Shown: positions 1 through 64,000 of the stretch, one piece after another
How positions within the stretch are numbered: position 1 is the first letter of the stretch
Layout: every line of letters begins with the position of its first letter
DNA from: Alphaproteobacteria bacterium
Lineage (GTDB): Bacteria; Pseudomonadota; Alphaproteobacteria; Bin95
Direction of reading: 5' to 3'
DNA length: 64,000 nt
Assembly (NCBI GenBank): GCA_965205265.1
Contig: CBDBGH010000003.1
Span: 1,760,001-1,824,000, forward strand
Notes under the pieces: generated by a model
Told to the model about the DNA's origin: nothing
What the model saw: the letters and a program-made list of their open reading frames with translations, nothing else
Database searches by the model: none
Position numbers and translations under genes: made by a program

Positions 1-790
1 CCGCCCGCTCCGTCACGCTCACCACGCCGCGCGCATCCAGCATGTTGAAGGCGTGGCTCGCCAGGATGCACTGGTCATAGGCCGGCAGCGCCAGCCCCGC
101 CTCCACCAGCGCCGCGCATTCGCGCTCGGCGTCGGAGAAATGGCGGAAGAGCACGTCCGTGTCCGCATGCTCGAAATTGTAGGCCGAGAACTCCCGCTCG
201 GCCTGATGGAAGACATCGCCGTAGGAGAGGCCTGCGCCGTTGAAGTCGAGGTCGTACACATTCTCGACCCCCTGCACATACATGGCGAGGCGTTCCAGCC
301 CATAGGTGATCTCGCCCGAGACCGGGTTGCAATCGTAGCCGCCCACCTGCTGGAAATAGGTGAACTGGCTCACCTCCATACCGTCGCACCAGATCTCCCA
401 GCCGAGGCCCCAGGCGCCGAGCGTCGGGCTCTCCCAGTCGTCCTCGACGAGGCGCAGGTCGTGCTCGCGCGAATCGATGCCGATTTCCGCAAGCGAGGCG
501 AAATAAAGGTCCAGTATGTCCGGCGGGCTCGGCTTCAGCAGCACCTGGAACTGGTAGTAGTGCTGGAGCCGGTTGGGGTTCTCGCCATAGCGCCCGTCGG
601 TCGGGCGGCGCGACGGCTGCACATAGGCGGCGCGCCACGGCTCCGGCCCGAGCGAGCGCAAGGTCGTCGCCGGATGGAACGTGCCGGCCCCCACCTGCAT
701 GTCGTAGGGCTGCAGCACGGCGCAACCCTCGCCCGCCCAGAAGCGCTGGAGCGCCAGGATCAGTTCCTGGAAGCTCGGCGCGGCTGTCAT
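1..790 (-). CDS. glyQ: Glycine--tRNA ligase alpha subunit (3' end runs off the window)
   Basis: Manual translation from ATG 790: [83 protein letters not shown]. Absent from the ORF track because the stop lies outside the window. Confidence 0.97.
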
Positions 791-839
791 GGCGCGGCCG
801 CGGCCCGCCCGCGCCGGTCTGCATCGACGCGCATGCGCA

Positions 840-1028
840 TCAGTCCCGGTCCCGACTCCGGTAGGCCCCGCTTTCCGGGTCGCGTTCGAGGTCGATGGGC
901 TCCCCGTCCTGCTCGTCCCGCACCTTGTTCACGAGCTTGTTGGCCTTGCGGGCCATGCCCTCGATCCGCTTCCAGCCGAAGAACACCAGACCGATGACGG
1001 CGGCGAGAAGCAGCAATTTCCAGAGCAT
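840..1028 (-). CDS. Small membrane-anchored hypothetical protein
   Basis: 62 aa, N-terminal hydrophobic helix, ends [12 protein letters not shown]; RBS-like GAAGGGAGG upstream; lies between the S49 peptidase and glyQ. Confidence 0.7.
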
Positions 1029-1055
1029 GGGCCGGTCCTCCCTTCGCTGCCCCCT

Positions 1056-1844
1056 TCATAGTCCGTAGCGCGACCAAAGCAACCGTTCCTCCACCGCATC
1101 GGCGAGGCCCGGCAGCGCCGGCAGCAGCGGGAAGCGCCGGCGGCGGCGCAGCGCCACCCGCAGCCGGACCCGCTTGCCGAACCGCTCGCGGACCACCTGG
1201 CGCATCTCGCCCAGGCCGTCGGCGAGGCCAAGCTCGACCGCCTGCCGGCCCGTCCACACCTTGCCGGAAAAGAGGTCGTTCCCCTCTTCCTTCAGGCGCA
1301 CGCCCCGGCGCTCGCGCACCCATTCGATGAAGACGTCGTGGATGTCTTCCTGCATGGCGCGCAGCACCTCGACGTCTTCCGGCCTTTCGGGCCGGAAGGG
1401 GTCCAGCATCCCCTTGCGCTCGCCCAGCGCATGCACCCGGCGCTCGATGCCAAGCCGCGCAATCGCGCCGTCGAAGCCGAACCCGGCGAAGATGACGCCG
1501 ATGGAGCCCAGGATGGACGCCGGATGCACGAAGATTTCCGATCCGGCGCAGGCGAGCCAGTAGCCGCCCGACGCGCCGACATCGTCCACGAAGCTCAGCA
1601 CCGGCACACCCTTCTCCTCGCCGAGCCTGCGGATACGGTCGGCGATCCGGGCGGACTGGACGGCGCTGCCGCCAGGGCTGTTGATCGAGAGCGCAACCGC
1701 CTCCAGCCGCCGGTAGCGGAAGGCGCGCTCGATTCCGGGCGCCACGGCCTCGTAGGTGAGCGCCCGGCCGCTACCCCGGCCCGGCACGCCAATGACGCCC
1801 GCGAGCGGCAGGACGGCGACGGTCGGGCGGCGGCGGAGTTTCAT
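1056..1844 (-). CDS. S49 family peptidase (SohB/SppA-like)
   Basis: INSPGGSAVQS, DVGASGGYWLAC, SILGSIGVI and FSGKVWTG motifs. Confidence 0.92.
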   Translation of the reverse strand: MKLRRRPTVAVLPLAGVIGVPGRGSGRALTYEAVAPGIERAFRYRRLEAVALSINSPGGSAVQSARIADRIRRLGEEKGVPVLSFVDDVGASGGYWLACAGSEIFVHPASILGSIGVIFAGFGFDGAIARLGIERRVHALGERKGMLDPFRPERPEDVEVLRAMQEDIHDVFIEWVRERRGVRLKEEGNDLFSGKVWTGRQAVELGLADGLGEMRQVVRERFGKRVRLRVALRRRRRFPLLPALPGLADAVEERLLWSRYGL

Positions 1845-1845
1845 C

Positions 1846-2538
1846 TCAATCCAAATCGAAGACGTTGAGGGGCTTCAGCTCGTCGTCGAGCTCATAGACG
1901 CGCGGGCGGCCGGTCGCGATCTCGAAGGACGGGATGTCCGCGTCCGAAATGCCCTCGAGATGCTTGATGAGCGCACGGAGCGAGTTGCCGTGCGCGGAGA
2001 TCAGCACCCGCTCGCCGCGCCCGACCCTGGGCGCGATCTCGGCATCCCAGTAAGGCCGCACCCGCTCGATGGTGAGCTTCAGCGTCTCATAGGTCGGCAC
2101 CCCGCCGGGCACCTCCGCATAGCGCCGGTCCGCCGCCTGCTCCCGCCAGCGCGGGTCGGAGCGCTCCAGCGCCGGCGGCGGCGTGTCGAAGCTGCGGCGC
2201 CAGACATGCACCTGCTCCTCGCCGTGAAGCTCGCGCATCTCCTGCTTGTTGAGGCCGGTGAGCCCGCCATAGTGGCGCTCGTTCAGCCGCCAGTCGCGGA
2301 TGACCGGCAGCCACATCCGGTCCATGCGGTCGAGCGCGATCCAGAGCGTGCGCACGGCGCGCTTCAGCACCGAGGTGTAGCAGACATCGAAATCGAAGCC
2401 GCCCGCCTTGAGCGCATCGCCGGCGCGCTCGGCCTCTGCAACCCCCGCTTCGGTCAGGTCCACGTCCACCCAGCCGGTGAACCGGTCCTGGCGGTTCCAC
2501 ACACTCTGGCCGTGGCGGAGCAGGACGAGCGCCGTCAC
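1846..2538 (-). CDS. gpmA: 2,3-bisphosphoglycerate-dependent phosphoglycerate mutase
   Basis: [41 protein letters not shown]. Confidence 0.97.
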
Positions 2539-3563
2539 GGCAGGAGGTCCATGGCCTGTTCGAGCTGGGCGATCCGGGCCTTATGGTCGAGGCGCGAATC
2601 GAAGCGGAGGTTGAGCCCGTCAATGCCGCAGTCCCGGTAGGTCTCGAAGCGGGCGCGCACCATGTCCGGCGTGCCGATGGCACCGAAAGCGGTAATCATC
2701 TCGTCCGGCACGCGCCTCGCCGCCTCCTCGCGTTTGCCTTCGACCCAGAGCCGCTGGATAGCCCGCGCGTCGTCCTCGAAACCGGCCCGGCGGAAGGCGT
2801 CGTTGTAGAAATTGGTGCGCGCGGACCCCATGGCACCCATCTGGAAGGCAATGCCGGGGCGACGCTCCTCGATCATGCGTTCGACATCCTCGCCGATGGC
2901 GACGGTGCAAGCCGTCTCCAGATCGAGGTCCGAGAGCCTGCGCCCGGCCCGGTCGGCCCCCCTGCGTAGATAGTCGAGATGCGCGGCCGGATAGTCCGGC
3001 GAAAAGGAGGTGCCGAGCCAGCCGTCCGCCGCCTCGCCCGTGTATTCCAACGCCCGTGGCCCGAGCGTCGCCAGGTAGATGGGAATCTCCGTTGGCGGAA
3101 AATCCAACCGGAGCGCCTTGCCCTCGCCGCCGGGCCGCGGCAACCGGAACTCGGAGCCCTCGAATTGCAGCTTCTCGCCCGCAAAGGCCATGCGCACGAT
3201 CGCGACCGTCTCCCTGAGCCGCGAGAGCGGGCGCGCATAGGCCGCGCCGTGCAGCCCTTCCACCACCTGCGGGCCGCTGACGCCGAGGCCGAGCGCAAAG
3301 CGACCGCCGGAGAGATGATGCAGCGACAGGGCCGTCATAGCGGTCATGGATGGCGCGCGGGCGCTGATCTGCATGATGCCCGTGCCGAGCCGGATGCGCG
3401 TCGTCCGCCCGGCAAGAAAGGCGAGCGAAGTCACCGCGTCCGCACCCCACGCCTCGGCGGACCATGCCGTGTCCACGCCCAGCCGCTCGGCCTCCTGCAC
3501 GAACTCCGTGAGCTCCACGCCGCCGCTCCGGTCGTAGCCGCCGACGCCGATCGACGCCTTCAT
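2535..3563 (-). CDS. LLM-class (probably F420-dependent) oxidoreductase
   Basis: [40 protein letters not shown], typical of the Rv3520c-like LLM clade. Confidence 0.85.
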
Positions 3564-3591
3564 GCCTGTCCGTCCTCCTACGAGCTTCGGT

Positions 3592-4539
3592 TCAATCCCC
3601 GGCGAGCACCCGGCGATAGACCTCGATGTCGATATTGCCGCCGCTCGCCACCAGGCCGACCGCCTTTCCGGCCATACCCTCGCGCTCCTTCAACAGCGCC
3701 GCCAGGGGTGCTGCGCCCGCGCCCTCGATCACATTGTGGGTGTCGGTGAAATAATGGCGCATGGCTGCCTCGATTTCGTCGTCGTCCACGGTGACGATGC
3801 GCGCGGCGTGCTCCAGAATGATGGCAAGCGCCGCCTCATCCGGCGTGCGGCAGGCCATGCCGTCGGCCATGGTGTCGGCGCTGTTGGTCGAGACCGCCCG
3901 GCCCGCCTCGAAACTCAGCGCATAGCAAGGCGCCTTTTGGGCAACCACGCCGACGATCTCCGTCCTGAGCGCCAGCGTCTCGCGCGCGGCAATCGCCCCG
4001 CAAATGCCGGAGCCGAGCCCGATGGGCACATAGAGCGTGTCGAGATGCGGCGCGGCCCGCAGCAATTCGTAGCTGTAGGTCGCCACCCCGGCCGCGAGCG
4101 CCGGGTGGAAGGACGGCAGGAAATGCAGCCTTTCGTCCTCCGCGAGCGCCAGCGCATGTTCGAGCGCATCCTGGAAGTCGCGCCCATGCACGACGAGGTC
4201 TGCACCGAAGGCGCGCATCGCGGCATTTTTCTCGCGGCTGTTGCCCTCGGGCACGACGACGGTTACGCGCTTGCCCGCCTGCCGGGCGGCATAGGCGACG
4301 GACTGGCCGTGATTGCCCCGCGTCGCCGTCACCATGCCGTCGGCCTCGCACTGGGCCATGTAGGTCAACCCGCCGCGAATCTTGAACGCTCCGATAGGCG
4401 TGTGGTTCTCGTGCTTGACCCAGACCTCGGTGCCGGCGCGCTCGGCGAGCAGGGGCCAGACCCGCTGCGGAGTCGCGGGAAAGGCGCCATAGACCAGCTC
4501 GGCCGCCGCCTCGATTTCCGTCTTTCCAGGCAGTGTCAT
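3592..4539 (-). CDS. Threonine/serine dehydratase family PLP enzyme
   Basis: Start MTLPGKTEI at 4539 overlaps the phzF stop; VKHENHTPIGAFKIRG (PLP lysine), ATRGNHG, PIGLGSG, SGGNID. Confidence 0.92.
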   Translation of the reverse strand: MTLPGKTEIEAAAELVYGAFPATPQRVWPLLAERAGTEVWVKHENHTPIGAFKIRGGLTYMAQCEADGMVTATRGNHGQSVAYAARQAGKRVTVVVPEGNSREKNAAMRAFGADLVVHGRDFQDALEHALALAEDERLHFLPSFHPALAAGVATYSYELLRAAPHLDTLYVPIGLGSGICGAIAARETLALRTEIVGVVAQKAPCYALSFEAGRAVSTNSADTMADGMACRTPDEAALAIILEHAARIVTVDDDEIEAAMRHYFTDTHNVIEGAGAAPLAALLKEREGMAGKAVGLVASGGNIDIEVYRRVLAGD

Positions 4540-5321
4540 GGCAGTTCGATGGTCCCGCTGAGATAGGGCGCCGCGCGCCCGGAAATCACTACCCGGTTCC
4601 CCTGCATGGTGCAGGCGAGCCGCCCGCCGCGCTGCGACACCTGCCGGGCCGTTAGCGCCGTCTTGCCGAGCCGGTCCGCCCAATAGGGAGCCAGGGCACA
4701 ATGCGCCGAACCGGTTACCGGGTCCTCGTCGATCCCCGCGCCTGGCGCGAAGCAGCGCGACACGAAATCCACCTCGCCGCCCGGCGCGGTGGCCGCGGTA
4801 ATCCCGCCGTTCAGCGCCGCGAGCCGCCGGAAGTCCGGCCTGAGCGCCCGGACGGACGGTTCGTCGGGGAAGACCGCCACCCATATGAACGGGGCTTCCA
4901 GAACCGCTTCGGGAGCCGCCCCCAACGCATCCGACAGACCTTCCGGCTCTGCGGCCGCTTCGGGCGGATTGGCCGGAAACTCCATGCTCAGCACGGGCCC
5001 GTTGCGCCAGACGGTCAGCCTGCCGCTGCGCGTCTCGAACTCGACCTTCTGCGTCTCCCGGTGGACATGCTCGAAGACGACATGGGCGGAAGCGAGCGTC
5101 GCATGGCCGCAGAGATCGACCTCGACCCTGGGCGTGAACCAGCGCAGCCGCCACACCAGCCCCTCCGGCACCAGGAAGGCCGTCTCGGAGAGATTGTTCT
5201 CGAACGCGATGGACTGAAGAAGCGAATCCGCCGGCCACTCCTCCAGCAGGCAGACGGCGGCCGGATTGCCGGCGAACGCCCGGTCCGCAAAGGCGTCCAC
5301 CTGGTAGAGCGGTATTCTCAT
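4536..5321 (-). CDS. PhzF family epimerase/isomerase
   Basis: QVDAFADRAFAGNPAAV, NLSETAF, EVDLCGHATLA, EDPVTGSAHC. Confidence 0.95.
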   Translation of the reverse strand: MRIPLYQVDAFADRAFAGNPAAVCLLEEWPADSLLQSIAFENNLSETAFLVPEGLVWRLRWFTPRVEVDLCGHATLASAHVVFEHVHRETQKVEFETRSGRLTVWRNGPVLSMEFPANPPEAAAEPEGLSDALGAAPEAVLEAPFIWVAVFPDEPSVRALRPDFRRLAALNGGITAATAPGGEVDFVSRCFAPGAGIDEDPVTGSAHCALAPYWADRLGKTALTARQVSQRGGRLACTMQGNRVVISGRAAPYLSGTIELP

Positions 5322-5375
5322 GGGGCCGCGACCATAGCAGCGGCACGCCGAAAATCCAGCAGTCCGCAGCCCGCC

Positions 5376-5948
5376 TCAGGGCCAGAGCGCGTCCAGGGAA
5401 AAGGCTATGGCCTCGAAGGGCGGGAAGGAAACCGGCTCGTCGTTCCTGGCCGACCCGGAGGGCGCGCACCCGCCGTCCTCCAGCGCAAACGCCTCCAGCG
5501 TCCTTGCCAGCGGATCGACAAGCCACATATGGCCTACCCCCTCCCGCGCATAGGCCGGGCGCTTCTCCTCAAGGTCGAATTTCCGCGTCGAGGGGGAGTG
5601 GATCTCGCACACCCAGTCCGGCGCCAGCGCAAAATAAGCCGTGTCGGGAAGCCCGGGCATCCGGTCCCGCCGCCAGCCGGCAAGGTCCGGCACAAGGACA
5701 TCGCCTCCGAGATGGAGTTCCGGCTCGTCGATGATCCACCAGCCGCCCGGCCCGCCCCGGCCCTTCTGGAACGGGCCGACAAGCTCATCGCCGAGCGACG
5801 AATAGGCCACCGCATGGAGGGGAGCCGGCCTCGGCTGCAAGTGCAGCGCGCCGTCAACGATCTCCGCCACCATATGCGGGGGCGCGTCGAGCACATCCTG
5901 GTATGTCGCCCGTCGAGCCGTTCGGCGCAATACTGCGCTTGCGCTCAT
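5376..5948 (-). CDS. Uma2 (DUF820) family PD-(D/E)XK endonuclease, copy 1
   Basis: AEIVDG, GPGGWWIIDEPEL, LVPDLAGW, APDWVCEIHSPST, KRPAYAREGVGHMWLVDP. Confidence 0.93.
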   Translation of the reverse strand: MSASAVLRRTARRATYQDVLDAPPHMVAEIVDGALHLQPRPAPLHAVAYSSLGDELVGPFQKGRGGPGGWWIIDEPELHLGGDVLVPDLAGWRRDRMPGLPDTAYFALAPDWVCEIHSPSTRKFDLEEKRPAYAREGVGHMWLVDPLARTLEAFALEDGGCAPSGSARNDEPVSFPPFEAIAFSLDALWP

Positions 5949-5972
5949 GCCGTACTCCCCGCTTTCCCCGCT

Positions 5973-6001
5973 ATGCTACGCTCGCCCGGTCTCCCTGTCA
6001 C
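5973..6001 (-). promoter_or_regulatory. Putative sigma70 promoter of Uma2 copy 1
   Basis: Minus strand GTGACA-N17-TAGCAT; the same layout precedes Uma2 copy 2. Confidence 0.55.
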
Positions 6002-6007
6002 CGCCGG

Positions 6008-6796
6008 TCAGGACCCCGCGAAGCGCACACGGACAAGCCCGAGCGGTCCGAAATCGGAGACCGCCAGCGTGTCCGGGCCGGGCACGGGCAGCACGCCCGT
6101 GCAGGAGCCCGTGGTCACGAACTGCCCGGCGGTCATGCCGAGCCCGAGCCCGGAGAGATGGTTCGCGAGCCAGCGCACCGCTTCGACCGGATGGCCCATC
6201 ATCGCCCGGCCCGTACCGCGTCCTGCCTCCACGCCGTTGAAGGTGAGGCTCACCTCCTGGTCCACGCAGTCGATGCCGCGCCAGTCCTCGAACTCGTAGG
6301 CGACGATGTAGCGCCCGGTGCCGCCATGATCGGCGATGGTGCCGAGCGGACCGAGCGGCTGGTCGTCCGCAAGCCGGCGCTCGGGAAGCTCGATGCCCGC
6401 AATCAGCGAACCGATGGCCGCCTCGACCTCCTCCCGGCTGTAGGGTTCGGCGCGCGCCGGCAGGTTGGCGGAGAGGCGGAAGCCGTATTCGCTCTCATAG
6501 ATCGGCCCCAAAAGATCGGCGAGCCGGTATTCGATCTCCGCCCCCTGATCGACCATGCCCTCGCAGATATGCCCGGCGAACGGTCCGGACAGGCCCATCG
6601 CCTGCTGCGCGGCGGTCGCGGTCGCGCCGATCTTCCAACCGACGATCTTGCGGTCCTCCATCGCATGGAGCGCCTGCCATACGGCCTTGGCCTCATCCTC
6701 GTCGCGCGGTGCGCAGTTCTCGGGAATCGCCGGCTCGCGCCGTCCCGCCAGACGCGCCTCGCGCAGGAACGCTGCGGCCGTTTTCGCTCTCGACAT
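6008..6796 (-). CDS. 2-keto-4-pentenoate hydratase-like (FAH superfamily)
   Basis: Start MSRAKTAAA at 6796 coupled to the EF-G stop; VGWKIGAT, YESEYGF, GHPVEAVRWLAN, VTTGSCTG. Confidence 0.88.
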   Translation of the reverse strand: MSRAKTAAAFLREARLAGRREPAIPENCAPRDEDEAKAVWQALHAMEDRKIVGWKIGATATAAQQAMGLSGPFAGHICEGMVDQGAEIEYRLADLLGPIYESEYGFRLSANLPARAEPYSREEVEAAIGSLIAGIELPERRLADDQPLGPLGTIADHGGTGRYIVAYEFEDWRGIDCVDQEVSLTFNGVEAGRGTGRAMMGHPVEAVRWLANHLSGLGLGMTAGQFVTTGSCTGVLPVPGPDTLAVSDFGPLGLVRVRFAGS

Positions 6797-8808
6797 CAAT
6801 GCGCCTCCGCCTGCTTGCGCGCCTCGACGATGTCGTCGGCAAGCTTTCCGGACAGTTCCTGGAGATGGTCGAATTCCCAGTCGAACGTGCCCACGCCAAG
6901 CGTCAGCGAGCGCAGTTCGATGATCATGTCGGACATTTCCGATTGCGGCAGGAAGGCGTCCACCCGGTCCCATCCGGCCCAGCCTTCGCGGGCGTCGAAG
7001 CCCAGGATCTGGCCGCGCCGGCCCGCCAGCAGCCGCTGGATATTCGCCGTGTAGTCGGACGGGATATGCACCTGCACCTTCAAGATCGGCTCCAGCAGGA
7101 TCGGGCTGCAATTCGGCAGCCCCTCGCTCATGGCGAGCCGTCCGGCGGTCTTGAACGCCTGCTCGGAACTGTCCACGGGATGGTGCTTGCCGTCCTTCAG
7201 CGTCACCACGAGGTCCACAACCGGGAAGCCCAGCGGCCCCCGTGCCAGGAACTCGCGCACGCCCGTCTCGACAGCCGGGATGAACTGGCGCGGCACCGAG
7301 CCGCCGACCACCTTCTCCTCGAAGGCGAAGCCCTCGCCCCGCGGCAGCGGCGCGATATCGACCACCACATCGCCGAACTGCCCGTGGCCGCCGGACTGGC
7401 GCTTGAAGCGCGAATGCTGCTCCGTCCCCTTGCGGATGGTCTCGCGATAGGGCGTCTGCGGGCGCTCGGTCTCCACGGCGATGTTGTATTTGCTCTGGAG
7501 CCGCGCGACGCCGACCTGGAGATGCTGGTCCCCCTGGCCCCAGAGCAGCAGTTGATGCGTCTCCGGATTGGGCTCTATGCGGTAGGAGCTGTCCTCCTCG
7601 GCCAGCCGCTGAAGGGCGCCGGAAAGCTTCACTTCGTCGCTGCGCTTCTCGGCATGGAGCGCAATGGCGTAGATCGCGCTGAGCTGCCCCGGCCAGGCGT
7701 CCGGCTTTTCCGCACCGCCGGCGGTCAGCATCTGTCCTGTCTCGAAGGCGTCGAGACGCCCGATGGCGACGACATCGCCGGCCTCGGCGGCGCTCACCTT
7801 GGTCAGGTTGGCGCCGTGCATGCTGGCCAGATTGCCGAGGCGCTCGCCGCCCAGGCTGTCGCCCTCGTTGAGCGTACCGGAGAGAACGCGGGCAAGATTC
7901 TGCTTGCCCTGATGCTGCGCATGGTAGGTCTTGAAGATCTGAACCGCCGTGCCCTCGCCGGCTTCGAACCGGGCGGCGGCGCGCGAGACGTCCGGCGTAT
8001 CGTGGCGCAACGCCTTGAGCAGACGGACTATGCCGTGGTCCCGCTCCGCCGCGCCCAGCATCACCGGCACGATATGGCCTTCCGCCAGCGCGGCCTTGAA
8101 ATAAGCGTAGATCTCGTCGCGCGCGGGAATGGCCTCTTCCAACAGCGCCTCGAGCAGCGTGTCATCGAAGTCCGCCAGCGCCTCCATGAGTTCCTGGCGC
8201 GCAAGCTCCGTGTCGTCCCCCACCGACTCCGGAACCTTGATGAGGTCCGAGGGCCCGCCTTCGTTGTAGCTGTAGGCGCGCTCGCTGATGAGATCGACGT
8301 AGCCCGACACGGCTTCGCCTTCGACCACAGGAATATGGCGTACCACGAGAGGCTTGCCTGAGACCCCCTGCAGGGCCTCCATGGTTTCCGCCAGGCCCTG
8401 GGCCACGGTGTCGATCTTGTTGATGAAGATGATGTGCGGAATGTTGCGCGCATCGAGGAAGCGCAGGATCGGCGCCAGCATGATGGCGCGCGCCGGGTCC
8501 GGCTCGCAGACCACCACCGCGATGTCCGCGACCACGGCGCCGTGCATCGCCTCCTGCAGGAACTCGACCGAGCCGGGGCAGTCCAGCACCGTCCAGTCGT
8601 CGCCCAGATAGTTGAAGCGCGCCGGCAGGATCTCCGTGCTCATGTTGCGGTCGCGCGACTCCGGCGAGGCGTCGCCGACCGTGTTGCCGTCCCTGACGCT
8701 GCCCTTGCGCGTCAATGCCCCGGCGGCGTGCAGCATGGCCTCCATCAGGCTCGTCTTGCCGCTGAGATAGGGGCCCACAAGGGCCACGCAGCGCGCGTTC
8801 GTGCTCAT
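6796..8808 (-). CDS. Elongation factor G-like protein (EF-G2 paralogue)
   Basis: Start MSTNARC; GPYLSGKT, DCPG, NKID, GQGDQHL, PYRETI, KRQSGGHGQFGDV, DSSEQAFK, LLEPI, LRSLTLGVGTF. Confidence 0.93.
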   Translation of the reverse strand: MSTNARCVALVGPYLSGKTSLMEAMLHAAGALTRKGSVRDGNTVGDASPESRDRNMSTEILPARFNYLGDDWTVLDCPGSVEFLQEAMHGAVVADIAVVVCEPDPARAIMLAPILRFLDARNIPHIIFINKIDTVAQGLAETMEALQGVSGKPLVVRHIPVVEGEAVSGYVDLISERAYSYNEGGPSDLIKVPESVGDDTELARQELMEALADFDDTLLEALLEEAIPARDEIYAYFKAALAEGHIVPVMLGAAERDHGIVRLLKALRHDTPDVSRAAARFEAGEGTAVQIFKTYHAQHQGKQNLARVLSGTLNEGDSLGGERLGNLASMHGANLTKVSAAEAGDVVAIGRLDAFETGQMLTAGGAEKPDAWPGQLSAIYAIALHAEKRSDEVKLSGALQRLAEEDSSYRIEPNPETHQLLLWGQGDQHLQVGVARLQSKYNIAVETERPQTPYRETIRKGTEQHSRFKRQSGGHGQFGDVVVDIAPLPRGEGFAFEEKVVGGSVPRQFIPAVETGVREFLARGPLGFPVVDLVVTLKDGKHHPVDSSEQAFKTAGRLAMSEGLPNCSPILLEPILKVQVHIPSDYTANIQRLLAGRRGQILGFDAREGWAGWDRVDAFLPQSEMSDMIIELRSLTLGVGTFDWEFDHLQELSGKLADDIVEARKQAEAH

Positions 8809-8959
8809 CGTCCCTCCCCACTTCCGGCCGTCCCGTCGGCCGGCGCCCAATGTTTCCATGCAGTGGCACGCTCGGCAACGAAAAAGGCGTCGCGCGTTCC
8901 TTGACTGCCTCCCGGCGGCGGGCAAGATGCGGCGCCACGCAAAGGAAGGAAGCGGCATC

Positions 8960-9646
8960 ATGACCTATGCGGTTCCGGCTCCGGCCCGGACGGTCCTGCC
9001 GGTCAGGGGATCGGAAGCGGTGTTTCCCGTCGGGCGGATCTTCTGCGTCGGGCGCAACTACGCCGAGCATACGCGCGAGATGGGCCACGACCCGGACCGC
9101 GAGCCGCCCTTCTTCTTCATGAAGCCCGCAACCTCCATCGTCGCGGGCGGCGGCGACATGCCCTACCCGCCCGGCACGGCGGACCTGCACCACGAGATGG
9201 AACTGGTCGCCGCCATCGGGACCGGCGGGCGGGACATTGCCGAAGGGGACGCGCTCGGCCACGTCTTCGGCTACGCCGCCGGCCTCGACATGACGCGCCG
9301 CGACCTGCAGGGCGTCGCCAAGCAGCTCGGCCGGCCCTGGGAGGTCGGCAAGGCGTTCGACCATGCCGCGCCCTGTTCGCCCGTGGTCATGGCAAGCGAA
9401 ATCGGCCACCCGGAGACGGGCGCCGTGCGTCTGCATGTCAATGGCGAGCTCCGGCAGGACGGCGACATCTCGGAGATGATCTGGAGCCTGCCGGAAGTGA
9501 TCGCGCACATCTCGGCGCTGTTTGCGCTCATGCCGGGCGACCTCATCATGACCGGCACCCCCGCCGGCGTCGCCGCCGTCTCCCCCGGCGACCGCCTCAA
9601 GGGCGAGGTCGAGGGCGTCGGGCGGATCGAAGTGAAGGTGGTATGA
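8960..9646 (+). CDS. Fumarylacetoacetate hydrolase family protein (fumarylpyruvate/acylpyruvate hydrolase-like)
   Basis: IFCVGRNYAEH, PFFFMKP, HHEMEL, GLDMTRRDLQ, GKAFD, GDLIMTGTPAGV. Confidence 0.93.
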   Translation: MTYAVPAPARTVLPVRGSEAVFPVGRIFCVGRNYAEHTREMGHDPDREPPFFFMKPATSIVAGGGDMPYPPGTADLHHEMELVAAIGTGGRDIAEGDALGHVFGYAAGLDMTRRDLQGVAKQLGRPWEVGKAFDHAAPCSPVVMASEIGHPETGAVRLHVNGELRQDGDISEMIWSLPEVIAHISALFALMPGDLIMTGTPAGVAAVSPGDRLKGEVEGVGRIEVKVV

Positions 9647-9650
9647 GAGG

Positions 9651-10007
9651 ATGGATTCCGCGAAACGAACCGTCACTTTGACCGTCGTCCCCAGGGACGA
9701 GCTTGCCGCGCGGATGGACGCGGTGCTGGCGGGCCGGCGGACCGAGCCCCGAATCGCCTTCGCGTCCATCGATCTGCTCCACAGGATTTGCGCGCCGAAG
9801 CGCCTGGCGATCCTGCGCATGATGGCCGGTGAAGGGCCCCTGCCCGTGCGCGAGGTCGCGCGGCGGGTGGGACGCGATGTGAAGGCCGTCCACCGGGACA
9901 TGGCCGCGCTTGTCAATGCCGGGCTTCTCGACCGCGGCGAGGGCGGCCGCATGAGCTTCCCCTATGACGGCGTCCGTATGGAAGTGGACCTGATGCGCGC
10001 TGCCTGA
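9651..10007 (+). CDS. Small winged-HTH DNA-binding protein (HVO_A0114-like predicted regulator/antitoxin)
   Basis: IAFASIDLL..ICAPKRLAIL..PLPVREVARRVGRDVKAVHRDMAAL..FPYD. Confidence 0.8.
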   Translation: MDSAKRTVTLTVVPRDELAARMDAVLAGRRTEPRIAFASIDLLHRICAPKRLAILRMMAGEGPLPVREVARRVGRDVKAVHRDMAALVNAGLLDRGEGGRMSFPYDGVRMEVDLMRAA

Positions 10008-10185
10008 CGGGGGCAGCTTCCTGCGGCCTGGAACCGGGGCAGTAAAGAGGGGCTTGCAAAGCTTCGCATCCGGGCTAACCTTGCACTGGGTTCCGCGGGG
10101 AAGCTATTGCAGCGGAGCCGGAACGACGCGAATGAGAGCCGCTGGCCTCGCGTTGTTCGTCACCGCCTCTAGATACAGAGAGCAC

Positions 10186-10704
10186 ATGAAGCAAAACCTG
10201 CCACCGCGCCGCTCACGCGGCCGCAGCAACATGCGGAGCGGGCGTGCGCCTGCCCACCGCAACCAGGCCCTCGAAAGCAACGGACCGGAAGGACGGGTGC
10301 GCGGCACTGCGCAGCAGATCCTCGACCGCTATCTGGCAATGGCGCGCGACGCCCAGTCCAGCGGCGATTCGGTGCTGGCGGAAAACCTGTTCCAGCACGC
10401 CGAGCATTACCAGCGCCTGGTGGCGCAGTTTGCGCCGCCTCAGGCGCAACAGCAGCAGCAGCCGGCGCCGGCGGACGCTCAGCGCAACGCCGATGGCGCG
10501 CAGGCTTCCGAAGCCGAGGCCCGGCCCGACCGGGAAGCCGCCGACCGGCCCGAGGCCGAGGGAGGCGAATCGTCCAATCCCCGCCCGCGCCGCCGCCGCC
10601 GTCAGCGCAACGCTCCGGTCGAGGAGACCGCCGCTGAAACCGGCGAGGCGGTGCAGCCGCCGGACGGCGCCTCCGCCGAAGAAGCGACAGCCGAAGCGGT
10701 CTGA
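10186..10704 (+). CDS. DUF4167 domain protein
   Basis: ESNGPEGRVRGTAQQILDRYLAMARDAQSSGD..AENLFQHAEHYQR plus low-complexity tail; canonical position upstream of clpB. Confidence 0.92.
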   Translation: MKQNLPPRRSRGRSNMRSGRAPAHRNQALESNGPEGRVRGTAQQILDRYLAMARDAQSSGDSVLAENLFQHAEHYQRLVAQFAPPQAQQQQQPAPADAQRNADGAQASEAEARPDREAADRPEAEGGESSNPRPRRRRRQRNAPVEETAAETGEAVQPPDGASAEEATAEAV

Positions 10705-10737
10705 CCTCCGGTTGCGCGAGGGCGCGCGCGGCGTCTT

Positions 10738-10766
10738 CTTGCATGCGCCGCCGCCGGTTCCCATAT
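10738..10766 (+). promoter_or_regulatory. Putative RpoH (sigma32) promoter of clpB
   Basis: CTTG-N18-CCCATAT resembles the alphaproteobacterial heat-shock consensus, ~80 bp before the clpB ATG. Confidence 0.6.
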
Positions 10767-10842
10767 CCGTCTTCGAGCGGGAGCGGCGCGCAGGCTGCGG
10801 CCCTCCCGGCAAAGGCTCGCGTCTGAAGACGGAGACGGACAT

Positions 10843-13425
<2,583 letters not shown>

Positions 13426-13439
13426 TGGACCATTGAACG

Positions 13440-13479
13440 ATGTCAATTGCCGATGAATACTATTATCGGCAATTGACAT
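13440..13479. promoter_or_regulatory. 15-bp perfect inverted repeat overlapping the TA-operon -35 (likely operator)
   Basis: ATGTCAATTGCCGAT-N10-ATCGGCAATTGACAT; TTGACA 13473-13478, N17, TATACG. Confidence 0.65.
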
Positions 13480-13535
13480 AGTCTTTCCCCGATACTATAC
13501 GGTTTCATCCATGACATGGTATCGGAGTAATTGAC

Positions 13536-14006
13536 ATGGTGTCCCATGCCGCCGGGATGAGCCGCATCGCCGAAGGCTTGCCGACCAAGTCCAGCAAGAT
13601 CCGCGCGCTGGATGCAGCCGGCTACAAGCGCGCGGACATCGCGCGGTTCCTGGACATACGCTACCAGCATGTCCGCAACGTGCTCGTGCAGGGACCGCCG
13701 AAGTCCGAAAAGGATCGGTCGCCCCCCCAGCCCGATGGCCCCGGCAATGTCGAGTCGCAGAAATTGCGGATCGCCGAAGACGGGCGCGTCGTCATCCCGG
13801 CGGACATGCGCCGGGCGATGCTGGTCGATGAAACCGGTATGATCACCGCGCGGGTCGTGGACGGCGAGTTGCGGATACTGACGCCGGAAGCGGCGCTTCG
13901 CTCCCTGCAGCGGATGGTGCGAGAGGCTGTGCCGGAGGGCGTTTCCCTCGCCGATGAGTTGATAGCCGAGCGCCGCGCCGAAGCGCACCGCGAGGCCGGT
14001 GAGTGA
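13536..14006 (+). CDS. AbrB/MazE-type antitoxin with extra N-terminal HTH
   Basis: TKSSKIRALDAAGYKRADIARFLDIRYQHVRNVL (HTH-like), KLRIAEDGRVVIPADMRRAM (AbrB), SLADELIAERRAE; start may be 13557. Confidence 0.85.
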   Translation: MVSHAAGMSRIAEGLPTKSSKIRALDAAGYKRADIARFLDIRYQHVRNVLVQGPPKSEKDRSPPQPDGPGNVESQKLRIAEDGRVVIPADMRRAMLVDETGMITARVVDGELRILTPEAALRSLQRMVREAVPEGVSLADELIAERRAEAHREAGE

Positions 14007-14383
14007 AAATCGTTCTCGACGCCTCGGCGTTGCTGGCCCTGTTGCTCCGCGAGCCCGGCGCGGATTCAATCCGGGAGGTCCTTGCAGACGCAGCGATCAG
14101 CGCGGCCAATCTCGCCGAAGTGGTTGCGAAGCTGACGGATCTGGGATTCGACGACTCCAGGGTAATCGGCGCCGTGAGCGCCCTACCGCTGCAGGTCCAC
14201 GCATTCGATGCAGCGCAGGCATGGCGCGCCGGGCTGCTCCGCCGCGAGACACGGGCGCGCGGCCTGTCGCTCGGCGACCGCGCCTGCCTCGCCCTGGCGG
14301 AGGCATTGGAAGCACCCGCAATGACAATGGATCGCGCTTGGGCCGCGCTGGACCTGGAAGTCGAAGTCGTCGTTCCCCGATGA
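14003..14383 (+). CDS. vapC: VapC-family PIN toxin
   Basis: IVLDASALLALLLREPG, AANLAEV, GLSLGDRACLALA, TMDRAW; 4-bp overlap with the antitoxin. Confidence 0.92.
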   Translation: MKIVLDASALLALLLREPGADSIREVLADAAISAANLAEVVAKLTDLGFDDSRVIGAVSALPLQVHAFDAAQAWRAGLLRRETRARGLSLGDRACLALAEALEAPAMTMDRAWAALDLEVEVVVPR

Positions 14384-14395
14384 CCGGGCCGCCCG

Positions 14396-15172
14396 CTATT
14401 CGCCCCTGAAGTCCGGGCGGCGCTTCTCGACGAAGGAGGCGACGCCTTCGGCGAAATCGGCGCTCATGCGCAGCCGCCCGTAGGCCTGGCCCTCGATTTC
14501 CATGGCCTGTTCGAGCGGCGCGTTCTCGCCGGCGTTGAACACCTGCTTGAGCGTGCGCTGGGCGAGCGGGGAGAAACGCCGCAGCTCCTTCACCAGCGCA
14601 TCCGTTGCCGCTTCGAGCGCCGTGTCCTCGACAAGCTCGCAGGCGAGGCCCCAGTCGAAGGCTTCCCGCCCCGTGATCCTGCGGGCGCGCATGGCCACGT
14701 TCTTCGCGCGCGAAATGCCGATCATGCGCTGCAGCCGGGCCGAGCCGCCGGAGCCCGGAATCATGCCGAGATTGATCTCGGGCAGCGCAAGCCGGGCCGT
14801 TTCGGTCACAATGCGGAAGTCGCAGGCGAGCGCCAGTTCGAAGCCCACGCCCATGCAGAAACCGCGAATGGCGGCGATCACCGGCTTCGAGCAGCGTTCG
14901 GCGGCGGCGATGTTCTTGTGAAGCTGCGAGACCGTCTCCGGGCTCGCTTCCATGAAGCCCGGAATATCGCCGCCGCTGGTGAAATGCTCGCCCTCCCCCC
15001 GGACCACGACCGCGCGCACGGCCGGGTCGCGGTCGAATGCCTCAAAGGCCGCGCGCAGCAGCGGGCGCTGCGCCATCCGCACGACATTGAGCGGCGGGCG
15101 GTCGAGCACGATGTCCGCGCGCTCGTTCTCCGGATCGGTCTCGATGCGGAATCCGTCGGTCTCCAGTGTCAT
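14396..15172 (-). CDS. Enoyl-CoA hydratase/crotonase family protein, HmfE (2-oxoglutaroyl-CoA hydrolase)-like
   Basis: Crotonase motifs FTSGGD, KPVIAAIRG..GVGFELALACD, PE..LG.IPGSGG; N-terminus DGFRIE..ERADIVLDRPP resembles HmfE as recalled. Confidence 0.85.
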   Translation of the reverse strand: MTLETDGFRIETDPENERADIVLDRPPLNVVRMAQRPLLRAAFEAFDRDPAVRAVVVRGEGEHFTSGGDIPGFMEASPETVSQLHKNIAAAERCSKPVIAAIRGFCMGVGFELALACDFRIVTETARLALPEINLGMIPGSGGSARLQRMIGISRAKNVAMRARRITGREAFDWGLACELVEDTALEAATDALVKELRRFSPLAQRTLKQVFNAGENAPLEQAMEIEGQAYGRLRMSADFAEGVASFVEKRRPDFRGE

Positions 15173-15203
15173 GGCCGGTCGCCGTTCCTTGTCTCAAGTG
15201 TCT

Positions 15204-16829
15204 TCAATAGCCGAGCCGCCGGTCCCGGGCGGCGTCGCTCGGGTCGCGGTCTTCCGGCGCGCCGTGGCCGCCGCCGCCGGAGGTCTGGAGCAGGATGCGG
15301 TCTCCGCGGCGCACCGGCAGGTTCGAGACTTTGGAGCCGAGCTCTACCGCCTCGCCGGCGCGCGTCAGCACGGAGCGCCCCGGCGCGCCGGAACCGCCGC
15401 CGGCAAGCCCGTAGGGCGGAACCCAGAAGCGGTCGTAATTAGTGGACAGCATGCCCTCCCCGGCGTCCAGCCGGAACTCGCGCCGGAGGCCGAGACCGCC
15501 GCGCCGCCTGCCCTCGCCGCCGCTGCCGGGCGCAAGCCCGTATTCGGTGACGGTGAGCGGATAGAGGCTCTCCACCATTTCGATGGGCGTGTTGGCGAGA
15601 TTGTGCAGGCAGGCCGAGAGCGCATTCGCCCCGTCGGCCTCGGGATGCGCGCCCCAGCCGCCAACCTCGATGTCGAAATAGACCTCGGGCCGGCCGGACC
15701 GCCCCTTGAGGCCCAGCGCATAGACATAGCTCACGCCGTAATAGGCGGCGGAAATGCGCTCCGGCGCCGCCTGGCCGAGCGCGCCCAGCACGGTGGTGAC
15801 GATCCGGTGCGCCGTCGCCATGCGGTTGGCGACGGGCGCAGGCGGCAGCGCATTGCAGATCGTGCCCTCGCGCGCCGCGATCCCGACCGGCCGGTAGGCG
15901 CCGGAATTGGCGGGAACCTCCAGCCCGGCGGCGCACATGAAGGCGCAATAGACGGCCGATTTCGACATGTTGAGCGTGCAATTGACGGGCCCCGCGGCCT
16001 GCGGGCCCGAAGCGGAGAGATCGACCTGCGCCGTCTCGCCGTCGATCCGCACCTCGGCGGCGATCAGGCGCGGTTCGTCGGTGATGCCGTCGTCGTCCAC
16101 GAAATCCTCGAAGCGGTAGGCGCCGTCCGGGATGCCGGCGATGGCCGCGCGCATCGCGGCTTCCGAGCGGTCGAGAATGCGGTCGGTCGCAGCCTGGAGC
16201 CGCTCCGGGCCGAAGCGTTCCGCCAGCCGCAGCACGCCGGCCGCGCCGATGTCGAGCGAGGCCAGCTGCGCCTCGAAATCGCCGCGCACCTTCTCCGGTT
16301 CGCGGGTATTGGCGTAGAAAACGCCGAGCAGCGCAGTGTTGACCCGGCCGGCCTCGACCACCTTGCAGGGCGGGATCCGCAGCCCCTCCTGGTAAATCTC
16401 CCGCGCCTTGGCGTCGTAGCTGCCGGGGGCGCCGCCGCCGACATCGGTGTGGTGCGTCAGCGTGCCGGTAATCGCGATCCGCCGGCCCCGGAAATAGACC
16501 GGCTTGAAAGTCAGCACATCGGGCAGGTGCTGGCCGCCGGCATAGGGGTCGTTGGTGACGATGACATCGCCCTCCCGCCAGTCCGCCAGTGGGATGGGCC
16601 CGGCGAGGATGCCCTCGAGGCAGGTCGCCATGGAATTCAGGTGGATGGCGATGCGCGCGGACTGCGCAACATTTCGTCCCTCCGCGTCGAACACGGCGGT
16701 CGAATAGTCGAGCGTTTCGCGCACGACGGTGGAGCGGGCCGTGCGCCAGATGGTGACATTCATGTCCTCCGCCGCCGCGACCAGCGCGTTGCGGATGATC
16801 TCGATGTCGATAGGGCTGAGATCGGTCAT
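15204..16829 (-). CDS. Hydantoinase B/oxoprolinase family subunit
   Basis: Start MTDLSPIDIE; RTARSTVVRETLDYS, TNDPYAGGQHLPD, HHTDVGG, YQEGLRIP, NTPIEMVE, DRILLQTSGGGG. Confidence 0.93.
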   Translation of the reverse strand: MTDLSPIDIEIIRNALVAAAEDMNVTIWRTARSTVVRETLDYSTAVFDAEGRNVAQSARIAIHLNSMATCLEGILAGPIPLADWREGDVIVTNDPYAGGQHLPDVLTFKPVYFRGRRIAITGTLTHHTDVGGGAPGSYDAKAREIYQEGLRIPPCKVVEAGRVNTALLGVFYANTREPEKVRGDFEAQLASLDIGAAGVLRLAERFGPERLQAATDRILDRSEAAMRAAIAGIPDGAYRFEDFVDDDGITDEPRLIAAEVRIDGETAQVDLSASGPQAAGPVNCTLNMSKSAVYCAFMCAAGLEVPANSGAYRPVGIAAREGTICNALPPAPVANRMATAHRIVTTVLGALGQAAPERISAAYYGVSYVYALGLKGRSGRPEVYFDIEVGGWGAHPEADGANALSACLHNLANTPIEMVESLYPLTVTEYGLAPGSGGEGRRRGGLGLRREFRLDAGEGMLSTNYDRFWVPPYGLAGGGSGAPGRSVLTRAGEAVELGSKVSNLPVRRGDRILLQTSGGGGHGAPEDRDPSDAARDRRLGY

Positions 16830-18844
16830 TTGCCTTCTCCCCCGCGCCGCGCAACCAGATGGCCTCCGGACGACATCGCAAGGCGCCATCCCGGCGGCAC
16901 CAGCAGCGTCGCATGGGCTTCCTCGACGATGACAGGCCCCTCGACCGCCTCCGGCAGGCGGTCGCGGTCATAGATTGCAACAGGCCGCCAGCCTCCTCCG
17001 ATCCAGACATGGCGTTCGCCCTTCGGCCCGGCGTCCATTGCGTCGGGCGGCCTTATGGCGGGCTTCGGCAGAAGGCCTCTGGCGGTCGCGCGCAAGGTGA
17101 CGATCTCGACCGGCGCGCTCCGGTCGGAGTGCGCATAGCGCGCCTGGTGCAGGTCGTGGAAATCGGCGACCAGCCGGGCGAGGGAGCGCTTGTTCGGCCG
17201 CACATCGCCCCAGGGAACCAGCAGTTCGTATGCCTGGCCGCGATAGCGCATGTCGGCCGCGAGACGGATCCGGCGCGCGTCTTCGGCAATGCGGTCGGCG
17301 GCAAGCAGCGCATGGCCCTCCCCGGCCAGTTCCGCCGCCAGCTGCGCCAGCACCGGCAGCGCGCTCTCCTCCGCATCCAGCAGGCGCGAGCGCGCCACGT
17401 CATGGGCAATGTCGGCGGTCAGGATACCGCGCGCCGAGAAGGTGCCGGGGTCCCGCGGGAACACCACCTCCGCCATTTCCAGTTCCTCCGCAAGGCTCAC
17501 GGCATGCAGGCCGCCCGCCCCGCCGAAGGCGGCGATGGCGAAGTCACGCGGGTCCGCGCCCTTCTCGAACAGGCTGAGTTTGATGGCGGACGCCATATGC
17601 GCGTTGACGACGGCGAGAATGCCCTCGGCGGCCTCCTCCACGCCGAGCCCGAGCGGCCCCGCCACCCGTTCCGCCACGGCGGCCCGCGCAAGGGCGGCGT
17701 CGAGCTTAAGCGCGCCGCCGAGGAAGAAGTCCGGGTCCAGCCGGCCGAGTACGATATTGGCGTCGGTGACGGTTGGCTCGGCGCCGCCCCTCCCGTAAGC
17801 CGCCGGGCCTGGATCGGCGCCCGCGCTTGCAGGCCCCACGCTAAGCGCCCCGCCTGGCGCCACGGAGGCGATGGAGCCGCCGCCCGCGCCGATGGTGCGC
17901 ATCTCCACCATCGGCAGGCGCACCGGCAGGCCGTCGATCTCGCCTTCCGTCACCACCGACACATCGAAACTGGTGCCGCCCATATCGACCGCCACCAGGT
18001 TCGGCCGCTCAAGCACGCCCGAGAGGTCGGCCGCCGCCATCGCGCCGCCCGAGGGCCCGGAAAGCAGCAGGCGCACGGGCAGCCGCGCCGCCTGGGACGG
18101 CGTCGTCACCCCTCCGTTGGACTGCACGAGATAGAGCCGCGCCGAGAGTCTGGCATCCCGGAGCCGCGCTTCGAGCCGCGCCAGATAGTCGTTCACCACC
18201 GGCACGAGCAGGGCGTTGAGCACCGTGGTCGAAGCCCGCTCGAACTCGCGGATCTCGGGGCTCACATCGGAGGACAGCGACACCGGGATGCCGGGCGCTG
18301 CCCCGATCAGTATTTCCTCCACGCGGCGCTCATGCGAGGGGTCCCGATAGGCATGCAGGAACGCGACGGCGACGGCGCCGATGCCCGCCTCGGATATCTC
18401 GCGCGCAATGCCGGCGACGGCTTCCTCGTCGAGCGGCGTTTCCTCGCTGCCGTCCCAGCGTATCCGCCCCTCGACGCCGTAGCGCCGGTCGCGGGGCACC
18501 AGCACCGTCTGGGGCGTCGGCTTCAGTGTATAGGGCTCGCGGCGGACATGCCGGCCGATTTCCAGCACATCGGCAAAGCCCCTGTTGGCGATCAGTGCGC
18601 CTTCCGGCAGCTTGCGCTCCAGCACGGCATTGGTGGCGATGGTCGTGCCGTGCAGGATGAACCCGACCTCCCCCGGCCCGAAGCCGAGGCGTTCCTTCGC
18701 TTCGGCGATGCCTGCAAGCAGCCCCTCGGACGGGTCCGCCGGCGTGGTCGGAGTCTTGAGCGCATGGGCTTCGCCGGTTTCCGCGTCCAGCACCATCAGG
18801 TCCGTGAAGGTGCCTCCGACATCGACGCCGATGCGGTATTTCAT
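16826..18844 (-). CDS. Hydantoinase A/oxoprolinase family subunit
   Basis: GVDVGGTFTD, HGTTIATNA, EFERASTT, SGPSGG, DMGGTSFD, IGAGGGS, PTVTDAN, FGGAGGLH. Confidence 0.94.
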   Translation of the reverse strand: MKYRIGVDVGGTFTDLMVLDAETGEAHALKTPTTPADPSEGLLAGIAEAKERLGFGPGEVGFILHGTTIATNAVLERKLPEGALIANRGFADVLEIGRHVRREPYTLKPTPQTVLVPRDRRYGVEGRIRWDGSEETPLDEEAVAGIAREISEAGIGAVAVAFLHAYRDPSHERRVEEILIGAAPGIPVSLSSDVSPEIREFERASTTVLNALLVPVVNDYLARLEARLRDARLSARLYLVQSNGGVTTPSQAARLPVRLLLSGPSGGAMAAADLSGVLERPNLVAVDMGGTSFDVSVVTEGEIDGLPVRLPMVEMRTIGAGGGSIASVAPGGALSVGPASAGADPGPAAYGRGGAEPTVTDANIVLGRLDPDFFLGGALKLDAALARAAVAERVAGPLGLGVEEAAEGILAVVNAHMASAIKLSLFEKGADPRDFAIAAFGGAGGLHAVSLAEELEMAEVVFPRDPGTFSARGILTADIAHDVARSRLLDAEESALPVLAQLAAELAGEGHALLAADRIAEDARRIRLAADMRYRGQAYELLVPWGDVRPNKRSLARLVADFHDLHQARYAHSDRSAPVEIVTLRATARGLLPKPAIRPPDAMDAGPKGERHVWIGGGWRPVAIYDRDRLPEAVEGPVIVEEAHATLLVPPGWRLAMSSGGHLVARRGGEGK

Positions 18845-18859
18845 ATGCTCGGTCGCCCC

Positions 18860-19498
18860 TCAGATGTCGGACGGGAAACGGCGGTGGATTTCGGCCACCT
18901 GCTCCGGAGTCAACGGCCGGGTCTTCATGCCCTGCAGGGCGAGGAACAATTTGGCCGTCTCCTCCAGCTCCTCCGTGGCATAGACGGCGTCGGCTAGGGA
19001 CCTGCCCGCCACCACAGGCCCGTGATTGGCCAGCAGCATGGCGTGATGGTCGGAGGCCATCTCGCGCACCGCCCTGGCAAGGTCGATATCGCCCGGCGGA
19101 AAATAGGGAATGAGCGGCAGCGTGCCCACGCGCATGACGTAATAGGCCGTCAGAGGCGGCAGCACATCCGCCTCGTCGATCTCCGCCAGGCAGCTCACCG
19201 CGACCGAATGCGTCGAATGCAGATGGACGACCGCCCCCGCCTTTGGCCGGCGCTCATACACGGCGATATGCAGGAAGGCTTCCTTAGTCGGCGCGTCGCC
19301 CGAGACATGGGTCCCGGCGGCGTCCAGCCGGGAAATCCGCGCCGGGTCCAGATCGCCCATGCTCGAGCCGGTCGGCGTCATCAGCCAACCGTCGTCCAGC
19401 CGGACGCTGATATTCCCCGTCGAGCCGAAGGTCAGGCCCCGGTCGAACAGCGACTTGGCCATGCCCGCGATCCGGTCTCGCAGCTTTGCCTCGCTCAC
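18860..19498 (-). CDS. otnC: Class II aldolase family, 3-oxo-tetronate 4-phosphate decarboxylase (OtnC/YgbL)
   Basis: GTG start overlapping the otnK stop; SLFDRGLTFGSTGNIS, PTKEAFLH, VVHLHSTHSVA, LLANHGPVV, EELEETAKL. Confidence 0.88.
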   Translation of the reverse strand: MSEAKLRDRIAGMAKSLFDRGLTFGSTGNISVRLDDGWLMTPTGSSMGDLDPARISRLDAAGTHVSGDAPTKEAFLHIAVYERRPKAGAVVHLHSTHSVAVSCLAEIDEADVLPPLTAYYVMRVGTLPLIPYFPPGDIDLARAVREMASDHHAMLLANHGPVVAGRSLADAVYATEELEETAKLFLALQGMKTRPLTPEQVAEIHRRFPSDI

Positions 19499-20605
19499 GG
19501 CAGCATCCCGAAGGCGTCGGCGAAAAACGTCTCCGCGCCGAAGTTCCCGGATTTGAGCGCAAGCGCAAGGGGCCTGCCGCCGACGGCCTCCGTCCACGGA
19601 ACGCCGGGCGCGATTTCGGGGCCGATGCGCAAGGCGGCCGCCCCAAGGGCCGAGACGACGGCGCCCGATGTTTCCCCCCCGGCGACGACAATGCGCGAGA
19701 AGCCGTTATCGGCAAGTGCACCGGCAATCCTCTCGAAGGCGGATTCGAACATGCGCCCTGCCCCTTCGACACCGTAGCGGGCCTGCACCGCCGAGACTTC
19801 CTCCGGCCCGGCGGACGCATAGACCAGTACCGGCTTGCCGGTCGGGCGGGTGAGCGCCCAGGCTATGGCGTCCTCAACCTCACCCGGCCCTGCGGCCAGC
19901 CCGTCGGGATCGATCTTGCGGGCGGGCCAGAGTCCCTCGACAGCCGCGATCTGCGCCCTGGTGGCGGCCGAGCAACTACCCGCCAGCACGACTTCCCGGC
20001 CCGCCGCCTCCGGCAGGACCGGCGCGGACCCGGCCGAAAGCAGGCCCGACCTGCGGAAATTCTCCGGCAGGCCCATGCCGATCCCCGAGCCTCCCGTGAC
20101 CAGCCTGTGGTCCGCCGCCGCCTCACCGACCCGGCGCAAATCGGCGTCCGCAACGGCATCGACGACCCCGTATCGCACACCGTCGGCCTTCAGCGCCGCG
20201 ATGCGCGATCGGATTGCGACGACGCCCGCGCTCACATCCTGCAGCGGCACCAGCCCCACCCGGCCCTGCGACTGCGCCGCCATCAGCCGGATCAGGCTGG
20301 AATCCCGCATCGGCGTCAGCGGGTGGTCCTTCATCGGCGACTCGGAAAGCAGCATGTCGCCGACATAGAGATAGCCCCGGTAGATCGTGCGCCCGTTGGT
20401 CGGAAAGGCGGGGCAGACCAGCGCGAAGTCCGCGTCGAGCGCATCCGCCAGCGCATCGGCGACGGGGCCGATATTGCCCTTCTCGGTGGAATCGAAGGTG
20501 GAGCAGTATTTGAAGACGATCTGCCGGGCGCCCGCCTCCCGCAGCCACCGGAGCGCCTCCAGCGAGCTCTCCACAGCTTCGTCCACCGGCGCGGTTCGCG
20601 ACTTG

Positions 20606-20676
20606 AGCGCCACCACGACCGCCTCCGCATCGCCGATATCCGCGCCCGTGCCCGGCACGCCGACGGTCTGCACCGT
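20606..20676. repeat. 71-bp target-site duplication, left copy (IS copy 1)
   Basis: Identical to 22593-22663 (AGCGCCACC...CTGCACCGT). Confidence 0.95.
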
Positions 20677-22592
20677 CCTGACTTCGACGGTTGGGCTGAC
20701 TTCTGACCGATCTCGCGTCTGGAGTTTTCAGTAAAGCCAATGAGTTGGCAGTTGCGGTGCGGTCAAGCTGCGTTGTAGTGCCTAGTAAATCTTTGAGACT
20801 GTCAATGCCTCCGCCACGCGCTACACTCCCCCCATGTTCGTGCGCATCAAGACCTCCCCCAACAGCCCGCGACGCTCGGTCCAGATCGTCGAGGCCGTGC
20901 GCGACGGCGGCAAGGTCCGACAGCGCATCGTCCGCCATGTCGGCGTGGCCATGGACGAGGACGAGCTCGAGCGCCTGAGGCAGCTCGGCGAGTACGTCAA
21001 GGCGAAGCTGGAGGACGAGCGTCAGCCGGCATTGTTTGCGCCCGAGAAGATCGCTGAGCAGGCGATCCGTGTCGGCCGCCGGGGGGACGGCAAGGAGGAA
21101 CTCCCGGTCGACCTCAAGCAGCTTGAAGAGGAGCAGCGCCTGATCACAGGCATCCACGAGGTCTATGGCGAGATCTACCGGCTGCTGGGCCTCGACGCGC
21201 TGCTGCCGCGCTCGCGCTACCGGGCCTCCCATGACGCGCTGTTCCATGTGGTGATGGCGCGGGTAGCCAACCCCGACAGCAAGCGGGGCAGCGTGCGCCG
21301 GCTCGAGGAGGACTTCGGCGTGAGTCTTCCGCTCGAGAAGGTCTACCGGATGATGGATCAGCTCGACGCGACGGTGATCGAGCGACTGCGCACGCGCGTC
21401 GGCGAGGCGAGCCGGTCGCTGCTGCCGGAGCCGGTCGCGATCCTCTTCTTCGATTGCACCACGCTCTACTTCGAGACGGCCGCCGAGGACGAGCTTCGCC
21501 AGCACGGCTTCAGCAAGGACGGCAAACACAAGGACTCGCAGGTTCTGCTGGCGCTGATGGTGACGCGCGAAGGGCTGCCGATCAGCTACGAGGTCTTCCC
21601 CGGCGCCACCTACGAGGGACACAGCATGGTCCCGGTCCTGCAGGACATGCAGCGCCGCCACCAGGTGGAGCGCACGGTATGCGTGGCCGACCGGGGCATG
21701 CTGAGCGCCGACAACCTCGACGCCATGGACGCCATCGGCGGCGAGTATGTCGTCGGCGCGCGGCTGCGCAAGCTGCCGCTCGCGCTGCTGGGGCAGGTTC
21801 TCGACCCCGGGACCTATGCCCCGCTGGAGGGCTCACAGGACCGCCGGGTCGGCGAGTGGGAGTACAAGGGCCGTCGCCTGATCGTCGTCTTCTGCCCCCA
21901 GCGCGCACGCAAGGACGCGCACGAGCGCCGCCATCAGGTGGAACGCCTGCTCGACAGGCTGGCCCGCAGCGACAATCCCAGGGAACTGCTCTCCAATCAC
22001 GGGGCGAAGCGCTTCATCGCCGTCGAGGGCGACGCACGGCTCACGGTGAACCCGGAGAAGATCGCCGAGGCCGCACGATGGGACGGGCTCACCGGCGTCA
22101 TCACCAATCTGCGCGACGCGCGCGTCACCGAAGTGATGGCTCACTACCAGGGGCTCTGGCAGGTCGAGGAGAGCTTCCGGATCACCAAACACGACCTGAA
22201 GATACGTCCCATCTGGCACTGGAACCCGGACCGGATCCGCGCTCACATCGCCATCGCCTTCCTGGCCTTCGCCTGCGTTCGACACCTTGCGTACCGCGTC
22301 GCCATCCAGAAGCGGCGGATGTCCCCGGAGGTCATCCGCTCCGCCCTCGTCCACCGCCAGTGCTCCCTGCTGCGCTGTCGGCAATCGGGCAACCGCTACG
22401 TCATCCCCTCGAAGCCGACACCGGCGGCGGAGCAGATTTACGCAACCATGGGGCTGCCCCTGACGATCACCCCGTATCAACTCGCCTGACCGTCGACGAA
22501 GCACGGCTCGAAGAAATGCCGGATGTAGTGCCTAGCCGAAATGAGAACCAGGCAATATCAACTACTTATGCGAATCAACCGTCGAAGTCAGG
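20677..22592 (+). mobile_element. IS1634-family insertion sequence, copy 1 (1,916 bp)
   Basis: 17-bp terminal inverted repeats CCTGACTTCGACGGTTG / CAACCGTCGAAGTCAGG; single 551-aa transposase; boundary ambiguous by 1 bp at each end. Confidence 0.95.
20834..22489 (+). CDS. IS1634-family DDE transposase
   Basis: FFDCTTLYFE (D), GFSKDGK, YEVFPG, VCVADRGM (D), YQGLWQVEESFRITK (E), IRPIWHW..RIRAHIAIAFLA. Confidence 0.95.
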   Translation: MFVRIKTSPNSPRRSVQIVEAVRDGGKVRQRIVRHVGVAMDEDELERLRQLGEYVKAKLEDERQPALFAPEKIAEQAIRVGRRGDGKEELPVDLKQLEEEQRLITGIHEVYGEIYRLLGLDALLPRSRYRASHDALFHVVMARVANPDSKRGSVRRLEEDFGVSLPLEKVYRMMDQLDATVIERLRTRVGEASRSLLPEPVAILFFDCTTLYFETAAEDELRQHGFSKDGKHKDSQVLLALMVTREGLPISYEVFPGATYEGHSMVPVLQDMQRRHQVERTVCVADRGMLSADNLDAMDAIGGEYVVGARLRKLPLALLGQVLDPGTYAPLEGSQDRRVGEWEYKGRRLIVVFCPQRARKDAHERRHQVERLLDRLARSDNPRELLSNHGAKRFIAVEGDARLTVNPEKIAEAARWDGLTGVITNLRDARVTEVMAHYQGLWQVEESFRITKHDLKIRPIWHWNPDRIRAHIAIAFLAFACVRHLAYRVAIQKRRMSPEVIRSALVHRQCSLLRCRQSGNRYVIPSKPTPAAEQIYATMGLPLTITPYQLA

Positions 22593-22663
22593 AGCGCCAC
22601 CACGACCGCCTCCGCATCGCCGATATCCGCGCCCGTGCCCGGCACGCCGACGGTCTGCACCGT
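22593..22663. repeat. 71-bp target-site duplication, right copy (IS copy 1)
   Basis: Identical to 20606-20676. Confidence 0.95.
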
Positions 22664-22789
22664 CTTCACGCCCTCCCCGACCCAGGTGCCGGCAAGGTCC
22701 GTCGCCCCGGTGAAATCGTCGGCAATCGCGCCCAGCACGATACTCATGCAACGGCCTCCGTCCGGTATCGCCCAGGAAGCGCGCCGCCG

Positions 22790-23326
22790 TCAGTGCGAAT
22801 AGCCCCTGAGCCGATGGTAGCTCTCGACCTGCTCCGGCGTGAGCTCGCGAGCGGCCTCGATATGCGCAAGCAGGTGGATCGCCCTGAGCTCGCCCTGCAT
22901 GACCCCGAGATGCCCGGTCGCCTGCGTCACGTTTGCGGCCGTCGGCCCGCCCGAAGCGAACAGGCCCGCGAGGTGACGTTCCGCCGCCAGGATGGTCTCG
23001 CCCTTCGCGACCGCCTGCGCCTTCATCTTCTCGTAAATCGCCTCGATGCGGCGGAGCTGCCTGCCGGCAAGGCCGAGTTCCGCCTTGAGTTCGAGAAGGT
23101 GCCTCGGCCCCGGGAAGCGGTTGAGTTCCGCCGCCCGCGCAAGGCCCATGCCGTCGCCTTCCCGCAGCTCACGAACCTCCTCGGCCGTCAGGCTCGGGAT
23201 TTCCGCGCTTTGCCCGTGCACATAGGGTGAGGCACCGTGCGAATGCTGCGCCGACGCCGACGCTGAAACCAGGGCGATGACGCAGACCGGGGCAAGAGAT
23301 CTGAGCAGGCGGGTCGCAGTCTTCAT
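22790..23326 (-). CDS. Exported Spy/CpxP-like (heavy-metal sensor-like) protein
   Basis: Signal peptide ending ASA-Q; LREGDGMGLARAAELNRFPGPRHLLEL, HLLAHIEAARELTPEQVESYHRLRGY (LTxxQ motif). Confidence 0.85.
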   Translation of the reverse strand: MKTATRLLRSLAPVCVIALVSASASAQHSHGASPYVHGQSAEIPSLTAEEVRELREGDGMGLARAAELNRFPGPRHLLELKAELGLAGRQLRRIEAIYEKMKAQAVAKGETILAAERHLAGLFASGGPTAANVTQATGHLGVMQGELRAIHLLAHIEAARELTPEQVESYHRLRGYSH

Positions 23327-23499
23327 CGGTTCCTCCGAATCCCGTGGCGGTTCGATTGACCGCGACTATGCCCGCCCCGGTGTCCCGGCGGCAACAGAGC
23401 GTCAGCCCCGCATCGCCGCGCCATTGGGGTCGAAGAGCGGATGGCTCTGGAGGCGGGCGGGGCGGCGGTCGCCGAGAATTTCGATTTCCCAGCCCTCCT
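23297..23499. repeat. 203-bp target-site duplication, left copy (IS copy 2)
   Basis: Identical to 25416-25618; contains the spy-like start, the intergenic region and the last ~32 codons of the GcvT-family gene. Confidence 0.95.
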
Positions 23500-25415
23500 C
23501 CTGACTTCGACGGTTGATTCGCATAAGTAGTTGATATTGCCTGGTTCTCATTTCGGCTAGGCACTACATCCGGCATTTCTTCGAGCCGTGCTTCGTCGAC
23601 GGTCAGGCGAGTTGATACGGGGTGATCGTCAGGGGCAGCCCCATGGTTGCGTAAATCTGCTCCGCCGCCGGTGTCGGCTTCGAGGGGATGACGTAGCGGT
23701 TGCCCGATTGCCGACAGCGCAGCAGGGAGCACTGGCGGTGGACGAGGGCGGAGCGGATGACCTCCGGGGACATCCGCCGCTTCTGGATGGCGACGCGGTA
23801 CGCAAGGTGTCGAACGCAGGCGAAGGCCAGGAAGGCGATGGCGATGTGAGCGCGGATCCGGTCCGGGTTCCAGTGCCAGATGGGACGTATCTTCAGGTCG
23901 TGTTTGGTGATCCGGAAGCTCTCCTCGACCTGCCAGAGCCCCTGGTAGTGAGCCATCACTTCGGTGACGCGCGCGTCGCGCAGATTGGTGATGACGCCGG
24001 TGAGCCCGTCCCATCGTGCGGCCTCGGCGATCTTCTCCGGGTTCACCGTGAGCCGTGCGTCGCCCTCGACGGCGATGAAGCGCTTCGCCCCGTGATTGGA
24101 GAGCAGTTCCCTGGGATTGTCGCTGCGGGCCAGCCTGTCGAGCAGGCGTTCCACCTGATGGCGGCGCTCGTGCGCGTCCTTGCGTGCGCGCTGGGGGCAG
24201 AAGACGACGATCAGGCGACGGCCCTTGTACTCCCACTCGCCGACCCGGCGGTCCTGTGAGCCCTCCAGCGGGGCATAGGTCCCGGGGTCGAGAACCTGCC
24301 CCAGCAGCGCGAGCGGCAGCTTGCGCAGCCGCGCGCCGACGACATACTCGCCGCCGATGGCGTCCATGGCGTCGAGGTTGTCGGCGCTCAGCATGCCCCG
24401 GTCGGCCACGCATACCGTGCGCTCCACCTGGTGGCGGCGCTGCATGTCCTGCAGGACCGGGACCATGCTGTGTCCCTCGTAGGTGGCGCCGGGGAAGACC
24501 TCGTAGCTGATCGGCAGCCCTTCGCGCGTCACCATCAGCGCCAGCAGAACCTGCGAGTCCTTGTGTTTGCCGTCCTTGCTGAAGCCGTGCTGGCGAAGCT
24601 CGTCCTCGGCGGCCGTCTCGAAGTAGAGCGTGGTGCAATCGAAGAAGAGGATCGCGACCGGCTCCGGCAGCAGCGACCGGCTCGCCTCGCCGACGCGCGT
24701 GCGCAGTCGCTCGATCACCGTCGCGTCGAGCTGATCCATCATCCGGTAGACCTTCTCGAGCGGAAGACTCACGCCGAAGTCCTCCTCGAGCCGGCGCACG
24801 CTGCCCCGCTTGCTGTCGGGGTTGGCTACCCGCGCCATCACCACATGGAACAGCGCGTCATGGGAGGCCCGGTAGCGCGAGCGCGGCAGCAGCGCGTCGA
24901 GGCCCAGCAGCCGGTAGATCTCGCCATAGACCTCGTGGATGCCTGTGATCAGGCGCTGCTCCTCTTCAAGCTGCTTGAGGTCGACCGGGAGTTCCTCCTT
25001 GCCGTCCCCCCGGCGGCCGACACGGATCGCCTGCTCAGCGATCTTCTCGGGCGCAAACAATGCCGGCTGACGCTCGTCCTCCAGCTTCGCCTTGACGTAC
25101 TCGCCGAGCTGCCTCAGGCGCTCGAGCTCGTCCTCGTCCATGGCCACGCCGACATGGCGGACGATGCGCTGTCGGACCTTGCCGCCGTCGCGCACGGCCT
25201 CGACGATCTGGACCGAGCGTCGCGGGCTGTTGGGGGAGGTCTTGATGCGCACGAACATGGGGGGAGTGTAGCGCGTGGCGGAGGCATTGACAGTCTCAAA
25301 GATTTACTAGGCACTACAACGCAGCTTGACCGCACCGCAACTGCCAACTCATTGGCTTTACTGAAAACTCCAGACGCGAGATCGGTCAGAAGTCAGCCCA
25401 ACCGTCGAAGTCAGG
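23500..25415 (-). mobile_element. IS1634-family insertion sequence, copy 2 (1,916 bp, inverted)
   Basis: Same length, TIRs and transposase translation as copy 1, opposite strand. Confidence 0.95.
23603..25258 (-). CDS. IS1634-family DDE transposase
   Basis: Translation identical to 20834-22489. Confidence 0.95.
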   Translation of the reverse strand: MFVRIKTSPNSPRRSVQIVEAVRDGGKVRQRIVRHVGVAMDEDELERLRQLGEYVKAKLEDERQPALFAPEKIAEQAIRVGRRGDGKEELPVDLKQLEEEQRLITGIHEVYGEIYRLLGLDALLPRSRYRASHDALFHVVMARVANPDSKRGSVRRLEEDFGVSLPLEKVYRMMDQLDATVIERLRTRVGEASRSLLPEPVAILFFDCTTLYFETAAEDELRQHGFSKDGKHKDSQVLLALMVTREGLPISYEVFPGATYEGHSMVPVLQDMQRRHQVERTVCVADRGMLSADNLDAMDAIGGEYVVGARLRKLPLALLGQVLDPGTYAPLEGSQDRRVGEWEYKGRRLIVVFCPQRARKDAHERRHQVERLLDRLARSDNPRELLSNHGAKRFIAVEGDARLTVNPEKIAEAARWDGLTGVITNLRDARVTEVMAHYQGLWQVEESFRITKHDLKIRPIWHWNPDRIRAHIAIAFLAFACVRHLAYRVAIQKRRMSPEVIRSALVHRQCSLLRCRQSGNRYVIPSKPTPAAEQIYATMGLPLTITPYQLA

Positions 25416-25618
25416 AGATCTGAGCAGGCGGGTCGCAGTCTTCATCGGTTCCTCCGAATCCCGTGGCGGTTCGATTGACCGCGACTATGCCCGCCCCGGT
25501 GTCCCGGCGGCAACAGAGCGTCAGCCCCGCATCGCCGCGCCATTGGGGTCGAAGAGCGGATGGCTCTGGAGGCGGGCGGGGCGGCGGTCGCCGAGAATTT
25601 CGATTTCCCAGCCCTCCT
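25416..25618. repeat. 203-bp target-site duplication, right copy (IS copy 2)
   Basis: Identical to 23297-23499 (offset 2119). Confidence 0.95.
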
Positions 25619-27953
25619 CTTCGGCCGCCAGCGCCTTAGGCACATAGCCGCAGGCGACGGAGACGCCGGACCAGTGGGCGTAACCGCCGGAGGTAATCGC
25701 GCCGACCACCTCGCCGCCGCGCCAGACCGGCTCGTCGCCCATGGCGTCGGCATCGTCGGCGTCCATCGAGAAGAAGCAGAGCCGGACATCGCCGCCGGTA
25801 TCGCGCTCCTGCAATGCCGCCTCCTTGCCGATGAAGTCCGCAGCCTTGCCGTAGGCCACGAAGCGGTCGAGCCGCGCTTCCACCGGGCCGTAGAGCGGGC
25901 GGTATTCCCGCGCCCATGAGGCGTAATGCTTCTCGACCCGGAGCCCGTTCAGCGCCCGGCTGCCGAAGGGCCGGATGCCGTGCACCGCGCCTGCCTCCAG
26001 CAGCAGGGCGAGCAGCAGGCGGTGGTAGTCGGGCGCAACCCAGATCTCATAGCCGAGGCCGCCCGTATAGCTGACCCGGCCGACAAGCGCCGGCGCGGCG
26101 CCGAGCGTCATGCGGCGCACATCCATGAAACGGAACGCCTCGGCGGAGACATCCTCATCCTCGCCGACAAGCGCCGCCAGCACGTCGCGCGCCTTCGGCC
26201 CGGCTATCGTGAGCCCGTTCAGTCCGGACCCCAGCGGCGCGACCGACACCGACCCGTCCGCCGGCAGATGCCGGGTGAACCACCGCATGTGGTACTCCTC
26301 GGCAGGGCCGGAGCCGACCAGCCGCCAGAGCCCGCCGCCGAGATTGGCGAGCGTGAAGTCGCCGATGATCTTGCCGCCCTCGTTCAGCATTGGCGCCAGG
26401 CCCATGCGCCCCTCGCGCGGCAGCCGGCTTGCCAGTATCCGGTCGAGCCAGGCTTCCGCGCCCGGACCCATCGCATCGTAGGCGGCGAAGCCGCTGGTCT
26501 CCGCAACGCCGACGCCCTCCCGCACGGCCCGGCACTCCGCGCCCACATGCTCGAAGTCCGTGGAGCGGCGGAAGGAGAGCCTGTCCTCGACGCCGGGCGG
26601 AGCGAACCAGAGCGGCTGCTCCAGACCCCAGGCGTCGCCGAACACCGCACCCATCGCCGCCATCCGGTCGTGGACCGGCGTGGTGCGGAGCGGGCGCGCG
26701 GCGGGCAGTTCCTCGTTCGGGAAGCGGATCGAGAAGCGCCGGGAATAGTTCTCGCGGACCTTGGCGTCGGTATAGGCGGGCGTCGCCCAGGCGCCGTAGC
26801 GGGCGACGTCCATGGCGTGAATGTCGAAACCGGGGTCGCCGTCCACGATCCAGTTGGCGAGCGCGAGGCCGACGCCGCCGCCCTGGCTGAAGCCCGCCAT
26901 GACCGCACAGGCGCACCAGAAGCCCGGCAGGCCGCGCACCGGCCCGACAAGCGGATTGCCGTCCGGCGCAAAGCTGAACGGACCGTTGATGACCCGCTTG
27001 ATGCCGGCCTCCTGAAAGGCCGGGAAATGCTCGAACCCGACTTCCAGCGAGGGCGCGATGCGGTCGAGGTCCGGCTGGAGCAGCTCGTGGCCGAAATCCC
27101 AGGGCGTGTCCACGGGAGACCAGGGCTTGCAGGCCTTCTCATAGGTGCCCATGAGCATGCCGCGGCCTTCCTGGCGCAGATAGATTTCGCCCTCGAAATC
27201 CACGACATGCAGCATCTCGCCGCCCGTCTCGCGGTTGTATGCCTCCACCTCCGGCATGTCGTCGGTGATGAGATACATATGCTCCATGGCGAGGATCGGC
27301 AGTTCGAGGCCGACCATGCGCCCGACCTCGCGCGCCCAAAGCCCGCCGGCATTGACGACATGCGCCGCTCGGATTTCCCCCTTGTCCGTCGTCACCAGCC
27401 ACTCGCCGCCCGGAAGCGGCTCAAGCGCCTCGACCTTGGTGAAGCGGTAAATCTCGGCTCCCTGCTTGCGGGCCGCTGCGGCATAGGCATGGGTCGTGCC
27501 GGACGGGTCCACATGGCCGTCATCGGCGTTCCAGAGCGCCCCCACGAAATGCCGGGGGTCGAGCAGCGGCATGTGCCTGTGCGCCTCCTCGGCGGAGACG
27601 ATCTCGGTATCGAGCCCCAGATAGCGCCCGCGCGCATGGATCAGCTTCAGCCATTCCATGCGATCCGGCGTGCCGGCCAGCAGGTAGCCGCCCGTCACAT
27701 GCAGCCCCGCCGACTGGCCCGATGCGGTCTCGATCTCCGGGTAGAGGTCGATGGTGTATTTCTGGAGCTTCGCGATATGCGGGTCGCCGTTGATGGTGTG
27801 CATGCCGCCGGCGGCGTGCCAGCTCGATCCCGAAGTGAGCTCGTCGCGCTCGACCAGCACGACATCCTTCCAGCCGCGCTTCGTGAGGTGGTAGAGCACC
27901 GAAGCGCCGATCACCCCGCCGCCGATAACGACGACTTCGGTATGGGTTTTCAC
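25521..27953 (-). CDS. FAD-dependent GcvT-family oxidoreductase (dimethylglycine/sarcosine dehydrogenase-like)
   Basis: VVIGGGVIG, LTSGSSWHAAG, INGPFSFAPDGNPLVGP, RVSYTGGLGYE, LRVEK, ITSGGYAH; 810 aa. Confidence 0.93.
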   Translation of the reverse strand: MKTHTEVVVIGGGVIGASVLYHLTKRGWKDVVLVERDELTSGSSWHAAGGMHTINGDPHIAKLQKYTIDLYPEIETASGQSAGLHVTGGYLLAGTPDRMEWLKLIHARGRYLGLDTEIVSAEEAHRHMPLLDPRHFVGALWNADDGHVDPSGTTHAYAAAARKQGAEIYRFTKVEALEPLPGGEWLVTTDKGEIRAAHVVNAGGLWAREVGRMVGLELPILAMEHMYLITDDMPEVEAYNRETGGEMLHVVDFEGEIYLRQEGRGMLMGTYEKACKPWSPVDTPWDFGHELLQPDLDRIAPSLEVGFEHFPAFQEAGIKRVINGPFSFAPDGNPLVGPVRGLPGFWCACAVMAGFSQGGGVGLALANWIVDGDPGFDIHAMDVARYGAWATPAYTDAKVRENYSRRFSIRFPNEELPAARPLRTTPVHDRMAAMGAVFGDAWGLEQPLWFAPPGVEDRLSFRRSTDFEHVGAECRAVREGVGVAETSGFAAYDAMGPGAEAWLDRILASRLPREGRMGLAPMLNEGGKIIGDFTLANLGGGLWRLVGSGPAEEYHMRWFTRHLPADGSVSVAPLGSGLNGLTIAGPKARDVLAALVGEDEDVSAEAFRFMDVRRMTLGAAPALVGRVSYTGGLGYEIWVAPDYHRLLLALLLEAGAVHGIRPFGSRALNGLRVEKHYASWAREYRPLYGPVEARLDRFVAYGKAADFIGKEAALQERDTGGDVRLCFFSMDADDADAMGDEPVWRGGEVVGAITSGGYAHWSGVSVACGYVPKALAAEEEGWEIEILGDRRPARLQSHPLFDPNGAAMRG

Positions 27954-28846
27954 GCCACGTTCCTCCCCGCCCCGTTTGCGCGCTCTTCGGCGTAGCCGGC
28001 AAGGCGGTCGATCAGTTGCGCGAGATCGGCCTGGACCGACGCGAAATCCGGGCGCGGACGGCGGGTCGCCTCGTCGATATAGAGGGCCTTGTTGATCTCG
28101 ATCTGGAGGCTGTGGCGGCCGGCATCCGGGGCCGAGAAGGCGCGGACGAGCTCCACGCCCTTGAAGATGTGGTTGGTCCGCACCTTGTAGCCGAGCCCGC
28201 GCAGCACCTCGGCGGCGAAGGCGGTGAAACCCGCCTCGCAGGTCGTGCCGTCGCGGTCGCCGAGCACCATATCCGGCCGCAGGGTCGTGTCCTCGCGGCT
28301 CCGCGAGCCCATGGAATGGCAGTTCAGGTGATAGACCGCGCTGAAGCGCTCCATCAGCCTGTCCAGCGCCTTGCCGAGCGCGCGGTGGTAGGGCTCGTGG
28401 TAGCGGCGGATGCGCGCCTGCACCTCCTCGACGCCGAGCCGGCGGTCGTAAAGCGCCCTGTCGTCCTCGCCGATGGTGCGCCGGATGAGCCCGATGCCGC
28501 GCCGGGTCTTCTCGGTCGGCGCGAGCGGATCGGGCCAGTACCCGTCGATAAGCCGGGCGTCGAGGTCGTCCACGGCGCGGTTCGGGTCGATATAGGTGCG
28601 CGGGAAATGCGCCTTGAGCAGCGCCGCGCCCAGCCTCGGCCCGTCGCCGAACAGCTCGTCCACCGCCGTGTCCACGGCGTCGAGCAGGGTGGCCCGGTCC
28701 ACCGCCGCATCGAAATCGGCGGGGTAATCGGTGCCGCTGTGGGGCGAGTCCAGCACCAGCGGCCTCACCGGGCCGGAGGGCCCTTGCATGGTCAGCACAC
28801 CGGGCAGCGTGTAGGTCGGGATCAAGGGCCGGCGTTCCTTCGGCAT
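27950..28846 (-). CDS. N-formylglutamate amidohydrolase family protein
   Basis: LVLDSPHSGTDYP, RTYIDPNR, GIGLI, HEPYH, NCHSM, DMVLGDR.GTTC, HSLQIEINKALY; start uncertain. Confidence 0.9.
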   Translation of the reverse strand: MPKERRPLIPTYTLPGVLTMQGPSGPVRPLVLDSPHSGTDYPADFDAAVDRATLLDAVDTAVDELFGDGPRLGAALLKAHFPRTYIDPNRAVDDLDARLIDGYWPDPLAPTEKTRRGIGLIRRTIGEDDRALYDRRLGVEEVQARIRRYHEPYHRALGKALDRLMERFSAVYHLNCHSMGSRSREDTTLRPDMVLGDRDGTTCEAGFTAFAAEVLRGLGYKVRTNHIFKGVELVRAFSAPDAGRHSLQIEINKALYIDEATRRPRPDFASVQADLAQLIDRLAGYAEERANGAGRNVA

Positions 28847-28862
28847 GGCGGGGACAGGTCGG

Positions 28863-29870
28863 TCATGGCTCGGGTATGCCTTTCGTCGTCGAATATTCCC
28901 AGTGCAGCACCTCGTCCGGAAAGATCCGGGGATGGATGTCATGCGCCGCCGCCGCGGCCTCGGCGAAGCCGGTCAGGATGAGCTTGAGCTTGCCCTTGTA
29001 GGTCGCGATATCGCCTATGGCGTAGATGCCGCCGCGGTCCGTCATCGAGGTCGAGGGATCGATGGCGATATGGTTGCGGTCGAGCCCGAGGCCCCACTCC
29101 GCGATGGGGCCGAGATTCATCGCGAGCCCGTAGAAGGGCAGCAGCACATCGGCCTCCAGCCGGCGCGTCTTGCCCTTCAGCGTCTTCACCCTCACCGCCT
29201 CCAGCCGGCCGTCCTCACCCTCCAGCCCGTCGAGATGGTACGGGATGACGCATTCCACCTTCCCGTCCGCTTCCAGCGCCTTCATGCGCGCGACGCTTTC
29301 CGGCGCGGCGCGGAATTTCGGCCGCCGGTGGACGACCGCGACCGAGGCCGCGACTTCCGAGAGCGAGAGCGCCCAGTCCACCGCGCTGTCGCCGCCGCCG
29401 CCGATCACCACCCGCTTGCCCCGGAAGTCCTCGCGCCGGCGCACGGCGTAGAAGACGCTCCTGCCCTCATAGGCCGCCAGCCCATCGAGCGGCGGGCGGT
29501 TGGGGCCGAAGGCGCCGACACCGGCCGCCACGATGACGGCCTTGCAGCGGATCGATGCGCCTTTCGCGGTCTCGACCCGCCAGCCGTCGTCCAGAGGCGT
29601 CAGCGCCTCGACCCTCTGGTCGAGGTGATAGACGGGCGCAAACGGCGCTGCCTGTTCCTCCAGCCTCGCCACCAGGTCGCCGGCGTCCACTCTCGGAAAA
29701 CCGGGAATGTCGTAGATCGGCTTTTCCGGATAGAGCGCCGTGCATTGCCCGCCGATCGCTTCCAGCGAGTCCACCACATGCGCGCGGATCCGGAGCATGC
29801 CGAGTTCGAATACGGCGAACAGGCCGACCGGCCCCGCCCCGACGATCACGACATCGGTCTCGTATTCCAT
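28863..29870 (-). CDS. Thioredoxin-reductase-type ferredoxin--NADP+ reductase
   Basis: IVGAGPVGLFAVFELG, GGQCTALYPEKPIYDIPG, GGGDSAVDWA, GDIATYKGKLKLILTGFAE; no CxxC motif. Confidence 0.92.
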   Translation of the reverse strand: MEYETDVVIVGAGPVGLFAVFELGMLRIRAHVVDSLEAIGGQCTALYPEKPIYDIPGFPRVDAGDLVARLEEQAAPFAPVYHLDQRVEALTPLDDGWRVETAKGASIRCKAVIVAAGVGAFGPNRPPLDGLAAYEGRSVFYAVRRREDFRGKRVVIGGGGDSAVDWALSLSEVAASVAVVHRRPKFRAAPESVARMKALEADGKVECVIPYHLDGLEGEDGRLEAVRVKTLKGKTRRLEADVLLPFYGLAMNLGPIAEWGLGLDRNHIAIDPSTSMTDRGGIYAIGDIATYKGKLKLILTGFAEAAAAAHDIHPRIFPDEVLHWEYSTTKGIPEP

Positions 29871-30054
29871 GAATGCTCCGGGATTGGAGGGCGCCGCAGC
29901 GACCGCTATCATGGAAGCCGCATCCTGCCCGATCAAGTCCCGACGCCATGCTGCGTAGGCAGTTGGCGCAGACGGCGGACATGTTGCGGCGGCAACCCTT
30001 GCAGGCATGTGCGGTTCGGGGCACACTCCGCCCCGAAGAAAGGTCTTCGCGCCG

Positions 30055-30285
30055 ATGGAACTGTCCGCCTGGCTTACACCCGCCATCCTCATCGCCTTTG
30101 CAGCGTTGATGTTGCGCAGCAACGCGCGGCTCGAAGAACGTCTCGGTGCGCGCATCGACGAGACCAACAGGCGTCTCGACGGGATCGACAACCGGCTGCG
30201 GGCGGTCGAGCACGGGCAAGCGCGGCTCGAGGGCCTTATGGACGGACTCCGCGAAGCAATTTCCGGCCGCCGTCCTGCCGCCTGA
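30055..30285 (+). CDS. Small TM + coiled-coil hypothetical protein (1)
   Basis: MELSAWLTPAILIAFAALML followed by heptad-rich RLEERLGARIDETNRRLDGIDNRLRAVEHGQARLEG. Confidence 0.7.
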   Translation: MELSAWLTPAILIAFAALMLRSNARLEERLGARIDETNRRLDGIDNRLRAVEHGQARLEGLMDGLREAISGRRPAA

Positions 30286-30328
30286 CGACTCCGCACCGGA
30301 CGGCCGGCGCAAAGCGGGCCCCGCCGCC

Positions 30329-30769
30329 ATGCTGCCCGAAGCCGTCGATCTGCCCGATCTTGCCGCGACCGGACGGCTTGCCAGGCAGGTCGCGGCATTG
30401 CTCCGCCGGGGCGACGCGGTGGGGCTGATCGGGAGTATCGGCGCCGGCAAGACGGCCTTTGCGCGCGCACTGATCCAGGGCCGCCAGAGGGATGCCGGGC
30501 TCAGGCCCGAGACGGTGCCGAGCCCGACCTTCACCCTGGTGCAGGTCTATGAGCGCCCGGCCCCGCCGGTCTGGCATTTCGACTGCTACCGGCTCGCCGC
30601 GCCGGAGGAGGCGGTGGAGCTCGGGCTGGAACAGGCGCTCGGCGAGGGCGTGGCGCTGGTCGAGTGGCCGGAGCGCCTCGGCGGCTTCCTGCCCGGCCGG
30701 CGGCTCGACATCGCCTTCGAGATCGCCTGCGGGGACGCGCGCCGCGTGCGGATCGAGGACCGCCGTTGA
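30329..30769 (+). CDS. tsaE: tRNA threonylcarbamoyladenosine biosynthesis ATPase
   Basis: GSIGAGKTAFAR, VPSPTFTLVQVY, HFDCYRL, LVEWPE. Confidence 0.95.
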   Translation: MLPEAVDLPDLAATGRLARQVAALLRRGDAVGLIGSIGAGKTAFARALIQGRQRDAGLRPETVPSPTFTLVQVYERPAPPVWHFDCYRLAAPEEAVELGLEQALGEGVALVEWPERLGGFLPGRRLDIAFEIACGDARRVRIEDRR

Positions 30770-31740
30770 GCCGCGAGGCCGCCATCGCCGCCTTTCTTGC
30801 CGGCGCCGGCTGGGGCGGGGCCCGGCGCGAGCCCCTGCCGGGCGATGCCTCATTCCGCCGCTATGTCCGGCTGAGGCGCGGCCGGGAGACGGTCATGCTG
30901 ATGGACGCGCCGCCGCCCGAGGAGGAGGTGCGGCCCTTCGCGACGGTGGCCGCGCGGCTCCGGCACCTCGGCCTTTCCGCGCCGGAGGTCTATCGGGCCG
31001 ACCCGGCGCACGGGCTGCTGCTGCTGGAGGATTTCGGCGACGACACCTTCACCCGGCTGCTGGACCGGGGCGAGAGCGAGCAGGAGCTCTACCTGCTGGC
31101 GACCGACGCGCTGGCCGCCCTGCAGGGCCAACCGGGCGCGGCGGACGGGTTTCCGTCCTTCGGCGCGGACCGGTTCGTTGCCGGGGCGGAACTCTTCCTC
31201 GACTGGTACCTGCCGGCCGCTGGAAGGCAGGCCACGGACCGGGACGGGTTCGCCGAGGCGATGCGACAGGTGCTCGCGCCCGCACTGGCCGGCCCCGAAA
31301 CGCTGATGCTGCGCGATTTCCATGTGGACAACCTCGTGCGGCTGGACGGGCGGGAAGGCGCGGCCGCCTGCGGCCTGCTCGATTTCCAGGACGCCGCCGG
31401 CGGCCCCCCGGCCTACGACCTCGCCTCGCTGATCGAGGATGCGAGGCGCGATGTCGATGAGAGCGTGCGCCGGGCGGTGCTGGCCCGCTACCGCGCCGCC
31501 TTTCCGGACGCCCGGAACCTGGAGCGGGATGTCGCCGTCCTCGGCGCGCAGCGCCATATCCGCGTGCTCGGCACCTTCATGCGGCTCGCCCGGCGCGACG
31601 GCAAGCCCGGCTATCTGCGCTACCTGCCCCGTCTCCGGCGGATGCTGGAGCGCAATCTCGCCCATCCGGGCCTGGAGCCTCTGGCGATGTGGCTACGCCG
31701 CCATGTCGCCGCCGACCTCCGCATCCCGGCGGTCGAATGA
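30766..31740 (+). CDS. amgK: N-acetylmuramate/GlcNAc anomeric kinase (APH-fold phosphotransferase)
   Basis: TTG start; LPGDASFRRYVR, LLLEDFGD, LRDFHVDNL, LLDFQDA..GPPAYDLASL; located between tsaE and murU. Confidence 0.88.
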   Translation: MSREAAIAAFLAGAGWGGARREPLPGDASFRRYVRLRRGRETVMLMDAPPPEEEVRPFATVAARLRHLGLSAPEVYRADPAHGLLLLEDFGDDTFTRLLDRGESEQELYLLATDALAALQGQPGAADGFPSFGADRFVAGAELFLDWYLPAAGRQATDRDGFAEAMRQVLAPALAGPETLMLRDFHVDNLVRLDGREGAAACGLLDFQDAAGGPPAYDLASLIEDARRDVDESVRRAVLARYRAAFPDARNLERDVAVLGAQRHIRVLGTFMRLARRDGKPGYLRYLPRLRRMLERNLAHPGLEPLAMWLRRHVAADLRIPAVE

Positions 31741-32444
31741 CGGGCGTCCTGCCGCATACCGCCATGGTGCTGGCCGCCGGGCTCGGCTCGCGTCTCGGCG
31801 ACGGGCCGCCGAAGCCGCTCCGGCACGTCGGCGGCCGGGCGCTGATCGACCGCGCGCTCGACATGCTGAGCGAGGCCGGGGTCGCGCGCGCCGTGGTGAA
31901 CACCTACCACCGCGCGGCGGAAATCGAACCGCATCTTGCCGGACGGAGGCAGCCGGAAATCGTGATTTCCCGCGAGGCGGAACGGCTGGAAACCGGCGGC
32001 GGCGTCGCCCATGCGCTGGCGCTTCTTGGCGGCGAGCCCTTCTTCGTCCTCAACTCGGACCTCGTCTGGGGGGCGGACGGCGCGGGCTGGCTGGGCCGGC
32101 TCGCCGCCGGTTTCGACCCCCGCCGGATGGATGCACGGCTGCTGCTTTACCCGACGGCGAAGGCGGTGCATTACGATGGAATGGGCGATTTCCACATGGC
32201 GTCGGACGGGCGGCTTTGCCGGCGGCAGGACCCCGATACCGCGCCCTTCCTGTTCACCGGCGCACAAATCCTTGTCCCCGGCCTGTTCGACGACCCGCCG
32301 CCCGGCGCCTGGCGGCTGACGCGCGCCTATGACAGGGCGGAAGCGGAGGGCCGGCTCTTCGGCCTCGTCTGCGAGGGCGCGTGGCTCGACGCCGGCACGC
32401 CGGAACGCCTCGCCCACGCGGAAGCCATGCTGGCAAGCGCATGA
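31737..32444 (+). CDS. murU: MurNAc-1-phosphate uridylyltransferase
   Basis: AMVLAAGLGSRL, PKPL, LETGGG, VLNSD, WLDAGTPE. Confidence 0.88.
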   Translation: MTGVLPHTAMVLAAGLGSRLGDGPPKPLRHVGGRALIDRALDMLSEAGVARAVVNTYHRAAEIEPHLAGRRQPEIVISREAERLETGGGVAHALALLGGEPFFVLNSDLVWGADGAGWLGRLAAGFDPRRMDARLLLYPTAKAVHYDGMGDFHMASDGRLCRRQDPDTAPFLFTGAQILVPGLFDDPPPGAWRLTRAYDRAEAEGRLFGLVCEGAWLDAGTPERLAHAEAMLASA

Positions 32445-35350
32445 ATGTCGTATCCATCCCCGCGGGCGCGCCCTTCCTGGAAACGCTGGCCGGCGCGCTC
32501 ATCGACAGCCCGACGCTGGCCGACGACATCGTGCTGTTGCCGACACACCGGGCCGGGCGCGCGCTGGTCGAGGCATTCGCGGAGGCGGCGGACGGCGGCA
32601 CGCTGCTGCTGCCGCGCATCCTTTCCCTCGGGGAGCTGGACGCCGACGAAATCGCCATCCGCGCCGAAGCGGAACCGGGTCTTGCGGACGACCTCAGCCT
32701 CAAGCCCGCAATCTCCACGCTCGCCCGCCGCCTGCTGCTCGCCCGGCTGGTCATGGGGCGCGACAGGCAGATCCCGCCGGACCGCGCGCTCCAACTCGCC
32801 GGCGCGCTCGCCCGGCTGATCGACGAGGCACAATTCAACCGGCTGGACTTCGACCGCCTCGACGCCCTGGTTTCGGAAGAATTTGCGGAGCACTGGCAGG
32901 AAACGCTGGACTTCCTCTCCATCGTCACGAAAGCCTGGCCGGACATTCTGGAAGAACGGGGCCGGCTCGACCCCATCGACCGGCGCAACCAGCTCTACGA
33001 GGCCCAGATCGCCCTTTGGCGGCGGTCGCCGCCCGAAGGGCGCGTCATTGCCGCCGGCTCCACCGGCATCATGCCGGCGACGGCCGACCTGCTGGCCTGC
33101 ATCGCCGGCCTGCCGCGCGGGCTTGTCGTGCTGCCGGGGCTCGACCGCCATCTCGACGACAGGGGCTGGGAGGCGGTGGAGGAAGGGCATCCGCAATGGG
33201 CGCTGAAGCAGCTGCTCGAAAGGCTGGGCGTCGAGCGCGCCGCGGTGCCGGACTGGCCGGAAACCCGGCCCGTAGCCCGCAGCCGGCTGGTGGCCGAAGC
33301 CATGCGGCCGGCGGAGACGACCGAGGCCTGGCGGAGCCTTGCGCCCGGCATCGGCGACGGCGCGGAAGGGTTGACGGTCGCCCGCTTCGCCAATCCCGCG
33401 GCCGAGGCCGGCGCCGTCGCCCTCATGCTGCGCGACGCGGTGGAGCGCGGCGAGAGCGCCGCCCTGGTGACGCCCGACCGGGACCTCGCCCGGCGGGTCT
33501 CGGTGGAGCTCGGGCGCTGGGGCCTGCTGGCGGACGACAGCGCCGGCGCGCCGCTCGGCAGGACGCCCGCCGGCGCGTTCCTGCGCCTTGTCGCCCATGC
33601 GGCGGCGGTGGATTTTGCGCCCGCCGAACTGCTGGCCGCCCTCAAGCATCCGCTCGCAGCCTGCGGCATGGAGCCCACGCGCTTCCGCCGCGCCGTCCGC
33701 CGGCTGGAACGGGCGCTGCTGCGCGGCCCCCGCCCCGGCAACGGGCTGGACGGGCTTCTGCAGGCAGCGAAAAGAGCGAGGGACAAGCGTATCGGCAAGA
33801 CGGCCCGCCGGATTGCCCGGGCTTTTCATCCGCTGCGGGCGCTCCACCGGCGGCAGGCGGCGCCGCTGGCCGACCTGCTGGCGGCGCATGTCGGGACGGC
33901 AGAGAAGCTCGCCGGCGAAACCGGCCTCTGGCGCGGCGCGGATGGCGAAGCGGCGGCGGCGCTTCTGGCGGACCTCAGTGAAACGGCCGGGGCCTGGCCG
34001 CCCATCCAGCCCGCCGACTATGCCGCGCTGTTCGACGAGCTTGCCGCCGGGCAGACGGTGCGCATGGCTCGCCCGCGCCATCCGGGCCTCACCATTCTGG
34101 GGCCGCTGGAAGCGCGGCTGCAACGCGCGGGCCGGCTGGTACTCGCCGGGCTGAACCAGGGCGCGTGGCCGGCCGATCCCGCGCCCGACCCGTGGATGAG
34201 CCGCGAGATGCGCATCCAGTTCGGCCTGCCGCCGGCGGAGGTCCGGCAGGGTCTTGCCGCGCACGATTTCGCCCAGGCGCTGAACTCCGGCGAGGTCATC
34301 CTGACGCGCTCCGAGCGGGTGGGCACGGACCCGACCGTGCCCTCCCCCTGGCTGCAACGCCTCGAAACCGTGGCCCGGGCGCTCGGACGCGATCTCGAGG
34401 ACCGGCGCTGGGCCCATTGGCAGGAGGAGCTCGACCGGCCGGAAGAGGTGCGGCCCGCCGGTCCGCCGAAGCCCTGCCCGCCCGTGGCGGCGCGCCCTCG
34501 CAAGCTTTCGGCCACCCACGTCACAACCTGGCTCCAGGACCCTTACAGCATCTACGCCCGGCAGATTCTCGATCTGCGCCCGCTCGACCCCATCGACGCG
34601 GACCCGGAAGCGCGCGACTTCGGCTCCACGATCCACGAGGCGCTGGAGCGCTTCATGCGCGACTATCCGGGCCCCGACCTGCCGGACGAGGCCTGGGACC
34701 ATCTGCTCGCCATCGGCGAGGAGGCGTTCGCGGCCTTTGCGGACCGGCCTCTGGCGGCGGTCTTCTGGAACCGGCGGTTCGAACGCGCGGCGCGGAATGT
34801 CTGGGCCATCGAGACGGAGCGCCGGCCGGGCATCGAGCGCATCCTGACCGAGATCCGGGGCGAGACGCGGCTCGACGGCCCGGCGGGGTCCTTCACCCTC
34901 ACGGCCCGCGCGGACAGGGTGGAGCTGCGGGCCGGCGGCGGGCTTGTCATCGTCGATTACAAGTCCGGCAACCCGCCCTCGGCGACGGATGTCGTGCGGC
35001 GCACGGCGCGGCAATTGCCTATCGAAGCCATCATTGCAGAGGCGGGCGGATTCACCGACTGTCCCGCGGGCGCCGCCTCCGAGCTGGAATACTGGCGCAC
35101 CGGCGGCGGGCGCGGCGACCGGCCGGCACCGCTGAGGGTAGCCCGCCAAGGCGAGAAGCCGGGCAAATTGCGCGGGCCCTACAATATCGGGGAGGTCGTC
35201 AAGGCCACGCGCGAGGGCCTTTTGCGCTTCGTTGCCGCCTTCGACGAGGAAGCCATGCCCTATCTCGCCGAGCCAAGGCCGGAATTCGCCGGCGGCTATA
35301 ACGACTACCGGCATCTTTCGAGGAAGGACGAATGGTCGAGGCGGCTCTGA
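32441..35350 (+). CDS. addB: Double-strand break repair protein AddB
   Basis: SIPAGAPFLETLA, IAAGSTG, HPQWALKQLL, ALVTPDRDLARRV, LSATHVTTWLQDPYSIYAR, TARADRV..IVDYKSG. Confidence 0.95.
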   Translation: MNVVSIPAGAPFLETLAGALIDSPTLADDIVLLPTHRAGRALVEAFAEAADGGTLLLPRILSLGELDADEIAIRAEAEPGLADDLSLKPAISTLARRLLLARLVMGRDRQIPPDRALQLAGALARLIDEAQFNRLDFDRLDALVSEEFAEHWQETLDFLSIVTKAWPDILEERGRLDPIDRRNQLYEAQIALWRRSPPEGRVIAAGSTGIMPATADLLACIAGLPRGLVVLPGLDRHLDDRGWEAVEEGHPQWALKQLLERLGVERAAVPDWPETRPVARSRLVAEAMRPAETTEAWRSLAPGIGDGAEGLTVARFANPAAEAGAVALMLRDAVERGESAALVTPDRDLARRVSVELGRWGLLADDSAGAPLGRTPAGAFLRLVAHAAAVDFAPAELLAALKHPLAACGMEPTRFRRAVRRLERALLRGPRPGNGLDGLLQAAKRARDKRIGKTARRIARAFHPLRALHRRQAAPLADLLAAHVGTAEKLAGETGLWRGADGEAAAALLADLSETAGAWPPIQPADYAALFDELAAGQTVRMARPRHPGLTILGPLEARLQRAGRLVLAGLNQGAWPADPAPDPWMSREMRIQFGLPPAEVRQGLAAHDFAQALNSGEVILTRSERVGTDPTVPSPWLQRLETVARALGRDLEDRRWAHWQEELDRPEEVRPAGPPKPCPPVAARPRKLSATHVTTWLQDPYSIYARQILDLRPLDPIDADPEARDFGSTIHEALERFMRDYPGPDLPDEAWDHLLAIGEEAFAAFADRPLAAVFWNRRFERAARNVWAIETERRPGIERILTEIRGETRLDGPAGSFTLTARADRVELRAGGGLVIVDYKSGNPPSATDVVRRTARQLPIEAIIAEAGGFTDCPAGAASELEYWRTGGGRGDRPAPLRVARQGEKPGKLRGPYNIGEVVKATREGLLRFVAAFDEEAMPYLAEPRPEFAGGYNDYRHLSRKDEWSRRL

Positions 35351-38300
35351 ACCCCGCCGTCGAGGCCGCGACCGCGCAGCAGCGCCGCGCCGCCGACCCG
35401 GAGGCGTCCGCCTGGGTGGACGCCAATGCCGGCTCCGGCAAGACCAAGGTGCTCGCCGACCGCGTGCTGGCGCTGCTGCTTGGGGACGTGCCGCCGGAAC
35501 GCATTCTCTGCCTGACCTACACCCGCGCGGCCGCGGCCGAAATGCGCATCCGCATAGAGCGTGAGCTGGCCGGCTGGGCCACCGCCCCGGACGAAGACCT
35601 CGACAAGGCCCTCGTCCGGCTGGGCGCCGAGGCTCCGGACGGAGACGGGCGGGATCGCGCGCGCCGCCTGTTCGCCCGCACGGTCGATGCGCCGGTCGGG
35701 CTCCGCATCGACACGATCCATGCCTTTTGCCAGAGCCTGCTCGGGCGCTTCCCCATCGAAGCCGGAGTCTCGCCCTGGTTCCAGCTTGCAGACGAACGCG
35801 AGGCGCTGACCCGGCAGGCGAACGCCCGCGACGCCGTGCTGGAGCGGCGCGAAGACGGACTCGACGGCGCTGTCGCCGAGGTCGCCGACAACCTCTCGGA
35901 ATACAATATCCGCGCCTTCATCGCCGAACTGCTGCGCAATCGCAGCGCCTTCGGGCCACAGGCGCTCGCCGCGCTGGAGGCAGGGCTGGTCCTGCCCGAG
36001 GTCCCCGAACGCACGAAAAAGGGGATGAAAGCGCTGCAGGAGGCGGCGTCGATCCTGGCGGGAGGAACTGTAACCGACAAGCGGCACGCCGCGAGCCTGC
36101 AACGCTGGGCCGACACCGAGGCTCCCTCCGACGACGACATCGAGGAGGTGCGCAAGGTCTTCTACAAGTCGAACGGCGAGCCGCGCGAGGAAATCGGCAC
36201 GAAGAACCTCGTCGGCGGAGAATGCCTGCCGGGCCTGCTGGACGAGGAATGCGAACGGATCGAGCGGATGCGCCAATACCGCCGGATCGAGGCCACGCTC
36301 AACGCCTCCAGGGCGGCGCTGGCGCTGGGAGAGGCCGTGGACGGCGAATACCGCCGGTCCAAGGGCCGGGCCGGGCTGCTCGACTATGACGACCTGATCG
36401 AGAGCGCGCTCGGCCTCTTGCAGAGCCGCTCCGCCGCCTGGGTGCATTACAAGCTCGACCGGGGCATCGACCATGTGCTGATCGACGAGGCGCAGGACAC
36501 GAGTCCCTCGCAATGGGGGCTTGTCGAGGCGCTGACGCAGGAGTTCTTCGCCGGCGAGGGCGCGGGCGAAGAGACGCGCACGCTCTTCGCCGTGGGCGAC
36601 CCCAAGCAGTCCATCTACCGCTTCCAGGGCGCGGAGCCGAAGAAATTCGGGGACATGCGCGAGACATTCCGGACGCGGGCGGAGGGGGCCGGCCGGCGCT
36701 GGGAGGACGTGCCGCTGGAGGTCTCCTTCCGCGCGGCTCCGGTGCTTCTGGAGGCGGTTGACGCGGTGTTCGCCGGCGGGGACGGGCCGGACCTCGGGAT
36801 CGGCGGAGCGGCGCCCCGCCACCGGGCAAGCCGCGCCGGCGCGGGCGGGCGCGTCGAGATCTGGCCGCTCGAAATCGGCGAGAACCGGAAGCCGGGAGAT
36901 CCGTTCGAGCCGCCCACTGAATATTTCCACGAGGATGCGGCCGAGACGGCGCTTGCTGACCGGGTCGCCCGGTGCATCGCAAGCTGGCTCGAACGCGGCG
37001 AGCCGGTAGCCCCCGGCGGGCGGCCCATGCGCGCGGGCGACATCATGATCCTGCTGCCGCGCCGCTCCGGCCGGGCCTTCATCCCGCGCGTCATTGCGGC
37101 GCTGAAGCAGGCGGGCGTGCCTGTCGCCGGCATCGACCGCATGACGCTCGCCGAGGAGCTTGCGGTCATGGACCTCGCGGCCATCGGCGATTTCGTCCTG
37201 CTGCCGGAGGACGACCTGACTCTCGCGACGGTTCTCAAGGGGCCGCTGTTCGGCTTCGACGACGCGGCGCTGTTCGAGCTTGCCCGCGGCCGTGAAGGCA
37301 CGCTCTGGGCCGCGCTCGGCAAGCGCCGGGAGACGGAGCGGTTCGGCTCCTGCTTCGAGGCGCTGGGCGCGCTGCTCGGCAAGGCGGATTATGTCGGCGT
37401 CCACGCCTTCTTCGCGGACCTGCTGGCGGAAGGCGGGCTGCGCCGGAAGATCGCGGCCCGGCTCGGCGAAGAAGCGAACGACCCGATAGACGAGTTCCTG
37501 AACGCCGCGCTCGACTATGAGCGCCGCCATGCCTCCAGCCTGCAGGGCTTCCTGCAATGGCTCAGGAGCGGCGAGGCGGAGGTGAAGCGCCAACTCGACC
37601 AGCGGGACCGCAACGAGGTGCGGGTCAGCACCGTCCACGGCGCCAAGGGGCTGGAGGCGCCGGTGGTCATCCTGCCGGACACCGCCGCCGCTCCGGCCCA
37701 TCCGAGCCGCCGCCAGGCGCTCTACCGCGACGGCGGCCTGCTGCTCTGGCCGCCCTCCACGAACAGGGACCGGATCGACCCGGTATCCGAAGCCTTGCTG
37801 GACAGGGCCGATCGGGAAGACGAAGAAGAACAACGCCGCCTGCTTTATGTGGCCATGACCCGCGCGGCCGACCGGCTGGTGGTCTGCGGGTGGAACAACA
37901 GCGGCAGGAAGCTGCCGGACGATTGTTGGTACAACGCCATCCGGGACAGGCTGGCGCCCTGCATGGCGGAGGAGGACGACCCGGATTTCGACGAACCGCT
38001 GCTGGCGATGGAGCGGCGCGGGGCGGAAGCGGAAGCGGCGCGCCCGGCGGCGGACCGGGAGACTGCCCCTCCCCTTCCGGGCTGGGCCCGCGCGCCGGTT
38101 GCGGCACAGCCGGTCCCGCCTCCCGGCGACGACGAGGGGGCGTCCGCTCCCACCTCCCCGCTTCGCGGCGGGTCGGCCGGGCGTTTCCGGCGGGGCCGGG
38201 CGGTCCACAAGCTGCTGGAACTGCTGCCGGAGATCGCGCCCGAACGGCGCCTCGATGCCGCGCTCGGGTTCCTCGCTGCCGATCCCGAACTGGCTGGCGA

Positions 38301-38667
38301 CGCCGAAGCAACGGCCCGCGAGGCGCTGGCGGTGCTCGACGATCCCGCTTTCAGTCCCGTGTTCGGCCCCCACAGCCGGGCGGAAGCGCCGCTTGTCGGG
38401 CGAATCGGCGGCGAGGTCGTGAGCGCGCGCATCGACCGGCTGGCGCTTCTGCCGGAGGAAACGCTGATCGTCGATTTCAAGAGCGGGCGCGCCCCGCCTG
38501 CCGATCCGGCAGAGGCCCCGGCGGCCTATCTGCGGCAATTGGCGCGCTATGTCGCGCTCTTGCGGCAGATACGGCCGGAGCATCCAGTCCGCGCGGCGCT
38601 GCTCTGGACCGAGGCGCCCCTGCTGATGCCGATTCCCGAAAGCTGCCTTGCGCCATATATGCCTTGA
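35332..38667 (+). CDS. addA: Double-strand break repair helicase-nuclease AddA
   Basis: ANAGSGKTKVL, CLTYTRAAAAEM, LIDEAQDT, VGDPKQSIYRFQGA, TVHGAKGLE, LLYVAMTRA, IDRL..IVDFKS. Confidence 0.96.
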   Translation: MVEAALNPAVEAATAQQRRAADPEASAWVDANAGSGKTKVLADRVLALLLGDVPPERILCLTYTRAAAAEMRIRIERELAGWATAPDEDLDKALVRLGAEAPDGDGRDRARRLFARTVDAPVGLRIDTIHAFCQSLLGRFPIEAGVSPWFQLADEREALTRQANARDAVLERREDGLDGAVAEVADNLSEYNIRAFIAELLRNRSAFGPQALAALEAGLVLPEVPERTKKGMKALQEAASILAGGTVTDKRHAASLQRWADTEAPSDDDIEEVRKVFYKSNGEPREEIGTKNLVGGECLPGLLDEECERIERMRQYRRIEATLNASRAALALGEAVDGEYRRSKGRAGLLDYDDLIESALGLLQSRSAAWVHYKLDRGIDHVLIDEAQDTSPSQWGLVEALTQEFFAGEGAGEETRTLFAVGDPKQSIYRFQGAEPKKFGDMRETFRTRAEGAGRRWEDVPLEVSFRAAPVLLEAVDAVFAGGDGPDLGIGGAAPRHRASRAGAGGRVEIWPLEIGENRKPGDPFEPPTEYFHEDAAETALADRVARCIASWLERGEPVAPGGRPMRAGDIMILLPRRSGRAFIPRVIAALKQAGVPVAGIDRMTLAEELAVMDLAAIGDFVLLPEDDLTLATVLKGPLFGFDDAALFELARGREGTLWAALGKRRETERFGSCFEALGALLGKADYVGVHAFFADLLAEGGLRRKIAARLGEEANDPIDEFLNAALDYERRHASSLQGFLQWLRSGEAEVKRQLDQRDRNEVRVSTVHGAKGLEAPVVILPDTAAAPAHPSRRQALYRDGGLLLWPPSTNRDRIDPVSEALLDRADREDEEEQRRLLYVAMTRAADRLVVCGWNNSGRKLPDDCWYNAIRDRLAPCMAEEDDPDFDEPLLAMERRGAEAEAARPAADRETAPPLPGWARAPVAAQPVPPPGDDEGASAPTSPLRGGSAGRFRRGRAVHKLLELLPEIAPERRLDAALGFLAADPELAGDAEATAREALAVLDDPAFSPVFGPHSRAEAPLVGRIGGEVVSARIDRLALLPEETLIVDFKSGRAPPADPAEAPAAYLRQLARYVALLRQIRPEHPVRAALLWTEAPLLMPIPESCLAPYMP

Positions 38668-38729
38668 CGGCCGGGCGCTTTGCGGCCACTTGAAGGCGAA
38701 TGGCGGATGACTTCTCGGGAGGGACCGGA

Positions 38730-39050
38730 ATGGCCACGCGGCACACGACGGATGCGAGTTTCGATGAGGACGTAAGGCAGGCGGCCAAGCCCGTCGTGGT
38801 CGATTTCTGGGCCGAATGGTGCGGCCCCTGCAAGCAGATCGCGCCCTTCCTCGAGGACATCGCGTCCGAAATGGAAGAGCGTCTCGACGTCGTGAAGCTC
38901 GATATCGACGACAATCCGAAGACCCCCGGCGAACTCGGCGTGCGCGGCATCCCGACGCTCATGGTCTTCCGCGACGGCGAGATGGTCGCCCAGCGCGTCG
39001 GCGCCATGCCCAAAAGCGCGCTCAAGCAGTGGCTCGACTCGGTGGTGTGA
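38730..39050 (+). CDS. trxA: Thioredoxin
   Basis: VDFWAEWCGPCK, GVRGIPTL. Confidence 0.97.
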   Translation: MATRHTTDASFDEDVRQAAKPVVVDFWAEWCGPCKQIAPFLEDIASEMEERLDVVKLDIDDNPKTPGELGVRGIPTLMVFRDGEMVAQRVGAMPKSALKQWLDSVV

Positions 39051-39122
39051 GCGGGCGGCAGGGGTAAGACCGGCCGACTGCACCCCTTGCCACAATCTTG
39101 GACGGTCGGCAGAGTCTCGGGC

Positions 39123-39362
39123 ATGACGTGGTGGCAGGTCATAACGCTTGCAGGCGCGTTCGTCGGCACGGCCGGCGTCGTTGCGACGTTGATCCTGCGG
39201 ACGACCGCCCGCCTCGACAAGCGGATCGATGGCGTACATGAGGAAGCGGTCGCTGACAGGCGGCAATGGCAGGCGACAATGGATGCCTTCCGCCAGGAAA
39301 TGCTCCGTCTGGCCGAGCGCCAGTCCCGAACCGAAGGCAGGCTTGAAGCCGGCGACGACTAG
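39123..39362 (+). CDS. Small TM + coiled-coil hypothetical protein (2)
   Basis: MTWWQVITLAGAFVGTAGVVATLIL followed by TTARLDKRIDG...LAERQSRTEGRLE. Confidence 0.7.
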   Translation: MTWWQVITLAGAFVGTAGVVATLILRTTARLDKRIDGVHEEAVADRRQWQATMDAFRQEMLRLAERQSRTEGRLEAGDD

Positions 39363-39396
39363 GACGCCCGGTTTCGCGACCTGCCGATGGAAGCGC

Positions 39397-39436
39397 CGTC
39401 CTTCGATACGCGGCTTCGCCGCTACTCAGGACGAGG
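39397..39436. repeat. REP-like palindromic element (CGTCCTTCGA...CTCAGGACG type)
   Basis: CGTCCTTCGATACGCGGCTTCGCCGCTACTCAGGACGAGG; nested hairpin resembling a common alphaproteobacterial intergenic repeat; single copy in the window. Confidence 0.6.
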
Positions 39437-39471
39437 GTTTGCCGAATTCAAACATCTGTCGCTCCACCGCC

Positions 39472-39500
39472 GTGACAGCCCGGCCGCACGGGGGTAGCTT
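39472..39500 (+). promoter_or_regulatory. Putative sigma70 promoter of Uma2 copy 2
   Basis: GTGACA-N17-TAGCTT, matching the copy 1 layout. Confidence 0.55.
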
Positions 39501-39530
39501 GAGGCGGCGCCGGGAAGCGGAGCGGACAGC

Positions 39531-40094
39531 ATGAACGCGAAGGCAGCCCCGGCCCGCAGGGCGAGCTACCGGGACGTGCTCGATGCGCCGCCGCATATGG
39601 TGGCGGAGATCGTGGACGGCGTACTGCACCTCCAGCGGAGGCCCGGTTCGCTGCCGGCTCTGGCGAAATCGGCCCTCGGCAGCGGGATCGGCGCTGCCTT
39701 CCACATAGGCCGGGACGGACCGGGCGGCTGGTGGATCGTCGATGAACCCGAACTTCATTTCGGCGAAGACATCCTGGTTCCCGACATTGCCGGGTGGCGG
39801 CGGGAGCGCATGCCCGCAATTCCCGACGTGGCCTATCTGACGCTTGCGCCGGACTGGGTGTGCGAGGTTCTTTCCCCCTCCACGCGGACACTGGACCTCG
39901 AAGGGAAGCGCCCGGTCTATGCGCGGGAGGGCGTCGGTCATCTCTGGCTCGTGGACCCGTCCGCCCGGACCCTGGAGGCGTTCGCGCTCGGGAACGGCGA
40001 GTGGACGACAACCGACGCGGCGCGCGGGGACGAGCCGGTGTCCCTCCCGCCCTTCGAGGCGGTGGCCTTCCCCCTCGGCGCCCTCTGGCCCTGA
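39531..40094 (+). CDS. Uma2 (DUF820) family endonuclease, copy 2
   Basis: Close paralogue of 5376-5948 (DVLDAPPHMVAEIVDG, GPGGWWIVDEPEL, APDWVCEVLSPST, ends ALWP). Confidence 0.93.
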   Translation: MNAKAAPARRASYRDVLDAPPHMVAEIVDGVLHLQRRPGSLPALAKSALGSGIGAAFHIGRDGPGGWWIVDEPELHFGEDILVPDIAGWRRERMPAIPDVAYLTLAPDWVCEVLSPSTRTLDLEGKRPVYAREGVGHLWLVDPSARTLEAFALGNGEWTTTDAARGDEPVSLPPFEAVAFPLGALWP

Positions 40095-40181
40095 CGCGGC
40101 CGGCGGCAGAGCCGGCGTCTTCACAATATTTCCTCTTTGTTCTATATCTTCCCGCCACGCGGTGAGAAGGACGGAACGGAC

Positions 40182-40592
40182 ATGGGCAAAGCGCTTCCCG
40201 TGGAATTGCGGGAGCGGGTGATAGCGGCGCTGGCGGACGGGATGACCCGCCGGGAAGCGGCCCGGCTGTTCCGTGTCGGCGTGGGCACCATCGCCGGCTG
40301 GCGGCGGCTGGAGCGCCGGCGCGGCCACCTGCGGCCGAAGACCGGGACCGGCAGGACCCGCGCCTGGCGCATCGAGGCGGAGCGGGACCGGATATTCGCT
40401 CTGCTGGAGGCGGACCCGGACCTGCCCGCGAACGCGCTGTGCGCGGCGCTTCGCGAGCAGGGCCTTGTCTTCAGCCTCAGCGCGATGAAGCGCTTTCTCC
40501 GGCGGCACGGCGTCGAGCGAAAGATCGGCCGGCCGCCCGGCCGGAGCTGCACCGCCCCGGCCCCCGACGCCGCAGAGGCCGCGGGGCCGTGA
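40182..40592 (+). CDS. Orphan IS630-transposase-derived HTH protein (1), no DDE domain
   Basis: MGKALPVELRERVIAA..GMTRREAARLFRVG..W..G.LRP, PDL..L...L...G...S.SAMKRFLRRHG matches IS630 orfA; no catalytic orfB follows. Confidence 0.8.
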   Translation: MGKALPVELRERVIAALADGMTRREAARLFRVGVGTIAGWRRLERRRGHLRPKTGTGRTRAWRIEAERDRIFALLEADPDLPANALCAALREQGLVFSLSAMKRFLRRHGVERKIGRPPGRSCTAPAPDAAEAAGP

Positions 40593-40820
40593 CGCCGACG
40601 GCGGATTCGCGCTGGACCGGGTCTAACCCTTTCGGACCCTTTCCGCGCAAACCGGACGAACTTCGCCGATTGCGGGCCAGCAGACAGGCGCACCTATCCG
40701 GTTGTGCCCCCGCGCTCCTGTCTTGTCCGGCGCGGGAACCGGTTCGAAAGCTATGCCATGATGCAAGAGGCAATATAGTCCGGCCGCGACGGATCGCAAG
40801 CTTGTTCAGGAAATAAATCT

Positions 40821-42047
40821 TTATCGGGAACGGACGCCGCCGCGCCCGGCAAGCACCGCGCCGGCGAGGTAGAGGGAACCTGCGATCAGCACCGGCCTGA
40901 CGCCGCCGAGGCGGTCCAGGGCAGCTTCCACATCCGTCGCCGCCGTCGCTTGCATGCCGGCGGCGCGCGCCGTTTCCGCCAGCGCTTCGGCGGGCACGGA
41001 GGCAGCGCTGCCGGGCACGGGCACCGTCACGGCCCGCTCGACATGCGGCGCCAGCGCGGCGAGGAAGCGGTCTCGGTCCTTGGTGTCCAGCATGCCGACG
41101 ACGAGGTCGAAACGCTCCGCCCGCCCTGCCAGCCACGCGGCCAACACCTGCCCCGCCGCCGGGTTATGGCCGCCGTCGAGCCAGATTTCGGGCGTCTCCG
41201 AGAGCCGCTGGAGCCGGGCCGGCCAGTGCGCGTCCTCCAAGCCGCGAACCAATGCCTTCTCCGGCAGACCGAAGTCCTCCAGGCAGGCGAGCGCAAGGCC
41301 GGCATTGCCCGCCTGGTGCGCCCCCGCGAGGCCGAGCTTCGGCAGGGGAAGCGTCAGCCGGCGTCCGTAATACACGCCGTCTGTCACCCGCCAGTCGTCA
41401 TGGACGGGCGCACCCGCTTGCGCCGCCTTCGCCAGAATGACGGCTCTGGCCTCCTCCTCCTGCGGGGCGAGCGCCAACGGGACGCCGGGCTTGACGATGC
41501 CGGCCTTCTCGGCGGCGATCTCCGCCAGCGTCTCGCCGAGGAACTGCGTGTGGTCGCGGGCGACCGGCGTTATCGCCGTCATGGCCGGGTGCTCGACGAC
41601 ATTGGTCGTGTCGAGCCCGCCTCCGAGCCCGACTTCCAGCAGCAGGACATCGGCGGGCGCGCGGGAGAAGGCAAGGAACGCTGCCGCCGTGGTGATCTCG
41701 AAAAAGGTGATCGGCCGGCCCTCATTGGCGCGTTCGCACTCTTCCAGCAGAGCCAGGAGTTCGCCGTCGGGCAGCATCTCGCCGGCCACGAGGATGCGCT
41801 CGTTGAACCGCACCAGATGCGGCGAGGTATAAGCATGCACCCGCCGGCCTGCAGCTTCGAGCATGGCGCGCATGAAGGCGACGGTCGAACCCTTGCCGTT
41901 GGTGCCGGCGACGTGGACGGTGGGCGGCAGCCGGCGTTCGGGGCTCCCCAGCCGCTCCAGCAGCCGCAGCACCCGGTCGAGCTTGAGGTCGATCAGTTTC
42001 GGATGCAGCGCCGTCAGCCGCGCCAGCACCGGGTCGAGCGCGCTCAA
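40821..42047 (-). CDS. folC: Bifunctional folylpolyglutamate/dihydrofolate synthase
   Basis: TTG start at the accD stop; HVAGTNGKGST, YTSPHLVRFNERI, TFFEITT, LEVGLGG.LDTTN, WLDGGHNP, IAGSLYLAG. Confidence 0.95.
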   Translation of the reverse strand: MSALDPVLARLTALHPKLIDLKLDRVLRLLERLGSPERRLPPTVHVAGTNGKGSTVAFMRAMLEAAGRRVHAYTSPHLVRFNERILVAGEMLPDGELLALLEECERANEGRPITFFEITTAAAFLAFSRAPADVLLLEVGLGGGLDTTNVVEHPAMTAITPVARDHTQFLGETLAEIAAEKAGIVKPGVPLALAPQEEEARAVILAKAAQAGAPVHDDWRVTDGVYYGRRLTLPLPKLGLAGAHQAGNAGLALACLEDFGLPEKALVRGLEDAHWPARLQRLSETPEIWLDGGHNPAAGQVLAAWLAGRAERFDLVVGMLDTKDRDRFLAALAPHVERAVTVPVPGSAASVPAEALAETARAAGMQATAATDVEAALDRLGGVRPVLIAGSLYLAGAVLAGRGGVRSR

Positions 42048-43003
42048 CCCTCGATCCGCTCCCGGCCTGCCTCGTCGGAGTCGTTTGCCGCCGCCGTCTC
42101 GACGATCTCCGGATTGGGCAGCATGGCCGCGCCGTCGGCCTCGTCCGGCGGCGGTTTCGGCTGCATCAGCATGGAAAGCAGGCAGCCGAGCGTGCCGCGC
42201 AGCTCCCGGCGATGCACCACCATGTCGATGATGCCGTGGTCGTGCAGATATTCCGCGCGCTGGAAGTTCTCGGGCAGGGTCTCGCGGATCGTCTGCTGGA
42301 TGACCCGCTGCCCGGCAAAGCCGATCGCCGCGCCCGGCTCCGCAATGGCGACGTCCCCCAGCATGGCGAAGGAGGCCGAGACGCCGCCGGTCGTCGGGTC
42401 GGTCAACAGCACGATATAAGGCAGCCCCGCCTCCTTGACCTCCGAGACCGCAATCGTCGTGCGCGGCATCTGCATGAGCGACAGGATGCCTTCCTGCATC
42501 CGGGCGCCGCCCGACGCCGTGACCGCGATCAGCGCGGCGCGCTGCACCACGGCGAGCCTCGCCGCCGCCAGGAAGGCCTCGCCCACGGCAATCCCCATCG
42601 AACCGCCCATGAAGGCGAAGTCGAGCAATGCTGCCACCGCAGGCTGGCCGTCGATGGTGCCGTGCGCCACGCGCATGGCGTCCTTGGTCTTCAGTTCCGT
42701 CTGGGCGTCCCGCAGCCGGTCGGTATAGCGCCGCCGGTCGCGGAACTTCAGCGGATCGACCGGCGCGTCCGGCAGCTCGATGGTTTCGTATATGCCGTGG
42801 TCGAACAGCATCGCCAGGCGTTCCGCCGCGGCGAGGCGCATATGGTGGTCGCAATGCGGGCAGACATTGATCCGCTCGCGCAGCTCGCGGTGGAAGATCA
42901 TCTGGCCGCAATTGTCGCATTGCAGCCAGAGGTTCTCCGGCACGTCCGTCTTGCGGACGAGGCTGCGCAGGCGCGGCCGGACGAATTCGGTAAGCCAGTT
43001 CAT
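42044..43003 (-). CDS. accD: Acetyl-CoA carboxylase carboxyltransferase beta subunit
   Basis: [54 protein letters not shown]. Confidence 0.97.
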
Positions 43004-43803
43004 GCGCGCGCTCCCGCCACGCCGCCGGCAAGCTCGCGGGCGAGCGCGTCCACGCGCTCCAGCATGTTCGGGCCGCCCGCGCCGATCTCGCGGACAAGGG
43101 CCGATCCGACGACCGCCCCGTCCGCGACGCGGGCGACGGCGCCCGCCTGCTCCGCGGTGTTGATGCCGAAGCCGACTGCGACAGGCAGGTCGGTGAAGCG
43201 GCGCAGGCGTCCGACGGCGAACTCCACATCCGCCATGGTGGGCGAGCGCGTGCCCGTGATGCCGGCTATCGAGACGTAATAGACAAAGCCGCTGGCGCGT
43301 TCGAGCACGACAGGCAGGCGTTCCTCATCCGTCGTCGGCGCGACGAGGCGGACGATGTCGAGGCCGGCCCGCTCGGCGGGGCCGCGCAACTCGTCCTCCT
43401 CCTCGGGCGGCAGATCGACGGTAATCAGCCCGTCCACGCCCGCCGCCTTCGCATCCGCCGCAAAGCGCTCCGCGCCATAGCGGTATATCGGGTTGAAATA
43501 GCCCATGAGCACGATCGGCGTGTCGTCGTCCCCGGCCCGGAAGGCGCGCACGAGGTCCAGAATCCGCCTCATGTTCATGCCGGCTGCAAGGGCGCGCGCG
43601 CCCCCAGCCTGGATCACCGGCCCGTCCGCCATCGGGTCGGTAAAGGAGACGCCGATCTCCAATATGTCAGCGCCGGCCTTCGCCAGGCGGTGCAACACGG
43701 TGAAGCTGGTGTCGAAATCCGGGTCGCCCCCGCTGACGAACGCCACGAAGGCGGCGCGGTCCGCCTGCCGCAACGCCTCGAAACGCGCCGCGATCCGGCT
43801 CAC
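43000..43803 (-). CDS. trpA: Tryptophan synthase alpha subunit
   Basis: GTG start; [51 protein letters not shown]. Confidence 0.96.
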
Positions 43804-45020
43804 AGCTCGATTCCCAGCGCTTCGCCGACGCTGAAGACATCCTTGTCGCCGCGTCCGCACATGTTCATCACCAGGATATGGTCGCGCGGCAGGTCCGGCG
43901 CAGCGCGGACCACCCAGGCGAGCGCATGCGCCGGCTCCAGCGCGGGAATGATGCCCTCCAGCCGGGCGCAGAGCTGGAAGGCTTCCAGCGCTTCCGCATC
44001 CGTCGCCGACATGTATTCCGCCCGCCCGACATCCTTGAGCCAGGCGTGCTCGGGGCCGATTCCGGGGTAATCCAGGCCAGCCGAGATCGAATGCGCATCC
44101 GCGATCTGGCCGTCCTCGTTCTGGAGCAGATAGGTACGGTTGCCGTGCAGCACGCCCGGCGAGCCGCCGGTGAGCGAGGCGGCATGCTCCCCGCTCTCCA
44201 GCCCCCGCCCTGCCGCCTCCACGCCGACGATGCGCACATCCGGCTCGTCGAGGAAAGGGTGGAACAGACCTATGGCGTTGGACCCGCCGCCGATACAGGC
44301 GACCACCGTGTCCGGCAACCGCCCCTCGGTTTCCACGATCTGCGCGCGCACTTCGTCGCCGATGACGCACTGGAAGTCCCGCACCATCTCCGGATAGGGC
44401 GCGGGGCCTGCGGCGGTGCCGATGATGTAGAAGGTGTCGTGGACATTCGCGACCCAGTCGCGGAGCGCCTCGTTGAGAGCGTCCTTCAGGGTGCGCGAGC
44501 CGCTTTCGACCGCCCTCACTTCGGCGCCGAGCAGGCGCATGCGGAAAACATTGGGCGCCTGCCGGTCGATATCGACGGACCCCATATAGACCGTGCACGG
44601 CAGGTCGAACCGGGCGCAGACCGTTGCCGCCGCCACGCCGTGCTGCCCCGCCCCGGTTTCTGCGATGATCCGGGTCTTGCCCATGCGCCGGGCGAGAAGA
44701 ATCTGGCCGAGGCAATTGTTGATCTTGTGCGAACCGGTGTGGTTCAACTCGTCGCGCTTGAAGTAGATCCTCGCGCCGCCCAGATGCGCGGTCAGCCGCT
44801 CGGCGAAATAGAGCGGGCTCGGCCGGCCGGTATAGTGCTTGTGGAACCGGCCCATCTCCTCGTGGAACGCCGGGTCGTTCTTCGCATCCTCATAGGCGGC
44901 GCCGACCTCGCTGATGAGCGGCATCAGCGTCTCGGCCACATACCGGCCCCCATACAGGCCGAAATGGCCTCGCTCATCGGGCCCCAGGCGGTAGCTGTTG
45001 GCGGCGGTATCGGGACTCAT
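43800..45020 (-). CDS. trpB: Tryptophan synthase beta subunit
   Basis: [45 protein letters not shown]. Confidence 0.98.
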
Positions 45021-45078
45021 CGTCTTCGTTCCCCGGGTCGCGCAATCGCGCCGGACCATACGCGCGCCCGCTTCGAAA

Positions 45079-45720
45079 TCAAAGCGTTGCCGCCTTCTCC
45101 AGGAAAGCGCGGACCAGGGCCGGGTCCTTGACGCCCCGGCTCCGCTCGACGCCGGAGGACACATCGACAACGCTGGCTCCGGACGCGCTCACCGCGTCGG
45201 CCAGATTGTCCGCTGTCAGCCCGCCGGACAGCAGCCAGGGCAGATCCGGCAACGGAGCGGCAAGCAGCGACCAGTCGAAGGCAAGGGCATTGCCGCCCGG
45301 CAGGCGCGCGCCCGCCGGCGGGCGCGAGTCGAACAGCAGGCGGTCAACCGCCTTCTCGTAGGCAAAGGTCGCCGAGACATCGGCCGGCCCGGAAACGGGC
45401 AGCGCCTTCCACACCTCCAGGCCGAAATGCCCTCGGATTTTCGTAGCGCGCTGCGGGGTCTCGCGACCGTGCAACTGCAGGACATCGAGTCCTGCCGCTT
45501 CGGCTGCTTGTGCGATTGCCTCGTCGTCCGGATCCACAAAAAGCCCGACCTTGAGCACGGCGGGCGGCACATGCGGGGCGAGGCGCGCCGCGTCATCGGG
45601 CGACAGTTCCCGCGGGCTGCCCGGAACGAAGGCGAAGCCCACCGCCGCAGCTCCGCCCTCCACGGCGCTTTCCAGAACCTCCCGGTCCCGGATACCGCAA
45701 ATCTTGACCTGGACGGACAT
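45079..45720 (-). CDS. trpF: Phosphoribosylanthranilate isomerase
   Basis: [31 protein letters not shown]. Confidence 0.96.
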
Positions 45721-46028
45721 CAGGGAGCCGCAGGCAGCGCCGGGTTCTTGCCGCCGGCGCGCGTCGCGGCCGTTTCCTTCCGGCTGCCCGCCTCCGTTGC
45801 CTGCCGGCGAAGGCGGCGCCTGCGCGCCCGGCCGCCTGCAATCCCCGAAAACGCCCAGCCCGCAACCAGGCCGACCGCAAGCGGAACCAGAACAATAAGG
45901 TAAACCGGGAGCGATACGGTCGATCCAACCGGGAAGATACCGATCGCAACTTCGTGCATGTTTTCAACGGCGAAAAGGGCTGCGATCAGGGCAATCGCCA
46001 GGATGGAAGCTGCCCGGATGAGTGCCAC
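45720..46028 (-). CDS. LapA (DUF1049) family membrane protein
   Basis: Two TM helices, FAVEN...V motif, basic tail; canonical position after ihfB. Confidence 0.75.
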   Translation of the reverse strand: MALIRAASILAIALIAALFAVENMHEVAIGIFPVGSTVSLPVYLIVLVPLAVGLVAGWAFSGIAGGRARRRRLRRQATEAGSRKETAATRAGGKNPALPAAP

Positions 46029-46041
46029 GGCCGGTCCGCCT

Positions 46042-46329
46042 TTACTCCGTTTCCCCGTTCAAACGTTCGCGGAGGCGCTTTCCCGCCTTGAAGGCAGGCA
46101 TGAATTTTGCCTCGACCAACACGGGCGCGCCGGTTGCCGGGTTGCGGCCCGTGCGCGCCTGCCGTTCCTTGGTCCAGAACGCGCCGAAACCCCGTAATTC
46201 CACGCGGTCGCCCCGCGCGAGCGCCTCGGAGATTTCTTCGAAAAAGGTAGCAACTAATTTCACAACATCGCTGTAGGATAATTCCGGGTTTCGTTCCGCA
46301 ATTCTTTTGATGAGTTCAGAACGAGTCAT
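46042..46329 (-). CDS. ihfB: Integration host factor beta subunit
   Basis: [38 protein letters not shown]. Confidence 0.95.
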
Positions 46330-46355
46330 GTATAATCCCCCAGCGTCCCCCAATA

Positions 46356-47267
46356 CTAACGAAGCGCAGGATGCCAAACTGCCAATAGCCCGTCAAGCAA
46401 AAGCCGCTCCGCGGCGGTGTTTTTCCCGACTAAACGACCGACAATCCGGCCCAACCAGCCATTATCGCGCTCCGGGTCCCGGTCGATCGTTACGAGGTGG
46501 CGCCCGATACCGCGCTCCTCCGCCAGCCAGTCGCGCGCCGCACCCTCCCCGCCTATAGCATCGACGAGGCCGTTTCCGACGGCTGACCGCCCGGTGAAAA
46601 CGCGCCCGTCGGCAAGGGCTATCACGTCCGCCCGGCCGAGCGGGCGGCGCTCGGCCACTGTATCGACGAACAGGGTATAGATTTCATCGACGAGCGCCTG
46701 GGCAGCGGCGCGGCCGGCGGGCGTCAACCGCTCCACCGGATTGGGCATCGTCTTCAACGGGCCGCTGCGCACGACATCGACGCCAACGCCAAGCTTTTCC
46801 AGAAGCCCGACGACCTGGGGCGCCTGCAGAATGACGCCGATCGAGCCGGTGATGGTGGCGTTGCGCGCGAAGATGCGGTCCGCACCCACGGCGACCAGAT
46901 AGGCGCCCGACGCGCCCGTCGCGCCCATGACGGCGGCGACCGGCTTGGCTGCGCCGACCCGTCTCAGCGCGTCATGCAGCGCCTCGGACGCAGCCGCAGA
47001 CCCTCCAGTGCTGTCGATGAAGACCAGAAGCGCGCGAGCGCGGTCGTCCGCGGCGATTTCATCCAGCCGGCGCCGGAGCGCGCGGTCGTCGCGAATGAAG
47101 CCTTCGACATGGACCCGCGCCACATGGTCGCCGCCCCCGGCATACGGTATCGCTGCCGAATACAACACCGCCGCAAGCGCCGCCGCCGCCGCGAACAGGG
47201 CCCCGAACCGCCAGAGCCGAAGCTGGCGTTTCAGCCGCGCATGGCGGATCGGAGCGAGCGCAGCCAC
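46356..47267 (-). CDS. sppA: Signal peptide peptidase SppA (S49)
   Basis: N-terminal [33 protein letters not shown]; located between rpsA and ihfB. Confidence 0.9.
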
Positions 47268-47285
47268 TGTTCTGCGCCGCTCCGG

Positions 47286-49046
47286 CTACTTGTCCGGGTC
47301 GTCGTTTTCTTCTTCGTCCCGCTGAGCCCGGTCCCGGAGCGCCGCGCCCAGAATGTCGCCAAGGCTCGCGCCGCTGTCGGAAGAGCCGAACTGTTCCATC
47401 GCCGAGCGTTCCTCGTCGATTTCCAGCGCCTTGATCGAAAGCTGGATACGCCGGCCGGCCTTGTCCACCTGCGTGACCTTGGCATCGACGCGCTCGCCCA
47501 CAGCGAAACGGTCCGGGCGCTGCTCCGAGCGGTCCCGCCCGAGTTCGCTGCGCCGGATGACGCCGGTGAGCTCGCCCGGCAGCGTCACCTCGAGGGCGTT
47601 GTCGAGCACGGCCGCCACCGTCACGGTCATCACCGAGCCCCGGCGCAGGGCGCCGCTGCGCGCGCCGCCGCGCGTCGCGCTCTCGAACGGGTCCTCGGTC
47701 AGCTGCTTGATGCCGAGACTGATGCGCTCTTTCTCAACGTCCACGTCCAGCACTTTCGCCTGGACCGTGTCGCCGCGGGAGAAGTCCTGCACAGCGTCGT
47801 CGCCCTGCCGGCCCCAGGCAAGGTCGGAGAGATGGACCATGCCGTCGATGTCGCCCGAAAGGCCCACGAACAGACCGAACTCGGTGATGTTCTTGACCTC
47901 GCCCTCGACCGTGCTGCCGAGCGGGAACTGCTCCAGGAAATTCTCCCACGGATTGGCCTGGGTCTGCTTGATGCCGAGGCTGATGCGGCGCTTCTCCAGA
48001 TCCAGGTCGAGGATGCGCACATCCACTTCCTGGCTGGTGGAGACGATCTTGCCGGGATGGACGTTCTTCTTGGTCCAGCTCATCTCCGAGACATGGACAA
48101 GGCCTTCGACGCCCGGCTCCAGCTCGACGAAGGCGCCGTAGTCGGTGATGTTGGTGACGCGCCCGAGATAGTTGGCGCCCACGGGGTATTTGAGCGCCAC
48201 GCCTTCCCACGGGTCCACCTGGAGCTGCTTCATGCCGAGCGAGATGCGCTGGGTGTCCAGGTTGAAACGGATGACCTGCACCTCGACCGTCTGGCCGATA
48301 CTGAGGGCTTCGCTCGGGTGGTTGATGCGGTGCCAGGCGATGTCGGTGACATGCAGCAGCCCGTCCACGCCGCCGAGGTCGATAAAGGCGCCGTAATCGG
48401 TGATGTTCTTGACGACGCCGTTCAGCACCTGGCCCTCGCGCAGATTGGCGATGAGCTCGTTGCGCGCCTCGGCGCGGCTTTCCTCCAGCACCGCGCGCCG
48501 CGACACGACGATATTGCCGCGCGAGCGGTCCATCTTGAGGATCAGGAAGGGCTGAGGCGCCCCCATCAACGGCCCGATGTCGCGCACCGGGCGTATATCC
48601 ACCTGGCTGCCGGGCAGGAACGCGACCGCACCGGACAGATCGACGGTGAACCCGCCCTTCACCTTGCCGAAAATGACGCCCGAGACCTTGTCGTTCGCCT
48701 TGAACGCGGTTTCCAGATGGCTCCACGCCTCTTCCCGCTTGGCCTTGTCGCGGCTGAGCACCGCCTCGCCGTTCTTGTCCTCGAGGCGTTCGACGTAGAT
48801 CTCGACCTCGTCGCCTGTCGAGATTTCCGCCGGCCGGCCGGGCGTCGCGAATTCCTTGAGAGGCACGCGCCCCTCCGCCTTGAGCCCGACATCGATCAGC
48901 GCCATGTCGTTTTCGACCGCGATGACCCGGCCTTTGACGACCGTTCCTTCGAAGCCCTTCATCGCTTCCAGCGACTCTTCCAGAAGGGCTGCGAAATTTT
49001 CCTTTTCGGCGCCTGCCGCGCCGGTTTCGGCAAGAGAAGTAGCCAT
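47286..49046 (-). CDS. rpsA: 30S ribosomal protein S1
   Basis: Six S1 repeats (AFLPGSQVD, NITDYGAF.., GLVHVSEMSW); start MATSLAE at 49046. Confidence 0.98.
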   Translation of the reverse strand: MATSLAETGAAGAEKENFAALLEESLEAMKGFEGTVVKGRVIAVENDMALIDVGLKAEGRVPLKEFATPGRPAEISTGDEVEIYVERLEDKNGEAVLSRDKAKREEAWSHLETAFKANDKVSGVIFGKVKGGFTVDLSGAVAFLPGSQVDIRPVRDIGPLMGAPQPFLILKMDRSRGNIVVSRRAVLEESRAEARNELIANLREGQVLNGVVKNITDYGAFIDLGGVDGLLHVTDIAWHRINHPSEALSIGQTVEVQVIRFNLDTQRISLGMKQLQVDPWEGVALKYPVGANYLGRVTNITDYGAFVELEPGVEGLVHVSEMSWTKKNVHPGKIVSTSQEVDVRILDLDLEKRRISLGIKQTQANPWENFLEQFPLGSTVEGEVKNITEFGLFVGLSGDIDGMVHLSDLAWGRQGDDAVQDFSRGDTVQAKVLDVDVEKERISLGIKQLTEDPFESATRGGARSGALRRGSVMTVTVAAVLDNALEVTLPGELTGVIRRSELGRDRSEQRPDRFAVGERVDAKVTQVDKAGRRIQLSIKALEIDEERSAMEQFGSSDSGASLGDILGAALRDRAQRDEEENDDPDK

Positions 49047-49123
49047 TCGGCTGCTGCGTTCCTTTCCAATTGCAAACCGGCTGGCCATTCGCCCTCATCG
49101 ACGAAAGGCAGGCCGATCCTTCC

Positions 49124-49774
49124 TCATCGCCCGCCCGACCCGCGCTGCAACGCCGCGAGACGCTCCATCGCCAGCAGAAATGCCCTCTGGAAGACCGCAT
49201 CCGGGGTCATCCCCGTGGTGTCGATCTCGACGGCATCGTCCGCCGGCTGCAATGGCGCGGTAAGCCGGGTGCGATCTCTCGAATCGCGCGCGGCAACCTC
49301 GGCCAGAACCTCCGGCAACATAAGCGTTTCCCCCTTTGACCGCAACTCTTCCAGACGGCGGCGTGCGCGCTCCTCCAGGCTGGCCGTGACGAACAGCTTG
49401 AGTTCTGCCTCCGGGCAGATGACGGTGCCGGTGTCGCGTCCGTCCAGCACGGCCCCCGGCGGCGTCGCCGCCACCCGCCTCTGGAACGCAAGCAGGGCGG
49501 TCCGCACGGCCGGCAGGGCAGCCACGCGGGAAGCCGCATCGCCCACCGCCTCGCCGCGCAGCCCGCGATCCTCGAGCATGGCCGGGTCCAGCGCTTCCGC
49601 GTGCGCGGCGGCCTCCCCGGGATCGTCGGGGTCGCCGCCAGCGTCCAACATGGATTTCGCGACCGCGCGGTAGATCGCGCCCGTGTCCAGATAGACATAG
49701 CCAAGCGCCGCCGCGAGCCGGCGCGCCAGCGTGCCCTTGCCGGCCGCGGCCGGCCCGTCAATGGTGACGATCAC
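49124..49774 (-). CDS. cmk: Cytidylate kinase
   Basis: [28 protein letters not shown]. Confidence 0.96.
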
Positions 49775-51105
49775 ACCTCGACCGCCGCGCCGAGTTCGTT
49801 CATCAGCCCGACAAATCCGGGGAAGGAGGTCGCCACCGGCGCGATATCGTCTATCCGCACGGCCTCGCGCGCCCCCATGCCCAGCACCATGAACGCCATC
49901 GCGATGCGGTGGTCGAGCCGGCTTGCGATCTCGACGCCGCCGCGGGGCTGCCCGCCCGTGACCTCCAGCGTGTCGGCGCTTTCTCGCACCTCGACGCCGC
50001 AGGCCGCAAGCCCGGCCGCCATTGCGCCCAGGCGGTCGCTTTCCTTGACGCGCAGCTCGGCCAGCCCCGACATGCGGGTGGTTCCCTCCGCGAACGCCGC
50101 GGCGACTGCGAGGATGGGGAACTCGTCGATCATGCTCGGCACCCGCTCCGGCGGCACATCCACGGCGGCAAGGCGGTTCCGGGCGAGCGTGATGTCGCCC
50201 ACCGGCTCGCCGCCCTCGACGCGCTCATCCGCCACGGAGATTTCGGCCCCCATCTCGCGGAGCGTCTCGATCAGCCCGATACGCCCCGGATTGAGGCCGA
50301 CGCCGGCAACCGTCACGCGCGAGCCCGGCAATATGGCCGCAGCCGCGAGCGGAAAGGAGGCCGAGGAGATGTCTCCCGGAACCGACACGGGGCGCGCGAC
50401 AAGCTCCGGCTCGCCGGTGAGCCGCACGACGCCGTCCTCCTCCTGCTGCACGGATGCTCCGAAATGCCGCAGCATGCGCTCCGTATGGTCGCGCGTCGGG
50501 GAGGGCTCCATCACCACCGTCTCGCCCGGGGTGTTGAGGCCGGCCAGCAGCACCGCCGACTTCACCTGCGCCGAGGCGACCGGCAGCTCGTAGCGCACCG
50601 GCACCGGGAAGCCCGCGCCGACGACCGTGAGCGGCAACATGCCGCCCGCCCGGCCGTGGAAGGCCGCGCCGAATCGGGACAGGGGTTCGCTCACCCGGCG
50701 CATCGGGCGGGACCGGAGCGAGGCATCGCCCGTCAGCGTCGCGGTCAGCCTGTGCGTCGCCAGCAGGCCGAGCAGAAGGCGCGCCGCCGTGCCGGAATTG
50801 CCCATGTCGAGCACGTCTTCCGGCTCGGTCAATCCTCCGACGCCGCGTCCGTTGACCTGCCAGCTTCCAAGCCCGGTGCGCTCCACCTCGATACCCAGCG
50901 CGCGCATGGCGGCCGCTGTCGCCAGCACGTCCTCGCCTTCGAGCAGCCCGTCGATCCTCGTTTCGCCAACAGCGACGCCGGCCAACATCAGCGCCCGGTG
51001 GGAAACCGACTTGTCGCCCGGTGCGCGCACCTCTCCCCGGAGCGCGCCGCAGGGATGCGAAACCGCCCTGCCTGTCCCGGTCACCGATCCGACCTCCCGA
51101 TTCAT
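49771..51105 (-). CDS. aroA: 3-phosphoshikimate 1-carboxyvinyltransferase (class II EPSPS)
   Basis: [50 protein letters not shown]; start approximate. Confidence 0.96.
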
Positions 51106-51196
51106 TGCCTCGCCTTGTCGAATTCGTTTTGACACTACGCCGCCCTTCTGGCAAACGCTCGCCGCTTTCGTTTCATATAGTTGTCGGAGACCGCCC

Positions 51197-51517
51197 GTGG
51201 CCCGTCCGAATCTCGGCAGCAAGCGTGTCTGTCCCTCATGCAACGCCAAGTTCTACGACCTCGGAAAGGACCCCGCGACCTGCCCGGAATGCGGCGGGGC
51301 ACATCCCCAGGCGAGCTTCCTGAAGCCGCGCCGCGCCAAACCGCCCGCCCCGCGCGCCGCGCCCAAGCAGCCCGCGCCGAAGGACGAGAGCGAGGACGAT
51401 ATCGCTCTTGACGACGAGGGCGAGGACGACGGGGACGTCGAGGACCTGGACGACGGCGAAGACCTCGGCGATGTCGTCGCCGGCGGCGCCAAGAAGGATG
51501 GGGAGGACGACAACTGA
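51197..51517 (+). CDS. FYDLN acid domain (TIGR02300) protein
   Basis: [24 protein letters not shown] plus acidic tail; followed by tRNA-Ala as is usual. Confidence 0.9.
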
Positions 51518-51614
51518 GCCGCTGACCCGCCCTTGTCGGCAATCGGCAGCAGAGACTATATTGAGGCTTCGCGACGCGCCGGCGAAGAGCTTGTGCATCG
51601 CGCGGACATGCCGG

Positions 51615-51690
<76 letters not shown>

Positions 51691-51699
51691 ATCCGCCCG

Positions 51700-51727
51700 A
51701 AAGGCCCGGCCGAGCGCCGGGCCTTTT
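51700..51727 (+). terminator. Rho-independent terminator after tRNA-Ala
   Basis: AAAGGCCCGGC-CGAGC-GCCGGGCCTTTT. Confidence 0.75.
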
Positions 51728-51759
51728 GCCGATAGGCCGCGGGGCTTGAGGACGCCGCG

Positions 51760-53001
51760 ATGCCCCGCCGGGCCGTAGCCGCCGCCCCGCTGCGGCTGCT
51801 GTCCCGCAAGCGCTTCCGCCGCGCCTGGGCCGCGGGCGCGCTGGCGGGCGGCGTGCGCTGGCTCGAGGTGCTGGCCGTGGGCTGGTATGTCGTCGAAGAA
51901 ACCGGCTCGCCAATGGCGGTCGCTCTGGTGCTGTTTCTCCGCCAGGCGCCGATGTTCCTGCTCGGCGCGTTTGCCGGCGCCATTTCGGAGCGCGGCGACC
52001 GGCGCGCGATTCTCCTCATTGCCTTCGCCGCCCTGGCCGCCGTCATGGGCCTGCTGGCCCTTCTGGCGTTCCTGGACCTTCTGACCGTCCATCATGTGGC
52101 GGCCGGGGTCTTCTGCAGCGGGATCGTCTGGGCGCTCGACTTTCCCGTCAGGCGGACCATGCTGGGGGACCTCGCCGGGCCGTCGCGCTTCGGCACCGCC
52201 ATGGCGCTCGACAGCTCCACCGCCAATTTCACCCGCATGCTGGGGCCGCTCGCGGGCGGCGTGCTGATGGATACCATCGGCATCGGCGGCGCTTATCTGG
52301 CCGGCGCGGCCTGTTTCGCCGGGGGCGCATCGCTGCTGCTTTTCACCTCCTACCGCCGGCCGCCGGCACCGCCTGCCGGCAGGGGCCTCTTCGCCGATAT
52401 CCGCGATGCCTTTGCCTATCTGCCGCACGCGCCGGTCGTCCTCGGCACAGTCCTGCTGACCGTGATGATGAACGTCTTCGGCTTTCCCTATCTGAACATG
52501 ATCCCGGTCATCGGACGGGAGACGCTTGAGTTGCAGGCGTTTGCGACCGGCTCGCTGATGTCCGCCGAGGCGGCGACCGCGTTCGCGACCGCGCTGGTCA
52601 TCGCCGCGCTCGTCCGGCCGCGGCATTTCCTGCGCCTCTACGTCATCGCCGGGGCGGCGTTCCTCGCCTGCGTCGTGGGCTTTTCCTTCGCGCCCGGCTA
52701 TCCCGAGGCCATGGTCGTGCTGCTGGCCAGCGGCATCGGCTTTGCCGGATTCGCGGCCATGCAGGGAGCGCTCATCCTGCACAGCGCCGCGCCGGCGATG
52801 CGCGCGCGGGTCATGGGTGTGATGACGGTCGCCATCGGCGCCGGCGGGCCGCTCGGCACGCTGCATGTCGGCTTCATGGCGGAACATTTCGGCCCCCAGA
52901 CCGCCGTCGGCATCATGGCGGCGGAAGGGCTTGCCTGCATGGCGCTCGTGCTGCTGGCGATCCCCGCGCTCCGCCCCTGGCGCAGGCCCGCGCCGCCATG
53001 A
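51760..53001 (+). CDS. MFS transporter
   Basis: ~12 hydrophobic segments, AGAISERGDRR loop motif, PAMRARVMG. Confidence 0.9.
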   Translation: MPRRAVAAAPLRLLSRKRFRRAWAAGALAGGVRWLEVLAVGWYVVEETGSPMAVALVLFLRQAPMFLLGAFAGAISERGDRRAILLIAFAALAAVMGLLALLAFLDLLTVHHVAAGVFCSGIVWALDFPVRRTMLGDLAGPSRFGTAMALDSSTANFTRMLGPLAGGVLMDTIGIGGAYLAGAACFAGGASLLLFTSYRRPPAPPAGRGLFADIRDAFAYLPHAPVVLGTVLLTVMMNVFGFPYLNMIPVIGRETLELQAFATGSLMSAEAATAFATALVIAALVRPRHFLRLYVIAGAAFLACVVGFSFAPGYPEAMVVLLASGIGFAGFAAMQGALILHSAAPAMRARVMGVMTVAIGAGGPLGTLHVGFMAEHFGPQTAVGIMAAEGLACMALVLLAIPALRPWRRPAPP

Positions 53002-53072
53002 GCGCGCGTCTTTCCTAATCCGGGCGCGAGGCCCATTATGGGCGGCGCCCTGCCAGAAGGACCTGCGTATCC

Positions 53073-54230
53073 ATGCCCGCGCCGCTTCGCTTCGGAATCT
53101 TCCTCGCTCCGTTTCACCCGGTGAACGAGAACCCGACCGCCTGCCTCGACCGGGACATGGAACTGATCGAGCATCTCGACCGGCTGGGCTACCACGAGGT
53201 CTGGGTCGGCGAGCACCATTCCGGCGGGTTCGAGATCATCGCCTGTCCGGAGATGTTCATCGCCGCCGCCGCCGAGCGGACCCGCCATATCAGGCTCGGC
53301 ACCGGCGTCGTCTCGCTGCCCTACCACCACCCCTTCGCGCTGGCGGACCGGATGGTGCAGCTGGACCATATGACGAAGGGGCGCGCCATGTTCGGCGTGG
53401 GGCCGGGCGCGCTCGCCGGCGACGCCTTCCGCATGGGGATCGACCCGCGCGAGCAGCGCCGCATGATGAACGAGGCCCTCGACGTGCTGATGGCGCTGCT
53501 GCGGGGCGAGCGCATCTCGATGAAGACGGACTGGTTCGAGCTCCGCGAGGCGCAGCTCCAGATGCCGAACTACAGCTGGCCGCATATGGAAATGGCGGTG
53601 GCCTGCGCGCGCTCGCCGGCGGGCGGGCTGGCGGCGGGCCGGCACGGGCTCGGCATGCTCTCCATCGGCGGCACCTCGCCCGAAGCCCTGGAGGCGCATG
53701 CGAACAACTGGAAGCTTTGCGAGCGGGCGGCGGCCGAGAACGGCAAGGCGGTGGACCGCCGGAACTGGCGCATCGTCACGCTCGCCCATATCGCCGAGAC
53801 GCGCGAGCAGGCCTACCGGAATGTCGAATTCGGCCTGGAGCTCTGGGCGCAGTATTTCCGCGAGATCGCGACCTTCCCGATCGTGCCGCCGGAGATCGAC
53901 GACCCGATCGCCTTTCTGACGGAGAACCGGATGGCGGTCATCGGCACGCCCGACGACATGATCGAGCATATCGAGCTCCTGCAGGAAGGCTCCGGCGGGT
54001 TCGGCGCCTTCCTGGAGCTCGCGCACAACTGGGCCGACTTCCCCGCGACCAGGCGCCATTTCGAGCTGGTGCAGCGCTATGTGATGCCGCATTTCCACGG
54101 CTCGAACGCGCTCCGGCGCGAGTCCTACGACTACAGTCACGAGAACCGGGACCTCTTCGTCGGCACGGCCGCCGAAGCCATCGCCGCCGAAATCGCAAAG
54201 GAAGAGGCCCGCAAAGCTGCAGCGGAGTGA
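53073..54230 (+). CDS. LLM-class flavin-dependent monooxygenase (limonene 1,2-monooxygenase-like)
   Basis: RFGIFLAPFHP, WVGEHHSGG.E, LGTGVVSLPYHHP, FGVGPGAL, LELAHNWA. Confidence 0.9.
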   Translation: MPAPLRFGIFLAPFHPVNENPTACLDRDMELIEHLDRLGYHEVWVGEHHSGGFEIIACPEMFIAAAAERTRHIRLGTGVVSLPYHHPFALADRMVQLDHMTKGRAMFGVGPGALAGDAFRMGIDPREQRRMMNEALDVLMALLRGERISMKTDWFELREAQLQMPNYSWPHMEMAVACARSPAGGLAAGRHGLGMLSIGGTSPEALEAHANNWKLCERAAAENGKAVDRRNWRIVTLAHIAETREQAYRNVEFGLELWAQYFREIATFPIVPPEIDDPIAFLTENRMAVIGTPDDMIEHIELLQEGSGGFGAFLELAHNWADFPATRRHFELVQRYVMPHFHGSNALRRESYDYSHENRDLFVGTAAEAIAAEIAKEEARKAAAE

Positions 54231-54240
54231 GGCGCGGCGG

Positions 54241-55362
54241 ATGGGCAGAAAGCACGAGAACTACAGGGAAGATGTGCCCGGCAGGGCGAATGTCGCGGAC
54301 ACGCCGGAACTGCTGGCCTATTACGACGAACTCGACAGGCTCGACGCCGGCGCGCTCTGGACGGTCGCCAACAGGATCGAGCCGTGGGAGCCCGTCTCGC
54401 AGTCCGTCCCGGTCGTCTGGCGTTACCGCGCGCTGCGCAGCCATGTCCTGCGCTCGCTCGACCTCGTGACGCCCGAAGAGGCGGGCCGGCGGGTCGTCTA
54501 TCTCAACAATCCCGGCCGCCGGGACGTGGCGGCGGCGGTGGGCTGGATCTATGCCGGGCTGCAGGCGATGAAGCCGGGCGAAGCCGCGAGCGCGCACCGC
54601 CATTCGGCCTCCGCGATCCGCTTCATCATGGAGGGCGAGGGCGCCTACACGGTCGTGGACGGGCACAAGATGACGCTCGGCCGGAACGACTTCGTGCTGA
54701 CCCCGAACGGCACCTGGCATGAGCACGGGGTCGAGGCGGCGGGAAGCACCTGCATCTGGCAGGACGGCCTGGACATCCCCTTCGTCAACGCCATGGAGGC
54801 GAATTTCTACGAGGTGCATCCGAACCTCGCCCAGGCCGTCGCCTTCGAGGTGGACGACGTGACCAGGTCCTGGGGCAATCCCGGGCTCACCCCGGCGGGC
54901 GGCGCCTGGACCGAGGGCTATTCGCCCCTGTTCAAATATGAGTGGTCGGCGACCTATGAGGCGCTCTGCAACTACGCCGGATGCACGGACGGCTCGCCAC
55001 ATGACGGCGTGCTGATGGAGTATGTCAACCCGGCGACCAACGGGCCCGTGATGCAGACGATGGGCGCCAGCATGCAGATGCTGCGGCCGGGCGAGCGCAC
55101 GGAAGCGCACCGCCATACCGGCAGCTTCCTCTATCATGTCGCAAAGGGAAGCGGCCATTCGGTCATAGACGGCAGGCGCTACGACTGGTCCGAGCGCGAC
55201 ATCTTCTGCGTGCCGTCCTGGGCCTGGCACGAGCATGCCAACGCCTCCGAGACCGAAGACGCCTGCCTGTTCTGCCTCTCGGACCTGCCGGTCATGCGCG
55301 CCCTCGGCCTCTACCGCGAACAGGCCTTCGGCGACAATGGCGGCCGGCAGCCGCTGGTTTGA
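54241..55362 (+). CDS. Bicupin ring-cleaving dioxygenase, gentisate 1,2-dioxygenase family
   Basis: RRVVYLNNPG, AHRHSASAIRFIMEGEG, TPNGTWHEH, WQDGLDIP; second cupin AHRHTGS..VPSWAWHEH. Confidence 0.9.
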   Translation: MGRKHENYREDVPGRANVADTPELLAYYDELDRLDAGALWTVANRIEPWEPVSQSVPVVWRYRALRSHVLRSLDLVTPEEAGRRVVYLNNPGRRDVAAAVGWIYAGLQAMKPGEAASAHRHSASAIRFIMEGEGAYTVVDGHKMTLGRNDFVLTPNGTWHEHGVEAAGSTCIWQDGLDIPFVNAMEANFYEVHPNLAQAVAFEVDDVTRSWGNPGLTPAGGAWTEGYSPLFKYEWSATYEALCNYAGCTDGSPHDGVLMEYVNPATNGPVMQTMGASMQMLRPGERTEAHRHTGSFLYHVAKGSGHSVIDGRRYDWSERDIFCVPSWAWHEHANASETEDACLFCLSDLPVMRALGLYREQAFGDNGGRQPLV

Positions 55363-55472
55363 GATGTCGTCGATGAGGTTCATCTTCCCGGCCGGGCCCG
55401 AGAGGCGGTAACGGAATGAGGGGCCGCAGGGGAGGGGCGGGAGGATCGCGAAAAGGCGGCGTGAACGGCCCG

Positions 55473-57568
55473 ATGGGGGTAACGACCCGAACCGCGGCGC
55501 TCGCCATGCTCCGGACTGCGCTGGACGATCCGGCGGCATCGTTTCGCCCCGGCCAGTGGGAAGCCATCGACGCATTGGCGAATCGTCGGGAACGTCTGCT
55601 GGTCGTGGAACGGACCGGCTGGGGCAAGAGCGCCGTCTATTTCGTGGCCACGCGGATTCTCCGGAACAGGGGCTACGGCCCGGCGCTCATCGTGTCGCCC
55701 TTGCTGGCGCTGATGCGGAACCAGATCGAGGCTGCCGAAAGGCTCGGTATCCGGGCAGAGACGATCAATTCCGCGAACAAGGATGAATGGCCGCAACTGC
55801 AACAGGCTGTGCGGAGCGGCGGAGTCGATGCGCTCCTGATCTCGCCGGAACGCCTTGCCAATGAAGATTTCGTCAACGATGTGCTGATGCCGATTGCCGG
55901 AAATATCGGGCTGCTGGTCGTTGACGAGGCCCACTGCATCTCGGACTGGGGACACGATTTCCGTCCCGACTACCGGCGCCTGGTCAACATTCTCCGGTCT
56001 ATGCCCGACAATGTGCCCGTCGTCGGCACGACCGCCACGGCGAACGACCGGGTCATCGCGGATGTCCAGGCCCAACTCGGCAACGTAAACGTCCAGCGCG
56101 GTCCGTTGATGAGGCAGTCGCTCACCCTCCAGACGATGCGCGGCCATCCCAGTCCATCCGCCTTGCATGGCTGGCGGAGCATCTAAAGGACCTGCCCGGC
56201 ACCGGGATCGTCTACACACTGACGAAGCGCGATGCGGACCGGGTCTCCGCCTGGCTGAACCGGAACGGCATAGCCGCCAAGCCGTATTACAGCGGCGTGA
56301 CCGGCAACGGTTTCGCGGACAGCAATGCCTACAGACAGCACCTCGAAGACCTTCTGCTGGGGAACGGGATCAAGGCGCTGGTCGCGACGACGGCGCTCGG
56401 CATGGGCTACGACAAGCCCGATCTCGGTTTCGTCGTCCACTACCAGGCGCCCGGCTCGATCATCGCCTACTACCAGCAGGTAGGCCGCGCCGGGCGGGCA
56501 ATCGACCATGCCGTTTGCGTCCTGATGTCCGGCCGGGAAGACGACGACATACATGACTGGTTCCGCAGCAGCGCCTTTCCCGACGAGCAATGGGTCGAGT
56601 CCATCCTGAAGGTTCTGGCACAGGGCGAGGGGATGTCCCTCAGCCAACTCGAAGAGGCGGTCAATCTGCGGCACGGGCAAATCGAGCAGGCGCTGAAGTT
56701 TCTTTCGATGGAGGCTCCGGCCCCGGTATTCCGCAACGGGGCGAAATGGCATCGAACACCTGTTCATTACCGCATGGACCTTGAGCGCATCCGGCGGTTG
56801 ACGGCTCAGCGCAGGGTTGAATGGAACGAAGTGGGCTCCTTTCTGGACGAGTCCGGCTGCCTGATGGAATTCCTGGCCCGCGCTCTCGACGACAAAAATC
56901 CTCAGCCTTGCGGGAAATGCGCCAACTGCCTCGGCCGCCCCATCGTCAAACGCTCCTACAAGCCTCGCCTGGAAGAGGACGCAATACGTTTCCTGCGCCG
57001 GTCCGAAACCGATCTCAGATGCAAGAAACGGGTCGCGCCGGACGCCTTCGTCCAATACGGATTCGAAGGAAGGCTTACTGACGAACTGCAAGCCGAGAAG
57101 GGGCGCGCCCTGTCGCGCTGGAACGACACGGGCTGGGGAGAACTGGTCGCGGAAGGCAAGCGTCGGGGCAGGTTCGACGACGATCTGGTCGCTGCTACGG
57201 CCGAAATGGTCCGGGGCCGCTGGCGGCCGATGCCGGGGCCGGCATGGATAACCTGCGTGCCCTCCAGGAACCGGCCGGAACTGGTGCCGGATTTCGCCGC
57301 CCGGCTCGCGGAAAAGCTCGGGCTGCCATTTCTGCCGCTGGTCGAGAAGGCGGAGGACAACGAGCCGCAGAAGCTCCAGCAGAACAGGTTCCATCAGTGC
57401 CGCAATCTCGACGGCGTCTTCACGGTGGTCGGCAAGCCGTCTGCGGAACCGGTCCTGCTTGTAGACGATGTCGTGGATTCGGCGTGGACGATGACGGTCG
57501 TGGCGGCGCTGCTCCGACAGGCTGGCAGCGGCCCCGTGTGGCCGCTGGCCCTGGCAACGGCCCGGTAG
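55473..57568 (+). pseudogene. RecQ-like helicase fused to a C-terminal PRTase (RqlH-like), frameshifted near 56142
   Basis: Frame A: RTGWGKS, SPLLALMRNQ, VVDEAHCISDWGHDFRPDY, TATAN. Frame B from 56144: PSQSIRLAWLAEHL..GIVYTLT, ATTALGMGYDKPD, QQVGRAGR, CGKCANC, LLVDDVVDSAWT. One base appears missing (real or sequencing error). Confidence 0.88.
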
Positions 57569-57578
57569 GAGCGCGGCC

Positions 57579-59033
57579 ATGCTGCTGACACCCCAATCCC
57601 AGGCAGTGCTGCTCCTCAACATCTCCCTCGGGAAGTCGGACTCCGGCGGCGGCAAGCCGCTCGCCCGGGGGGAGTGGGCGCGGTTTGCCGCCTGGCTGCA
57701 CGACAACGGGCTGGAGCCGTCCGTCCTGCTCAAGGGAGACCTCGACGCGCTTCTCGAGGGCTGGGAGGACAGGACCGTAACGCGGGAGCGGCTGCGTGCG
57801 CTGTTGAACCGGGGCGCGGCGCTCGGCCTGTCGCTGGAACGATGGGAGCGCGCCGGGCTCTGGGTGCTGACCCGCTCCGATACCGACTATCCGGAGCGCC
57901 TGAAACGGCGTCTCGGCAGGTCGGCCCCCGCCGTTCTCTTCGGTTGCGGGAACAGGACGCTGCTCGGGCGCGGCGGCATCGCAGTCGTCGGCTCCCGGAA
58001 TGCCGGCGAGGACGACCTCGCCTTCGCCCTCAAGCTCGGCGCCGACGCCGCCGCAGAGGGATATTCGCTGGTCTCGGGCGGCGCGCGCGGGGTCGACAGG
58101 CATGCGATGCAGGGCGCGCTGGAGCGGGAGGGTACGGCGCTCGGCGTTCTGGCGGACAGCCTTCTGCGCTCCGCCATGGCGGCCGATTACCGCCGATACA
58201 TCCTCTCCGGCGATCTGGCGCTCGTCTCCCCCTTCAATCCGGAAGCGCGCTTCCATGTCGGCAATGCGATGGCGCGCAACGCCAGCATCTATTGCCTCGC
58301 CGATGCCGCAGTCGTGGTTTGCAGCGAAACCGGCAAGGGAGGCACCTGGACCGGCGCCGTCGAAAACCTGAAAAACGGCTGGGTTCCCCTCGGGGTAAAG
58401 CCCGATAGTCCGCCGGGTTCCGGCAATGTCGAACTCGTTGGGAAAGGCGCCAGGCGGTTCGAGCCCGGCCCGTTCTCGCAATTGATGGCCGACGCGCCTC
58501 CGGCCGGCCCCCTCTTCGGGAAAGAGCCGGAGCCTTTCGCGCCCGAGCCGCCCGGACACGGAACGCTTGCGGAGGCGGCGCCTCCGCCGTTCGGCGAACC
58601 GCTGCAGGCGGATGACGGCCTCTACGTGCTCTTCGTCGCCCGCACGGCCGCACTGACGGCGGAGAAGCCCGTCGGCATGCAACACATCGCGGAATGCCTC
58701 GGATTGAAGAAGCCGCAAGTGGAAGACTGGCTGCAACGCGCGTTGAACGAAGGCCGGGCCGGGAAAACGCGCAGGGGGCAATACAGCATGGCGCCATACG
58801 CACCCGGCAGCCCGGCGTGCGGAGACTTGTATGCGCTGTTCCTCGACAAGGCGGCAAGCATCGCTTCGCGCGCGGCCATGTCCATCGACCACATCTCCGG
58901 GCAGCTTGGATTGAAAAGGAGCCAGGCGGGAGAATGGCTGAAGCGCGCGGCGGCGGAGGGGCGCATGGTGCGCATGGAGAAGCCCGTCAGATACCGGGCC
59001 GCCGAAGCCACGCTGTTCGGAAACAACGCCTGA
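57579..59033 (+). CDS. DprA/Smf-domain protein (RqlI-like) with two C-terminal winged-helix repeats
   Basis: YPERLKRRL..APAVLFGCG, IAVVGSRN, VSGGARGVD, AMARN, KGGTWTGA; 10 bp after the helicase stop. Confidence 0.9.
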   Translation: MLLTPQSQAVLLLNISLGKSDSGGGKPLARGEWARFAAWLHDNGLEPSVLLKGDLDALLEGWEDRTVTRERLRALLNRGAALGLSLERWERAGLWVLTRSDTDYPERLKRRLGRSAPAVLFGCGNRTLLGRGGIAVVGSRNAGEDDLAFALKLGADAAAEGYSLVSGGARGVDRHAMQGALEREGTALGVLADSLLRSAMAADYRRYILSGDLALVSPFNPEARFHVGNAMARNASIYCLADAAVVVCSETGKGGTWTGAVENLKNGWVPLGVKPDSPPGSGNVELVGKGARRFEPGPFSQLMADAPPAGPLFGKEPEPFAPEPPGHGTLAEAAPPPFGEPLQADDGLYVLFVARTAALTAEKPVGMQHIAECLGLKKPQVEDWLQRALNEGRAGKTRRGQYSMAPYAPGSPACGDLYALFLDKAASIASRAAMSIDHISGQLGLKRSQAGEWLKRAAAEGRMVRMEKPVRYRAAEATLFGNNA

Positions 59034-59045
59034 CCGGCCTGCGCC

Positions 59046-59774
59046 TCACCGCAGCAGGCCGTAGAGCCCGACGCAGAGAAGGAGGCCGAGGGCGGTGCGG
59101 CGGTAGAGCGCCTCGCTCGACCGGCGGAAGAGCCGCGATCCGATCCAGGCTCCGGCCATGAACACGGGCAGCAGGACGGCCGCGGTCAGGAACGCCCTGC
59201 CGTCGATCAGCCCGGCCGCCGCCATCATGGCGATCAGCGCGACCAGCGTGACCGCGAAATAGCCGGTGAAATTCGCCCGGTTGGTCGCCGCCGCATCCCG
59301 GCTGGACAGCAGGTAGGCCATGACCGGCGGGTTGCCGAGGCTGGTGGACGCCATCAACACGCCCGACAACGCGCCCACGCCGAGCGTCGCCCAGAGCTTC
59401 TTCCCGCCCTCATAGCGCCACCCCGCCATCAGCAGGACCGAGAACGCCACCACGACCAGCGCGATCCCCCGCGCGATCAGGTCGGGGTCCAGCGAGACGA
59501 GGAGCCAGCTTCCGACGGGCATCAGGCAGGCGGCCGCGGCCCCCATCGGGGCGATGACCTTCCAGTCGATCTCGCGGCGCACGCCGGGGAGCAGCTGGCC
59601 GGTGACGACGATTTCCATGAGGACGATGACCGCAACGGTCTGCACCGGGCCGAACAGGATGGCGAAGACCGGCGCCATCAGCATGCCGGACCCCACGCCC
59701 GCAAAGCCCCGCATCAGCCCGGCCGCGGCCGCAACGCCCAGGGCAACGAACAACTCGGGAGACAGGAAGTCCAT
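59046..59774 (-). CDS. TauE/SafE family sulfite exporter
   Basis: AGLMRGFAGVGSG, ~8 TM segments, LGNPPV, NRAN. Confidence 0.88.
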   Translation of the reverse strand: MDFLSPELFVALGVAAAAGLMRGFAGVGSGMLMAPVFAILFGPVQTVAVIVLMEIVVTGQLLPGVRREIDWKVIAPMGAAAACLMPVGSWLLVSLDPDLIARGIALVVVAFSVLLMAGWRYEGGKKLWATLGVGALSGVLMASTSLGNPPVMAYLLSSRDAAATNRANFTGYFAVTLVALIAMMAAAGLIDGRAFLTAAVLLPVFMAGAWIGSRLFRRSSEALYRRTALGLLLCVGLYGLLR

Positions 59775-59848
59775 CGTTCAGCGCATCTCCGTCCGGACCC
59801 GTCCGCTCCTCGCTGCGGGGGCGGACCGCCGGCCGCCTTCCGCCGTCG

Positions 59849-60304
59849 TTATACCGGGCCGGCGGCGGCGCTTGCGATGCGCCTGCCGGCTTCAGGGTCG
59901 GCGATGTGCCAGACCTCCGCCCCCGACCGGTCCCGCGCCGCGTCGCATAATCGGCGGTCGGCCGTCACCAACGGCGCCTCCTCGACCTCCGCACAGGCGA
60001 GATAGAGGCAATCGTAAACCGGATGGTCGATCCGCATGGCAATAGCGGCGGCGTGGAAAACGAGTTCCGCAGCCGGGGTCAACGCCACGAAGTCGCCCAA
60101 GCGGTCGAGTTCCAGAAGGTAGGGTTGCGCGTCCGCCGCTTCCCGGCGCCGGGCCTTCTTCCAGATCACGTTGGCGGCTTCGATCAGTATGAAATCCGGG
60201 GCATGCAGCACGATCCCGTGGGCGAGCAGTTGCCGCGCCTCGACGGTTCCGTCCTCGGCAAACAACCATTTGACCGCGACGCTGGCGTCGACGACCGCCT
60301 TCAA
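59849..60304 (-). CDS. vapC: VapC-family PIN toxin
   Basis: VVDASVAVKW, EAANVIWK, HPVYDCLYLACA, LVTADRRL. Confidence 0.92.
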   Translation of the reverse strand: MKAVVDASVAVKWLFAEDGTVEARQLLAHGIVLHAPDFILIEAANVIWKKARRREAADAQPYLLELDRLGDFVALTPAAELVFHAAAIAMRIDHPVYDCLYLACAEVEEAPLVTADRRLCDAARDRSGAEVWHIADPEAGRRIASAAAGPV

Positions 60305-60537
60305 CGGTCCCGGTCCTCGCGCAGGAGGAGGGTGCTGTCCGTCTGGGGGCGGTCGGCGGTGAGGGCGGCGAGGCGCGCGGTGCGCTCACGGAAGTCTTCG
60401 AGGCGGGCGCGGCGCAACGCCTGTTGGGCGAGAAGGTGGCGCACTTCGCCTTCGAGCGAGCGCTGGTTCGCCTTCGCCTGGGCCTTCAGGGCGGCAACCA
60501 GCTTGTCATCGACATTGCGCACGGTGATGGTGGCCAC
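60301..60537 (-). CDS. FitA-like ribbon-helix-helix antitoxin
   Basis: (V)ATITVRNVDDKLVAALKAQAKANQRSLEGEVRHLL...DSTLLLREDRDR; overlaps the toxin start by 4 bp. Confidence 0.9.
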   Translation of the reverse strand: MATITVRNVDDKLVAALKAQAKANQRSLEGEVRHLLAQQALRRARLEDFRERTARLAALTADRPQTDSTLLLREDRDR

Positions 60538-60567
60538 GATTGGACCTCCCGCCTGTGAACGGCAATC

Positions 60568-60586
60568 TGCTAGCATAATGCTTGCA
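60568..60586. promoter_or_regulatory. Probable RHH antitoxin operator
   Basis: TGCTAGCA-N3-TGCTTGCA palindromic octamers ~30 bp upstream of the antitoxin, resembling FitAB TGCTATCA boxes. Confidence 0.55.
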
Positions 60587-60744
60587 ATCATGCAAGGTTA
60601 GCCGGACCGACGAGAGTTCCGAATGCAGCGCGGCGAACGAGCGGGCGGATCCGTTTCCCCTGCTCATACCGTCTCCCGCCGCCTACAGGCGCCGGCCGTC
60701 CCGCGGTGAAGAGGCCGCTCGGTAACCCATCAGCAGCCCCGCCG

Positions 60745-61179
60745 TCATCCGCGCCGGGCCGCCGAGCGTTTCCGGCGGAGTTGGGCGACGCGGCGGCCGG
60801 GGCGGCGTTCGCGCTCCAGGCCGTAGCGCTTCAGGAAGCGCTGTACCGTGGAGGTCCCGAACACGGCGCCCTCGGCGGCCAGCCGGTCGCGCAGCGCGCG
60901 GACGCTGAGCGAGGGCCGCCGCTCCAGAATGCGGAAAATCTGCTCCCGCTCCGCCTCGACCCGCCAGGACTGTAGATCGCCGCCCCTTGCATCGGCCCGC
61001 AGATCGCCGCGTTCGCGCCAGCGTTCCACCCAGCGGGCGACGCTGCTGCGGCTCACATCGAACTGCCGGCCAGCGGCCGCCAGGCTCATCCCCTTCTCCA
61101 GCACCGCCGTGACCGCCAGGCGGCGCAGGTCCTCGCCATACGCCTTCCCCCGCAGATACGCTTCCCTCGTGTCCGTCAT
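60745..61179 (-). CDS. Orphan IS630-transposase-derived HTH protein (2), no DDE domain
   Basis: GKAYGEDLRR..GMSLAAAGRQFDVSRSSVARW..G.LR..RGGD..WRVEAEREQIF..STVQRFLKRYG; strong GGGAGGAG RBS; no orfB. Confidence 0.8.
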   Translation of the reverse strand: MTDTREAYLRGKAYGEDLRRLAVTAVLEKGMSLAAAGRQFDVSRSSVARWVERWRERGDLRADARGGDLQSWRVEAEREQIFRILERRPSLSVRALRDRLAAEGAVFGTSTVQRFLKRYGLERERRPGRRVAQLRRKRSAARRG

Positions 61180-61581
61180 CGCTCCTCCCCGGCCGCGCCG
61201 CGGCTCCGCTTCGTTTCCGCCCGCTTCGGTCGGCACAGGAACGCGGCTCCGGCCCCGGCTTCGCCGCCCCGCCGGCAGCGCCCCGCCGACAGCGCCGCGC
61301 GGGCGGAATTGCAGCAGGCCGCTCGGTATGCATGCGGCCGAGGCGCGCACCTCCCCTGTCCGGCCCCGAGGCCGATTTCGCCCTTCGAAATCCCGAGTAG
61401 CGCCACAATGCGGCCCATGCCGCAGGCGCTCAGCATCGTCAGGTCATTTGCCTGATTGTTCCTGTTTTATACATTTATGGGGCAAGTATAAGGATTTTAT
61501 ACCCTTATAAATCCCTATTCAGGAAAAAAGGGCTTATGCCAACGGTCGTTGATCGGAACCCATGTAGGCCGTTGCCGGAAA

Positions 61582-61712
61582 CTCCTCTCCCGCTTGCGGG
61601 GGAGCCGGGTGGGGGGCCGCTTTCGCGCCAGCGGAAGCGGCGGGCGAAGCCCGGCAAAGGCCCGTCACGCCGGGAGGCCCTCCCCCAACCCCTCCCGCCA
61701 AGCGGGAGGGGA
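61582..61712. repeat. REP/MITE-like element with ~37-bp imperfect terminal inverted repeats
   Basis: CTCCTCTCCCGCTTGCGGGGGAG.. / ..CCCTCCCGCCAAGCGGGAGGGGAG; each arm is itself a hairpin; resembles the widespread CCCTCTCCC..GGGAGAGGG repeat. Confidence 0.7.
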
Positions 61713-61789
61713 GCGCAACAAGCCGCCGCCGAGCATGAGTTCCGCTCAGCGCACCTTCGTATTATTCGGGAAAACATGGACGCAACCCG

Positions 61790-63100
61790 CTACAGCGGCA
61801 GCGCCACCCGCGCCCGCAGGCCGCCGCCGGGGCGGTCTTCCAGTGCGATCTCGCCGCCGTGGCGCTGGACGATGGCGCGGACCACGGCGAGGCCGAGGCC
61901 GCTGCCGCCCGTGTCGCGGCTCCGCGACGCCTCCACGCGGAAGAAGGGGTCGAACACCCGCTCCCGCAGCGCCTCGGGGATGCCGGGCCCGCGGTCCTCG
62001 ATCCGCACTTCGGCCCGCCCGTCCGCCTGCCGCAGCGAGACGGCCGCCTCTCCGCCGTAGCGGAGCGCGTTGTCCAGCAGGTTCTGGAAGACGCGGCGCA
62101 GCGCAACCGGCCGGCCCCTGAGCGTCAGGCGGTCCGGGCCGTCATAGGAGGCCGCGCGCCCCGCATCGGCGAGGTCGGCCGCAAGGCTTTGCAGCATGGC
62201 CGCCAGATCGACGGCCACCGGGCGCTCGTCCGCCGCATCGTCGCGCGCGAAGGACAGCGTCGCCTCCAGCATGGCCTGCATCTCGTCGAGATCGGCCGCG
62301 GCCTTCTCCTTCTGCTCGCCGTCCTCGATGAATTCGGCCCGGAGGCGCAGGCGCGTCAGCATGGTCTTGAGGTCGTGCGAGACCGCCGCCAGCATCAATG
62401 TGCGGTCATCCACGAGGCGGCGGATGCGCGCGGTCATGCGGTTGAAGGCGCGTGTGGCGTTTCTGAGTTCGCGCGGGCCCCGCTCCGGCAGGGGCGGCGG
62501 GTTCGCATCCAGTCCCAGCCGGTCGGCGGCTTCCGCGAAGCGGCGCAGCGGGCGCGTCATGCGGTGCGCGCCCCAGACCAGCGCCCCGACCACAAGCAGC
62601 GCCGTCAACCCCAGCCAGATCAACGCCCCGGCGAGCCGCCAATAGGGAGGCCGGATAACGAATTCGGCCCATGCGCCGTCCTTCAGCCCGACCGCCACTG
62701 CAATGCGGGGCCCGTGGCGATGGTCGTCGCCGAAACGCACGAGAACCGGCCGCGGCCGGAGGCGCAGCAGGTGGTGGGCGGCGTCATGCTCCACAACTGT
62801 CGGCGGCAGCCATCCCGGCCCCTGCGGCGGCCCGGCCAGCAGCCGGACCGCCATGCGCCGGTCGGACAGCGCCGCCTGCAGGCGGGACCGCCCTTCCGGC
62901 GGGGCGCTCTCCAGAACGTCCACCATCGCGACCATGCGGACCGACAGCGCCCCCGCAAAATGCTCGACAGCGCGGTCGCGCCGCTCGTCCAGGTAAAACA
63001 GCGCCGCGACGATGCCGAAAACCGCCAGCCCGGCGAGCAGCAGCAGGCCCAGCCGGGCGGCGATGCCCTCCGGCCAAAGGCGGCGGAGCCAGCGGGTCAT
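61790..63100 (-). CDS. Sensor histidine kinase (HAMP-HisKA-HATPase, EnvZ/CpxA-like)
   Basis: Two TM segments, TRPLRRFAEAA, AVSHDLKT, NLLDNALRYG, DRGPGIP, GGSGLGL. Confidence 0.95.
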   Translation of the reverse strand: MTRWLRRLWPEGIAARLGLLLLAGLAVFGIVAALFYLDERRDRAVEHFAGALSVRMVAMVDVLESAPPEGRSRLQAALSDRRMAVRLLAGPPQGPGWLPPTVVEHDAAHHLLRLRPRPVLVRFGDDHRHGPRIAVAVGLKDGAWAEFVIRPPYWRLAGALIWLGLTALLVVGALVWGAHRMTRPLRRFAEAADRLGLDANPPPLPERGPRELRNATRAFNRMTARIRRLVDDRTLMLAAVSHDLKTMLTRLRLRAEFIEDGEQKEKAAADLDEMQAMLEATLSFARDDAADERPVAVDLAAMLQSLAADLADAGRAASYDGPDRLTLRGRPVALRRVFQNLLDNALRYGGEAAVSLRQADGRAEVRIEDRGPGIPEALRERVFDPFFRVEASRSRDTGGSGLGLAVVRAIVQRHGGEIALEDRPGGGLRARVALPL

Positions 63101-63819
63101 CGGCGCTCCTGCACTTTGCCTGCAAAGACGTAGCCGCCGCCGCGCACGGTCTTGATGAGCTCCGGCTGCTTCGGGTCGTCCTCGATCTTGCGGCGCAGGC
63201 GGCTCACCTGGACATCGACGCTGCGGTCGAACGGCCCGGCCTCGCGCCCGCGCGTCAGGTCCAGAAGCCGGTCCCGGTTCAGCACCCGGCCCGGATGCGC
63301 CGCCAGCGCCAGCAGCAGGTCGAACTCGCCGGCCGTCAGGTCCACCAGCGCGCCGTCCGGCGCGTGCAGGCTGCGCCGCCCGGCATCCAGCACCCAGCCC
63401 TGGAATTCGAAGCTCCGGGACGGGTCGGCCGCCGGCCGCCCCCGCATGTCCGGCGCGCGGCGCAGCACAGCGCGGATGCGGGCCAGCAGCTCGCGCGGGT
63501 TGAACGGCTTGGCGAGATAGTCGTCGGCGCCCATCTCCAGCCCGACGATCCGGTCCGTGTCCTCGCCGATGGCGGTCAGCATGACGATCGGCAGGTCGGA
63601 CTCCGCGCGCACCCGCCGGCAGAGGCTGAGGCCGTCCTCGCCCGGCAGCATCAGGTCCAGCACCGCGAGGTCGAAACGTCCTGCCGACAAGGCGTGGAAC
63701 ATCGCCTTGCCGTCGGCGGCGGTCTCCACCCGGAAGCCGTGCTTGCGCAGGAAGCGCGCGAGCAGGTCGCGGATTTCGCGGTCGTCATCGACGACGAGGA
63801 TATGCGGCCCGTCCTTCAT
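63097..63819 (-). CDS. OmpR-family response regulator
   Basis: ILVVDDD, LDLMLPGEDG, GADDYLAKPFNPREL, DRSVDVQVSRLR, TVRGGGY. Confidence 0.96.
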   Translation of the reverse strand: MKDGPHILVVDDDREIRDLLARFLRKHGFRVETAADGKAMFHALSAGRFDLAVLDLMLPGEDGLSLCRRVRAESDLPIVMLTAIGEDTDRIVGLEMGADDYLAKPFNPRELLARIRAVLRRAPDMRGRPAADPSRSFEFQGWVLDAGRRSLHAPDGALVDLTAGEFDLLLALAAHPGRVLNRDRLLDLTRGREAGPFDRSVDVQVSRLRRKIEDDPKQPELIKTVRGGGYVFAGKVQERR

Positions 63820-63864
63820 CGCCCGCAGTTTAGGGGCCGGGAGCGTTCCCCCGGAGGTTTTGTT

Positions 63865-63907
63865 GTAACGAAGCGTAACGGAGCGCCCGCCAGCAACGAA
63901 GCGTTGC
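63865..63907. promoter_or_regulatory. Tandem GTAAC boxes, likely OmpR/CpxR-type binding sites
   Basis: GTAAC-GAAGC-GTAAC (10-bp period) and GCAAC-GAAGC-GTTGC in the divergent promoter region; RBS-like AAGGAG at the window end suggests a divergent gene. Confidence 0.55.
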
Positions 63908-64000
63908 CGAATGGCGGCAGGCGGGACACGGCCCCGTTACACGGGAGACCCATACAGGATGCGATCCGGCCGCGGCGGCCGGCAGAACCGAAGGAGACGG

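Follow-up and report, generated by a model that had tools for sequence, protein, structure and literature searches.

A target-site preference at the ends of the long duplications made by an IS1634-family insertion sequence

The window analyzed here, a 64,000-nucleotide stretch of alphaproteobacterial DNA, contains two inverted copies of an insertion sequence that are flanked by direct repeats of 71 and 203 bp. Repeats of this kind pose a question that has stood since the late 1990s, namely how IS1634 and IS1549 come to be flanked by direct repeats that run to tens or hundreds of bases. The family description in a 2008 review gives AT-rich target duplications of 5 to 6 bp as typical and lists IS1634 and IS1549 as exceptions, with long variable direct repeats of 8 to 514 bp; according to the review, nobody had yet put forward a mechanistic model for them (PMC2266710). 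Are the repeats in the window true target duplications, and what determines where they begin and end?

The element and its two insertions in the window

Copy 1 lies at positions 20677 to 22592 on the plus strand and copy 2 at 23500 to 25415 on the minus strand; each is 1916 bp, and the two are 100% identical. The left terminal inverted repeat of copy 1 (plus strand, 20677 to 20693, 17 bp, CCTGACTTCGACGGTTG) is the perfect reverse complement of the right one (22576 to 22592, plus strand), which ends in GTCAGG. Between them, a transposase gene (20834 to 22489, plus strand) encodes 551 amino acids, and the corresponding gene of copy 2 (23603 to 25258, minus strand, 551 amino acids, from the list of open reading frames) lies within a stretch identical to copy 1. 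The transposase matches the IS1634-family profile NF033559 at 341.3 bits (cut-off 100) over profile positions 1 to 482 of 483, and it contains the IS4-type DDE domain DDE_Tnp_1 (PF01609; 54 bits, cut-off 23). The length of 1916 bp, the single 551-codon reading frame, and the perfect 17-bp inverted repeats starting CCTGACTT agree with the family's entry in the table of the review, which lists sizes of 1500 to 2000 bp and, for the terminal inverted repeats, ends of the form C-----YT (PMC2266710).

The genome holds 55 full-length copies, all of 1916 bp, and 53 of the 55 are 100% identical, so that their flanks are unlikely to have been shaped by decay after insertion or by long selection. The two window elements probably inserted recently and belong to an IS1634-family insertion sequence that is active, a reading that we mean as a whole, including the half-site mechanism given below.

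The 71-bp repeat of copy 1 occupies 20606 to 20676 on the left and 22593 to 22663 on the right, and the 203-bp repeat of copy 2 occupies 23297 to 23499 and 25416 to 25618; in both cases the two repeats match exactly. A congener, G012, carries the uninterrupted target as a collinear stretch of 2295 bp, of which 2119 are identical, and either duplicated segment is present there once, the counterpart of the 203-bp segment being about 213 bp owing to small indels. For the two window insertions, the long direct repeats are thus true target duplications.

The four cuts fall within TTG^AG (20603 to 20607, plus strand, cut between 20605 and 20606), AAG^AC (22662 to 22666, minus strand, between 22664 and 22663), AAG^AG (23294 to 23298, plus strand, between 23296 and 23297), and AAG^AG again (25617 to 25621, minus strand, between 25619 and 25618). 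All four motifs are in place in the empty site of the congener, with A at +1, the base after the cut, in every case. A first-pass annotation of this DNA had read the octamers across the cuts as CTTGAGCG, GAAGACGG, CAAGAGAT, and GAAGAGGA, had noted that all four cut points share WWG^AS, and had attributed a 1-bp ambiguity of the boundaries to the identity of the target G before each cut with the terminal G of the element; each of these observations is correct.

Target preference in the genome and in relatives

A logo over all genomic copies, which the first-pass annotation had suggested as a check, bears out the cut-site motif across 112 ends. These ends come from 56 reconstructable insertions, comprising 48 intact copies, 3 recombinant flank pairs, and 5 copies split by other insertions; they are survivors in assembled genomes rather than de novo events, and some selection is possible. 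Exact duplications of 6 to 573 bp, in register with the 1916-bp ends, flank 48 of the 55 full-length copies. Over the 56 insertions the duplications range from 5 to 573 bp with a median of 140 bp; 34 are at least 100 bp long, and only 2 have the 5 to 6 bp that are typical of the family.

The strongest position is +1, with A at 86 of the 112 ends (77%) and T at 6. The base before the cut is G at 73 ends (65%), C at 31 (28%), and A or T at 8, and position -2 is A at 52 and T at 31, giving A or T at 83 (74%). A stands at -3 in 43, and +2 is G at 46, A at 33, C at 25, and T at 8. The consensus half-site is about a-W-S^A-R, with an information content of 2.53 bits over positions -3 to +2, and is looser than the WWG^AS or AAG^A of the earlier reading: the G^A core is indeed enriched, whereas the S at +2 gives way to a purine. 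Judged by local word frequencies near the insertion sites (0.068 for G^A, 0.039 for W-S^A, 0.0047 for WWG^AS, and 0.0023 for AAG^A), S^A was observed at 81 ends against 13.5 expected, WS^A at 63 against 4.4, and WWG^AS at 21 against 0.5. The signal does not depend on the window. With its four ends removed, the remaining 108 ends include 54 with G^A (about 7 expected), 17 with WWG^AS, and 14 with AAG^A, and the first 46 intact held-out insertions alone give G^A at 46 of 92 ends against 5.0 expected (p = 2e-33).

Scored with a leave-one-out matrix against all positions within 300 bp, the site used has a median rank in the top 2.6%; it falls in the top 1% for 35 of the 112 ends and in the top 10% for 78. 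Six of the 112 ends score below the local median, and 26 lack A at +1. The half-site is a preference, not a requirement. Since +1 is not A at those 26 ends and -1 is not G at 39 of the 112, while the element is fixed at 1916 bp, these bases are derived from the target and not from the element. A separate candidate, mimicry of or microhomology with the element's own terminal CAGG, was rejected; only G at -1 and A at -3 agree, and at -2 the target has A or T at 83 of the 112 ends where the element has G.

The preference recurs in related elements. We collected 52 insertions from other metagenome-assembled genomes, made by elements whose transposases are 50 to 99% identical and which have the terminal CCYGACTTCGA in common. 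Their 104 ends have A at +1 in 77, S^A in 61 against 13.3 expected, and WS^A in 49 against 5.7 expected. S^A is enriched in all five host groups tested singly (5/14, 26/38, 14/30, 7/8, and 5/10 ends); host group A is weak, since of its 14 ends just 6 have A at +1 and 7 have C. The duplications of the relatives reach 1318 bp, and 17 of 70 loci at which both element ends were found have no duplication. Within the genus the same element is rare, with a single full copy in G005 (89% identical) and another in G001 (85%), and no duplication is detectable at either.

The target preference is real: on opposite strands, the two ends of this new member of the IS1634 family each favor a half-site of about W-S^A-R. 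We found no report of a half-site preference at the repeat ends in the IS1634-family literature searched, outside which lie the founding IS1634 and IS1549 papers.

Polarity and length of the duplications

According to the first-pass annotation, each transposon end independently selects its site, the two sites lying on opposite strands. Both ends of the duplications do carry the A-after-G/C cut motif on opposite strands, in the 112 ends here and in the 104 ends of the relatives. The claim of independence is correct for motif quality, which at one end is independent of that at the other (Fisher p = 0.39; 2x2 tables), and goes too far for polarity. At least 56 insertions of the duplication type stand against at most about 4 unexplained full-length copies, which indicates that the polarity of the two cuts is constrained and their distance is not.

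About 4 of the 55 full-length copies, like 17 of the 70 related loci, have no duplication, which may reflect rearrangement or a different geometry of insertion. Among the copies considered as candidates for deletion-type insertion, those at 4894855 and 5202993 have exchanged flanks, which we take to mean that homologous recombination between the two produced an inversion, and one more pair of copies has a 76-bp repeat in common. One duplication-less copy sits within another multicopy element; at one, a flank recurs elsewhere over at least 1.6 kb, and the repeated stretch stops precisely at the edge of the element; and for one the other flank is not nearby in the congener. Deletion-type insertion was demonstrated for none of the duplication-less copies examined here.

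The lengths of the duplications are compatible with an exponential distribution (Kolmogorov-Smirnov p = 0.29 in this genome, 0.30 in the relatives, and 0.14 pooled), for which the memoryless fit gives a mean near 180 bp; a log-normal distribution fits about equally well. No helical or other periodicity of the lengths was found (best spectral peak, p = 0.72). Clusters of lengths seen by eye, at 198 to 205 and 567 to 573 bp, were likewise not significant in counts of close pairs (p >= 0.06).

A proposed mechanism, its alternatives, and related systems

By analogy with DDE transposases in general, both ends of the element would attack the target through the 3'-OH of their terminal G, on opposite strands, and preferably at a bond between G (or C) and A with A or T before it and a purine after it. 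The polarity of attack would be fixed as a 5' stagger, presumably as a property of the synaptic complex, so that a duplication always results, whereas the distance between the two attacks would not be measured by the protein; in this genome it spans 5 to 573 bp, and the relatives extend it to 1318 bp. Host repair synthesis would then fill the two long single-stranded gaps to give the long direct repeats. The length of a duplication would be the distance to whichever acceptable facing site is used, each with a low probability, which by arithmetic from the frequency of sites and the length fit would be roughly 8% per facing W-S^A site; such a low probability per site would produce a broad, roughly memoryless distribution. 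Tentatively, and at a little short of an even chance, we propose that the transposases of this clade may have no ruler between their active sites, with a half-site of 4 to 5 bp (W-S^A-R) per end, fixed polarity, and a distance left to chance, memoryless over a range that begins at 5 bp and exceeds 1 kb. In that case, the kilobase-scale repeats found beside IS1634 copies elsewhere among bacteria could represent the tail of this one process, and such elements would be direct generators of gene duplications.

As the source of the long repeats, a sequential pathway coupled to replication, in which one end is transferred first and the other joined later at a fork or gap and the motif marks the sites that the replication machinery offers rather than those that the transposase reads, appears unlikely. 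IS1634-family transposases are described as binding the beta sliding clamp (PMC4549789), and memoryless lengths would also suit a second event uncoupled in time from the first. A score-based test further gave a hint that insertions poor at both ends are scarce (4 observed and 8.1 expected, P = 0.018; Spearman -0.21, p = 0.12), as if one good end sufficed; this hint was not replicated with categorical definitions, which gave nothing in this genome, in the relatives, or in both pooled, and we rejected dependence between the ends as a candidate. The motif is moreover equally strong at both ends, as expected if one active site reads both, and the data hold no link of the sites to replication.

The first-pass annotation had gone further and made the length of the duplication equal to the spacing between two facing motifs, as a sequence rule. 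In its strict form, the rule would take the nearest convergent AAG^A-like pair and make the length predictable from the target. We judge this strict rule very unlikely. The two window insertions are among the cleanest cases, with equal-or-better facing sites inside the duplication numbering 0/0 and 1/0 on the two sides, and being so unusually clean they made the rule look stronger than was warranted. Across the 56 insertions, one side is free of a better internal site in 14 and the other side in 13; only 3 have no equal-or-better site on either side, and many have tens. The motif holds about 2.5 bits, and near the insertion sites each strand has a W-S^A roughly every 25 bases, against the median duplication of 140 bp; motif score and length are uncorrelated (Spearman 0.14, p = 0.30). 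The motif is too common to set the length alone, and it is not a length-setting code.

It is highly improbable that the motif owes nothing to choice by the transposase and reflects regional AT-richness or the selection of survivors. Insertion neighborhoods do have an AT fraction of 0.34 to 0.37 against 0.318 for the genome, rising to 0.446 in the first 10 bases inside the duplication. However, the signal is tied to a particular strand and position, with 86 A and 6 T at +1, and at -1 the 104 ends with G (73) or C (31), against 8 with A or T, are the opposite of an AT bias. The pattern also recurs in hosts whose flanks have 40 to 66% G+C, and the 100% identity of 53 of the 55 copies makes the burst recent. 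Finally, it is barely credible that the element is truly 1918 bp long (T...A) or carries a donor base, with the A at +1 foreign to the target: both window copies are flanked by T...AG and their shared stretch is 1919 bp, but all 48 intact duplications are in register with 1916-bp ends, so that an extra end base would need a chance match in the target, 26 of the 112 ends have a base other than A at +1 although the inner 1916 bp are invariant, and in G012 the A is there at each of the four cuts before any insertion.

The element can be set beside known systems. IS1634 from Mycoplasma mycoides and IS1549 from Mycobacterium smegmatis, the founders of the family, belong to the same NCBIfam family with a single DDE transposase and resemble the present element in a size within 1500 to 2000 bp, a terminus beginning with C, and long variable direct repeats. 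The present element differs from them in its host, an alphaproteobacterium of 68% G+C, in repeats of up to 573 bp (1318 bp in close relatives), and in the half-site preference demonstrated at both repeat ends. Other members of the family, ISPfe2 from Paracoccus (PMC3281130) and ISGka5 from Geobacillus (PMC8024623), are described with 6-bp repeats, similar to the shortest duplications here, which are 5 and 6 bp. The IS4-family elements Tn5/IS50 and Tn10/IS10 have related DDE transposases. Their target sites follow symmetric consensus sequences, interpreted as a pair of half-sites with one for each end. The review's table gives them a fixed 9-bp stagger (PMC2266710), whereas the stagger of the present element is free over more than 2 orders of magnitude. 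With over 100 independent insertions from a single clade, models of the process are now constrained by a common half-site, independent choice by each end, fixed polarity, and a broad, unphased spacing, and these four constraints make the question of the origin of the repeats testable.

The two window insertions also differ in their effect on neighboring genes. Copy 1 disrupted a gene on the minus strand, the larger part of which (19495 to 20673) encodes SBD_N sugar-binding and NBD_C nucleotide-binding domains (Pfam PF07005 and PF17042) and the N-terminal part of which (22593 to 22750) matches PF07005 profile positions 1 to 44. Long duplications can spare both neighboring genes, so that in annotation such insertions are less disruptive than they appear; the insertion of copy 2 left both adjoining genes intact.

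Element boundaries and the target half-site

The window holds two copies of a 1916-bp element, 100% identical and in inverted orientation: copy 1 at 20677-22592 on the plus strand and copy 2 at 23500-25415 on the minus strand. Each is bounded by perfectly matching terminal inverted repeats of 17 bp, CCTGACTTCGACGGTTG, and has a single open reading frame (ORF) of 551 aa that contains the Pfam DDE_Tnp_1 domain and scores 341 bits against the NCBIfam IS1634-family transposase model (cut-off 100). The element itself belongs to the known IS1634 family, and what is new is its target preference, together with the constraints on mechanism. Copy 1 interrupts a gene whose domains are SBD_N and NBD_C, and an exact direct repeat of 71 bp borders it (20606-20676 = 22593-22663). 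Copy 2, bordered by an exact 203-bp repeat (23297-23499 = 25416-25618), has a 178-aa ORF on one side and a DAO/GCV_T-type dehydrogenase gene on the other. Both of its cuts fall in coding sequence, one 30 nt into the 178-aa ORF (22790-23326, minus strand) and one 98 nt ahead of the stop of an 810-aa ORF (25521-27953, minus strand). These two ORFs remain complete because the intervening 203 bp were duplicated, and long target duplications can therefore buffer insertion damage. In a congener genome the site is uninterrupted and collinear as left flank, repeat 1, middle, repeat 2 and right flank (2295 bp, 2119 identical), with a single occurrence of each repeat segment and all four cut-site words in place.

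In the 5' to 3' direction, toward the duplicated segment, the four window cuts read CTTGAGCG, GAAGACGG, CAAGAGAT and GAAGAGGA, exactly as the first-pass annotation had given them, and the 1-bp boundary ambiguity described there is real, the G before each cut being equal to the element's terminal G. Full-length copies number 55 in the genome, which also contains fragments; 53 of the 55 are 100% identical. With the ends set at 1916 bp, 48/55 copies are flanked by exact repeats of 6-573 bp, with zero mismatches; 7/55 have none. Two of the repeat-less copies have swapped flanks, which we read as a probable inversion between them by homologous recombination, and a third flank pair has a 76-bp repeat in common. 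Three insertions were recovered from these copies and five more from copies split by other insertions, giving 56 insertions and 112 ends. The base after the cut (+1) is other than A at 26/112 ends and the base before it (-1) other than G at 39/112, while the inner 1916 bp are invariant. Since the 1916-bp ends give exact repeats and the bordering bases vary while the element is constant, A at +1 and G at -1 belong to the target. An extra T...A in the element, or a donor base carried along, would put the repeats out of register.

Over the 112 ends the base counts (A, C, G, T) are 43, 23, 30, 16 at -3; 52, 18, 11, 31 at -2; 6, 31, 73, 2 at -1; 86, 8, 12, 6 at +1; and 33, 25, 46, 8 at +2, with a relative entropy of 2.53 bits summed over -3 to +2. 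From four cuts the annotation had read a WWG^AS motif, or AAG^A-like site, and had proposed a logo of both ends over all genomic copies as its check. That logo is clearly enriched: against expectations from how often the same words occur in the reconstructed targets, both strands counted, G^A occurs at 58/112 ends (7.6 expected), S^A at 81 (13.5), WS^A at 63 (4.4), WWG^AS at 21 (0.5) and AAG^A at 17 (0.3). Excluding the window's four ends leaves G^A at 54, WWG^AS at 17 and AAG^A at 14 of 108 ends, and in the first 46 held-out insertions that are intact (92 ends) G^A occurs 46 times versus 5.0 expected (p = 2e-33). The logo is the same whether an end is joined to the left or the right terminus. 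The proposed half-site thus stands as a cut preference at both ends, in the refined form a-W-S^A-R (W, A or T; S, G or C; R, purine), in which A at +1 dominates. Mimicry of the element's own end does not explain it, position -2 being A or T at 83/112 ends where the element has G, and neither does AT-richness, with 86 A versus 6 T at +1 and G or C at -1 in 104/112; the first ten inner bases of the repeats have an AT content of 0.446, versus 0.34-0.37 around them.

The half-site in related elements

Scanning one genome for each species gave 77 loci with transposase relatives (50-99% identical), mostly from a few metagenome-assembled genomes and with conserved termini, CCYGACTTCGA. Both element ends were found at 70/77 loci, of which 53 are flanked by repeats of 16-1318 bp and the other 17 lack any within 1500 bp. 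After exclusion of alternative end pairs of more than 2100 bp, of two loci duplicating others (L002 and L003) and of one diverged copy of the L045 region (L047), 52 insertions, or 104 ends, remained; the genomes are few and related, and the independent units are insertions, not genomes. This logo, which the annotation had likewise proposed for related IS1634 elements, has the same bias: A at +1 in 77 ends, G in 50 and C in 34 at -1, T in 45 and A in 32 at -2, and G in 46 and A in 36 at +2. For S^A, 61 occurrences compare with 13.3 expected, and for WS^A 49 compare with 5.7; S^A is enriched separately in all five host groups (5/14, 26/38, 14/30, 7/8 and 5/10), whose flanks range from 40% to 66% G+C. 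These data support a half-site preference that extends to the clade, beyond this genome. The weakest is host group A (L025-L033, one host), in which C is as frequent as A at +1. There, C directly follows the right terminus in 6/9 loci, five of these being among the seven repeat-bearing loci that enter the logo, and C is at +1 in 7/14 ends; the terminal 17 bp are nevertheless the same as those of the window element. The preference may be shifted in this group, or the sample may simply be too small.

IS1634-family elements are described as 1500-2000 bp long, with ends C-----YT and typically AT-rich repeats of 5-6 bp (PMC2266710); 6-bp repeats are given for other members (PMC3281130 and PMC8024623). 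The same 2008 family review attributes repeats of 8-514 bp to IS1634 and IS1549, with a mechanistic model not yet proposed. Exact direct repeats at five loci in other metagenome-assembled genomes (L032, L053, L037, L033 and L052; transposase 90-93% identical) are 1309, 1318, 978, 751 and 684 bp long, far beyond that quoted range. The IS1634 and IS1549 literature searched, as far as its accessible text goes, holds no target motif for long-repeat elements; our claim of novelty is limited to that literature, the founding papers and curated IS web resources lying outside its scope. Mycoplasma mycoides PG1 has two 13-kb repeats about 1.8 kb apart, reportedly flanked by IS1634 (PMC1798306). If the space between them is occupied by an IS1634 copy, they would share the repeat-element-repeat arrangement seen here, on a kilobase scale; that the PG1 repeats arose by the same process is speculation.

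Duplication length and the geometry of attack

With a leave-one-out weight matrix (positions -5 to +3), used sites average 2.5 bits and have a median rank in the top 2.6% of positions within 300 bp; the used site is in the top 1% at 35/112 ends, in the top 10% at 78/112 and below the local median at 6/112. The motif is a clear preference, not a requirement. The further proposal that duplication length equals the spacing between two facing motifs did not hold as a sequence rule. We counted, for each insertion, the facing sites within the repeat scoring at least as high as the site used; there are none on the right side in 14/56 insertions, on the left in 13/56 and on both sides in only 3/56, and in many cases the better internal sites number in the tens. 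That four cuts made the rule look convincing is explained by the window's own insertions, both of which rank with the cleanest (0/0 and 1/0 equal-or-better internal sites). Duplication length is uncorrelated with summed motif score (Spearman 0.14, p = 0.30), and the lengths are neither periodic (best peak p = 0.72) nor significantly clustered. They are compatible with an exponential in this genome (mean 178, median 140.5, KS p = 0.29), among the relatives (mean 242, median 140, KS p = 0.30) and pooled (p = 0.14), with a log-normal about equal. With a per-base hazard of 1/178, W-S^A at a density of 0.039 and such a site used at 56% of ends, we calculate a use of about 8% per facing W-S^A site.

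The annotation's suggestion that each end chooses its site independently is borne out for motif quality, which is unlinked between the two ends of an insertion (Fisher p = 0.39 for G^A; likewise in 2x2 tables for S^A and A at +1, in this genome and the relatives). Scores hinted that insertions avoid having two poor ends (4 vs 8.1, P = 0.018), but this failed in the 2x2 tables. The positions of the two attacks are not fully independent. Unconstrained attack would delete the segment between the cuts about as often as duplicate it; at least 56 of the insertions produced a duplication, about 4 full-length copies at most are left unexplained, and we therefore infer that polarity is fixed and distance is not. 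The synaptic complex would set the polarity of the two attacks and leave their distance free. By analogy with other DDE transposases, the 3'-OH of each end's terminal G would attack the -1/+1 bond, yielding the joint ...GTCAGG then A-R..., and host gap repair would then create the direct repeats. A sequential, replication-coupled route is possible, and sliding-clamp binding by IS1634-family transposases, described in PMC4549789, would suit it, but nothing in these data requires it.

Distribution of copies in the genome

The 55 full-length copies (32 plus, 23 minus) are unevenly distributed on the window's contig, with 1, 2, 1, 4, 12, 4, 4, 4, 8, 8 and 7 per successive 0.5 Mb. Several are only a few kilobases apart, such as a tandem pair with 66 bp between (2239812-2243709), and one is nested inside another (4596309-4600231). 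One repeat-less copy has a flank of at least 1.6 kb that recurs element-free 0.8 Mb away (3245147-3249125 and 4041930-4043565); the occurrence at 3.25 Mb is itself broken by a 2342-bp insert, and the similarity stops precisely where the element begins. This may be a paralogue of the empty site, a one-ended event or a very long duplication that was later rearranged. A second multicopy element (e.g., 3853289-3854288) has at least 27 copies with 99-100% identity over about 976 bp. Five IS1634-family copies are each split by an insert of about 2.8-3.3 kb flanked by short duplications of 6-13 bp, and in at least four of the five the splitting DNA starts with this second element. Active insertion sequences abound in this genome.
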